The translations under genes were made by a program, and so were the position numbers. From Stegostoma tigrinum (Eukaryota), in assembly GCF_030684315.1 (NCBI RefSeq), contig NC_081387.1, positions 1,406,497-1,470,496 of the forward strand: DNA of 64,000 nt, written 5' to 3'. This document shows, piece by piece, positions 1-64,000 of the stretch. How positions within the stretch are numbered: the stretch's first letter is position 1; each line of letters starts with the position of its first letter. Under the pieces are notes generated by a model that saw nothing but the letters and a program-made list of their open reading frames with translations, made no database searches and was not told where the DNA came from.

Positions 1-346
1 CTCTCTGCCAACAATACCTAGTAACAGAAACGTACACAATGCATTGCCGAAATTCATCAAAGCTCCATACAAAGCACCTTCCAAACCCATGGCCACTGCC
101 TTTTAGATGGAGATAGGCAGCAGACACAATGGAGGATCGCCTTTCATAATTTCCAATACAAAACACTCAACAACCTCACCTGTAAATATATCACCAATCC
201 TTTCATACCAAAATCCTGGAGCTCCCACCCTTGACTGCATTTGGATCTGTTTAGAGAATATGGATGCAGCAGTTTTCTCCAGGGCATCTAGGGACGTGTA
301 ATAAATGCTGGCCCAGCCAGCAATGCCCACATCCATGACTGAATAA

Positions 347-985
347 TGTGAAAATACTAAGTCATTAAAAGGTGCATTTTGTCCTTTTATTTTAGAAGAG
401 GCTTTAAGACAGAGGCACAGAGCTGTCTATTTAAATTGAATAAAGTAAACAGTTTGGGAGGCATTGTGGGTCTTTTCTAAAGTTGGAACAATAGAAGCAG
501 CCTGAATGAATGGGATTAGTCTCCCACAGGACCAGGACTTTTAGTTTTATTTTTTCAGTAGCGGTTTTGCTGGGATCTTGAAGTTGCTTTGGAAGCTATA
601 GTTCATCTGTCCCTGCTACTCTGTCTCTCAAAGCCTTCTCTGGATCTTTTTCCTCCAGGACTGGAGAATTGCCTGTGAGACTAACTATTTTACTGAACTT
701 GCTTTTGCTAAGGGTGTGTTTATGGGATATTTTTATTTTGTAATAGTTAATTAGTCATGGTTAACATGTCTATTATTTTGATAGACTTACAGATAAGCCA
801 ATCCTTTTCATTTTAGTTTGTCTGTATTTTAACTGCAAAGTGTGTTTTGCTTAATGTTGATTAGTCTGACCAACTGAATTGCATCTGGAACACAACATCT
901 TTCACTTACCTTTAAAATAAGCAAAAGTCAGGATCTAGACTATCTTCTTAAAATATTTTAAGGGGTTTAGGTACAGTCCATAACA
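347..985. mobile_element. Putative solo LTR
   Basis: ~640-bp non-coding unit bounded by TG...TAACA, resembling common shark LTR-type repeats; no TSD confirmed. Confidence 0.3.
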
Positions 986-1344
986 GTTATAAAAAAAAAA
1001 GAGCTATCACCAATGTGTTTACATCCTTCTTTAAACAAGGAGACCCTGAAACCGCACACAGTATTAAGATGCAGTCTCACTGATACCTGAACAACTGAAG
1101 AATAACATCTTTCCCTTTTTCTTCAATTTGATCAGCCTACATGTATTTGCTAACAACGTCCTTATGCCTTTTTCACATCATTATTCCTGAACCTAACAAA
1201 ATTAGCAAGAAGCCTTAGCTCCCCACGTTTTAGTTATTGATGTATCAGCTGAGGAGCCAGCGCAAACCCCTGTAGATCACACTGATGACATCCTGTCAAT
1301 CAGACAGAGACACCTTTATGCATATTTCTTCCACCAGGCAGAAT

Positions 1345-2180
1345 AATTAGATAGGCCAATGGGTTGAAGAATGGCAGGAAGAGTTTAATTTAGATAAATT
1401 TGAGGTTTCCATTTTGGCAAAGCAAATCAAGCCAGCACTTGTATGCTTGATGGTTGGGTCCTGGGGAGTGTAGCCAAACAAACAGACATTGGGGCACAGG
1501 TTCATTATTCCATGAAAGTGGAGCACCAAGTAAACAGGGTAGTGAAAAAGGCATTTGGTGTGCTTGCCTTTATTGTGCATTGAATACAGGAGTTGGGGGT
1601 CATGTTGAGGCTGTTCAGGACTTTGGTTGGCCACTTTCAGAACGTTGCATTCAAGTTTGGTCTCCCTGTTACAGGAAATATATTGTAAAACTTCAAAACG
1701 TTCAGAAAAGACTTAATAAGGATGTTGCTGAGTTGGAGGCTTTGAGCTATAGGGAGAGGCTGAATAGGTCGGGGCTATTTTTCCGGCAGCTTCAGAGGCT
1801 GAGAGTGATGTTATGGAGGTTTATAAATGAGAGGCATGAGTAGGGGGAATATCCAAGGTCTTTTTTTTCCCCAGAGTAGAGGAATACAAAACCAGAGGGC
1901 ATAGGTTTAAGGTGAGAGTGGAAAGATTTAAAGAGCACTTGATGGGTAACCTTTTCATGCAGAGGGTGGTGCATGTCTGAAACAAGTTGCCAGAAAATGG
2001 TGAAGGCTGGTACAAGTACAACATGTGAAAGACAGCTAGATGGGTATTTGTATAGTAAGTGTTAGTGTGATACTGGCCAAATGCTGGCAAATGGAATGAG
2101 GTTAACTTAGGACAACTGGTCAGCAGGGACAACTTGGACCGAAGGTTCTATTTCCATACTGTATAACTCCATGACTCTAT
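1345..2180 (+). mobile_element. CR1 LINE 3' fragment
   Basis: Frameshifted ORF2 end (CIQVWSPCYRK..KLQNVQKR, LSYRERLNR.GLF) and tail ctgtataactccatgactctat. Confidence 0.85.
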
Positions 2181-2479
2181 AATGGAGATGGCCCCAGGTT
2201 GGGTTTATATCCTTTTAAATTGCAGATTCGACCTCTGACTGTCCACTGATCCCAGTTAATCCTACACAGCTCTTTATATATAGGGTAGTGGTAAGCCAAC
2301 TGAGGGAATGCCGCATAAAAGTGTTACTTAACAGCAAAATTGCCATGGAGCCCCTAACATGTCTGCTGCAATTTAATAAACTAACTGGCAATTCTAATTC
2401 CACGTTCCAGCCACTGCTGTGTAGTCTTGAAGGTTACAGCACTTGAGATGAAGATCCAAGGACCTTTTAAATGAGGAGA

Positions 2480-2652
2480 CAGTAAGAACTGCCGATGCTG
2501 GAGTCAGAGACAACACAGTCTGGAGCTGGAGGGACATGGCAGGCCAGACAGCATCAGAAGAGTAGGAAAACTAATGTTTCGAGTTGGGACACTTCCTCAT
2601 TTTCTGGCGAACGGTCTCAACCTGAAATGTCAGCTTTCCTACTCTTCTGATG
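2480..2652. mobile_element. Degenerate palindromic PLE-tail insertion
   Basis: Opposed diverged tail copies with a decayed hammerhead. Confidence 0.55.
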
Positions 2653-3113
2653 AATGAATTTAGGCTTTCCGCCACAAACAGCAAATAGGCCAACGAATCC
2701 TACGGCACAGTTTTTGAAAACAATTTACCTCTTATCTAATCATTCTTAAAATTCCCTCAAATGCGTGCCCTCATGGTAACTGACTGCTGCACTGGAGAAA
2801 GCAAAGCTGTACTGCCCCCGCTATCCATGTCCTTTGACATTCTGTTTATGTCTTGTAAAACATTGGCTGTGCTCAGGGAAATAATCCTAACTAACCCAAT
2901 CTTTCTTCATAGCTGGATTTCCTAAACATTTGTGAAAATTCTCCCTGTCTTCTGTCAGGGCAATGATGTCCGTCCTGTGAGGTATTGACTAGGCCTGTGC
3001 ACACAATGATTGATTTAGTCTCTCTCCTTGCAGCGGTCATACAGGTAAGAGGGAAAGTGTCATCTCAGACCAACAAGTCTGCGCTGCTCAGAAGAAAACA
3101 TCTAATTATTCTT

Positions 3114-3292
3114 GTAGCAGAGATGATGGGGACTGCAGATGTTGGAGAATCCAAGATAATAAAGTGTGAAGCTGGATGAACACAGCAGGCCAAGCAGCAT
3201 CTCAGGATGAAGGGTCTAGGCCCGAAATGTCAGCTTTTGTGCTCCTGAGATGCTGCTTGGCCTGCTGTGTTCATCCAGCTTCACACTTTATT
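3114..3292. mobile_element. Miniature palindromic PLE-tail insertion
   Basis: Antisense tail followed by sense hammerhead remnant and tail; 14-bp TSD atctaattattctt at 3100-3113 and 3293-3306. Confidence 0.85.
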
Positions 3293-3639
3293 ATCTAATT
3301 ATTCTTATCCTACTTCCAGGACTTGGCTCATTGTTGAATACCTTGGCATCCCAAATGCCCACCTAAATATTTCCTAAAAGTTATGTAATACATCTCAATC
3401 ACCTCCCCTCTCAATCTTCAGGATTCTGAAGAATACAATCCCACTCTATTCAATCTCTTCATATATCTAAGACTCTCCAGACAATATCCTGCTAAATCTC
3501 TGCACACTCTCCAGTGAAATATCCCTCCTATAATATTATTTGCAGAACTGTACACTATATACATACTTTATCACTCATACTATTCTAGTATTGTGACCAT
3601 GCATGTGCATTCAATATTTTACCAAATAAAGGAAAGTAA

Positions 3640-3945
3640 AGTATCCCTACGGTATGGGAGCAGGCCATTCAGCCCATCAAGTGCAGCCAATTCTACAAAC
3701 CTAACTCCACCCCCAACGCTATAACCCTGCATTTCTCATGGCTTATCCACATAGCCTGCACATTCGTCGACACTACAGGCAATTTAACATGGCCAATCCA
3801 TCTAACCTGCCCATCTTTGGACTTTGAGATGAAACCAGAGCACCCAGAGGAAACCCACACAGACATGGGGAGAACACGCAAACTGTACACAGTCACCCGA
3901 GGGCGGAATTGAACCAGGTCCCTGGCTGTGTGAGGAAGCATTGAG
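3640..3945 (-). mobile_element. HE1-type V-SINE
   Basis: Reverse-complement B box, V-domain and tail. Confidence 0.8.
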
Positions 3946-4429
3946 GCATGCTAAGTTCTCTGGCTTCCTCTACCCAACTCAGTGGCTCCTTGTCCCAAGC
4001 AGTTCCTTTGCTTTATTCACCACAAGAAAAATCCAAAGACTCATCCTTCAATTAAAATAATCAGAGAAAACATAGATTCAATTCTGATATCTCAGATTAA
4101 GCTGTGTATTTTAAGTAACAGTAATTTCCAGTTATTTTATAAATTGAACTATTGATCTGAGTAATTTAGCTAACACCGCGGCCAGACTTGCCAGCATAGA
4201 ATTACTTCACCTCACCCTCATAATCCTTTCAAGTAACTTTTTGATATCTCTGGTACTTTCTTTGTATTTAGTAAGAAATGGAAAATAGTTCTCAAAACAT
4301 CCAGTAATTGTGTTCTCACTTTATTTAACAGCCTGGGTCCAATTCCACTGGAATCTGGTGATGTCTGTCCATCCTGTAATTCCTGCCTCACTATGATTAT
4401 TTTATCTCACAGTTCATGCTCCATGCATA

Positions 4430-5515
4430 GTCACAGAGTCATACAGTCATGCAACATGGAAACAGACCCATTGTTCCAAACTGTATCCACTACTTCCCCT
4501 GGAAATTCATTCCACACATGAACCATTCTCTGTGTAAAAACAAAAGTGCTCCTTTTATCTTTTATAAATCTCTCTCCTCTCACCTTAAAAATATGCCCCT
4601 TTGTCTTGCAATCCCCCACCCTAGGGGAAAGACACCAGCCATTCATCTTATGTTTACCCTTCACAAAGATACAAGGTCACCTCTCAACTTCCTAAGCTCG
4701 AGTGAGAAAAGGCCCCAGTCTGTCCAACCTGTCCTGATATCATTGGGGTCATTGGGGTCATTTAAGAGACTGCTGGACATGTATATGGTCACAGAAATTT
4801 GAGGGTGCATACATGAGGATCAATGGTCGGCACAACATTGTGGGCTGAAGGGCCTGTTCTGTGCTGTACTGTTCTATGTTCTATGTTCTATATCGCAAAA
4901 TCTCCATTCCCTGTAATATCCCAGTAAATCACTTCTGAACCCTCGTCAGCTTAAAAATATCTTCTTGCAATAAGGCGACCAGAACTGGACACAGTACTCC
5001 GGAAGAGGGGTACCCAATGTCCTACACAATCTCAACATGATGTCTCAACTCCTATACTTAAAGGTTTGAGCAATGAAGACAAATGAGCGATATGCCACTT
5101 TAACCACCCTGTTCATGTGTGATGCAAACTTCACATAATTGTATCCCTGAACTTCTGGGTCTCAGTTCTACAACATGACCTAAGGTATTACTTTAAGTTT
5201 TATAAGTCCTGCCCTTGTTTGTTTTGCCAAATGCAATATCTCACATTAAACTTCATCTGCCATTCTTCAGCCCATTGACCTAATTGGTCAAGATCTCTGT
5301 GTAATTTTAGATAACATTCTTCACTGAGTACTACACCACCAATTTGAGTGCAATCTGCAAACTTATTAACAATGTTTTCTACAGTCTCCTCTAAATCATT
5401 TACATAAAAGACAAACAAAAGTGGACTTAACACTGATCCCAGTGGTCACAGGCCTCGATTCTGAAAAACATGCCACCACTGTCACTCTCAGTCACCTGCA
5501 TCTTTAACCTGAACA
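4430..5515 (-). mobile_element. CR1 LINE 3' fragment containing a short plus-strand CR1 3' end (4741-4890, (TTCTATG)n tail)
   Basis: LSPLLFVFYVNDL...KFADCTQIGG...LDQLGQWAEEWQMKFN. Confidence 0.85.
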
Positions 5516-5696
5516 CCTTTATCTTCCTCCTGGGAACAGAGGCAAAACAGTCATTTGGACCCTGAGACATGTTCTGTGAATCCACAAATATGTTACCTTC
5601 CCTGATAGGCCCAACCCTTTCATAAGAAAATAAGAGAAGTAAAGAATTCCAATCCTCCAACCTGATCCTCCATTCAAAGTAGTTATGTTTAATCTC

Positions 5697-6725
5697 ACAG
5701 ATAGTCGGAACTGCAGATGCTGACGAATCTGAGATAACAAGGTGTGGAGCTGGGTGAACACAGCAGGCCAAGCAGCATCTTAGGAGCAGGAAGGCTGATG
5801 TTTCGGGCCAAGACCATTCTTCAGGAATGGGGGAGGGGAAGGGGGTTCTGAAATAAAGAGGGAGAGAGGGGGAGGCAGATAGAAGGTTGTCTCCCCTCCA
5901 ACCCCACCACACCCGGCACTTTTCCCTGCAACTGCAGGAAGTGCTACACCTGCCCTGACACCTACACCTCACCCCTCACCCCAATCCCAGGCCCCAAGGA
6001 GACTTTTCACATCAAGCAGATGTTCACCTGCACATCTGCTAATGTGGTATACTGCATCCGTTGCTCCCATTGTGGCCACCTGTACGTCAGGGAAGCCAAG
6101 CGGAGGCTTGGGGACCGCTTTGCAGAACACCTATGCAATAAACAACTGCACCTCCCAGTCGCAAATAATTTCAGCTCCCCCTCCCATTCCTGGCCCTCCT
6201 GCAGTGCCACAACGATGCTACCCAAATGTTCCAGGAACAGCAACTCATGTGCTGCTCGGGAACCTTGCAGCCCAATGTATCAATGTGGACTTCACAAGCT
6301 TCAAAATCTCCCCTCTACTACCACACCCCAAAACCAGCCCAGCTCATCCCTGCCTCCCTGACCTGCACTTCCTTCCACCTATCCTCTCCTCCCACTTCAA
6401 GCCCCACCCCCATCTCCTACCTCCTAACCTCATCCCACCCCCTTGACCTGTCCATCCCCCCTTGACTAACCTATCCCCTCCCTACCTCCCCACCTACACT
6501 CACCTTTACTTGGTCCATCTCCACATCTTTGACCTATCTGTCTCCTCCCCAACTATCTTCTCCTCTAGCCATCTTCTATCCACCTCCCCCTCTCTCCCTA
6601 TTTATTTCAGAACCCCCTCCCCCTCCCCCTCCCCCATTTCTGAAGAGGTGTCTTGAAATGTCAGCTTTCCTGCTCCTCTGATGCTGCTTGGCCTGCTGTG
6701 TTTATCCAGCTCTGCATCTTGTTAA
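5697..6725. mobile_element. Inverted-structure PLE (short minus tail 5697-5885, plus EN and tail 5890-6725), diverged
   Basis: GIY-YIG remnant NVVYCIRCSHCGHLY; opposed copies of the tail. Confidence 0.85.
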
Positions 6726-7292
6726 GTCAAATCAAATCTCAGTATTCTCATTCTGAGTTACCCTTTATTCCCTGATTCTTTCTGGCTTTCACTCAATTAC
6801 TATCAATACTCCCAGCAAGAAAAAAGGCAGCTTTAAGCACTCCTTATTCATTGATGCTTACTAGGTCCTCAGTCAGAATCTCATCTCCCCAATGAACCAA
6901 CTCTCAGGTCTCTTATCAATGACTGTCAGTGCCCCTCAGACACCTGGTCTCAGTCACTGCTTATTCGCTGACATTCAGTTTCCCACATTCACTATGTCCT
7001 TTTTAATGCAAAAGCCTCAGATCTCTTCTCACTCACTGAATCTACCTGTACTCACCAAATTTACATACTTCAGCTTCGCACAAACTCTCAGAACCCCCTC
7101 GGTCAGTGAATTTCACTCCCCTCACCCTTCATCACTCCCTAACTCAGTTACCAAATCACACACTCCCTCACTCCTTCACATTCACCAGCCCTCAGTTCCC
7201 ACTCAGTTACCAAACCTCAATTCCCCTCATTAATGATGACAAACCATATGTCACTCACCAAACCTCAGTCCCCTTCACGTTTGATCACTCAC

Positions 7293-7571
7293 CAGCCTTC
7301 AGTTCGGTCTCTCCAATCTCCAAGTGTTTCAACAATAGCTCTTTACATTCCATCTCCAGGAACTGCCTTCTCAACTGGTTGTAGACTTTGTCTCTGTCAC
7401 ACTGTCTCTTGATCGTCTCGGTCCATGGTAAAAGTAATCTTCTCACCCAGTGCAAGTGATCCGTGTCAAACTTGAAGTAGTCCTTCCCATTCCAGGCATA
7501 CTCTTCCAGTACTCTTGTTGTCTCACCATCACAGATCTCACAGGCAGATATACGCTGAAGTGTGTTGATAG
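7293..7571 (-). CDS. MHC class I-like heavy chain, alpha2 exon (non-classical)
   Basis: Acceptor ttttaacattgaaag and donor G|gtgagt, phase 1-1, 279 bp. Translates (A)INTLQRISACEICDG...YAWNGKDYFKFD...W...FLEMECKELLLKHLEIGETELKA; the C101-C164 pair is present and the exon is in frame with alpha1. Confidence 0.95.
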
Positions 7572-8299
7572 CTTTCAATGTTAAAAACAAATCTACTCAG
7601 AATGAAATGCACAGAGACTGCACTCACCCCTCACTGTCATTCAAGCACACATCTCCATTCAGAATGAAATTCTCAGAGTTAATGTATCTGGTGCAATGTT
7701 TTCAGGAAAAGTGGAAAGAATAACTAGGCAGTGAGGGAAAATAAGGTGTATAGGAGTGAGAGAATAGGGAATGTTAACAGCAGAGGTCAGAAGAGTGGAA
7801 TGGGAGTGCAGGCAGGGGAGTTAGAGGTAAAGGGCAGGTAGGAGTGAAAGGGTGGCAGGGAAGAGAGATTGTGGAATTTTTTTTAAAAAATGCTATCGAA
7901 ATGGGAATTAAAAAGTCTGGCCATGGATGAGCAAGAGTGAAATGTTAAGAGTGAAATATTTACACAAAGGACGGTATCCCGGCATCAATCACCCCTTAAT
8001 GATGCATGGTCCCAAAACATTACCACTGGTTAAGGACTTCTCTCCTTTGAGGCTGTGAAACCTGTTGGGGTTTTCTGTTTTATTTTCAAATTCCAGCACT
8101 GCCCTTCTCTAGTTAGTCTTTTGGAATTCACATGACTGCACAGTCCTCACCATCATTCAAGCATACATTTCCACTCAGAATGAAATTCAGAAAGACTGCA
8201 CTGCTCATTGTTATTCAAATGCACATCTCCATTTAAAATCACCTAACCAGATGGAGCAAATTGATCAGATAGATCCTCAAATAAATAGATAAGAGCCTG

Positions 8300-9025
8300 A
8301 GTGAGAGGCTACACCTGGAGTACTGTGCGAAGTTTTGGTCTCTTTACCTGATAAAATCTGTAATGGCACTGGAAGAGGTGCAGAGGAGGTCACTATGTTG
8401 AGAGTTTAGCTTATGGGGAGAGATTGAGTAGATTGGGACTACGCTAATTGGAATTTAAAAGAATGAGGGAATTTATAGAAACATATGAAATTATGAAGGG
8501 AATACTTAAGATAGAACTAGGGATAGAAGCAGCAGTTCTGAGGAAGGGTCACTGGACCCGAAACATTAATTGTTTTCTCCTCCACAGATGCTGCCAGACC
8601 TTCTGAGCTTTTCCAGCAACTTTGTTTTTGTTCCTGATTTACAGCATCCACAGTTCTTTTGGTTTTTCTTTAAATAGAAGTAGGGCTGTTGTTTCCACGG
8701 GCAGATGAAAGTAAAACTAGGGGGCATAGCCTCAAAATAAAGGGGAGCAGATTTGGGACTGAGTTGAAGAGGAACTTCTTCTTTGGAAGGTTGTGAATCT
8801 GTCAAATTCCCTGCCCAGAGCAACAGTTGAGGCTACCTCATTGAATGTTTTAGGGGCAAGATAATGGATTTTTGAACAGTAAAGTTATGAAGAAATTATG
8901 TTTGGGGGAGTGCTGGTGAGTGGAACTGAACCAGTGAAAAGATCAGCCAAAATCTTATTGAGAAGCAGAGCAGGATCTATGCATCAGATGGCGTTTTCCT
9001 GTTCTTAATTCTGATCTTCTTATGA
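8300..9025 (+). mobile_element. CR1 LINE 3' fragment
   Basis: LEYCAKFWSLYL and RGHSLKIR homology; interrupted by a PLE-tail insertion. Confidence 0.8.
8538..8570 (+). ncRNA. Hammerhead motif of a second PLE-tail family
   Basis: CTGAGGA-a-GGGTC(ACTG)GACCC-GAAA-CATT; helix III carries a G>A change; lies in a ~140-bp insertion inside a CR1. Confidence 0.6.
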
Positions 9026-9049
9026 AATTATGAGGGACCAAAGAGGGAA

Positions 9050-9660
9050 AGAATGCTAATGTGGTAACCGTAACCAGGCAGTGAGGGACAATCGGGTGTA
9101 CAGGGGTGGGTGAGCAAGGAATGTAGGCAGCAGATATCAGGAGAGTGGAATGGGAATGCAGGAAGGAGAGTTAGTGGAAGAGGGGAGGCAGACATGAAAG
9201 AACCGAGTGGGCAGTTAGGGGAAGAGGGCAGGTAAGAGTGAAAAGAAGACAGAGGAAGAGGGATAGCAGAACATAAAACAAAAAAAACACTTGTTCTGGA
9301 AATGAGAAGTAACGGGTCTGGCATAGTGAGAGAGGGAGTGAAAGAGGAAGAGAGAAGCAGGAGGAAGGGGTGGGGGACATGAACTAGTGGGAGGAACAGT
9401 GGGATAGAAAGATAGAAAGAGGGCTGAAATGGGCAGGAAGTGGAGAGGTGACCAACAGGGAAGAACAGGAAGAGAGGAGCTAACAAAAGAGGGGACACGG
9501 AGAGTGGAAGGAAAAGGCTGGGAGCGAGAGATGTGGGAGCAGGAAAGAGAGGCAAACGCAATAAGTGAGGGGAAGAGGTGAATGAAGAGTGGGAGGGAAG
9601 TGAGGAGTGAAAGGGGAGCGAAAGAGCACAATGAAAGAGAAGACAAAGGAACAGTACATC
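9050..9660. repeat. Purine-rich (GA) low-complexity tract
   Basis: Strong A/G strand bias; source of the spurious hydrophobic minus-strand ORFs. Confidence 0.8.
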
Positions 9661-9744
9661 TAATGGTAAATAAAACAAAATATCGCTTGAGAAATCAGCA
9701 GTTCGGACGTATTTGTGAAAGAGGCACGTTTTGATTCTGATGAC

Positions 9745-10072
9745 TGGGTCCAGTAGTTAACACTGCTGCATAGGGCCCGGGTTTGGTTCCGCCCTTGGGT
9801 GATTCCTTAGGTGAGGAGTTTCCACATTCTCCCTGTGCCTGTGTGGGTTTCCTCTACGGGCTCCCGTTTCCTCCCACAGTCCAAAGGTATGCAGGTTAGG
9901 TAGTTTGGCCATGCTAAATGTCCCATAAAATACATAGGCTAAGTGGATTAGCCATGGAAAATTGAAATTTACAGGGATAGAGTAAGAGGTTGGGTCTGGA
10001 CGGGATGCTCTTCAAAGGTCAGTGTGTGGACCCAATGTGCCAAATGGCCTATTTCCACACCGTAGGGATTCC
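9745..10072 (+). mobile_element. HE1-type V-SINE in the MHC alpha1-alpha2 intron
   Basis: V-domain and tail; diverged head. Confidence 0.8.
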
Positions 10073-10155
10073 ATGGATACCTGTTTCCAGCTACTGTGCT
10101 GCTGAGGGGTGTATTTAAGATGCTGATCTGTGGAGAGAAGTTTAAGAGAACTCAC

Positions 10156-10416
10156 CGCCTGTCTGGTTGCTCAGGCTAATGGCATTCTGAAAACAGATAA
10201 ATGTACTTCGCTGCCAATTTTTTGCCATCTCCGTTTGTTTCTTCCAAAAATCAGGTCCCCGTCGATCTGCCATCCACCGTTGTCGCGGAATCATCTCCAT
10301 CCGATCACTGTCATAATGAATAATCTGTACATCATCCACAAAGCCAACAATCTGAAACTTTGGCAGACCCGGGATTGGGGTCATTGCTGTGTACAAATAC
10401 CGGAGAGAGTGGCAGC
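10156..10416 (-). CDS. MHC class I-like heavy chain, alpha1 exon (non-classical)
   Basis: Acceptor tctctgtttcag and donor G|gtgag, phase 1-1, 261 bp. Translates (G)CHSLRYLYTAMTPIPGLPKFQIVGFVDDVQIIHYDSD...PRQRWM...PDFWKKQT...NQTG, with typical class I alpha1 motifs and the N86 glycosylation site. Confidence 0.95.
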
Positions 10417-10419
10417 CTG

Positions 10420-10750
10420 AAACAGAGAGAGAGATCGAGAGAGAGAGACTTCAGATCACGACCTGCAAAACACCAAACCCAGAGGAAGAGGGAGAGAGAG
10501 AGAGATCAGGGCATGAACCCCAAAAACACAAACCCCAGAGCGGGAGGAGGAGAGAGAGCGAGACAGAGAGATAGCGAAAAGACTCTGAAACAACAAACAC
10601 GTGGACAGAGAAACAGAGAGATAGAAATAGGGACGTTATCCCAAAACACCAACCCTTGAGCGAAAGAAGGAGAGTGAAAAAGAGAGACGGAGGACATGAA
10701 CCCCAAAACAGTAACAATTTCATCCACATACAAAGAGAGTTCTGAAACAC
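10420..10750. repeat. Degenerate minisatellite (~55-65-bp unit, 4-5 copies) with GA tracts just upstream of the alpha1 acceptor
   Basis: Recurring aaaacac(c)aaaccc...gagagagag...catgaacccc. Confidence 0.75.
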
Positions 10751-13700
10751 CGCAGCCTAAAGCGCCTGTCCCCAGTGTGATTTTTTTCTCCCTGTTTTGC
10801 TTACATCACAACTTGGAGTATTTCTACCATGTTGCGGTTGCAACTTTCCGCCACATTTATATGTGGCTTAGATAAATCAGCTGTGGTTTAGTTTTCGTTT
10901 CGGATCGGGACCCTTGGTCAACTTTTCTGCTCCTCCGATGCTGCCTGGCCTGCTGTGTTCCTCCAGCTCCACACTGTATTGTCTGACTCCAGCACCTGCG
11001 GTTCTTGCTATCTTCGTGTGGTTTCATTTGGTTGTATTTGCACCTTCGCCTGTCACAGAGTTACACAAGTAAATCCTACTCCTGGTCTGGGCCTCAAAAG
11101 TCCAGGCTGACATTCGAGTGGATGGCAGGAGTGCCACACTATTCAATCGACATATTTCAGTTTATACCATGAAGCTAAATGCCATGTGCTCTCTGCAGTG
11201 GATGAAAACAAGAGGCCAGGATCTAACGAATTGCAACAAAAAGTAACTGTTCATAACCTCTTCAATATATTTGAGAGATTGTTGCTGCGATCCCGTATTA
11301 AAACAGCAGCTGCACTTTTGTAAGTTCTCCAACTGATTTTAAAAGCATATTCAGATATTCACAGCCTGTGAGAGTTTCTTTTAAAAAATGCAAAATATCA
11401 CTGATAAACGTTGTGATTAAGAAGTTGTTCAGCTTGTTTCTCACGCAGCATTGTATTCGGGTACAATGGACTTGTTCCAAATAAGGAAGAGAATTTGCTA
11501 AATGAAACAAAACGAAGGGCTGCAGATTTTGAAAATTTGAAAACAAAGGACTCATGAAGAGTCACCGGACTCGAATCGTTTACGCTTCTTTCTTTCCACG
11601 TATGTTGCCAGATCTGTTGAGTTTCACCAGTAATTTCTGATTTTTCAGCCTGTTAAAGGACATTGACAGATTGAAAATGATTTGCAGTCAACTTTATGTG
11701 CACAGAAATGAAGTTAGTGATCAGGTATTTAAGAGAAGTTAACGTCTAAACAGAATGTTAGCTCTTGCCCCGAGAGGTTTGAAGGACAATTGGAAGCAAT
11801 TGATGTTCCCAATCCCTGAAGAACTGTGCTGATTCTAGTAAGATGGAGGCTATTCGGCCCATTGAGTCTGCGCTGACCCTCTGAACAGCATCCCGGCTGA
11901 TTCCCATAACCCCGAATTTACCATGTTTAATCCACTACGCCTGCACATCCCTGGGCACAACGGGACAAGTTACCTTCGCAAATCCACCGAAAGATGCACA
12001 TCTTTGGGATAGTTCATAGTAATTGACTTAATTTTAGGATCAAAGTTCAAATGTCCAGGAGGAGTATTAGAGAGTTGGATGCACGAAATCTGGAAGACTC
12101 TCAACAGATGGCTGTGGATCTCTGTGATCAAATGAAACTTGAAAAATTCCAACAGCGTTTGAACAAACAGAACATTGTGGATGCCTGGATTTGAAATAAA
12201 TGCAGAAAATGTGGGCCAGCAGGTTTGGATAGTGTCTGTAGATGGAGAAATTGATTAAGTATGGTCATATTTCCTCTGAGAAAAAAAAACTTCTTCCGTT
12301 TGTACATAATGACTACCTCAGTGAAAGGCACGACAACTGAACTGCACCAACCCTTTGTTAATTAGGAACTAAAACAAAGTCACTGGAAAAGCTCAGCAGG
12401 TCTGGCAGCATCTGTGAAGGTGAAAAGAGAGTTAACGTTTCGTTACCCTTCTTGACCCTTCCTGTGTTAATTAGATCGTGGTTTAAACTCGATGTGGTAA
12501 CAATCCTCGCCATGGGAGTTACTCCCTCATAAGTTGCTCCTTAGAAACTTGGCCTTAGTATTTTGGTCTCTCTCAATACCTATCTCTGTCTCTCTCATTC
12601 CAGCAACACGTCCCTACATTTTACAGCTACGCTGATGAATCATTTCCACTGTCCACTTCGATTCGACACGTCAAGATCGGTCTGACATTGAGTTCCTCTC
12701 TAACCCCACTACCCACTGACTGTTACTGGCATTAAGACCCTCTGCGACTTCAGTACCCACCTGCGGAGAGCCCTCCACACTGAAGGAGTAGCACTGCCAG
12801 AGCTAACATTGCTGTCATGACTAGTTCACGGGGAGTCCTGTAACGAGACAGCTCCTGGTTCTGTGAACTGCGCCCAGCATTCAGTGCAGACAACGTCCAG
12901 ATTTTCCTGTTGACTCAGATGCTTCGAGTGCTTTGTTTTCTTGGAGCTTCGCGCGAATCCGGATTCAAAGAGCCTGTTACTCAGGAGCCGCTCGTAAACG
13001 AACTTGCAGCAGAACAAGAATCCGCGACGGACACATTGAGAAGACAGGGTGGAGCGTCCACTCAGAAAAAGGCAGTGACTATGTCATCAGTTACTAGGTA
13101 GACAACATTGAGGAGATTGTGAAATCTGATCAAGGAAACACAAACTGGCTTGAAATTGACGAGATAAGTGGACAGGGAGAGTAGCAGATGGTGTAACATG
13201 AGGATTCAGAGTTAACAATTATTCCCTCAGCCCTGCTTTAACAAATACGTCATCGGCCCTAGTCCACCTTCTGCCCCATTCGCCCTGCTTTTTTTCAAAC
13301 TCCATTAGCCCCTCGCACTGATTTATGGCTGCATTTTTCACCCCACTGATTCGATATAATTTATTACTGTTACATGTACAGAGGTGCAGTGAAAAGTGTT
13401 CTCTTACATGTTTTGCAGGCAGAGCGCACTGTACAAATCCATCAAAGCAATTGCTCCCGCCAGCCCTGATTTCCCATTAAACCACTGGGCTCTGGTGCAC
13501 CTTTTAACCCCTGAGCCTTCTGCACCATTCACCCCACAGAATAGCAGAATTGTTACGGAGCAGAACGAGGCCATTCAGCCCATCGTGTCTGCAGCGGTTT
13601 TACTCACTGGTGCCAATCTCCCACCTTTCCTGATATCCCTGAACTCCATTGCTGCACAAACACTAACCCATTTGGATGCAGCAATTGAAAGTGCCTCCAC

Positions 13701-13789
13701 TACATTTCCTTGCTCTCCAGTTCACACTCCTGCAACTTCCTGTAGGAATGCATTCTTTTCTTCATGTTACGTCACACTTGCTTCATTTC

Positions 13790-15025
13790 ACTTTAAATTT
13801 ATGTTGATGTGCACAAATATCATAAAGCAGTGAAGTAAAGTTAATGAACATTATGTTTCTGTGAGAATGAAATATAAAGACTGCAAAATTCGGTAACCTT
13901 GCATGAAAGATGTTGGAAATTTAATCAAAAAGAAAAAGAAGAAACATGTAAGTTTGAGAAAATTGAAATCAGACAATATCCTTGAGGAATGTAAAGGGAG
14001 TAGAAAAGAAATTAAGCAAGGAATTAGAAGGGTTAAAAATGACCATGAAATATTTTTAACAAATCAGATAAAGGAAAATCACACGACATTCATTCATATA
14101 TTAGGAGCAAGTGGTTAGCTAGGGAAACTGTAAACCCAGTCTAGGACAAGAGGGAATTTATGCATAAAGCCAGAGAAAGGAGGTGAGGTCCTTAATGAGT
14201 ACTTCACAGCTATATTCACTACGGAAAATGACATTGCCAATGGGGAGTTTAGGTACGGGCATGTTGACATTCTGGGGAATATCAACATTAAGAAGGAGGT
14301 GTTGGGTGTCTTGAAGAAAAAAAACATTAAGGCAGATTAGTTTCGAAGCCTTGATGGGATCTATCCCAAAATACTGAAAGAGGAGAGAGGAGACTGCTAG
14401 GACCTTGACAGAGATCTTTGTATCCTCCTTAGCCACAGGCAAGGTTCCAGAACACTGGAGAATAACCAATGTTGTTCCTTTGATAACAAGGATGATCCAG
14501 GAAACTGTATGCTGGTGAGCCTTAGGGCTGGTGGTACGGAAATTATTGGAGAAGATCCTTAGGGACAGGATTTGCTTGCATTTGGAAAATAATGGACTTA
14601 CTGGGGATTGTCAACATGGCTTTAAGCTGGCGAGGTATTGTCTCACAAATTTAATTGAGATTTTTGAGGAAGTGATAAAGATGATTGATGAGGGTATGTG
14701 GACTTTACTGAAGTATTTTTAATGTCCCTCGTGGTAGGCTGGTCCAGAAGATGAAGTCACATAGGACCCATGCTGTGTTGTGAACTGAATACAAAATTGG
14801 TTTGGTCATCAAGGCAAAGGGTAGTTGTGGAGCAGTAGTGTTCCACAACGATCAGTGCTTGAACCTGAATTGTTTATAACAGAAATAGAGAGATATTGAC
14901 ACACATTATGTATATCAAAATGTAGGTTGTCTGATTGGTAAGTATGCAAGTAACATGAGAATTGGTGGAGCTATGGATAGTGAGGAAGGTATCAAAGTAT
15001 ACAACTGGATACATCAGTTGGAAAG
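13790..15025 (+). mobile_element. CR1 LINE ORF2 internal fragment
   Basis: KLLEKILRDRI..HLE...QHGF...CLTNLIEIFEEV. Confidence 0.85.
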
Positions 15026-15689
15026 CTTTACTCATTACATTCTCTGTCACAATGTTCTCTCTCCCTACCTCCCACTCAAGTGTGACAGTCTGTTCTTTCC
15101 AGTCTGGCAGCTGAAAACACTACTGTTCTGCCATTTTCACATTGCAATAACTCAATCAGATCTTTGAACAAACTTTTTTTGAAGCTGGTGAAGTCCACAT
15201 TGATGCCATTGGGCTGCAGGGTTCCCAAGCGGAATATGAGTTGCTGTTCTTGCAACCTTCGGGTGGCATCATTGTGGCACTGCTCCTGTATCCTCTTTAG
15301 GGTTGTACCCTTAATTTTATATTGATTTCCAGTGTTCTTTCAAACAAAGTGTATCACCTCACCTCCGCACTGAACCTCATCTGCCACCTGTCTGCACTCC
15401 CATGAACTTACCAATATCCTTTTGAAATCTCACACTGTCCGCTTTACAGTTCACAATTCTTGGCAGTTTTGTATCACCTGCAAACTGAGATCCATTTCAT
15501 TAGTATTTATCAGGGAAAGCAAGGGTTCTAGTTTTTACATTCTTGGTCCTGCCTCACCATTCACATGCTTGGCCATGCTCCATTATTCACCCCCTCATTC
15601 CTGTTACATCAGCCACTCCCCGAACTTTCTCAATCACTTCACTTTATGTCTTTCTCAATTCTTCAACCCCTCAAACCTGCTTCATCATT

Positions 15690-16220
15690 CACAAAAACAC
15701 CTCTATTTTCTCAGTAGGCCAAGGAAATTTGGCATGTTTACAATGATTCTTACCAAGTTTTGTAGATGCACCATTGGGAACATCCTACCTGGATGCCTCA
15801 CAGCTTGGTATGGCAACTGCTCTGCCCAATTACAGAGAGTTGTGAATGTTGCTCAGTACAAAAACCAACTTTCCATCCGTTGACTCTGTTTGCACTTCCT
15901 GCTGCCTTGGGAGTGCAGCCAACATAATCAAAGATCCCTCCAATCCGGTTATGCCATTTGACAGAAGATACAAAATTGTTTCAAAATACAAACTGAAAGA
16001 TTCATGAACGGCATCTTCACCACTGTTTTCAGACTTAGGAATGCTCCTCGCGTATATTAGATTTGATCCTTCACTGTAGCTGTAACACTATATTTGGCAT
16101 TCAGTTCTGTTCCCTGATATACTTACATAAGTTATGATTTGTCTAAGCAGCATGCAAAACAATACATTTCATTGTATCTCAGTACCCATGACAAGAATAA
16201 ATCAAATCAAATCAAATCAA
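15690..16220 (+). mobile_element. Rex1/Babar-like LINE 3' fragment
   Basis: LYFLSRPRKFGM...LTKFCRCTIGNILPGCLTAWYGNCSA; (AATCA)n tail. Confidence 0.75.
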
Positions 16221-16521
16221 ATTCACCCTGTACCATTATTCACTTTGCCAGCCATGCTCCAAAATAACCCTGGTCCTAATTCCGCATTCATGCCCATGGC
16301 CTTTCTTGTCTGCTTTTTTGGCATTTACCCATACCATAAGGCGCATGCATTCTTGTCACAATTATGACAGCATCTAGCAGTGATCCTGACAGATCTTTGA
16401 ACTTTCCACTACATCTTCACGAATGAATCAACACATACTTTATTTGAATACATGACATGAATTTGGGTAGAAATTCGCTGTTTTCATTGCCTGAATTTTA
16501 ACAGATGCGTCTTGACTGTCT

Positions 16522-17946
16522 AAGATAACAAAGTGTGATGCTGGATGAACACAGCAGGCCAAGCAGCATCTCAGGAGCACAAAAGCTGACGTTTCGGGCC
16601 TAGACCCTTCATCAGAGATGGGGATGGGGAGAGGGTTCTGAGATAAATAGGGAGAGAGGGGGAAGTGGACCTAAAATGGATAGAGGAGAAGATATGTGGA
16701 GAGGGGAGTGTAGGTGGGGAGGTAGGGAGGGGATAGGTCAGTCCAGGAAGGACGGACAGGTCAAGGAGGCACGATGAGGCTGGTAGGTGGGAACTGGAGG
16801 AGCGGCTTGAGGTAGGAGGAGGGGGATAGGTGAGAGGAAGACAGGTTAGGGAGGCGGGGACAAGCTGGGCTGGTTTTGTGATGCAGTGGGGGGAGGGGGT
16901 GAGCTGGGCTGGTTTTGGGATGCAGTGGGGGAGGGGGAGGTTTTGAAGTCCGTGAAGCCCACAGTGATACCATTGGCTTGCAGGGTTCCCAAGCGGAATA
17001 TGAGTTGCTGTTCCTGCAACCTTTGGGTGGCATCATTGTGGCACTGCAGGAGGCACATGTCATCTGAGGAATGGGAAGGGGAGTTAAAATGATTCATGAC
17101 TGGAGGTGCAGTTGTTTATTGCGAACCGAGTGGACGTGTTCTGCAAAGCGGTCCCCAAGCCTCCGCTTGGTTTCCCCAGTGTAGAGGAAACCACACCGGG
17201 TATAATGGATACAGTGTACCACATTGGCAGATGTGCAGGTGAACATCTGCTTAATATGGAAAGTCATCTTGGGGCCTGGGATAGGGGTGAGGGAGGAGGT
17301 GTGGGGGCTAGTGTAGCACTTCCTGCGGTTGCAAGGGAAGGTGCCAGGAGTGGTGGGGTTGGAGAGGAGTGTGGAACGGACAAGGGAGTCATGGACAGAG
17401 TGGTCTCTCCGGAAAGCAGACAAGGGTGGGGATGGAAAAATGTCTTGGGTGTTGGGGTAAGTTTGTAGATGGCGGATGTATCGGAGGATGATGTGTTGTG
17501 TCCAGAGGTTGGTGGGGTGGTATGTGAGGATGACGGGGGTTCTTTTAGGGCATTTGTTGCAGGGGCGGGGTGTGAGGGATGTGTTGCGGGAAATGCGGGA
17601 GACACGGTCAAGGGTGTTCTGGACCACTGCGGGGGGTGGGGGGGAAGTTGCGGTCCTTGAAGAACGCGGACATCTGGGATGTTTGGGAGTGGAATGCCTC
17701 ATCCTGGGAGCAGATGCGGCAGAGGCGAAGGAATTGGGAATAGGGTGATGGAATTTTTGCAGGGGGCTGGGTAGGAGGATGTGTATTCTAGATAGCTGTG
17801 GGAGTCGGTGGGCTAGAAGTGGACATCAGTATTTAGCTGGTTGCCTGAGATGGAGACAGAAAAGTCCAGGAAGGTGAGGGATGTGTTGGAGATGGCCGAG
17901 GTAAACTTGAGGTTGGGGTGGAAGGTGTTGGTGAAGTGGATGAACT
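16522..17946 (-). mobile_element. 5'-truncated Penelope-like element (RT C-terminus, GIY-YIG, hammerhead tail)
   Basis: Frameshifted PLE ORFs; 12-bp TSD tcttgactgtct at 16510-16521 and 17947-17958. Confidence 0.9.
16588..16615 (-). ncRNA. Minimal type I hammerhead ribozyme motif
   Basis: Reverse complement reads CTGATGAAGGGTCTAGGCCCGAAACGTC, intact. Confidence 0.85.
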
Positions 17947-19532
17947 TCTTGACTGTCTTTCCGTTTTATTGCCTGTTATTTTCCATTGCGTCACTTTCGT
18001 TGCTGCAGAAAACCAGCGTATTTACATTATGTCGCGTTCCTTCCGTAGAGAGTCTGGTGAGGTGCTCCTTACTTTTGCAAATTGCAATGAGTTTATTTCC
18101 GTCAGGTCATCTGGGTGTAACTGTGACAGGACAGTGGGATTATGGGAAAAACACACGTTTGACCTGGTTTTCGTTGTGTCTACGGAGTCTGTAATAGCTG
18201 AACAGTCCACCCTTATTTCCGCGCATTGTTATCTTCATGGAATTGCCAACGACAAGAATGAACTGAACAACTCTACGCTGCCCAACATTGATGCAGTTCC
18301 AAAGGTCGTTGTCATGGCAAGATAAAAATGGAAATACAAAGATTCTCTAAGTCAGAAGGATAGAGAAAGTGATACTTTTTTCACTTTTGGGGCAAATAGG
18401 ATGACAGAATGTTTTCATTTGGAAAACAAGAGAGTATTGTTACACAGAGACTTGGATTTATCTGTACGGGAAAGGCAAAACTGAGGTAAAGCAAGCACTT
18501 AAGATGGAACAACAATAGAATGGTCGAATTATTGCAAGGCGATGCAGTTTTAAGTTACATAAGCCATGCTGAAAATCAAAAGTGACAACACAATACGGAG
18601 TTGGAAGAAATGAAACGTCAAATTTCCTGCTCCTCTGATGCTGCAGGGCCTGCTGTGTTCTACCAGCTCCGTACTGTGTTGTCTCTGACTCCAGCATCAG
18701 CAGCTCTGGCTATATCTGAAAGTTAAAATTTTTTGTTTTGGTTAATGACGCTACGCGTGGAGACTTGTGCACAGTTTTTATTTCCTTGATCATGTGGAAA
18801 TATCCGATCATTGGAGGCAGTTTAGGGAATATTCACTGTCTGTTTCCTGAAATGAAGGCGTTTATGGATATAGAAGGTTGAGAAAATCTGAAATCCATTC
18901 ATTGGGTAATTGAAAAATGGGATATGATATTCTGAGAACATACAAAATTTCGAGGAGGATCGAAAGACCATACACTAGGGATTTCTCCCGACCAGAGAAA
19001 ATCTAGAATTAACCAAGCAAAGTTCAAAACTAAAGTATCTTCTTTGAAGACAGAGTTAAGGAGTGAAATATTTGTCTTGCAGGTCCTTTGCTGTTTGGAA
19101 ATTTCCTACATATATTCTAACAGCAATAGAAGACGTTTTTGTAAATTGATTTGATTTATGAATGCGAACTTTGCCAGGGTACAGTCAAATGTGTCAACCT
19201 CTCTGCTTTAGAGTCAGAGGGTACTATACAAGCGCAACAGGGCAATATGAAAAGAGTACAAGACCCAGAGTTTCAGCTTCCACGAAGGGGCAGCGAGACA
19301 TCAATATTATCATTTATTTGGATGGTGTAAGAGAAACGAAAGTGAGCCAAAACTATTCGATCGCAGTTCGTCATGCGGTGCTTAAAACACAATCAGATCA
19401 ACCATGATATTTTTGAATGGCGGACACAAACCACTGGTCTCAATGCGCACTGCAGCTCATAATGTTACAGAATATATATCTCAGCTGATTCTGCCACGCC
19501 AGTTACCATGCGGTTGAGATCCATAGTGTTAA

Positions 19533-19694
19533 AAAACTAAAAGAACTGCGGATGCTGCAAATCAGGAAGAAAAACAAAGTTGCTAGGAAAGCTCAGCAGA
19601 ACTGAAGAAGGGTCATCGGACCGAAACGTTAATTTTGTTTTCTCCTCCACAGATGCTGCCAGACCTGCTGAGCTTTTCCAGCAACTTTGTTTTT
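19533..19694. mobile_element. Miniature palindromic insertion of the second PLE-tail family
   Basis: aaacaaagttgctaggaaagctcagcag / ctgctgagcttttccagcaactttgttt arms around CTGAAGA..GAAACGTT; degenerate TSD gatccaYaRtgttaa. Confidence 0.7.
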
Positions 19695-20477
19695 GATCCA
19701 CAATGTTAAGTTTATTTAGATTTTTACCAAAAAGAAGGATACAGATACATTGCAGGATACAGAGGAAATCTGTCAGTGTTTGGTTCTATCAAAAGTTAAA
19801 CTCTGTAATTTGCACCCAAAAGTCCGACGGGTATAACTTCCCTGTTAAGGTATAGAAAAAATACTCTATAACCAGAGCAAAATTACAAAAAAAATTACCA
19901 TTCACTGCCCTGTCGCTGAGTAACAGCCTATAGTGTTCTATCTCATAGACCAATATTGGAAATACATAATTAATACGTATAATATCACAGGTCATTTTAA
20001 GCACACAGTATTGAATGATGGTGCAAAAATGATTTTAGTCAATGGTATCTGACAGATTGGGAACTGCCTAATATTGGCAAGGGGAAGTAGTTAACATTTT
20101 CTAACTGGGTGAGCTAGTTATTCAGTTATATTGTGGTAGGAAAGCTGGTCAAATGCCATTTTTTTTTCAATGGAGTGAATGCTAACTAATGCTGAACGAC
20201 AGTTAGTAGAAATTCCTAAATTATGAGGCCATATTTGCACACACGGCTTAAAAAAATCTGATATGCAAGGCAGTATTTGAAAGTAGTTAACGGTGGGACT
20301 ATTTTTGATGAACTGATCAATATAATCAACGCAAAGACCGTTTTTGAAGAGGCTGACTCCACGTTGGGAGGAACGGAAACTGAATAAAGCATAGTTTTAT
20401 GAGTAAGGCATGCAACCCTGTGCCAAACAAATATGTTGGGATGACCGATTAGGCTGGAGTTTTAAATTTTTTTCTGC

Positions 20478-21624
20478 TCATTTAATTCCTTTTATATTAA
20501 CAGTAAATGGATGTTTTAACATATTCTTCAATTGCTCTCTGAACATCTTTTGTGTCACAACATAAATGTATATGTTTGTGCAGCAACTCAAAAGCTGCAG
20601 AATAAATCCTAGTTCATTGTTATACTTCGGTAAAATTATGACGTTATATCCTAAATACTGTATTGCATTCTTTGCCGAATAAAACAGGAAGATAACCCAT
20701 AATAATATGAAATTTCCCGAGATACAAATAGCTAACTCGTAGATTTCGTCTGACGCTCCATCTGAGTCTTTGTGTCTCTTGCCCCATTGCGTCTTCAACA
20801 AAATCTCTTCATGCTCTGTTGGCGATTTAAATATGCCTCACTATTAAAATATTGAGCAGCAGAATCAAAACAAATGGTACATCCTGCGTGAGAATGTGAT
20901 GAATTAACTCGATTGCTGCCCAGTATGGAGATTCTAGAAGCCCCTCTCTTACTAAACAAAATCGGGAAAAGTTACTAAGTAAGTACTCATTTGTGAACGG
21001 AAAATACCAAACCATAATCTTTATAAAGCTCGGCAAAGTCAATGTTCCAAGCAGTAAGATAATTGTCTGACTGCACCAACTGCTTTACATACTCTGCCAA
21101 CAAATGGCCACAGAGCAATCCAAGCTGGAAGCGACAGTAACAGCATGAAGTAGGATTTGCATGGATGCCACATAGTGGAATAGAATTCGTGAATATGAAG
21201 TGCCCCCCAAAAACGATTGGAATGTGCCTCCGTGTAGGGTGGAGGTAGCTATTACAAGGCGGCATAGATTTAAAATGAGTGGAGGTAGATACAGGTGAGA
21301 CATCAGAGGTAGGTCCTTACTCAGAGAGTGGTAGGGGCGCAGAATGCATTGCCGGAGAGGATAGTGGAGTCGGCCTCATTAAGGGCATTTAAGCGGCTGT
21401 TAGATAGGCATATGGATGTTATTATAAGGTAGGGGTGGAGGTTAGATAGACCTGAGGTTTAGAGTAAGACTTCGGCACAACATCATGGGCTGAAGGGCCT
21501 GTACTGTGCTTTATAGTTCTATGTTCTATATTCTAATAAAGGTCTAATTAAAAATGACCAGCAGATCCGACACTTGGAGAGGCCACACTGTCCCCGAAAC
21601 AGTATCGCAATCGTCATTCCATTT
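20478..21624 (-). pseudogene. GPR139/GPR142-like rhodopsin-family GPCR pseudogene (main coding exon)
   Basis: Fragments MTIAILFRGQCGLSKC, DLLVIF, RHIPIVFGGHFIFTNSIPLCGIHA, WAAIELIHHILT-VPFVLILLLNILIVRHI and LGFILQLLSCCTNIYIYVVTQKMFREQLKNMLKHPF match the expanded shark GPR139-like family. Frameshifts, stops, deletions and a CR1 insertion; no intact acceptor AG. Confidence 0.85.
21232..21533 (+). mobile_element. Short CR1 3' end inserted in the GPCR pseudogene
   Basis: RHRFKMSGGRY homology and a gttctatgttctat tail. Confidence 0.8.
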
Positions 21625-22107
21625 GTTGTAAGAAAGGAAAATAATTAAATTAAGTACAAGTCAGTCAAGTGATCCTCTAATTGTGATAGAATCGTTCTTG
21701 CAAATTTCAAATTTTGCTAGGAATCTCATAATTCTTAGAGAAGAGGCAACCGGAATCTTTGAAAGAGTGAACTCCATGCATCCCAAGAACGCATTCATGA
21801 GCGGAGTGCAAACAAAACTCCTGTCGAATCAAATGTCATAAAAGTCCGTACGTTTACGTCACTGAGCTGAGACGGAGTGCTTTCTCCATGCTCCATGACA
21901 ATCGCCTTTCATAACATAAAACACAGAATAATGAAATGTTCACGCAAGTGAATGGAAACCGAGTCAATGACCCTAGTTTCTGCAGTGAAATAACGACAGG
22001 GTCCTATTCCATGTCGTTTCTCATTTTTCCTGAGTCAATGGGAGAGCATTCTCCCTTAAAATTCCAGCTTACGATTTCTGAATAATGGAAGGTTATGACA
22101 CAAGGAT

Positions 22108-22198
22108 AACAAGGTGTGGAGCTGGATGAACACAGCAGGCCAAGCAGCATCTCAGGAGCACAAAAGCTGACATTTCGGGCCTAGACCCTTCATCGGAG
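22108..22198 (-). mobile_element. Very short PLE 3' tail with hammerhead remnant
   Basis: Tail sequence; TSD acaaggat at 22100-22107 and 22199-22206. Confidence 0.75.
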
Positions 22199-24989
22199 AC
22201 AAGGATTATATTTTCAATCATTGCTCTATTGCCATCTTGACACATTAGTATATTACATCTTGATGAGGTGGCTCCTGAAAACCATTTTTGCCTTAAAGTA
22301 ACTAAACACTACTTCCACAAACTGAAAATTCACATTTCCCAGGTTGCTGAGTTGAGCTGGTGTGAACAGCGACTTCGCGTGATGGCAAATTTTATTTTGA
22401 TATCTTCTGTTAGCAGTAACAGGTCTGCGGAATTATCCTCCAACAAGCAGACTACTAAATAAAAAATGAAGACATTGGAGAGAGAGGTCATGTTAAGCAA
22501 TAAATCAAACGCGAACTTTATTAATCAGTACTCACTGTTTTTGTATATTGAATATACCAGCAGTTGATAAATTAGTCGATGTTAAGGAAAGTATGAGACC
22601 ACAACATAGCACTTAATGTGAAAGCTGATGTGTTGTAATTAGGAATATTTTCTTTTACATTCATTTATAATTGCAAGACGTGCATCACTATTGCAGATTA
22701 AACACATTGGTCTGAGTCTCAGAAAATTTGTGACTGATATTTAAATTGGTTATTCAATATTTGTGGGCATTTGCGATCATTCGATATCCTCCAAGGGAAT
22801 CATTTGCTGGCAGTGGACTTAGCAGAGTTTTCCGCGTTCTCAGAGAGTTCTTCGAGGAATTCTCACCAGCCAAACCAGAAGTGTGGAATAGGGTAAGGAT
22901 GGGCGTCGTTGCAGGGCCGGTAATGGAGGAGCGCTCTGGAGTGACGGTAAAGAGCAATGCATCGACATCTTGGTCTGTCTCTCTGCCCAACAGGACATTA
23001 TCCTGTAAGGTAATCATGGTGAATCATAAATCTAGGAGTAATAGTTACTAGATGCGGGGGAGAAAACCGGACTGTGCTTGTTTGTTTCACTGTACTTCCC
23101 CGATACTTCTTAAAATCTAAAAACGTGATTAACATTGTTTCTGTAAGGGACTGAAAATTCAAATATATTTTAAAATGCATTGGTCTCTCTTGAAATCGTA
23201 ACAACCCAAAAAAGACCCAATTTTCCCATAATCTAAACAGCATGCTAACGACCAGATTGATATATTTGCATTAAAGGAGAATAGGACAGTTCAGTCCTGC
23301 ACTGACGGAGATTTTCCCTCACCTGTCGGAGTCTGCTCAGAGTGCAATCATTTCAGAACAATGATTGTAGATGGGAACGCTGACCTGTGAATGAAAGAAC
23401 TGAACACGATCATTACAAAGGAAGGGATACCTGGAGGGATGTTATACATCTGACTGCGAGGGAAACAAGCAGCTTCTAGATTTGAGGGTAGATGGTTCGC
23501 ATTTTACACTGTTCTAGCAATGAAAACTATTACCGTACTTGATTCAAAGTTTTTGTTTTAAGATGGAGGCTGCTTTTTTTTTTCAAAACAAATGACAGTA
23601 CTGCAAAGCACCTCTTGATCAGCAGATTTTTTTCTTAGTTGAAGCAGAACTCGAATATAAAATCATTAGGGGCGAAATTAAGTTTGCAAATAGGCATTTT
23701 TATAATTTATGGACACAACAGTAAATGTGGATACGAAACATAAACAAAGCTTTATGTTAGAGTTTTCTATATATTAGCCGGATGAGAGACAGGGAAGAAG
23801 GTTATAACTGCATTTCATTATCAACCTACATATTTTGAAGAGCATGCGGGCGAGATTTTACTATTCCTAGAGTATTCCTAGAATGAATGACATTATTGCG
23901 TGTATTAACTGGTTAAATGGTCTCCTTCTGGCCAAATAAACACCATCAGAGAGTTAATAAATAATTCCGAGTCTTGGCTGGGAAAACAATAAAATAAAAC
24001 TGTTTGCAACGACAGAAACCTGGCAAAATAAAATACGGACCTAACGGGATCATAGCCAACAAGACAAGCAGCAATTAATTAGCATTCGGAATGTTAGTCG
24101 TGATTTTGTAAAAATCACAGATTTGCTAGGTGTTATAAAACGAACATTAAACACATCCAAAAGACACATCATTGAATGGTATAAGTAACGGGCATATGCA
24201 GAGAGATGGATCTATGAAAGCAAAACTGAACGCGTGTTGAAAAAAACTCATTAAAAACAGACATGACGTGTCACGAAGAGGGCATAGGATAGAGCATTCC
24301 CGCAAAATTTGTAATCGTTTCTAAAAGGCTCAGTTAATTGCGCTGTATATTTGTTGCATTTGTACATTTGCTAACCGTGGCGAGGGCTTTCCAATGATAT
24401 AGAATAAACACGTTAATACGTGAATCGAGTATTCAGTTACTTGTAGAGAATGGAGATCAGGAAAATATAGAAAAGTAGAAAGGGAAGAAAAGTTAAAACT
24501 TTTAAACAATGAAGTATTATAAACATTTGCAGGGAAATAATTAATGGACCAGATTTCCGGGGCTGGCTGGCAGGTTGGGCGGGGTCGGCGGGCGTTCATG
24601 TCGGGGAAGGGGAATGTCAAGAATTGGACAATTAGGCTTTGGAAAGGTTCGACCACATAAATGAAAGCATTACAATCACAACTCTTTTTCTGAGAATGAG
24701 CTAATGTCGGTCAAATGGCAGTGCGGCACTGTGTGAACGGGATATGCTGAGATTCCTAACGTGGACAATTTCGATGTCTCACATCGCGGAGGGAGAAGGC
24801 ATGTCGGGATAGTTTGCAATGATGATCTCTTAGTTTATCACAAAAAAGATGAGAGGTTATATAAAAAATGTTATTGATGGAGCTGGGCGACACGCATGTT
24901 AGTGAACAGGGAATAGTAGATCATTTGAATGTCACAAAATGTGAAAATTATTTGGAGGCACTGTGTTATATAATAAACAAATTGATCCA

Positions 24990-25174
24990 GTACATTGCTG
25001 TTAGATTGTGATTCATTCCGCTGCTACTTGTAGAGGCGTCACTTAATGCACCAGGAGCAAGACTCCTCCTGTACCAATGATCTAACATGTTTAGAGAAGC
25101 TCAGTCTACGTAACAGAGAGAAAACCCAGAATGGCGCAATCGACGTCCAAAGGGAAAGGCATTCATAATATCCA
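24990..25174 (-). pseudogene. Possible degenerate transmembrane exon of the Siglec-like pseudogene
   Basis: Acceptor tgttttttgttcag; hydrophobic IIGTGGVLLLV followed after a frameshift by LYK*QRN; contains stops. Confidence 0.25.
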
Positions 25175-25399
25175 CTGAACAAAAAACATTCAGTTAGCTC
25201 TGTCTGTTCTGATACTTCATATATCCCAATATACATTCGTCAGATACTTCTCTCACCAGGTTATCTTCCAACATGTTTATTTGAAATCAGAAGCTTCTCA
25301 AGCGTTGACTTCACTGACGGAGGAGCAGCACCCGGAAAACTTGTGATTTGAAATAAACATGTTGGACTATAACGTGGTGTCGTCTGACTCTCTCTTACA

Positions 25400-25752
25400 T
25401 GAAAGATATTATTAAGCTGGAGAGGATTCAAAAGAGATTTACGTTAGGTTGCCAAAAATGGAGAAGTTGGTTCAGTTGGGGCATGTTCACTGGGGCACAG
25501 GAGGTTGAGAGGTGACCTTTTAGACTTTAAAAAATCATGAGGGGTATCTACAATGGAGGACAAGTCCGTTGCACAGATAATGGTTCATGTATGAAATGAA
25601 ATTGAAGAGGAGGTGGTGTACGTTTTAGATTTGTACATGAATAAGAGATGTTTGGAGTGAAATGGGCCAAGAGCATGTAGGTAAACCTCGTTTCGTTTTG
25701 GGATTATGGTTAGCATGGACTGGTTGGACAGCTTGCTTGACTTTATGACTCT
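25400..25752 (+). mobile_element. CR1 3' fragment
   Basis: KDIIKLERIQKRF; tail atgactctatg. Confidence 0.7.
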
Positions 25753-26314
25753 ATGAGTGCCCTTCAGTCAGCATGTAGTCGAGTGTGTTATCAAGAGCAA
25801 TGCAAGTTAGCGAAAATCAATGGTGAACCACTGACAGCAGGGAGTTGTGCCGACTGCCGTTGTGTTTGTTGGAAATTGATCATCTCTGCGGCAGCTCGGC
25901 CTGCTGCCCCATTTGGCTGTTTCTGCGATGATTTTCCCTCTGTTACAAAGGCAAAAAACCGAGATGACCACTAATGATTGCACAGCTTTTCATTCCCTCT
26001 GAAGCTCCTCATAAGAAAATGGTGCAGGCATTGTCACGGCAGGCACGCGGCAACATTTAGCTTTGAGGCGAATATCTAAATGAATCGGTGGACTCCCAGG
26101 TTCACTTCCAGCACCAAATACTTTAATGTACTACACAGGACTGTAGGATGCCTCCGGCCGTGCAGATACTTCTCCCTGAACAAAGAGAAATATACACTTT
26201 TTGCACATTTACTTTTAGCCCGTCTAGGCTGCTACAAACCAATCGTATTCTGATTAATCATACACACAGCCAATCAGGTTAATCACGTGAATGCATGAAC
26301 AGTCCAGGTTTCGG

Positions 26315-27385
26315 TCATTCCCCTCGTCCTCACACACCACCCCACCAACCTCCGGATACAACGCATCATCCTCCGACACTTCCGCCATCTACAATCCGAC
26401 CCCACCACCCAAGACATTTTTCCATCCCCAACCTTGTCTGCCTTCCGGAGAGACCACTTTCTCCGTGACTCCCTTGTTCGCTCCACACTGCCCTCCAACC
26501 CCACCACTCTGGCACCTTCCCCTGCAACCGCAGGAAGTCCTAAACTTGCCCCCACACCTCCTCCCTCACCCCTATCCCAGGCCCCAAGATGATTTGCCAT
26601 ATTAAGCAGAGGCTCACCTGCACATCTGCCAATGTGGTATACTGTATCCACTGTACCCGGTGTGGTTTCCTCTACATTGGGGAAACCAAGCGGAGGCTTG
26701 GAGACCGCTTTGCAGAACACCTCCGCTCGGTTCGCAATAAACAACTGCACCTCCCAGTCGCGAATCATTTCAACTCCCCCTCCCATTCTTTAGATGACAT
26801 GTCCATCATGGGCCTCCTGCAGTGCCACAATGATGCCACCCGAAGGTTGCAGGAACAGCAACTCATATTCCACTTGGGAACCCTGCAGCCCAATGGTATC
26901 AATGAGGACTTCACCAGCTTCAAAAACTCCCCTTCCCCCACCGCATCCCAAAACCAGCCCAGTTCGTCCCCTCCCCCCACTGCGTCCCAAAACCAGCCCA
27001 GCTCATCCCCTCCCCTCACTGCATCCCTAACCTGTTCTTCCTCTCACCCACCCCTTCCTCCCACCTCAAGCCACACCTCCATCTCCTACCTACTAACCTC
27101 ATCCCACCTCCTTGACCTGTCCATCCTCCCCAGACTGATCTATCCCGTCCCTACCTCCCCACCTATACTCTCTCCACCTATCTTCTTTTCTCTTCATCTT
27201 CGGTCCACCTCCCCCTCTCTCCCTATTTATTCCAGAACCCTCACCCCATCCCCCTCTCTGATGAAGGGTCTAGGCCTGAAACGTCAGCTTTTGTGCTCCT
27301 GAGATGTTGCTTGGCCTGCTGTGTTCATCCAGCTTCACACTTTGTTGTCTTGGATTCTCCAGCATCTGCAGTTCCCATTATCTCT
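26315..27385 (+). mobile_element. 5'-truncated Penelope-like element (GIY-YIG, hammerhead, full 3' tail)
   Basis: ORF 26589-27302 contains NVVYCIHCTRCGFLYIGET; tail ends ...gcagttcccattatctct. Confidence 0.9.
27258..27285 (+). ncRNA. Minimal type I hammerhead ribozyme motif
   Basis: CTGATGAAGGGTCTAGGCCTGAAACGTC, one C>T change in helix II. Confidence 0.75.
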
Positions 27386-27407
27386 TAGGTCTTCCCGTGA
27401 TCCCATA

Positions 27408-27705
27408 CTGTGGCTCCGTGGTTAGCACTACAGCCTCGCAGAGCCAGGGACCCGGGTTCAATTCCAACGTCAGGCGACTGTCTGTGGACTTTGCTCATTC
27501 GCCCCCTGTCTGCGTGGGTTTTTTTTCCGAGTGCTCCGGTTTCCTTCCACAGTCCAAAGATGTGCCGGTGGATCGGCCATGCTAAATTGCCCGTAGTGTT
27601 CAGGGGTGTGTGGGTTATAGGGGGATGGGTGTGGGTGGGATGTTCTAAGGGGCAGTGTGGGCTTGTTGGGTCGAAGGGCCTGTTTCCACACTGTAGGGAA
27701 TCTAA
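27408..27705 (+). mobile_element. HE1-type V-SINE
   Basis: A/B boxes, V-domain and tail. Confidence 0.85.
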
Positions 27706-27714
27706 ACTACGTAA

Positions 27715-29420
27715 GAAATAGAAACATGTGGCTGTGGGTCAGCTCACCATTCAATAGTATCATGGCTGAGTTTTTCATGGACTCAGCTCTACTTATCCGC
27801 CTGCTCACCATAACCCTAAGCTGCTTTACTATCTAAAATTCTGTCTCTCTTTTGCTTTAAAACATTTAACGAGGTAGCCTCAACAGTTTCACTGGGCAGG
27901 GAATTTCACAAATTCACACGCTTTGAGTGAAGGTGTTCCTCATCAATTTAGTTCTAAATCAGCTTCCCTTTATTTTGAGGCAATGTCCCCTCGTTCCAGT
28001 TTTACCCGCCAATGGAAACAATCTCCTTCCTTCTATCTTATCTATTTCCTACATAATTTTATATGCTTCTATAAGATCCCACTCCCCTCCCCCCCCCCCC
28101 GCAACCAGTCTTCCCTCCCTCCAGTACCAGTACAACGTCTCAAGTAAGGAGACCAAAGCAGTGCACAATACTCCAGATGTGGCCTCACCAGCATTCTATG
28201 CAGCTACAACATAACGTACCTACTTTTAAACTCAATTCTCCAGCTATGAAAGACAATATTCCATTTGTCTACTTAATTATATGCTGCACCTGCAAACCAA
28301 TATTTTGTGATTCATGCAAAAGGATGCGCAGGTCCATCTACACAGCAGAATGCTCCAATTTTCACCATTTAAATAATAGTCAATTTTGCTCTGATTCCTA
28401 CCAAAATCTTCGCATTTATTGTCATTGTACTCCATCAGCCCGACCCTTGACAACTCAATTAATCTATTTGCATCCATCTGCAGACTTTCCATGTCCTCTG
28501 CGACTTTGCTCTACCGGTCATTCTTGTGTCATCTGCGAACTTTGACGCACTACACTTCATCTTCAACTCTAAATCATCTATGTAAATCCTAAACAAATGC
28601 AATCCCGACCCTTATTCCTGAGGTACACCACTAGCTACTGATCGCTAAACTGAAAAAAAAACAACCATTTATTCCCACCCTCAGACCTCCGATAGTTAAC
28701 CCATCTTATATCTATGCTGGTGCATTAGCCATGATGCCTTGTGGCTTTATCTTATGCAGCAAACGTTTTGTGCACCATCATGTCCAACGCCTTCTGGAAT
28801 TTGAGATATATTACATCCACTGGTTCCCCCCTTGTACACCCCGCTTGGAATGTCCTTGAAGAATTCCAGTAAAATTAATTAAACATGACCTGCCTTTCTT
28901 GAACCCATGCTGCATCTGCCCGACGGGGAAACTTCTACCCCACTGTCTCCTACTTCTTTTTTAATGATAGACTCAAGCATTTTCTCCTCTACAGAGATAA
29001 AGCTAACGGGTCAATATTTGCCCGCCTTTAATCAGCCTCATTTTAAAAAAATACATTGGTGTTACATGAACAGTTTTCCAAGCTATCAGAACAGCCCTAG
29101 AGACGGCAGAATTTTGATATTTCTTATTTTCATTTCTTACTTTCATCACCATCCCTGGGATGTGTTCTATCAGAGCCAGTGCACTTGTCTGCCTTTAGCC
29201 CCATTCGCTTGCGGAACACTCGCGCTTCAGTGATAATGTTTCTGGTTCCGCACATGCCATATCCTCCTTATCATCCATTATCGGCATGTTATTTGTGTTT
29301 TCTACTGTGAAGACTGACCTAAAAGTTCAATTCCTCGATCATTACCTTACTTCCCATCATTGGATCCTCCTTCTCATCTTCTAAAGGACTAACGTTTACA
29401 TTGGCCACACTTTTTCTTTT
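27715..29420 (-). mobile_element. CR1 LINE ORF2/3' fragment
   Basis: Reverse-complement RT remnants (QHGF.KGRSC, DFQKA.D, QRTWKVCRWMQ). Confidence 0.75.
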
Positions 29421-32400
29421 TGCATATTTACAGAAACGATTGCTATCCGTTTACCAACTGCCCTTATCACATCCTCGGGCTTTCTCAATGCATCTTACTG
29501 AACCACGACATAGACTTAATCTTTGCACCATTTATACACCACTGCCCTGCTTATAGCAAGGGGGCTTCTTCTATCAGCCTTAGAGTGAATATCCGCGGGA
29601 ATGCGGTTAAATCCTTTAATTGATGTACACTTAAAACTCCATTTTGATATATGACATATGGTTGCCATTATTTAGAGGTCTTAATAGATGTCAGTCAGAC
29701 GCTTGATATAGCAAGGTGTAGAGCTGGATTACCACAGCAGGCCAAGCAGCAGCAGGGGAGAAGGAAGGCTAACGTTTCGGGTCTAGACGCTTTCCGTCTA
29801 TCCCGCGACAAATACCAGACTCTCGAGCAGGACTTCCTTCATATCAAGCATTTCTCAAGGATGCTGTTCCCACAGAGTTCAATGTATGCATTTCACAAAA
29901 CATTTTGTGCGTTATCTTAGTCTTGTTACCTTCGGTAATCTCTTTCTATGGAGATTACAACTCTGCCAGCTTCTCGTTTAACTTCAAACATCAGAATGTA
30001 AATAACATTGTTTTGTCGAAAAATGTTACCCAGCCTCTTTGTCAACTGAGAACCACTGTCAGCTATTTTATAAGGCATCCACAATAGTGCTGGGAATTCA
30101 CATGCAAATATTTGTGATAGTCAAGTGCCAGGAACGGACTACAACGTGACTCCCTGCCAATTAATATTATTGAGACCTAATCAAAGCAATAGTATAAATA
30201 CTCCTTTGCCTGAGTCGTCAGCAGTTTTAATGTTTATAATTCTGACGATTCCCAAATCTTCTCTCCCATCATTTCATTCTAAAACCTTGTCCACGTAAGT
30301 AATGATTCTTAAAATGAAAACAGACGGAAAGATGACTGTGCTCAATGTATTTTTTTGTTAAATTCCGACTACAGCCTTTCTTCAGACAACAGTTACAAAA
30401 TACATATCATTATGGTATCTTAGCAACCAAAGAGAGACTATTATTCAATGAGAATTGGAGATCTTGTACAGCAGGATTTCATGTTTGGAGTTATCATGTT
30501 TACAAGAAGCAGCAAGAAAATCCAGAGGCGCAGAGCTCTTTTGGTGCATGTTTACCGCCTTCGTAACATTCTCCACCAAAACATCGACCCATTTTAAGTG
30601 GCGGGCATCTATCTGCAGGCAAAAGTGAAAAATGAATTTTTGGTTGTGTTCCCACATGAAGTAATGCCATAAATTCCCATGATGCTGTGTTACTCAATGG
30701 CCTAAAAAGCACCTCAACTTTCGCATAACTCTGAAAAAAATCTGTAATTCCACAAGCCACTTTGCTCAATTTCTCAGTTCTCAGGTGTTCTCTTCCCAAC
30801 ACATTGGAATTTCATCAGAACGTAACCAAACACACCCGCTTTCAGAGATGCGTGACTGGAAACTACCTTATAATGATACCGAAGTTCTCTGCTAGCAGGG
30901 GACTGAAACATTCGCACAAATAATAGATCCGTTTTAAAATGCAGACAGTGCTTTAGAGGAAACTTTGCGCCACTGTATGCGAAGGAGCAATAGGAACTGC
31001 AGATGTGGAGAATCTGAGATAACAAAGTGTGGAGCTGATGAACACAGGGGTTAGCGTTTGAAAGTTCCACCCATATCTTCTTTGTACGCAGAATGGAGAT
31101 TCTCTGGTCACGTTGGTTCAGAAAATCAATTGCAGCACTTCCTACAAAATGAAATCTCAAATAATTAGATCAAATCATCAACCCTCTGTCTCGGCCGCAT
31201 CTCCTTAAATTTCACTGCATCAATTATATTAACAAAGCGATGCCCTATCTGCAGTGACTCTCTGATTGTCGAGCCACTTGTAGCGAAAAGCTGGCCCCCG
31301 TCAATAGGACGTTTCTACACAATTGGTCAAATGCTATTCGCAATCAACATTCTGCACCAGCGACACAGAACACTGAGTCTGGAGGGAAAGAGCCTGAAGC
31401 AGCCTCACATTCTGTCCTCATGAGCAGGCCACAGAACAATGCAACAGGTGACCGTGCTCGTCTGTAGCAGTTGTGAGTTTGTCCTCATTTTCTGAAAGCT
31501 ATTGTGCAGTCTTCAAACGAGTTCCTGTTTTAAATATCAGTTGGTGTACGACCATGCCCTTCATGGTGCACAGTAGCTTCTTATTTGGATAAGGGTAGAA
31601 AACAGACTGGCTGAAAGATTAAAAGGCTAAACATTCATTTCACTGTCTTTTCACAGTTGGTGCCTGAAATGTACTTCAATGTCGTTTGCTTTCCTTTTCC
31701 AGAGTCTCTACCCACTCACACAGTTACTGAACTACCATTGAGTATTGGTCTGTTGTTGCAGTAAATATTACATGTGCAAATTTCATCTAATATAAACCAG
31801 TCATATTTTGTTATTGAAAGAGAATAAATTAACTAGCACATAATAGCAACAGCTTAAACTCAAGATATACTGAAATACCTGGCATGTCCACTTTTTTAAA
31901 ATTAGGACGTGTCATGATGAGCGGAGTTGTTATCAAGAAACAAAGCCCCCAAAATAACATTCTATTCATCTTCTGCAGTTTTGATGTCAGGATCAGAGAA
32001 ATAAGCTGATTGCGCGCTTGGAGAGGGTGTTGAATTTATATTTACACAAACCGGAAGTGGCCTGTTATGGTGGCTCTTTGGGAGCGTTTGTATTCTGTGT
32101 TTGTGTTTCTCAATTGGTAATCTTACAGATCTGGCAATATTCCATCTCTTTTAAGTCGCTAGGTTTTGCATTTTTAGGCACCATTCCGATACTTCACGCA
32201 AGTAAACAAAGGACAAACGCCGCCAAGTACAAAGGTGGAACAGATTGTCTTGTCATGTGCTACTAGCAAACAAACCATGGTACAAGGTCGTTGCTGAAAC
32301 ATTAGGCTTTTGTCTTTCTTTTACACTGTCCTGCTGTGATCCACTGTCATTAAACGTAGGGTATTAACAGAAAATCCTCACTCCCTTCACAATAGTTTGA

Positions 32401-32785
32401 TTAAGTAATCAATTCCCTTGAAAAAAAGAAAGTAGATTTTTGGAACAATTGACTGGCACCAGATACCCGTAATGTCTAATTCCTTTTCCAATATTAGAGC
32501 ATGACAAATAAAGCTGTTTCTTTTTACAGGTAGCTGTTGCAGCAAGCAGAAAAAGTTGACAGTTCCGGTGGTTATCCAGAAAATATGAAGATTTGAAGCA
32601 TTGATCGAGACTTGATTTTCGATTAAAGTGGGAGGGTTCTCGACACTTGTGGCATTGGGTACGTTCTAGGGCAATCAGTGTCCATTAGGACCCAATACGT
32701 GCTAACTCCCAGCTCATAGAATTTGGTCAGTACTGTTGCCCTAGTCATCATAACTTTTCTCAGTTCATCCCACATGTGTACTTAC

Positions 32786-33054
32786 TGATTTAAAATTATT
32801 TCTGTGACTTTACATGCGTCATCAGCTATAAATGTCAAATTATTATGTCTGTTCAACATATCTGCAACTTCCTTTTAAAATGTGGGAATATGAGACTGTC
32901 TGGTATTTTCCAGCATTGATTTTCCATCTCCAATTGTCCAGTGTACAGTTCAGAGTAAACCTCATTTTCAGTGGTTCTGAAATTGTATGGCAACCCGACC
33001 AGGTAACATCAGGATCAAACTTCACTTCGCTACCTCTTTGCTTCTCTGAAAAGC
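32786..33054 (-). pseudogene. Degenerate Siglec/MAG-like second (C2-set) Ig exon
   Basis: 269-bp AG..GTAAGT-bounded segment with a phase-1 start. GFSEKQR..EV...DVTWSGCHTISEP resembles fish Siglec-like D2 GFSxKP..EV...VTCSVxHTCPxxP. Frameshift near the 3' end. Confidence 0.4.
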
Positions 33055-33324
33055 CTATAGAATCTCGTATTATTTATATTGGTATGACTATATAGTTTTC
33101 TTCATATTCTGATTCCCCTCCTTATTAATACCTGTACTATGGTTTGCTAATCTCTATATTCTCTTCCATTGCCTGACTTGACAGCAATTTTTTTGTTTAA
33201 ATATAGGTCTGATGCTCCCTTTATCGTATTTTTATTTAACTATGAACATTAGCTTTTCCCTTTGACTTGCGTCTTACCTGTTGATGTGTATGGTTTATTC
33301 AGCATCCTTGCAAATCATCTCGAA

Positions 33325-33950
33325 GATTCATGATAGTGTCATAGAGATGTAATTCATCGGGGCAGACTTCTCGGTCCAATTCATCCATGTTGACCAGATG
33401 CGCTAAATTAATTTAGGCCCATTTTCCAGCATTTTACCCATATCTCTCTAAGCACTTTCTATTCATGGACCCATCAAGATGCTTTTTTAAAAAAACATTG
33501 TAACTGCATAACCTTCACCACCTCCTCTGCCCACTCATTCCATACATGCCCCACCTTCTGTGTGAAAAGGTTGCTACTTGGGTCCCTTTTAAAGCTTTTG
33601 CCTCTCACCTTAAACTTATGCCCTCTAGTTTTGGACTCCCCTCGATTTGGAAGAAAACCCTTGTCTATTCACCCTATCCATGACCCTCATGATTTTATAA
33701 ATGTCTATAAGATCACCCCTCAGTCTCCAGGGAAAATAGTCCAGTCTCTTTAGACTTTCCCTATAGCTCAAACTTGCAAACCCTAACAAAATCCTTGCAA
33801 ATCTCTTTTGAACCCTTTCAAGTTTAACAGCATCTTTCCTCGAGCAGGGAGACCAGAATTGAATGAAGTACTCCAAAAGACGCCTAACCAGTGTTCTGTA
33901 TAACTGCAACATGACCTCCCAATTCCCATACCTAATGCACTACATGTTGC
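33325..33950 (-). mobile_element. CR1 3' fragment
   Basis: MLQLYRTLVRRLLEYFIQFWSPCSRKDAVKLERVQKRF. Confidence 0.85.
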
Positions 33951-35143
33951 AAGTACACAAATGTGTTGTGTTGAAGTCACAGGCTTGTGTTAAAGTCGAA
34001 AAGGCGATGGACGTAAGTTCAAGCTAACATTGATCAGAGAGCTGATTAAATGCCGCAAGAAAGACGCGCGTAATTATGGAGAATGGATACGTCACAGGTA
34101 TTCATTTAAAACTCGAGCAATGATTCACGAAAGGCACAGTGCTAAGTTTTTTCATGTTTTGTTTTACATCATTCTGTTACTTTCTGAAAGTAAAGCGGCG
34201 TTGGATCAATACAACAGTTTTATCTCTTTTTTTTGGTTGCAACATACCAATTTATATAGTTAAAAAAACCCATTCGTTTAACTTAATTCGGCAAAAGCAC
34301 TTTCTGCACCGACACAAACAGGAGGTGAAGCAAATTGATCAGAATTTTGTCAAAACCAAGTCACAACTCTTCTGGAGTTGAATATAGATCAGCTTCTGCT
34401 CAGCAATGTTTGTTAAAGTCGAGAGTTTTTTTCTAAAAAATCATGAATTTAAGAAATGGATTTTCGCTTGCCAGATCTGTATTAAGCACGTGTTGCATAA
34501 ATGAATTCTCTAGGAGATGTGCATGTATCTACTGTTTTCCAGCAACCAGTGGGTTGAATGTGTTCTCCTTATTTTGTATTTTGTCCATATCAATATCAAA
34601 TAATATGCAAGCGTTTCTCCGAGCAACTGAATGTCAGCCTTAATTTGTAGTTACTGATTGCTACGTTTTCAACTCCAGTCGTCATCTTGTTTCACAGTGG
34701 TTCATTGTTCATTGCTTGAAATTGTACAATATGTTCCCTTCTGGCTATCAGAAATGTTTCGGGAATCATCACTAACGTCTACTAAAAAAAAGCAGATGTG
34801 TGCAATCTTTTGGATTTATCCTTAAAAGCTGGTTAAGAGCTTTTGCGGTGCAGTTACAGTGCCCCTATTTCTGGAACAGGAGTCCCGGGCTCACGTGCTA
34901 TCTGTGTTAGAGTGTGTAATCACGTCACTGAACAGTTTGATTAGAAAAAATTCTAGCTCTTATCAAAAATGGGCAATGTCTCCTGTGTTCAAAAATAATT
35001 TGAATATAACTGGAAATTTTGTAATGCTATGATTTACCCTTGACTGCTAACATTTCTTTTTAATCGAACGTTTAACTTCCATTTTCCATTGGCGTCTCGG
35101 ACTTTTGCAATTTTATTTGTTAACACCTTGCTATAGAGTACAC

Positions 35144-35377
35144 CTTATTGCTGATTCTGTACAAGTAAGCCCTGTTTAATGGTAAACCAACAAAAGATAT
35201 GTGACCTCTCTCTGAGAACTAAACACCTGCATTAAACATTGTGGCGTCCCTGATAGTTAGGGATGATTTTTCATCTAAATTATTAATTAATTCTGTTTCC
35301 TTACTCATTACACGCACATCCCCTTCTTCTGTCAAATAAACATGTTTCACAGCATTCCACATAGCCCTGGAGTAAAT
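35144..35377 (-). pseudogene. Degenerate Siglec/MAG/CD22-like V-set Ig exon
   Basis: Strong acceptor ttgttatttttcag. WNAVKHVYLTEEG(fs)MCV resembles Siglec VxVQEGxCV; TELINNLDEKSSLTIRDATMFNAGV*FSERG resembles RLLGDxxxxNCSLSIxDARxxDxGxYFFRxERG. Internal deletion and a premature stop. Confidence 0.45.
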
Positions 35378-38229
35378 CTGAAAAATAACAACAGAAAAAA
35401 AAGTTCTTCGTAAAATGATTGGTATAATTATATATGGTACCTGACATTTCAATTCCAGCTCCAACACGACTAAATCCTGTGCTCCTTCCCCAGCAGCCTA
35501 GCTCTCAATTGATTCTAAAATCTAAAAGCTGGCTTTCAATGAACTCTAGTTTCATTACTTACATGTTAAAAAAAATAACATCACCCATCTATAACCCCAG
35601 GTCGGGATGGATCTCCGTCTTGGAAGGGAACATGCAGGTGATGGAGTACCCATGCACTTTGTCTTCCTGGCAAAACCGGCTTTATACACTGCTAATTTGA
35701 AAGATCCTGCTGAAAGTACTTAGAGAAATTGCTGCAATGGTTCAGACGGAATTTTTAATTTGCTAAAAAGGTTCACATAGATTTTGTACTCTGATCCCTT
35801 TCCGAGTTGGTAGGTGTGAGCGTGTGTACTTCAGGCATTGTTGGGTTATGCTCAGTAAAGGCATTGTATTTTTTTAAAAGCACCGAAGAAATCCACCGGA
35901 TCTGCCAGAAACTGTGGAGGAAGAGAAACAGTCTTAGAATTATGAATTATTGTATACTGGAGAGACCTTCTTGATGTTCTTTGAGATTCACTCGAGATGA
36001 GCGATGGAGAGTTTTCCTTCACTCCACAAACTCGCACATTAGATAGAGTTTACAATGTTTGGGAAAGTTAGAAAACGAGTAATTTAATACTCAGTTTATA
36101 ATCCAGAAGCTGAGCCTGCACTTGAAATATTAATATCCTGGATCAAGTAAGTTTCGATTTCAGTGAGTGCTGTTAATGGCAGGTGCTTAGTAGTGTTCTT
36201 GATAAAGTGGTCCTTTCCTGATATCTGTATAGAAAGAAAACTGCCTTTTAAGTATCAGACCAAACCTAACTGCTACCTAGGATAGTTAGAAACTACTAAT
36301 TTCTCTGACGAGCTGTGAAAGAATGTCACATCGTGCTATCTTCAGTGCGCATCCAAATCTTTAACTTTACAGCTGAGTGACTGTACAGCTGTGGTGAGGT
36401 GACAATCAGCAGTCATGGCGACGAAACTGGGTAAGACCGACCGTGAAGCATGCTGGGAACTTTGGTCAGGCTAGCTTAAACTCTCACCTCTGTTAAAACT
36501 GCAGCCAGGACATTTTGTGATCGGTCGTATAAACTGTGATCTGCAATATCCCTGTGTTGACCAAATAAAGGGCGACAAAAGGTTGTCTGCTAGAAATAGT
36601 GGCACCACATTGCCTTACATGGACAGGTGGCTTTTTATGAATTGTTATAAACGTTTGGGAGCTGTTTACTAGTAAACTACATTGGTTGCAATCGAGCATT
36701 GTGTTCAGGTTTGGCCATTTCATTGGCTGAGTATCAGAGAAGGTTCGAGAAGAATGAATACGTTTTGAGATAAAAGTTAGCAGAACAAAAGAGTTTGCAG
36801 GACTGAACCATTTGGACCATTATTAAAAAGCACGTGCCCTGAAGTTATATTTAGAGACGACAAAGAGCCACGAGAAAAGATCCACATGTAGAGAAAAGTT
36901 GGCCACTTCATTCAAATCGGGTTATATTTGTTTCAAGCAAAACTTAGGCAAGTTAAAGTTAGAGTTAGGGTTAAATATGCGTTAAGTTAGAATAAGTGCA
37001 GTTAAATGAGGTGAGTTAAAGTTGAAGTTAGATGAAATGGGAAGTAAATGTTACAAAAATATATGCTTTATATTGTGTATTGGTACCTAAAGAGTTAAAT
37101 AAAGAAAGGATTGCGAAAACAAATTTTGAGTTGCCTCCATGTCTTTTGTGTGTCACACAAAGGAAGAGCACCTGCATAAATGGGCTTGGTACTCCTCTGG
37201 GTAACAGGGCTGAAGGTGGTGGGTCTTGGAACAATACCCAGGAGAACTCCTACAGTGATGTCCTGCTGTAGAGATGGTACAACAAGCACACACTTGCTAT
37301 TTCACTGGCGTCGAGTTGACATCACGAGGTGGTGGAATAATATTGTCCTGCTGCCTGTGTACAGAAATGCCGAGACATTTTTTCCCACGTTACATTATGA
37401 TCGCACAATCATCTGTATCACATATTCTGCAGCTTTAGCTGTTTGAGCATTTACCTACCGATTTATTTTTGTGCATTTTCAGGGAGTTACACCTGCCACG
37501 AGGAAGAGACTATTAACTCGACTGAAGCTAACATGTCTAAAAGTGATGATTCGAGATGAAGCCCGGATCAAATATCCTTGTTGGCGGTGGCTGCAAACAT
37601 GGAAACATTCTTCAACGTCTCCTTGATGTGTATCACCATCCATTGGGATAGGGTTGTTCATGAAGGTTTACTGAGATATGTTAGTTGGTCACTCCCATTC
37701 ACAATAGGAAATGGCTAGATTGCAACGTTTGGACTTTGTGTGATGGAATTGTTAACTATGTGAATGACATTGGTGTAATGCACGTTCACGAGAACTATGC
37801 ATTGCTACCTCGTGATGCAAAGGGGAAAAGGAATCTGTGATAAATCAATTGGTGATTAGAAAGTTATGAGTTGTTTCCCGTTTTCATTTTCTCTGATCTC
37901 GTGCTATAAACAAAGCCTAGAATGATAGACATCTCAGGACTCATACTACTCCGTCAGTAGTTATGTTACAACATCACTCTTATGAATGACCGTTAAAATC
38001 CTCCATACCTTACCGCTGCCATACCTTGAAGAATGTTGCTTCCATGGTTCTTCCATAAGGAATGCAGCGTGTGTTCCTCTGCAGATAGTTTCCTTGCCTA
38101 TGTGAGTTCAGGGCATCCAGAGACAACATTAAAGACCACAGCAGATCACATTATTTGCTCTTAACTGCTGGTCAACACGTCCTCTTAATCGATTATACTT
38201 GTGTTTTACAGCATTCCAACTGGTGTTAC

Positions 38230-38600
38230 AATGAGACTGCATTGTGAAGAGAGGTTGAATAGTTTTAGTCTGTACTCATTTAAAAAGAGAATCACGAGAG
38301 ACAACCTGATTGACGTATGCAAGATGGTTAGAGGACTTGACACCATAGATGCGGAAAGATTGTTGGTGCTTGTGGGAAGGTCTACGACTAAAGTGTATAA
38401 CGTCAGAATAAGGGGCAGCGTACATAAGACAAAAAAAAAATCGACAATTTCGTCTCCCAGAGTGTAATTTTGCTTGGAATTCCTTACCTCAGAGTGCTGT
38501 AGAGGTTTGTTGTTTAAGTATATTCAGCGCTGAGGTAGACAGGTTCTTAATCAGCAAGGAATCAAGAGGTATGCAGAAAAAATGTGAAAATCCAATTGAG
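38230..38600 (+). mobile_element. CR1 3' fragment
   Basis: EERLNSFSLYSF.KR..RDNLIDVCKMVRGLD. Confidence 0.7.
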
Positions 38601-41600
38601 GATTGTACTTGAGAAACTAGGAGTGAGCTGCTACTCTTGTGTAGGTACTTGTATGGTGCTGTTAACGAGGCTTGTTGCAGGGACACTTTGAGAATGACAG
38701 AGAGACAGCCGAGCGGTGGCGATGACATGAATCCGTCGGTCCTCGTCTTTGAGGCGGCAGCGTTCGGGAAAGATTCTATTAGCTTATTTATCCGCAACCG
38801 TTAGCTCTCTCTCTATCCACGGATAACTACCTGGCCCACTGTGATTTACAGCATTTGTTTTTTTTTTGCTTCCAGTACAGATTCCACCATCTGCCGTACT
38901 TCACTCATATTAACAGTTATCCACATTGCTGTGGGCCTGGAGCCACAGAGCAGATAAAGTTGACAGGTCCGTTCCCGAAAGGATATGAGTGAACCAGATG
39001 GGATTTCTCCCCAGTAATGGACAATGAACTCAGTCCTCATTAGATTGCAATTTCGAGATTTATTATTAACTTCAAATTCCGCCATCTTCAATGGCTGATT
39101 CAAACACAGGTTCGCAGAACGTTGTCTGCGTCGCTAGATCAATTGCTCTACGCCATCACCCGGACCGCCACCGCCACCGCCCACCCACAACGCTTTAGCT
39201 ACCGAAGGATATCGAGTCAGTGAGTTGAACACAATACTATTTTGAAATGTGTATTGCACAATTTTATAACCGTTGCATTCACGTAATGTTTTACTTATCC
39301 ACTTCAGGTCTCTGATATTTATCGCAGAACAGGGTTGAAGGATGAACTGATCTGACTATTTAATATGTTAGAGGAATCGGCATGACTGTTACATTCTTCC
39401 CCACAGTGGGCGAATCGATACCTTGTCCCAGAAATGTTGGTGTACCTAACAGTCTTCGTGCTTAATATTGTGTCTTCTGCTTATGTTTGCTGAAGGACAG
39501 ACCATGCATGAAAATTATAATCCCTTTCTGTTGCCATTCTCAAACCCACTGTTTCTGTAACCAAGCTTCTATCGAACTGAAGCTAGATTTTCAAATGTTA
39601 TTGCACCATTCCCCAAAGTTTCCTTATCTATACCTTTCCAGATTGATAAGTAAGATTCCGCCATAATAGGTGCGTTAAATACACTGCAAAGAAGTGTCAC
39701 CTGTGAATGGGGAAATATACAAAGATACTTCTTGAGGCCGAGACAATCTTTAGCTCTCGTCTCCGGCTTCTGAATTCTTGAGGATAAACGGATTCCAATT
39801 ATTTCTAAATATTCTGTTTCAGGAGTTTAAGACGACAGACAGAAGGCTAGAGTTTCCATTCTGGGTTATTGAGCATGTGAGGAATCTCGTTTTGGAATCA
39901 AGAAGTTATTTTCTCGGCACAACGATAGTTCTGCCATCGTGTTATACACACTATTCCTCCCGGCATCACTCTCAAGGCGTCACACAACTACCAATGCTGC
40001 ATGGTGACTAAATTTGAATCAGTAGATTAATAGAATCACACAGTAGATAAGAGGCCCCAAGGCCCATGAAGTCTGTACCACTAAAGCAGTGCTAAATCTG
40101 AGTAGACCTACTTCGCTGCTATTACCAAATATTATGGCACCTAAGTGTTAATTCAAATGTTTCTTAAAGGTTGTGAATTTAGCCGAATCATCTACCCTGT
40201 GAGGCAGTGCAACCAGATTCCCATCCCCAGCCAGCATACACTGGGTACAGAAGAAATTTTGTCAACTACTTTCTAAATCTCCTGCCATTCACCTTAAATA
40301 CGCGCACCTGGTTGTTGAGCTTTCACCCAAGGAAAACAGCTGCTTCTGATCCTTCCTGTCCCTCATAACCTTATTCTCCTCAATTGGATCTCCCAGCAAA
40401 CATGTTTGCTTCCAGAGAAAAGTAACCCCAGCTATTCCAACCTCTCTCTGGAGTGAAACTGCCTCTCTATTCAGGTAAGCAGGTTTTTCCCATTCACTCT
40501 ACGTCACACGTCTTCAGAATTTTGTAGATATCAATCAAATTACCCTCAGCCTCCTCTGTTCCAAGGAAAACAACCCCAACCTATCATTTTTTTTTGATTG
40601 ATGGAGTTTTCCAGTCATTCAACTTTCACATAAAGAATCCCCTGTTACCTCTTGAGCACAAATCAAACCTTTAAATAATGATATGGCCAGAACTGCCATG
40701 CTATCCTTAACTTGTGGCCTCATAATTTATGCAGTTCACCATAACCCCCATGCTGTTAGCTAGTTAGTTCTGAGCCAATTTTCCACCTGATAAGATACAC
40801 GTTTTGAAAACTCTTTGTCCTACTAAGTCAGCTGTGTGGGAAATACGCTTTCATACATAGGTTCTTATTGTACATTTAAGGAGAAGCATGAAGCCAGAAG
40901 CAGATAGCGAGTTTGGGAAGCATTGGGAACAAGTGGATTGTTGTTATGCGTTAGAAGATTATCAATAAAACCTAATGCGTCAGGAGCAATGCTCCTACTG
41001 AACAAATGATCTGCCATGTTTAGAGGAGCTCAGTCTCCTTAATCAAGAGAAAACACAGAATGACACAATCACGATCCATAGGGAAAGGCATTAATGACGT
41101 ACACTGAATAAACAAGGTTCAATTAACGCTATATGCTCTGACACTTCGTAAATCCCAGCATATTCATCAGATACATCACAAGATATTGTCTTGTTAAATA
41201 TTAGCATTTACAGTTGATCCAAATGCAGTGTCCTGACTGAATTACATGAGATAAGCACACTGTTCTGTCCATCGGTTCTTCAGTTCAATCATAGGAACAT
41301 GCTGTTTATGTTGATCTCAGACAAGCAACAGATGAGATGGGACAGCCCTTATCAATTGTGCTCTGGTAGCCCCGAGACGACTTACATACTGACAATGCCT
41401 AATCTCATTCATGTGCAGCCCCACACAAATGAATTGACTAATGACACCTTATTTTAAAAAAAGAAACATTCGCTTGTCCTTATAATTGACAAAATATAAA
41501 CAGAAATTGCTGGAGAAACTCAGCGGGTCTGGCAGCATCTGTGGAGAGAGAAAAATAGTTAACGTTTCACGTCTACTGTCAGCATGTTGCCAATTCTCAT

Positions 41601-42744
41601 CTCAGTTTAACTGAACGGACAACATCAGCAAATCCACAGCACCAGTCCACAATTGATATTGTCAGTTTCAAATCATTGCTATCTTTCCTGCCCTATTTTG
41701 TGGCCGATGGTACACTCCTCTGAATAAACAAATATTTCCTTTGCCTGTATTTTGCTGCAGGGTGAAGTTGCTGTCTTTATTCCCAGGCTCCCCAATAAAA
41801 CTCACTCCCTGGAAACTGTCACAAGTTGAGCTGGACCAATCTCTGGCAGCCATACATGACCCTTAGCTGACTTTCTACCCACATACTGGTTCCATGACCA
41901 AGTCTGTCTCCTTCCACCTTACACTCACAACCCTTGTTTGTACTGGTCTTAGCTCATTGTTTGTGGAAACGCTCATCCGTGGTTACCTCTGAGCAATTTT
42001 CACTATTCCAAAGCTGCCTTCACAAATTTCTCAATAAAACTCTGTACAAGTGCACTGTTTACAACCTACCTCACACCAAATTCCTTTCCCCTCAAACAGT
42101 CCAATGACCTAATTTGGATCCCTACTTTGCAATAGCACAACTGAATAATTCTTGATTGTGAACACTGTCATTGCCTTTCCTCACTGGCTCTTACATCTCT
42201 TTAACCCCTTCAATTGTTTTCTGATGAACGGTCTAGGCCCAAAACGTCAGCCTTCCTGCCCCGAAGATGCTGCTTGGCCTGCTGTGTTCATCCAGCTCCA
42301 CACTTTGTTACCATTGCTATATGACTGCATTTGCTTAGTTATAGACTATTTTGCCTCTAGAATTTAATCACGCCAATGGTTGTGGTTATAACTTGATCTG
42401 GATAAGGAAGGCAGATTTCCTTCCCAGAAGACACTAGAGCTTTTTCTAAAAAAATCATTTTGGATGAGGGTGTCACTAGCTAGGCCAGCATTTATTGCCC
42501 AGCCCAGTGAACAGTGAAGAATCAACTACATTGTTGTGTGCCTGGAGGCATATGTGAGTCAGACTAGGTAAGAATGGCAGTTTCTGTCACTAAAGGGCAT
42601 TAGAAAATCAGAGGGTCTTTTTTTTACAATAAGGGACAATGGTTTAATGGTCAACTCAAGACTTCTAATTCCAGATTTTTATTGAATCAAAACTCCATTA
42701 TCTGCCATGGTGGAATTCAAACTGGGGTCTCCAGGACATTCGCC

Positions 42745-43550
42745 TGTCTCTTCGTAGGGTACATGGAACATTCCTTGCTCTAGTTCTATTCCAGACCCCA
42801 CCCACAACTCTTTTTCTGATATATCGATTATATCATTGGTGCTGCTTCCATATCTTGTCTGGAACTGGAAACATTCATGGATTTTGCTTCCAGTTTCCAT
42901 CCCGCCCTTACTTCCACCTGGTTTATATCTGACTTGTCCCTTCCCTTCCTCAACATTTCTGGGGATAGACTGGCCACTAATATCCACTATAAACCCACTG
43001 ACTGCCACAGCTACCTGGACTATACATCCTCACACCCTGCTTCCTGTAAAGGTTTTATTCCATTCTCCCAGCTCCTCTGTCTCCGTCATGTATGTTCTGA
43101 TGAGGCCAAGTTCAACAAGGGAGCCTCTGAAGTTCTTCCTTTTTCATCAATCAAGAATTCCCAGCACCATTGTCAACAGGGCTCTCATCAGGGTCTGAAC
43201 CATCTCCCGCACTTCTACCCTCACCCTTCTCTTACCTTCCAAAAAAAGTAATAGGGTTCCATTTGTTCTTACCTACCATCTCACCAGCATCCACATCCAG
43301 AAGATCATCAGATGCCATTTCCACCACCACTAGTCAGGTGTCACCACAAGACACATATTCCCCTATACTCTCTCCACCTATCTTCTTTACTCTCCAACTT
43401 CGGTCCGCCTCCCCCTCTCTCCCTATTTATTCCAGTTCCATCTCCCCATCCCCCTCTCTGATGAAGGGTCTAGGCCCGAAACGTCAGCTTTTGTGCTCCT
43501 GAGATGCTGCTTGGCCTGCTGTGTTCATCCAGCCTCACATTTTATTATCT
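42745..43550 (+). mobile_element. Older PLE RT fragment (42745-43358) joined to a young PLE 3' tail (43360-43550)
   Basis: FHPALTSTWFISDLSLPFLNIS..YKPTDCHSYLDYTSSHP; young tail with intact hammerhead. Confidence 0.8.
43458..43485 (+). ncRNA. Minimal type I hammerhead ribozyme motif
   Basis: CTGATGAAGGGTCTAGGCCCGAAACGTC, intact. Confidence 0.85.
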
Positions 43551-43879
43551 TGATATTGCATGCCAATGGATTTGTGATTTGTGGTGGTGGAGTGGTTATG
43601 TTAGCCATTAGCAATCCCACATTTCAGATTAATGTTCTTGGAAGCATGGCTTCAAACCCCACCACAGTAGCTTGAGAAATTAAATTCAATTAACAACTGC
43701 TGGATATATGAAGAGTAAAAGTAGAAGGGGTTCTCTGAAACTTGTTTGCTAATCTCATAACTAACGGCCACAAGTTACTGCTAGATGATCATAAAATCTC
43801 AAATAAAAGCAAAATTCTATGTTGACTGGAAATCTGGAAAACATTGGGACATGCTGGAGATGTTTAGCAGTAGACAGAG

Positions 43880-44510
43880 AAGAGTCATGCCAGATCATAA
43901 AACAAATAAAAAAATACTCAGAACTGACAGCTAGACTACGCAGACCAGTCGGAATCATGACAGCATACAAACCGGCAGCTACACTAAGATAGCAACTGAC
44001 CAAGTTTGAAGACTCACTAGAGACCATGGACAGGATGAATGTAGCTTATAAGACGCCATGCAGAGACTGCACAAAACACTATGTAGGACAAATAGGCCGA
44101 CAACTAGCAATCCACACAAACTCCAGCTAGCAACTAAACAACATGACTAGACCTCCTTGGTTTCAATGCACACACAGATGAGAAAAACCACACTTTCAAC
44201 TGGGACAACATTACTATCATAGTGTGAACCAAACAGGACAGCCAGGGAATTCTTGGAGGCTTGGCATTCATCCATGGACTCCATCAACAAACACATTGAA
44301 TTGGACCCAATGTACCGACCATTACAACACAGAAATGGAAGTGGCACCTACCAGATGCAGCAAAAACTGGACCATATAAATTCGAACCAGCATAAGACAA
44401 CAGCACTTCACAGGAGGATCCACATCACTGAAGGTGTCATCTAGTAACAGGACGAAATGTCTGCTATCCAACCTCCCAGCTTGGTGAACATACCAACATC
44501 CACAAACTTG
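43880..44510 (+). mobile_element. PLE of a different family (GIY-YIG remnant and tail)
   Basis: NVAYKTPCRDCTKHYVGQIGRQLAI, REFLEAWHS..SINKHIELDPMY; degenerate hammerhead near 44428-44462. Confidence 0.75.
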
Positions 44511-45119
44511 GATCATTGTTTTGAAGTTCAAGGTATATTCTTCTTGATGAGTGAGAAGTTTTAAAAATTCATTTGTGGGTCATAGTTGTTGCTGGCTGGT
44601 TACTATTATTGCCTGAATCTTGCTGTCCTTGAGAAGGTGATGATGAGCTGCCTTCTTGAACTGCTGAAAACCATATGTTGCAGTTTGACACAATTCCAAT
44701 AAGCGGGAATAACAATATATTTACAAATCTGGATAATGAGTGGCTTACAGGAGAACTTGCAGGTGGCAGTGTTCCTATGTATCTCCTGCCCTTGTCCTTC
44801 TAGAGTGAAGCGGATATGGATTTGGAAGATGCTGTTTGAAAATCTTTGATGAGTTTCTGCAGTGCGTCTTGTAGATAGTACATATTGCTGCTACCGTTGG
44901 AGGGAATGAATGGTGGGCCAAACAAGTGGGCTGCTTTCCCTCCTGGATGGGATCAGCTTCTTGAGTGTTGTTGGAGCTGCACCCATCCAGGAAAATGGGG
45001 AAGTTTTCCATAATAATCCTTAGTAGAATCATAGAATGCCTACAGTGTGTAAGCAGGACATTAGGCTCATCAGGTTAACACTGTTAACAATCAAAATAAA
45101 ATCCTACCAAAACACTATA

Positions 45120-45830
45120 ATCCCTTTGTCATTCAACTGTGTTGCCATCACTGAATCCCACACTATCAACATTCCTGGGGTTTACCATTGACCAAAAACT
45201 CAGTTGGACTCACCACATAAACACAGTAGCTACAAGAGCAGGTCAGAAGCTGGGAATACTATGCCAAGTAACTCACCACCTGACTCCTCCAAGCCTGTCA
45301 ACCATCTATAAGGCACAAGTCAGGAGTGTGAGGGAATATTCCTCACTTGCTGGGATGCATGCAGCCCCAACAACACTCAAGAAGCCTGATGCCAACCAGG
45401 ACAAAACAGCGCACTTGATTGGCACTACACTCATAAGCCTCTATTCCCTCCAGCACTGACACTCAGTAGCAGCGGTGTTTAGTATCTACAAGATGCCACT
45501 GCAGACATTTACTAAAGATCCTCAAATATCACCTTCCAAACCCATGACCACTTCCATCTAAAAGGACAGGGGAAGCAGACATATGGGAACACTACGACCC
45601 ACAAGTTCCCATTCAAGCCACTCACCATGCTGACTTGGGAGTATATTGCCATTTCTTCACTGTTACTGGGTAAAACTCCCAGAATTCCCTCCCTAATGGC
45701 ATAATGGTTCAACCCACTGCAGGCGGACTGCAGCAGTTCAAGGCAGCAGTTCACCACCACCTTCTCAATGGAAACTAAGGATGGGCAATAAATGCTGGCC
45801 ATCCAGTGATCCCACATCCCACAAATGAAT
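45120..45830 (+). mobile_element. Non-LTR retrotransposon 3' fragment (CR1/L2 group); related pieces at 1-345 (+), 44570-45020 (-) and 59300-59560 (-)
   Basis: LGFTIDQKLSWTHHINTVATRAGQKLGIL...LSTIYKAQVRSVREYS; shared tail gggcaataaatgctggcc...cccacatccc. Confidence 0.75.
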
Positions 45831-46119
45831 TAAAAAACCAAACATACATGGGCAAATTTTCCACACTATCAGGTAGATGCCAGTGTTGTAACTACCATGG
45901 GAGATCTCAAAAGAGAGCTGAATATATATTTGAAAATGGTGAGTTTGGAGAGCTACAGAGATATGGCTGGAGAGTGAGACTCACTGTGTAGCTGTTACAG
46001 GAGCTGGTACAGATGCAATGGCTGAAATGGCCTCCTTCTGTACTGTAAAAGTCTATGATTCTGTGACATTGACAGAGATCTGTAAATTTACTAGATGATA
46101 TCCATTTTCTGAGCAATGT

Positions 46120-46800
46120 ATGTAGTTGAGGTGGTTGATTTGTTCGCCAAGTTGGTAGCTTAGTTTGCAGACATTTCATCATCATGCTGGGTTATATCAT
46201 CAGTGCACCTTCAATGATGCATTGTTGGTCTGCCCCGTGTGATATTAATGCTGTCCGGTTTGATGTGGTGGCTGGCCTCATTTCCGATTTTGCTTCGTAG
46301 TTGTTGGTATCTGGAGTCTTTTTTCACATGCTTGTTGATGGAGTTCCAGGCCTTACCAGGCCTCTCGAAAATTCTGTGCACATGTCTTTGGTTGGCTTGT
46401 CCTAGAATGGTTACGTCGTCCCAGTTGAATTGGTAGCCTTCATTTTCTGAGTGTATGGAAACATGTGATGGTTGGCTATGTCTCTTGGTAGCTAATTGTT
46501 GCTCATGTACCCTGATAGCGAGCTTTCGCCCATTCCTCTGATGTATGTAGCTGTACGGAGATGTTGTTGTGATTTCACTTGGAGATGTTTCCATTGAATT
46601 GTGGAATGATGTCCTCAGCATTGGCTTGGAAATTGAAGTGCTTTGGAGCTGATCTATATTTGCAATTGGTGAGATCATTATCAATACTGGAAAGGATGTT
46701 CAACTGTACAAGGATAGGTTTGCAATGCCCTGAGAAATTTCTTGTTTTGCATTGGGAAATGTTTTAAAAATGGTGTAGTGTTGTGGGCCAAAATAGGAGA
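46120..46800 (-). mobile_element. PLE of the same family as 43880-44510
   Basis: GRKLAIRVHEQQLATKRH...FNWDDVTILGQA...NSINKH; hammerhead-like CTGATGA...GAAATGTC near 46170-46205. Confidence 0.75.
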
Positions 46801-46869
46801 AGGGATGCTCTCGTGAATGGAGCAACTGCACAATATAAAACAGGGTACGAGATCTCACTGCAGGTTATT

Positions 46870-47105
46870 GTAGAATCCTTATAGTGAGGAGGAAGAGCAA
46901 CTTTCTTTAAGGCAAACCACTCCCTACCCTACAGCTTATCCATCTAACTTGCATGTCATTAGACTATGGAAGGAAATCAACAATGGGTGGAAACCCATGT
47001 GGGCAGAGGGAGAATGTGCAAACTCCTCACACAGTCACCCAAGGCCTGGAATCAAACTTCAGTCCCCAATGCTATGCAACAGCAATGGTAGCCACTGAGC
47101 CACAA
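46870..47105 (-). mobile_element. Diverged HE1-type V-SINE
   Basis: Reverse-complement head gtggctcagtggctacc and V-domain. Confidence 0.65.
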
Positions 47106-47215
47106 GCCGACTGCCTTGTACTCACTGCTGTTTTGGTCAAGCAGTGATGAGGAAATGGCTTCAATCTCCAAATACTGTGGATGTGCATTCAGATCGCACT
47201 GTGCTGAGAGACAGA

Positions 47216-47236
47216 TTGCTGATTGGTTTGTGCAAT
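47216..47236 (+). promoter_or_regulatory. Inverted CCAAT (Y-box-like CTGATTGGTT) abutting a C/EBP-like TTGTGCAAT
   Basis: 20/21 identical to the inverted copy at 55053-55073 although the flanks are diverged. Confidence 0.4.
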
Positions 47237-47769
47237 AAGGACTAATTTTGGAATTTAGGATTCATCAGAATTTCTCTGAAGCAGGCAGACAGAGTGTGTC
47301 TGAACAATGGAGAGGCACAAGATCTCCACACTGCAGAACAGTCAAAGTCTCACTCTCTCTCTCTCTCACACGCTCTCTCTCTCTATCTCTCTCTTTCTCT
47401 TCTGTGTAGAGTGAATGAGTAAAACCTGAATAGTAACTAAACTATTATCTAGAATGAATGGGTGTTAATTAATGCATGTAAAATATAGCAGATGCAGAAA
47501 ATCTGAAATAAAATCAGAATAAACGCTGCAAAACCTCATCAGATCTCGCAGCATCTGTCGAGCAGAGATAGAATTAATGTTTTAACTCCCATGACTCTTC
47601 TTCAGAGTTGAAACGGGCTGAAAGATCATGGCCTTTTGTATTGCATTTTATCCAGACAAATCACATTTTATGTAAGTACATAAGGGTAACAGAACGGAAT
47701 GCAGAATATAGTGGCACAGCTACAGAGAGGATGCATAGAAAGATCAACTCTAATATATGAGAGCGCAAA

Positions 47770-50580
47770 TACAGCTAGAAACAGGCCCTTCAGCCCAAAC
47801 TGGTCCATGCTGATCATGTTACTCACTCAGCTCATTCCAAATACTCACATTTAGTCCATATCTACCCAAACCCTTCCCATCCATGTACCTATCCAAATGT
47901 GTTTTTTAATGTTTCTATTGCACCTGCCACAACCATTTTCTTTGGCAGCCCAATCCATAAGCACCACTCTCTTCATGAAGAGGTTGCCCCTCAGGCGCTT
48001 CTTAAACCTTTCCCTTTTCATCTTAAACCTACACCCTGTAGTGATTAATTTCCCATCCCTGGGCAGAGGATTGTACGCATTCATCCTAGATATGCTCCGT
48101 GTGATTTTATTCACCTCAATAAGGTCACCCCTCATTCTCCTACATTCCAAGGAATAAAGTCCAAACTGGCCAACCACTTCCTGTTACTCAGGCCTGCTAC
48201 TTCGGGAAACATTGCCGTAAATCTTTTTGACACACTTTCTAGTTTAACTATGTCTTTCCTATAACAGGGTGAACAAACCTGAACACGATACTCTCAGAGA
48301 TAATGGGAACTGCAGATGCTGGAGAATCCAATGTAACAAAGTGTGGAGCTGGATGAACACAGCAGGCCGAGCAGCATCTTAGGAGCACAAAAGCTGATGT
48401 TTCTGGCCTAGACCCTTCATCAGAGAGGGGGATGGGGAGAGGGAACTGGAATAAATAGGGAGAGAGGGGGAGGCGGACCGAAGATGGAGAGTAAAGAAGA
48501 TAGGTGGAGAGGAGAGTATAGGTGGGGAGGTAGGGAGGGGATAGGTCAGTCAGGGGAGGATGGACAGGTCAAAGAGGTGGGATGAGGTTTGTAGGTGGGA
48601 ACTGGAGGTGCGGCTTGAGGTGGGAGATGGGGATAGGTGAGAGGTAGAACAGGTTGGGGAGGCGGGGATGAGCTGGGCTGGTTTTGGGATGCAGTGGGGG
48701 AAGGGGGGATTTTGAAGCTTGAGAAGTCCACATTGATACCATTGGGCTGCAGGGTTCCCAAGCGGAATATGAGTTGCTGTTCCTGCAACCTTCAGGTGGC
48801 ATCATTGTGGCACTGCAGGAGGCCCAGGATGGACATGTCGTCTAAGGAATGGGAGGGGGAGTTGGAATGGTTCGCGACTGGGCGGTGCACTTGTTTATTG
48901 CGAACCGAGTGGAGATGTTCTGCAAAGCGGTCCCCAAGTCTCCGCTTGGTTTCCCCAGTGTAGAGGAAGTGCCTCCTGCAGTGCCACAATGATGCCACCC
49001 GAAGGTTGCAGGAACAGCAACTCATATTCCGCTTGGGAACCCTGCAGCCCGATGGTATCAATGTGGACTTCACAAGCATCAAAATCTCCCCTTCCACCAC
49101 TGCATCCCAAAACCAGTCCAGTTCGTCCCCGCCTTCCTAACCTGTTCTTCCTCTCACCTATCCCCTCCTCCCACCTCAAGCCACACTTCCATTTCCCACC
49201 TAACAACCTCATCCTGCCTCCTTGACCTGTCCATCCTCCCCAGGCTGACCTATCCCCTTCCTACCACCCCACCTATACTCTCCTCTCCACGATACTCTCA
49301 GCCTCACCAACGACATATACAACTGTAACATAATGTCCAAACTTTTATATTCAATGCTTTGACCAATGAAGTTCAACATGCTAAATGCCTTCTTCACTAC
49401 TCTGTCTAACTGTGGCACTACTTTCAATGAAATATGTACTTATATTCCTAGATCCCACCATTCCTCAACACTCGTCAGGACCTTACCTCAGGTCCTAATT
49501 TGGTTTGACTTTCCAAAGTGCAACACCTCACACTTATCGGTATTGAATTGCATTTGCCAATCATCAACCCACTTCCTGATCTGATCAAGATCTCTCCGCA
49601 CATTTTGATAATCTTCCTCCTCTCAATCAATGATACTTCCTAATTTTGTATCATCTACTAATGTTCACATCCAGATCACTTATGTAAGTAATAAATAGCA
49701 AGTAACAAAGGTTCCAGCACTGACCCCTGTGGCACACCACTAGTCATAGGCCTTGATTCTGAGAAACAGCCTTTAACCATCTATTTCCTACTATCGAGGT
49801 AGTTTGAATCCAATTACCTAGGTTTTGCTGGATCCTGTGCGACCTAACTTTCATGATTAGCCTGTTTTGTGAACCCTTGTCAAAGGCCTTACTAAAATCC
49901 ATATTAACATCATCCACTGTCCTACTCTCATCTATCCTCTTGCTTACCTCTTTGAAAAACTCTGAAAGATTTGTCAGACGTGACTTCCAATGCTGACTAT
50001 CCCTAATCTGACTTATACTATCCAAATATGGATTGATCCTGTCCCTCAGTACCTCTCCAATGACTTGCCTACTGTTTATGTCAGACTCACTGGCCTGTAG
50101 TTCTCTGGCTTGTCTTTGCTCCCTTTTTTAAGCAATGGAACAACATTAGCCAACCTCCAGACTTCCAAAACTTCACCAATGGCTAAACATGAAGCAAAAG
50201 TCTCTGCAAGGGCCTCTGTAATTTCTTTTTTAGCCTCCCACAATGTCCCAGAATGGACTAGACTAGACCTAGGAAATTTATCTATCTTAATGCACTTTAA
50301 GGCTGCCAATACCTTCTTTCTGACAATATGAATGTGGTCCAAAACAGCCCCACTTGTTTTCCTTACTTCCTTCACATCCATGATCCTTGCCTCAGTAAAC
50401 AGTCAGGAGAAATATTTGTGAAAAATCTCCCCATCTCCTGTGACTCAACACAGAGACAGCCATGTTGATCTTTAAGGGGACCTGTTCTCTCCCTAACCAC
50501 CTTCTTAATACAGCTATAGAATCTTTTTGGATTATCTTTAGCATTATCTGCCAGATCCATCTCTTACTCGCTTTTTGCTT
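47770..50580 (-). mobile_element. CR1 LINE ORF2 fragment, split by a PLE and itself inside a Rex1-like remnant
   Basis: WRLANVVPLLKKGSKDKPENYRPVSLT, MDFSKAFDK, LYSLECRRMRGDLIEV. Confidence 0.9.
48298..49287. mobile_element. Inverted-structure PLE (minus arm to ~48970, plus arm after) nested in a CR1
   Basis: Two opposed EN/tail fragments; 14-bp TSD cacgatactctcag at 48284-48297 and 49288-49301. Confidence 0.9.
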
Positions 50581-51039
50581 TTCTGATTTCTGTGCATAAG
50601 TCTGATAACAGCGGGGAAGAAGCTGTTTGCTTTTCAGTTGGTACACATTTTCAAACCTTTGAATCTTCTGCTGAATGGAAGATGGTGGAAGAGAGAGAGT
50701 ATAACGGGGTGGCAGGTGTCTTTAATTGTATTTTTTGTTTTCTCAAGTATGTGGGAAGTGTAGACTGAGCCAACAAGTACCAGTTATGGAGGCTAGGAGT
50801 CCTCACCTCAAGAAAGACTCTGCCTGTCTCCCAAGCCAGCAGACAGAGTATACCTGAGTAATTTGGGCGCAGTTTGATCTCCAGACTGCAGAACAGTCAA
50901 GATCTGTCTGTCTATCTCTCTTTCTCTCTCACCACCTTTCTCTTGCTTTCCCACTATGGAGTGCGTAAATAAAACCCAGAAGTTAGCTAATTGTTCTCTC
51001 TCACAAATTGTTTCCACTAATAAATGCGAAATAATGCAG

Positions 51040-51720
51040 GTGCTGGAAAACACAAAAATAAAATCAGAAACTGCTGGAGATACTCAGCAGGTTTGGCAGC
51101 ATCTGCGCAGTGAGAAACAGACTTAACGCTTCAAGTTCCAAAAGACACTTTTTCAGTTAAAAAAAGGAATGAAAATCATAGCTTTTATGCTGCTACCAGA
51201 GCGAGACGTTGGGTGAGTGAATGAGATGATGAGGATCAAGGATTTGTTAGTGTCGTAAAGGAGTGATAGCTGTGAAAGTAGGTGAAAATGATAGAAAAAG
51301 AAAATTGGTCCACTTAATTGACAGCAACATCAGGGAGACAAACAAAACTTGGCTGGGTCAAAAGGTGAGGGGTCTATTCAAATAGATGACAGAGATCATG
51401 ACCTGAAGTTGTTGAACTCCGAGTTGAGACTTTGGGGTTGTAAAGGGCCTCACTGGAAAATGAAATGGTGCTCCTCTAGCTCGTGTTGGTCTTCATTGGA
51501 AAACTGCAAACAGGATGCAAACTGGAACAAAGGGAATGGAGCATTGAAACAAGAAGCAATTGGGAGTTCAGGCACATTTCAACAGACAGAGTGAAAGTGT
51601 TCAACGGTGAAGTCACCAAGTCTCGACAATTTAAAGGAGACCAGATTGTGAGACATGGATGCAGTAGACAAGTTTGAAACGAGTGCAAAAGACATGCTGC
51701 TCCACCTGGAAGAATTTTTT
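51040..51720 (-). mobile_element. Old diverged PLE endonuclease/tail fragment
   Basis: Remnants resembling RLGD.F.EH and EEHHFIF..G.LQP.G; PLE-type tail. Confidence 0.55.
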
Positions 51721-51786
51721 TGGATAATAAAATGTGAGGCTGGATGAACACAGCAGGCCAAGCAGCATCTCAGGAGCACAAAAGCT

Positions 51787-51814
51787 GACGTTTCGGGCCT
51801 AGACCCTTCATCAG
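51787..51814 (-). ncRNA. Minimal type I hammerhead ribozyme motif (PLE tail)
   Basis: Reverse complement reads CTGATGAAGGGTCTAGGCCCGAAACGTC. Confidence 0.85.
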
Positions 51815-52038
51815 AGAGGGGGATGGGAAGAGGGAACTGGAATAAATAGGGAGAGAGGGGGAGGCGGACCGAAGATGGAGAGTAAAGAAGATAGGTGGAG
51901 AGAGTATAGGTGGGGAGGTAGGGAGGGGATACGTCAGTCCAGGGAAGACGGACAGGTCAAGGAGGTGGGATGAGGTTAGTAGGTAGCTGGGGGTGTGGCT
52001 TGGGGTGGGAGGAAGGGATGGGTGAGAGGAAGAACCTA

Positions 52039-53859
52039 TTAGGGAGGCAGAGACAGGTTGGACTGGTTTTGGGATGCAGTGGGTGGGGGGGAAGAGCTGA
52101 GCTGATTGTGTGGTGCAGTGGGGGGAGGGGACGAACTGGGCTGGTTTAGGGATGCAGTGGGGGAAGGTGAGATTTTGAAACTGGTGAAGTCCACATTGAT
52201 ACCATTAGGCTGCAGGGTTCCCAGGCGGAATATGAGTTGCTGTTCCTGCAACCTTCGGGTGGCATCATTGTGGCACTGCAGGAGGCCCATGATGGACATG
52301 TCATCTAGAGAATGGGAGGGGGAGTGGAAATGGTTTGCAACTGGGAGGTGCAGTTGTTTGTTGCGAACTGAGCGGAGGTGTTCTGCAAAGCGGTCTCCAA
52401 GCCTCTGCTTGGTTTCCCCAATGTAGAGGAAGCCACACCGGGTACAGTGGATGCAGTATACCACATTGGCAGATGTGCAGGTGAACCTCTGCTTAATGTG
52501 GAATGTCATCTTGGGGCCTGGGATAGGGGTGAGGGAGGAGGTGTGGGGGCAAGTGTAGCATTTCCTGCGGTTGCAGGGGAAGGTGCCGGGTGTGGTGGGG
52601 TTGGAGGGCAGTGTGGAGAGAACAAGGGAGTCACAGAGAGAGTTGTCTCTCCGGAAAGCAGACAGGGGTGGGGATGGAAAAATGTCTTGGGTGGTGGGGT
52701 CGGATTGTAAATGGCGGAATTGTCGGAGGATGATGCATTGTATCCGGAGGTTGGTAGGGTGGTGTGTGAGAACGAGGGGGATCCTCTTTGGGCGGTTGTG
52801 GCGGGGGCGGGATGTGAGGGATGTGTTGCGGGAAATGCGGGAGACGCGGTCAAGGGCGTTCTCGATCACTGTGGGGGGAAAGTTGCGGTCCTTGAAGAAC
52901 TTGGACATCTGGGATGTGCGGGAGTGGAATGTCTTATCGTTGGAGCAGATGCGGCGGAGGCGGAGGAATTGGGAATAGGGGATGGAATTTTTGCAGGAGG
53001 GTGGGTGGGAGGAGGTGTATTCTAGGTCGCTGTGGGAGTCGGTGGGTTTGAAATGGACATCAGTTACAAGCTGGTTGCCTGAGATGGAGACTGAGAGGTC
53101 CAGGAAGGTGAGGGATGTGCTAGAGATGGCCCAGGTGAACTGAAGGTTGGGGTGGAAGGTGTTGGTGAAGTGGATGAACTGTTCGAGCTCCTCTGGGGAG
53201 CAAGAGGCAGCGCCGATACAGTCATCAATGTACCGGAGGAAGAGGTGGGGTTTGGGGCCTGTGTAGGTGCGGAAGAGGGACTGTTCCACGTACCCTACAA
53301 AGAGGCAGGCATAGCTGGGGCCCATGCGGGTGCCCATGGCCACCCCCTTAGTCTGTAGGAAGTGGGAGGAGTCAAAAGAGAAGTTGTTGAGGGTGAGGAC
53401 GAGTTTAGCTAGGCGGATGAGGGTGTCGGTGGAGGGGGACTGGTTGGGCCTGCGGGACAGGAAGAAGCGGAGGGCCTTGAGGCCATCTGCATGCGGAATG
53501 CAGTTGTATAGGGACTGGACGTCCATGGTGAAGATGAGGTGTTGGGGGCCAGGGAATTGGAAGTCCTGGAGGAGGTGGAGGGCGTGGGTGGTGTCACGGA
53601 CGTAGGTGGGGAGTTCCTGGACCAAAGGGGAGACAATGGAGTCCAGATAGGTGGAGATGAGTTCGGTGGGGCAGGAGCAGGCTGAGACGATGGGTCGACA
53701 ATGATCGAGAACGCCCTTGACCGCGTCTCCCGCATTTCCCGCAACACATCCCTCACACCCCGCCCCCGCCACAACCACCCAAAGAGGATCCCCCTCATTC
53801 TCACACACCATCGTACCAACCTCCGGATACAACGCATCATCCTCCGACACTTCCGCCAT
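52039..53859 (-). CDS. Penelope-type reverse transcriptase + GIY-YIG endonuclease (5'-truncated; first ~54 aa derive from the antisense of the inverted arm)
   Basis: RT motifs RPIVS, FTMDVQSLY, GVAMGTRMGPSYACLF, LRYIDD, FLDL; endonuclease NVVYCIHCTRCGFLYIGET..RL..RF.EH with the Cys-rich linker; no stops in 606 codons. Confidence 0.9.
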   Translation of the reverse strand: MAEVSEDDALYPEVGTMVCENEGDPLWVVVAGAGCEGCVAGNAGDAVKGVLDHCRPIVSACSCPTELISTYLDSIVSPLVQELPTYVRDTTHALHLLQDFQFPGPQHLIFTMDVQSLYNCIPHADGLKALRFFLSRRPNQSPSTDTLIRLAKLVLTLNNFSFDSSHFLQTKGVAMGTRMGPSYACLFVGYVEQSLFRTYTGPKPHLFLRYIDDCIGAASCSPEELEQFIHFTNTFHPNLQFTWAISSTSLTFLDLSVSISGNQLVTDVHFKPTDSHSDLEYTSSHPPSCKNSIPYSQFLRLRRICSNDKTFHSRTSQMSKFFKDRNFPPTVIENALDRVSRISRNTSLTSRPRHNRPKRIPLVLTHHPTNLRIQCIILRQFRHLQSDPTTQDIFPSPPLSAFRRDNSLCDSLVLSTLPSNPTTPGTFPCNRRKCYTCPHTSSLTPIPGPKMTFHIKQRFTCTSANVVYCIHCTRCGFLYIGETKQRLGDRFAEHLRSVRNKQLHLPVANHFHSPSHSLDDMSIMGLLQCHNDATRRLQEQQLIFRLGTLQPNGINVDFTSFKISPSPTASLNQPSSSPPPTAPHNQLSSSPPPTASQNQSNLSLPP

Positions 53860-54507
53860 TTACAATCCGACCCCACCACCCAAGACATTTTTCCATCCCC
53901 ACCCCTGTCTGCTTTCCGGAGAGACCACTCTCTCCGTGACTCCCTTGTTCGCTCCACACTGCCCTCCAACCCCACCACACCCGGCACCTTCCCCTGCAAC
54001 CGCAGGAAATGCTACACTTGCCCCCACACCTCCTCCCTCACCCCTATCCCAGGCCCCAAGATGACATTCCACATTAAGCAGAGGTTCACCTGCACATCTG
54101 CCAATGTGGTATACTGCATCCACTGTACCCAGTGTGGCTTCCTCTACATTGGGGAAACCAAGCAGAGGCTTGGAGACCGCTTTGCAGAACACCTCCGCTC
54201 AGTTCGCAACAAACAACTGCACCTCCCAGTTGCAAACCATTTCCACTCCCCCTCCCATTCTCTAGATGACATGTCCATCATGGGCCTCCTGCAGTGCCAC
54301 AATGATGCCACCCGAAGGTTGCAGGAACAGCAACTCATATTCCGCCTGGGAACCCTGCAGCCTAATGGTATCAATGTGGACTTCACTAGTTTCAAAATCT
54401 CCCCTTCCCCTACTGCATCCCTAAACCAGCCCAGTTCGTCCCCTCCCCCCACTGCACCACACAACCAGCCCAGCTCTTCCCCCCCACCCACTGCATCCCA
54501 AAACTAG
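53701..54507 (+). CDS. PLE RT C-terminal/linker + GIY-YIG endonuclease fragment (inverted arm)
   Basis: 268-aa ORF nearly identical to the C-terminal half of the 606-aa ORF. Confidence 0.8.
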   Translation: MIENALDRVSRISRNTSLTPRPRHNHPKRIPLILTHHRTNLRIQRIILRHFRHLQSDPTTQDIFPSPPLSAFRRDHSLRDSLVRSTLPSNPTTPGTFPCNRRKCYTCPHTSSLTPIPGPKMTFHIKQRFTCTSANVVYCIHCTQCGFLYIGETKQRLGDRFAEHLRSVRNKQLHLPVANHFHSPSHSLDDMSIMGLLQCHNDATRRLQEQQLIFRLGTLQPNGINVDFTSFKISPSPTASLNQPSSSPPPTAPHNQPSSSPPPTASQN

Positions 54508-54755
54508 TCCAACCTGTCTCTGCCTCCCCAACCGGTTCTTCCTCTCACCCATCCCTTCCTCCCACCCCAAGCCACACCCCCAGCTACCTACTAACCTCAT
54601 CCCACCTCCTTGACCTGTCCGTCTTCCCTGGACTGACGTATCCCCTCCCTACCTCCCCACCTATACTCTCTCCACCTATCTTCTTTACTCTCCATCTTCG
54701 GTCCGCCTCCCCCTCTCTCCCTATTTATTCCAGTTCCCTCCCCCCATCCCCCTCC

Positions 54756-54783
54756 CTGATGAAGGGTCTAGGCCCGAAACGTC
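54756..54783 (+). ncRNA. Minimal type I hammerhead ribozyme motif (PLE tail)
   Basis: CTGATGA-a-GGGT(CTAG)GCCC-GAAA-CGTC: catalytic boxes, helix II hairpin, palindromic ACGT helix III and a GUC cleavage triplet. Confidence 0.85.
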
Positions 54784-55052
54784 AGCTTTTGTGCTCCTGA
54801 GATGCTGCTTGGCCTGCTGTGTTCATCCAGCCTCACATTTTATTAGCTACCTTTCAGGTGTTGGCTATTTCACTGCAGACAGACAGAAAGAGAGGGAGGG
54901 ACCATGAGAGTGAGAGAAAGAGAGAGATCCTTTTTCTGCAGTCTGAAGCTTTTGTCCCCTGTATGGTTCACATCCAAATTGTTCACCTGCTCAGGAGCCG
55001 ATCAGAGTGTTGTTGATAAGCTGGTCACTTCTGACATCCGCAATTGGTTCCA

Positions 55053-55073
55053 ATTGCATAAACCAATCAGCAA
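55053..55073 (-). promoter_or_regulatory. Second copy of the CCAAT + C/EBP-like motif
   Basis: Reverse complement TTGCTGATTGGTTTATGCAAT. Confidence 0.4.
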
Positions 55074-55116
55074 ATTCACTGAGCGAAGTCCACTCGAAAC
55101 ACAGTGAAATAAACAG

Positions 55117-55119
<3 letters not shown>

Positions 55120-55163
<44 letters not shown>
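55120..55163. repeat. (CA)n microsatellite
   Basis: About 22 perfect CA units followed by degenerate CA-rich sequence to ~55245. Confidence 0.95.
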
Positions 55164-55167
<4 letters not shown>

Positions 55168-55689
55168 TGAATAATCAAATGCACACAGATATATTCACAC
55201 ACATGCACACAGGCACATGCACATATAGGCACACAGACACATATACATTTCTGTGCCATCTTCATTTTCTTCTCCAACAACTCAAACAAAGCAACAGCGT
55301 AGACACAACTGTCAGTGAGTTACAGAGATAACAAGGCATAGAGCGGGATGAACACAGCAGGCCAAGCAGCATGAGAGGAACACAAATGCTGACATTTCAG
55401 GCCTAGACCCTTCTTCAGAAACTTTTTTAATATAAAAGTGCAGCATTCACATATGACAGGCAGTGAAAGAGGGATACAGACAACGTGCAACTGAATGGAA
55501 TTAGATTATGTAAAACAATTATTAACCACGTTCAGCACAGAAATGGTGAGCCAAAGGGTCTATTCCTGTGCTGCACTGTTATAAATTCCATGTTCCGCAG
55601 TCTTTGTTTGTCTTTTATCAGTTTTCCTTCAGATTGACTTCTTCAGCACAAAATTTCCATCAATTCCTACATGCCACTAGGCTTCTGTT

Positions 55690-56320
55690 TCTGAACATTT
55701 CCGGGAAGTTCTAAAAACAAAATCGTGCTGATCTGATCTAAAACAGAATTTGCTGGAGAAACTTAACAGGTCTGACAGTATCTGTGGAGCAAGAAAGAAA
55801 GTTAATGCTTTGGTCAAGTATGACTCTTCAGAAAAGAAAAGGGCTGTGAAACAATGGATTTTATGTTGTTGACAAAGGGGCAGATGAGGAGTGTGTGGAA
55901 CAGATGGTGAGACTGTCCAGAACAAAAGACAAAGGAAGTGCAATTCAAGTAAGGAGCGATCTTGATTTTAAATATGTGCTTGCAATAGCTGTCACTTGTC
56001 AAAAGTAGATTAGCTTTGCTGAGAGAAAACACACAGAGAAAAGAGAGGGGTGAAGTCTGTAAAATCAGAATAGAGTACAGAGTTAATAGTCCCCAATAGT
56101 TGAACTCAATGTTGTGTCTTGAAGGATGAGAACTGCCTCAACAGAAAATGAAGTGGTTTACTAAAATAGCAAGCAACTGGAAGGTTGGAGTCATTCTTAC
56201 AGAGAAATGTTCCACAGAGCTGTCACTTAGTCTGTTTGGTCTCACCAATGAAACGGTGACAACATGATGAGTAGGAAATATGTTTGGCTGGATCAAAGGA
56301 AGCAAAAGTAAAATGCCGCT
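55690..56320 (-). mobile_element. Old diverged PLE endonuclease/tail fragment
   Basis: Decayed IGET..RL.D..EH homology and PLE-type tail. Confidence 0.5.
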
Positions 56321-56324
56321 TCAC

Positions 56325-56715
56325 CTCGAAGATCTTATAGAAACATATAAGATTAGGAAGGATAAGGTGGAGTCAGGGAGGTTGTTTCTGCCATCAGGTG
56401 AAACTAGAACTAGAGGGCATCGCCTCAAAATAAAGGGAAGCAGATGTAGGACTGAGGTCAGGAGGAACTTCTTCACCCAAAGGGTTGTGAATCTGTGGAA
56501 TTCCCTGCCCAGTGAAGCGGTTGAAGTTACCTCACTGAACTTGTTTAAGGCAAGGCTAGATAAATTTTTGAACAGTAAAGGAATTAAGCGTTATGGTGAG
56601 TGGGTGGGTAAGTGGAGTTGAATCTCAAAAAGATCAGCCATGATCTTATTAAATGGCAGGGCAGGCTTGAGGGGCCGGATGGCCTACTCCTGCTCCTAGT
56701 TCTTAAGGTCTGTAT
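56325..56715 (+). mobile_element. CR1 3' fragment
   Basis: DLIETYKI...TRTRGHRLKIKG...RNFFTQRVVNLWNSLP. Confidence 0.85.
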
Positions 56716-57004
56716 GTTTGGGGCCCTGAGCACTGAGGAAAGAGAGGGTGAATGTGCAAATGTTTCCACTTCTACAATTGGGAAAGTCCCATGGGAGACT
56801 GAGGATATATTGAGAGTCATGGAGGAGTGGATCAGTTTGTTCTGAATGGAAATGGTCCCTACAGAGTGCTGACACAGGTAGGAAGGATATATTGTTGGTG
56901 GCGGAATCCTGATGGTGGCATCTTTATGAGGCAGTTGTGGGCACAGAAAAACACAGTTAGTACAGAGGCTGCCCTACATTGTTCCTGATATTTTCCTCAG
57001 ATAG

Positions 57005-57420
57005 AACAGCATGGTGGCTTAGTGGTTAGCACCACTGCCTGACAGTGCCAGGGACATGGGTTCACTTCCACCCTCAAGTGACTGTCTGTGAAGTTTGCAC
57101 AATCTCCCTGCGGCAATCCATGTGCCAGCCTTGGGTCAGGTCTAGTGCCATGACTAGTGTTCCCTCTAAGCTGCCTGAGTCTGTGTGGGTTTCTCCGCTT
57201 TCCTCCCACAGTTCAAAGATGTGGAAGCTAGGTGGATTAGCCATGCTAAATTGCCCATGATATTTTGGGATGTCTAGGATAGTTGTAATAGCCATGAGAA
57301 ACATAGGGTTATAGGGAAAAGGTAGGGGGTGGGGATGCATTTGGGTAGGATGTTCTTCTAAGGGTCAGTATGCACTTGTTCAGCCAAAAGGCCTCTTTCC
57401 ACACTGTAGGAATTCTATGA
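57005..57420 (+). mobile_element. HE1-type V-SINE with a ~67-bp internal insertion
   Basis: A box TGGCTTAGTGG; V-domain interrupted at about 57111-57177. Confidence 0.8.
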
Positions 57421-57429
57421 TTATATGTG

Positions 57430-58570
57430 GCAAGAAAGGGAAGATTAACATCTTGCTTTGCAGTCAGGTCCCCTGGAGATCCTGGAAGATGGGGGCATGG
57501 TAGCAGGGGGAGAGTTTGCAGCTTAGAGGGAACACTAGTCACGGCACTAGACGTGGCACATGGATCACTGCAGTCTCTGCATTTGGTTGGATGTCCAAAC
57601 GATGCAGGTAGAATGTCAACGACCATCTCCACTCTGCAAACTTCTTTTCTCTGATACCTTGCACTCATGCTATCTCTACAACCGTACCCACCTCCCTGCA
57701 AAGCACACTCTCTACCACTCCCAGTATCACTTGCAACATCTTCCCTCATTCGATCTCACCCATCCAAACCCATGATACCACCAATGCAGTGTGCCCTCTG
57801 AGCTGCCCACTTACTTGCTTGAGAAATCTCATCACCTCACACCACTAAAAAGACATCTATGTCACCCATTTTCATGTCCAATAATACTTCTCTCATTTCA
57901 GGAGGAAGATAAAACAGAGGGCAGGAAGAGCCAAGATGGATGTGCAGGCTAGGTGGATTAGCCATTGAAAGTGTAGGGTTACAGGGATAGGGTAGTGGAG
58001 TGGACCTAAGTGGGATACCCTTTAGAGGGTTGCTGTGGACTCGATAGGCCTAACAGACTGCTTCCACACTGTAGGGATTCTATGAGGACAGGATCCTGTC
58101 TCTGATGGTCCTGAGCAGCTGAATGACCATGTCCAGGCCCCTGGGCTGTTATCAGAAGGTGCCCTTGTCAGGACCCACTGACCAAAGTCTATCTCCTTCA
58201 ACCCGACTGAGGACTGCTGTCAACTATGCCAATCTTCCTGGCTTTATGCCTATAATAACTGAGATTCAACCCAGCCCAGTCTATGGGTCCAAGTCCTTGA
58301 GCACAGTGTCCTTGCTGTAGTGTTTTGAAGATGTTTGCTGTTGCACTATGAGATGCAGAATTGAAGTATAGAAGCATCTTCCGAGTGGAGTGGAGATGTG
58401 TCTTGAGGGTTCTCAGAGGCTGGCACATGTCAAGGTGCCAGGTCATGTGCCTGGTGCCCATGGAGTGTACCCTGAGACATTGGTGTATTATGTCCAGTAT
58501 GGAGATCCTTTGCAGCAGCAAACAAGCCAAAGTCACCAGGTCCCCACTCCAATATCCATGTTCAGAATTC
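57430..58570 (+). mobile_element. Possible PIF/Harbinger Myb/SANT-ORF remnant, interrupted by a SINE fragment (57935-58085)
   Basis: Decayed GRLTSCFAVRS/LEILEDG and YEDRILSLMG-like segments resemble Harbinger Myb-like proteins; recognised from memory only. Confidence 0.3.
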
Positions 58571-58574
58571 TCAG

Positions 58575-58845
58575 TGCCTGGTTCAAACCCAGTCTCAGGC
58601 GACTGTCTGTGTGGAGCTTGCACATTCTCCTTATGTCTGCATGGGTTTCCTCCAGGTGCTCTGGTTTCCTCCTACAGTCCAAAGATGTGCAGGCTAGGTG
58701 GATTGGCCATGCTAAGTTGCCCGTAATGTTCAGGGATGTATAACTTAGGTGGGTTATAGGTGAGTGGGTTTGGGTGGGTGCTCTGACAGTCGATGTGGAC
58801 TTGTTCAGCTGAAGGGCCTGTTTCCATGCTGCAGGGATGCTATGG
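58575..58845 (+). mobile_element. HE1-type V-SINE (5'-truncated)
   Basis: B box, V-domain and tail. Confidence 0.8.
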
Positions 58846-59639
58846 AGAATGCATACTGGTTCCAGTTGGCCAGTTGGAATTCAGAAAATTTGAGAGGGAA
58901 AGAAAGATTGAAGTAAAAAAAAAATTAAAATCGAAAGAGATAAGACCATTAGAGAACATCTGTTGGTCATGAAGCAGTTTGGAGCAAAGAGGGGTGTAAA
59001 AGAAACAATTTTGACAGGATAGACAGGATGCCAAGTAATACAGAAGCATGTTTGGAAACACAAAGTGATGCCAAGAAGTTACTATGCTTCCATCATAATA
59101 AGACTGGAAACATTAAAGCCAATTATTGGAAGTTAAATGTGAAACCATTTGCAATGATAGGAATGTCTAAAGAATCTTTAGGAAAGATTGAATTGAAAAA
59201 AGAATTATCTGTAGCTTTAATACAAAAAGAACACTTTGCCTACAAAGGTACCAAGTAGGGAAAGATGGTGTGGACAATTAAGAATTTATATAAAAGGATT
59301 TTTCCTGGGATGTAGGTGTTGCAGGCTGGGCCAGCATTCAACCCTAATTGAACTTGAGAAAGTGTTGTTGAGCAGCCTCCTTGAATCATTGCAGTTCATG
59401 TGCTCTAGGTAGACACACAATGCCCATTAGGGAGGGAATTCCAGGATTTTGGCCCAGAGACATGAAAGCATAATGATATTTGTCCAAATCAGTATTGTGC
59501 GTGGCTTGCAAGGGAACTTTCAGGTGATGGTGGTGTTCCTATATATTTGCAGCCCTTATCCTGAGCTTGGAATCAGACCATTTAAAGTTTTGAGTATTTT
59601 GATGCAGAAGGGAAGCATCTGCTAATGCTTGAGATTACA

Positions 59640-62600
59640 GAATGGTTAAGGTGTAGAAAGAGGCTAAACAGCCCATCATGCCAACATTAGTTATATTACG
59701 TAGTGCTAATCTCCTGCCTTTTCACCATATTTATCCAAATAGATATCCAATGCCCTCTTCATTATGTGAATTGAACCTGCTGTCTCCAGACTTCCAGGCA
59801 GTGTGTTCCAGACCCAAACTACTCACTGTGTGGAAGTGTTTCTTAAAATCAAAAATGTACGCTCTCTCATTATTACAAGCAGAAATGGCTTCTCCCTATC
59901 TACTGTCTAGCCCACTCATGATTTTGAAAACCTCAGAATCATAGAATCCCCACAGTGTGGAAATAGGCCTTTTCACCCAACTCTACACTGCCCCTTCAAA
60001 CAGCATCCCACCCAGACCAATTGCCCTACCCTTTTCCTGCATTTCTCATGTCTAATCCACCTAACTCACACATACTTGGACACTATGGGCAATTTAGCAT
60101 GGCTAATCCACCTCGCCTGCAAATCTTTGGACTGTGGGAGGAAACCTACGCATTTACAGGGAGAACTTGCAAACTCCACACAGACAGTCGCCCGAGGGTG
60201 GAAGCGAACCCGGGTCCCTGGTGTTCCAATCTCTCGGGAGATTCTCTCCAGGGAGAACAGTCTGAAATGCTTCAATCTATTCTCATAACTGAAGCTTCTC
60301 ACACTTGGAACCATTCTACAAATCACTTCTTCACTCTATTCACAGCATTCACACCTTTCCTAAAATGTGGTGTCCACTGCAGTACACAAGACTTCAGTCA
60401 AGATCCAATAGTGATTCAAACAAGTTCGGTATCACCTTCCTGCTTTTGTACTTTTTGCCCTGCATGCTCTATTAATCACTCTCCACTGGTCCTGCCACTT
60501 TAAGATCCCTCTGCTCCTGGATCCCTTTAATAACTGTACCCTCCATTTTACGTTGTCTTTCACTGTCCATCTGAATAAAGCACATCACCTCACACTTCTC
60601 TTCATTAAACCTCACCTGCTCCCCCCGAACAAGTGTGCCACTCCATCAACTTGAGAATGTCCTTTTTGATCGCACACTGTCCTCCACACAGCTTAAAATG
60701 TTTCCAAGTTGAGTGTCATCTGCAAACAAGGAAATTGTCCCTTGCACACCAAGATCCAGATCATTAATATGTGCCAGAAAAAGTGAGGGCCCAGTTCTGA
60801 CCCCTGGGAGACTTCATTACAAATCTTCTTCCAGCCTGAAAAATATTTGTTGACTCTCTATGTTTTCTATCACTCAGCCAACGTTGTATGTCTAGGTTTC
60901 CTCACAAGTTTATTGTGTGGTACTGTATCAAACACCTTCTGGAAATCCATAAACACCACATCAAGTGTGTTGACTATTCTGATACCTCATCAAAAAAAAG
61001 CTCGAGACATAATTTTCTCTTCAGAAATCCATGCCGGAGTCTTCTTAATCAATCCATTTCTTTCTCGTTACTAATTCTCTCCTGAAGAATTATTTCTAGA
61101 AGTTACTCCAGCAGTAAAGTTAAATTAACTCGTCAGTACTTGCTGGAATTTTCCTTGAACCTTTCTTGAACAAGGCCACATTGTTTGCAATTCTCCAGTC
61201 TTCAGGCTGAAGGATTATGGCCACTACCCTCACAATTTCTACCCTCACTTCGTTGAAAATCCCTGGATGCATCTCATCTGGGCCCAGTGCCTCATCAGAC
61301 TAAAGTACCAACCATCTATCCAAGGCTCTTCCTTATTAATTTTAAATCCTCGTTAATAGCAGAGTTTCCTTCTCTGTCACCATCGTTTGAGTAGCATCCT
61401 GTAAAGACAGATGCAAAGTATTTATTTAATGTCTTAGCCATGCCACTGACTCCACTCATAAATCTCCTTTGTGGTCTCTGACCAACCCTACGACCCTGAC
61501 ACTCTGGTTTCTCTTACAGATCGTATAAACGTTTGCCTTTTATTTAAAATTCTATAATCAATTACTTGATGTTTATATGCACAGAGAAGACTTTGGGATT
61601 TCCCTTTATAGTAACTGCAGGCTTCTGTCAGAATTCCTTCTTCTCCTGCTATTTGTTTTCTCACCTCCATGTTTCAGTGTGCCTTTTGATTGTGAAGTGT
61701 ATTTCCTGCCTTACACCTGTCATAATGTTAATTTAATGTTTTAATGTTAATTTCTACCTCATTTGTCCCAAGTGAATTCTTTTTTGTCCTACCTTTTCCA
61801 TCAGAGGGAATATACCTCAACTGTATCCTAACGAGTCTCCTCTTTGAAGGTTGCCTATTTCTATTGGTTTTCCAACCCAGCTCTTGTTCCAATTCATCCT
61901 GCTCAGCTCTGTTCTTGCCTCATTAAAGTCAGCTCTCTGCCAATTGATTTTCCTTACTCTGGAAATGTTCCATGTCATTTTTCGACATTATTCCTATATC
62001 TTATGATCCAATTGTAGAGTCTTCTAAATGTTGCCCCACTGACATTTGACCCACTTCACCTACCTCATTTTCAAGGGCCAAGTCCAACATGCATCCTCCT
62101 CCCTTGTTGGATTAGATACAAACTTGGAAACACTCGCGAACACAATCTGGGAATATTTAGCCTTCGCTATCCATTACACACCAGTATCACAATCTACACT
62201 TTGGTAATTTAACTACCCATTATATCTACTCCACAATGTTGCCATTTCTCTACTTGCCCTGCAGATTTGTTCCTCTACATCCTTTCCACTAATTGTTGTC
62301 TATGGAATAGCAATGTAATTACACTCTTCTTATTCCATAGCTTTATCCAAATTGGTTCTGTCCTTGAAACCTCAGAAATATTCTCCTTCTCTATCTTTCC
62401 TGAACAATTTACGCTCAGAAATATTTAACACACAATCTTGCCCTTCTTTGAACCAGGTTTCCATCACTGCTACAACATTATAATTCCACTTTGTAATTCA
62501 TTCATATCCCGACACCTTCACTGTATTCTGTGTATTTACAGACATGCATGTTACTTTATTTTGGAATTTATTGTTTTCTCTCCTACTGTGATTTCATCTA

Positions 62601-62800
62601 TTAGCTTACAATTCTTTATGCAAGTTCCAGCTGCACCCCTAGGTATTTTACAAGCCCTGATATCCTATTCTATGGTGTCTCATACCCCTGCCAATTATTT
62701 CAAGGCCTGCACAGTGACACTAACAGCCCATGAGTAATTCAATCCCAACTCTGTTCACTTATAACCCATTTGGATTGCACAGATGCCATCTTCCCTCGAG
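59640..62800 (-). mobile_element. Old, long CR1 remnant
   Basis: Reverse-complement RT and 3' remnants (SYENRLKHFRLFSLE, DFQKVFD, FADD-like); left part clear, right boundary uncertain. Confidence 0.6.
59935..60222 (-). mobile_element. HE1-type V-SINE nested in a CR1
   Basis: Reverse-complement B box, V-domain and tail. Confidence 0.8.
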
Positions 62801-62924
62801 CCAGTGTCCAAGGAATCTAAATCCTTCCCTCCTGCATCTTTCCAGCTAAACATTCATCTGCCTTATCCTCCTATTGCTGTATTTTCCTGCACGTAGCTCT
62901 GGGAGCACTTTGTCGAGCAAATAG

Positions 62925-63655
62925 CTATGGAGATACTAGATGCACTTTCAAAAATTCTTAGAATCTGGACAAGCTCCAGATGATGGGAAAACTGTCAATG
63001 TCACACCTTTTTACAAAAAGGGAAAGCGACAAAAACAGGCAATTATAGACCAGTTAGACATTGCCTAATAGAGTGTAGAGCTGGATGAACACAGCAGGCC
63101 AAGCAGTTTCAGAGGAGCAGGAAGGGTAACATTTCAGGCTTAGACCATTTTCTGAAGAAAAGCCTAGACCGGAAACATCTACCTTCTTGCTCTTCTGATG
63201 CTGCTTAGCCTGCTGTATTCATCCAGCTGTAAACCTTGTCATCTCAAATTCTACAGCATCTGCAGTTCCTACTATCTGAGACATTGCCTAATGTCTAACT
63301 GGAAAAATCTAGCATCTCATTATTGAGGAAGCATCAGCAGAAAATTTAGATACGCACAGCATAATCAAGGTCGAGTCATGATGGGGAGATCTTGCCTGAC
63401 AAATTTACTAGGATTATTTGAGGTGTTAACCAGTATATGTAACTTATTTAGATTTCCAGGTTTTTGGTAAGGTAACGCATGTAAGGTTGCTCACTGACAG
63501 TCCAGAATGTTGAAAGCAGCAATTAACATGAATAGCTTATTAATAGAAGACAAACAGTAGGACGAGAGAGCATTTTCAGGATGGAAACCTCCACGTAACG
63601 GAGTACCACAGGGATCAGACTGGGGCCACAAATTATTTACAGTATATACTGATGA
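62925..63655 (+). mobile_element. CR1 ORF2 fragment
   Basis: NVTPFYKKGKRQKTGNYRPV and GVPQGSDWGPQLFTVYTDDL. Confidence 0.8.
63070..63278. mobile_element. Miniature palindromic PLE-tail insertion inside a CR1
   Basis: Opposed tails around a degenerate hammerhead; 14-bp TSD agacattgcctaat at 63056-63069 and 63279-63292. Confidence 0.85.
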
Positions 63656-63659
63656 CTTA

Positions 63660-63956
63660 GATTAGATTCCCTACAGTGTGGAAACAGGGCCTTTGGCCCA
63701 ACAAGTCCACACTGCCCCTTGAAGCATCCCACCCAGACCCATTCCCCTATAACCCACGCACCCCTGAATACTCAGACAATTTAGCATGGCTGATCCACCT
63801 TTGGACTGTGGGAGGAAACTGGAGCACCCGGAGGAAACCCACACAGACACGGGGAGAATGTGCAAAGTCCACACAGACAGTCGCCGGAGGCTGGAATCGA
63901 ACCCAGGTCCCTGGCGCTGTCAGGCTGCAGTGCTAACCACTGAGCCACCGTGCCAC
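63660..63956 (-). mobile_element. HE1-type tRNA-derived V-SINE, near full length
   Basis: A box TGGCTCAGTGG, B box GGTTCGATTCC, V-domain ttctccccgtgtctgtgtgggtttcctccgggtgctcc, CR1-like tail. Confidence 0.9.
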
Positions 63957-64000
63957 CTACTTAAATGATGGAAACGAATTTACTACCACCAAGTTTGCAA

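Follow-up and report, generated by a model that had tools for sequence, protein, structure and literature searches.

A non-classical MHC class I gene of the zebra shark with four extra platform cysteines, a probable floor disulfide and a tentative second one across the groove

An intact MHC class I gene of the zebra shark (Stegostoma tigrinum), lying on the minus strand of the window (the whole stretch of DNA analysed, 64,000 nucleotides) and extending beyond its left end, has lost most of its peptide anchors and carries four extra cysteines in its alpha1-alpha2 platform. The product may well be a surface protein associated with beta2-microglobulin (beta2m) that does not present peptides and acts as a fixed ligand, its floor stapled at one edge and its F-pocket end remodelled. 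A cross-strand disulfide between C2 and C104, pinning the N-terminal strand to the alpha2 floor, is probable from the sequence and the predicted structure; one between C77 and C147 is a tentative proposal, and would form only upon collapse of the groove or of its F-pocket end.

The limits of the region singled out by the earlier note, 7293 and 10416, proved to be exact ends of the alpha2 and alpha1 exons on the minus strand. Seven exons reproduce the RefSeq model P0003 (Stegostoma tigrinum, 356 aa), with AG/GT at every junction and a frame that is open throughout:

12761..12818, minus strand: coding part of the leader exon, an exact match to residues 1-19 of P0003, with the ATG at 12818 and the donor GTGGGT
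10156..10416, minus strand: alpha1 exon, 87 codons, AG/GT, phase 1, with Y7 and the N86 sequon retained, Y59F and R84L
7293..7571, minus strand: alpha2 exon, 93 codons, AG/GT, phase 1, with the canonical C101-C164 and two inserted residues ahead of the alpha2-1 helix
7293..7571, minus strand: alpha2 substitutions G100A, T143I, K146Q, W147C, Y159F, W167L and Y171H, from the alignment
7293..7293, minus strand: alpha2 splice donor, joined to alpha3 in the RefSeq model and directly to the first cytoplasmic exon, in frame, in a contig of run X1
G000:C44:1403762-1404037, minus strand: alpha3 exon, on the same contig beyond the window's left end
C44 about 1403365-1403490, minus strand: transmembrane exon, on the same contig beyond the window's left end
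C44 about 1398282-1398314 and about 1397721-1397759, minus strand: two cytoplasmic exons, on the same contig beyond the window's left end

The make-up of a class I heavy chain is thus present (leader, alpha1, alpha2, C1-set alpha3, transmembrane and cytoplasmic exons), with the conserved disulfide cysteines C101-C164 and an alpha3 pair, and P0003 matched Pfam MHC_I with E=8e-36. By comparison with class I homologues, the signal peptide would end in GLSA, making G residue 1 and C residue 2 of the mature chain. Of two shorter RefSeq isoforms (X2, X3), one lacks a stretch of 25 alpha3 residues and the other both the leader and the first part of alpha1. The acceptor of the alpha2 exon looks weak. 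The earlier note had missed both the insertion ahead of the alpha2-1 helix and a ninth ectodomain cysteine, located in the stalk (residue 301 of P0003).

The earlier note had placed the extra cysteines at HLA positions 2, 77, 104 and 147 by hand, and the alignment and codon positions confirmed all four:

10412..10414, minus strand: C2 codon TGC, the residue that opens strand 1 of the model
10193..10195, minus strand: C77 codon TGT, alpha1 helix, F-pocket position; AAT (Asn) in UAA-2, two changes away
7540..7542, minus strand: C101 codon, canonical
7531..7533, minus strand: C104 codon TGT, the residue that closes the first alpha2 strand of the model; TGT also in the broken sister copy
7399..7401, minus strand: C147 codon TGT; the same in the X1 contig, AGT in the broken sister copy, TGG in UAA and UAA-2
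7345..7347, minus strand: C164 codon, canonical

A search for class I platforms found 185 rows, reduced to 182 by dropping the gene's own three isoforms; other isoforms and near-identical cluster members were included, so that the rows are not independent. The numbering is supported by the columns of C101 (C in 181/182 other platforms), C164 (C in 177/182), C147 (W in 149/182) and C77 (N, S or D in 128/182). At the single sites, C2 was present in three of these platforms (isoforms of one gene), C77 in none, C104 in one (P0157) and C147 in two (P0054 and P0061, both without C77), while neither the C2+C104 pair nor the C77+C147 pair was found in any of the 182. The other platforms had on average 0.43 non-canonical cysteines, and the zebra-shark gene was alone among 183 rows in having six platform cysteines. 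Assembly error is an unlikely origin of the cysteines, since contigs from a single DNA sample of organism B (runs X2-X4), which may be the source of the window, matched both exons with zero differences. By a rough estimate made without coordinates, placing four cysteines at random would produce one direct cross-strand pair a few times in a hundred.

Y7 was the only one of the eight peptide anchors kept in the alignment (changed: Y59F, R84L, T143I, K146Q, W147C, Y159F and Y171H), and W167L is a further loss beside them; all nine residues are kept in P0006, P0022 and P0037. With 1/8 anchors kept and W167 lost, the gene is therefore non-classical, and because seven of the eight are gone the protein is likely no peptide presenter, in support of the class assignment made in the earlier note. 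The structural core is conserved, including Q96, D122 and N86, and the alpha3 contact motif PNHDGTYQ is retained; from Q96, D122 and this motif, the full-length form is predicted to associate with beta2m. An AlphaFold2 model based on a 98-row alignment, used through DSSP, has the class I fold (mean pLDDT 86; 96-97 across most of the platform), and its best structural matches, MR1 and classical chains, had Z scores within 1 of each other. Because that alignment consists mostly of open-groove homologues, the model is unable to test groove closure. FcRn and HFE were absent among the 50 structural matches listed, which excludes nothing.

All 18 alpha1 matches in the genome were on contig C44, where the gene (1.40-1.42 Mb) lies between a UAA-like gene (1.09 Mb) and a UAA-2 orthologue (1.74 Mb), each within about 0.3 Mb. 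Proteasome-subunit exons, which from their position are presumably psmb8/9, were detected about 0.15 Mb away (1.24-1.27 Mb). The location adjoining the class Ia gene is that of the Ia-like/UAA-2 group, a group flanked by zinc-finger gene arrays; no frames with two C2H2 motifs were found within the window or 100 kb downstream, part of which reads N. The alpha3 and tail are of UAA-2 type, the alpha3 being 62% identical to UAA-2 as against at most 57% for the other intact class I alpha3 matches. It is not of UAA type (46% identity to the alpha3 of the 1.09 Mb gene) and falls outside the UAA+UBA alpha3 clade (support 95/90), in a UAA-2-type group of seven rows with weak support of its own (89/24); the conserved anchors of classical class Ia (UAA) are likewise all missing but one. 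The alpha2, in turn, is not of UAA-2 type: it groups nearer UBA alpha2, on a very long branch (0.96-1.23), and a clade with UAA-2 alpha2 was rejected (AU p=0.01, for a group chosen after seeing the tree and subject to the long branch).

The UDA, UCA/UEA, UFA and UGA lineages match other loci by eye (C44 5.5-7.1 Mb), and the alpha1 is 30-40% identical to them; an identity with the CD1-like UFA/UGA genes, which are among these other loci, was likewise discarded. As to whether the lineage is already described, which the earlier note had left open, phylogeny and matching set the gene apart from UAA, UDA, UCA/UEA, UFA and UGA, with a UAA-2-type alpha3 and a UBA-like alpha2. In the accessible part of the supplement of PMC10751288, the 1.74 Mb gene matched the nurse shark UAA-2 by eye, and the present gene matched none of the 26 named query sequences (by eye); additional MHC-Ia-like genes near the Ia gene, varying in number, are cited in the accessible text as unpublished data. 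Protein and HMMER searches, limited in extent and weak as evidence of absence, yielded no annotated orthologue and only the gene itself at high identity, and no description of the gene was found in the literature searched, mostly papers open without subscription.

Run X1 derives from organism A and is taken as RNA by guess only. Its alpha2 contig (428 bases) showed 15 differences from the gene in 268 bases, with no gap, and its alpha1 contig (181 bases, 10207-10387) showed nine, the C2 and C77 codons lying outside the covered range. Eleven of the alpha2 differences were listed (six synonymous, five non-synonymous), giving a dN/dS of 0.20-0.30 (p 0.01-0.045 depending on transition weight); the remaining four of the 15, located towards the two ends of the contig, in the area of the C101 and C104 codons, were left out of this calculation. 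The alpha2 is under purifying selection. Compared with UAA-2, dN/dS was 0.19 for alpha1, 0.50 for alpha2 and 0.23 for alpha3, with dS near saturation. Canonical splice sites, an open frame and a dN/dS of 0.2-0.3 against the orthologous contig speak against the pseudogene with dN/dS near 1 that the earlier note had contemplated. A broken sister copy does exist at C44 about 0.59-0.62 Mb: its alpha2 contains stops, its alpha1 is truncated and its alpha3 is frameshifted.

The X1 alpha2 contig runs, in frame, into 30/30 bases of the first cytoplasmic exon, and because the joined bases are about 15.5 kb apart in the genome, the join is a splice junction. This form, seen in the sole X1 contig on the alpha2 exon at 88% likeness (depth 6), skips alpha3 and the transmembrane exon and, read from its bases, would yield a secreted protein of alpha1 and alpha2 only; it may be a genuine secreted isoform, may reflect that organism A has lost those exons, or may be noise of splicing.

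The earlier note had held C2 and C104 to be cross-strand neighbours, and the model agrees: they stand at matching ends of two central antiparallel strands of 11 residues each (21-31 and 110-120), which end on C21 (C2) and C120 (C104). The strand ends fit the 3-103 register extended to 2-104, the pairing being the one that the DSSP assignment suggests; cross-strand disulfides prefer non-hydrogen-bonded sites. C101-x-x-C104 offers an alternative pairing by its spacing. The broken sister copy has both C2 (TGT instead of TGC, a synonymous change) and C104, which agrees with the co-occurrence expected in the earlier note, but C2 without C104 was found in the neighbouring UAA-2 gene of the same genome, and C147 without C77 in HLA-G and two class I proteins, so that co-occurrence held only in part. 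Because the UAA-2 orthologues of the bamboo shark (P0020) and the nurse shark have S2, C2 arose separately in the zebra-shark UAA-2, where it is tolerated alone. Recent gene conversion was rejected as the source of that C2, as the 5' ends of the alpha1 exons differ at many synonymous sites (pS 0.67).

Residues 77 and 147 lie on opposite helices and both point into one pocket. At the first of them, C77 is two base changes away from AAT and replaces a conserved N/S/D; at the second, the C147 codon is unchanged in X1, although codon 146 differs, and the AGT of the broken sister copy needs one base change to become Cys and two to become Trp. None of the four C-terminal anchors remains, and the pocket-facing residues S73, C77 and A81 (L81A) are small. 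A disulfide spans under about 7 A between C-alpha atoms, and we know of no natural helix-to-helix disulfide across the groove in vertebrate class I; no description of a natural 77-147 bond was found in the literature searched, for the most part papers outside subscription. The classical helices are ~18 A apart at the groove centre (PMC1174912), and narrower in FcRn, HFE, MIC-A and MILL2 (PMC1174912, PMC6193965), according to the accessible parts of these papers. Because the classical spacing far exceeds disulfide range, C77-C147 would need the groove to collapse.

That both bonds form and shut the F-pocket end, leaving an alpha1-alpha2 unit stable without peptide and possibly without beta2m, the secreted two-domain isoform included, is rather unlikely. 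Such a structure would agree with the occurrence, in one lineage, of two cysteines that face one pocket and are found elsewhere in 0/182 and 2/182 platforms, with the two base changes behind C77 and the retention of C147 in X1, with the missing C-terminal anchors, the small residues and the insertion before the alpha2-1 helix, and with the skipping of alpha3 and the transmembrane exon, in frame, in the only X1 alpha2 contig; collapsed grooves are, moreover, known in FcRn, HFE, MIC-A and MILL2. However, a large helix movement would be required, C147 stands alone in HLA-G, P0054 and P0061, the beta2m contacts and alpha3 are intact and under purifying selection, the skipped form is one contig of depth 6, and the duck floor disulfide discussed below gave no peptide-free stability. 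We regard as improbable, too, a lineage that has both inter-domain disulfides (C2-C104 and C77-C147) and is partly secreted as an alpha3-less, beta2m-free, two-domain soluble ligand or decoy.

There is little probability that the thiols of C77 and C147 stay free, in an F pocket that is open and enlarged, and trap a Cys-bearing ligand or a metal, or that C2, C104 or the stalk C301 links chains into dimers. Because the ectodomain has nine cysteines in total, at least one is unpaired; W147C and L81A remove bulk and can enlarge the pocket rather than close it, C2 is tolerated alone in UAA-2, and HLA-G, which with HLA-B27 forms disulfide-linked dimers, uses C147 between chains. Nevertheless, C2 and C104 are in exact cross-strand register in the model, and each of the two subfamily members has the pair. 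Relaxed decay of a duplicate whose cysteines arose by drift and have no role is very unlikely: the alpha2 branch is very long (0.96-1.23), the alpha2 acceptor looks weak, the sister copy is broken, no annotated orthologue appeared in limited protein searches, and the isoforms X2 and X3 and the X1 splice form, all without essential parts, may reflect loose splicing in a decaying gene, but the frame is open with canonical junctions in 7/7 exons, dN/dS against X1 is 0.2-0.3, the structural core with Q96, D122 and N86 is conserved, and six platform cysteines are the extreme of 183 rows.

The preferred reading, a beta2m-associated surface protein with a stapled floor edge, would work as follows. 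Having lost seven of its eight anchors, the protein would no longer display peptides; the C2-C104 bond would tie the N-terminal strand to the floor in alpha2; C77 and C147 would line a remodelled F-pocket end, bonding only if that end collapses. The full-length form would reach the surface with beta2m and there, by analogy with closed-groove class I-like proteins, might serve as a ligand of fixed structure, recognised by an innate-type receptor or a binding partner.

To our knowledge, none of the closed-groove class I-like proteins closes its groove by a 77-147 disulfide. FcRn, HFE, MIC-A/B, RAE-1beta, T22 and MILL2 (PMC1174912, PMC6193965) resemble the present gene, in the sections of those papers available, in anchor loss and a likely ligand-free role, but they are not its orthologues, and groove closure is here only a proposal. 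Nurse shark UAA-2 and the elasmobranch MHC-Ia-like genes (Verissimo et al. 2023, PMC10751288, in its accessible part) share the class Ia neighbourhood and a similar alpha3; UAA-2, however, keeps all peptide anchors, whereas the present gene has lost 7/8. Duck Anpl-UAA*01 has a natural Cys95-Cys112 floor disulfide, formed despite a geometry judged unfavourable, which aided peptide binding and not peptide-free folding or stability (PMC5487541, available sections); it is likewise an extra cross-strand floor bond, but within alpha2 and in a classical peptide presenter. The teleost P-lineage (C36, C67) and S-lineage (C6-C9, C48, C100) are likewise non-classical, with anchors lost and extra platform cysteines of unproven pairing, but at other positions, and in the part of PMC4364491 available none links alpha1 to alpha2 at 2-104 or 77-147. 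HLA-G carries C147 without a C77 partner in the alignment and shares exon skipping with the present gene; unlike the latter, it presents peptides. Intermolecular C42-C147 bonds (PMC11276036) and exon-skipped, soluble isoforms (PMC4000973) of HLA-G are reported in the accessible text of these papers. The "distinct kind" of receptor or ligand proposed in the earlier note was an overstatement, since both closed-groove class I-like proteins and extra cysteines in the platform have precedents.

If only C2-C104 forms, the gene is a modest addition to the known extra platform disulfides. Should the 77-147 bond exist, it would set a precedent for designing stable class I molecules that need no peptide, and a doubly locked, secreted platform would be a natural counterpart of the engineered peptide-free molecules. 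Shark non-classical class I genes bear on how early the MHC fold was reused beyond peptide display; as a recent derivative of the class Ia region, with its anchors shed and inter-domain cysteines added, this gene would capture the change of role while it is under way.

In a contig from a sequencing run of organism A (run X1, RNA by guess), the end of alpha2 (window position 7293) was joined directly to the first cytoplasmic exon (L028:1817, beyond the left end of the window) with the reading frame preserved; alpha3 and the transmembrane exon were left out. Judging from the junction, this alpha2-to-cytoplasmic splice form would encode a secreted alpha1-alpha2 protein in organism A. In the gene studied, the stalk and tail carry cysteines that are candidates for an interchain dimer and palmitoylation.

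Features of the gene studied and of its contig (G000:C44)
L028:6869-6994: stalk cysteine (residue 301) and juxtamembrane cytoplasmic cysteine (residue 331)
0.59-0.62 Mb (L063, L065, L066): broken sister copy of the gene studied; alpha2 on the minus strand, alpha3 and an alpha1 fragment on the plus strand
About 1.099 Mb (L064:1025-1290): alpha1 exon of a UAA-like classical gene
About 1.74 Mb (L002, L024, L039): UAA-2 orthologue
5.5-7.1 Mb and 10.7-11.2 Mb: clusters of class Ib loci
Window 52042-54504, 26544-27299, 5852-6446 and 17097-17825: fragments of one repeat family
L029:917-1504: integrase-core-like retroelement fragment, directly downstream of the gene studied

The exons of the broken sister copy also lie in an unexpected order, and its mixed arrangement reflects either local inversions or misassembly. 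The frame of the UAA-like alpha1 exon shifts near codon 71-72, inside a G run, probably through a homopolymer assembly error. The UAA-2 orthologue, with a cluster identity of at least 90% to bamboo shark, retained every anchor; compared with bamboo and nurse shark, its S2C change was specific to zebra shark, and a cysteine near position 54 was common to all three species. Class Ib loci, named by eye against the supplement sequences (PMC10751288), included matches to UDA (L008) and UFA (L009), a UGA-like pair (L012/L014 and L058/L059) whose alpha3 sequences are identical, a UCA/UEA-type array and UBA.

The repeat fragment at 52042-54504 gave weak RVT_1 and GIY-YIG matches, below the Pfam cut-off, and by our reading the family appears Penelope-like; the rve match of the downstream retroelement fragment (E=3e-7) was likewise below cut-off.

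In Heptranchias perlo, P0004 and P0005 are multicopy class I genes with a UAA-2-type alpha3 and with platforms placed outside the UAA/UAA-2 alpha2 clade, a combination which suggests that domain mosaics are common in this group.
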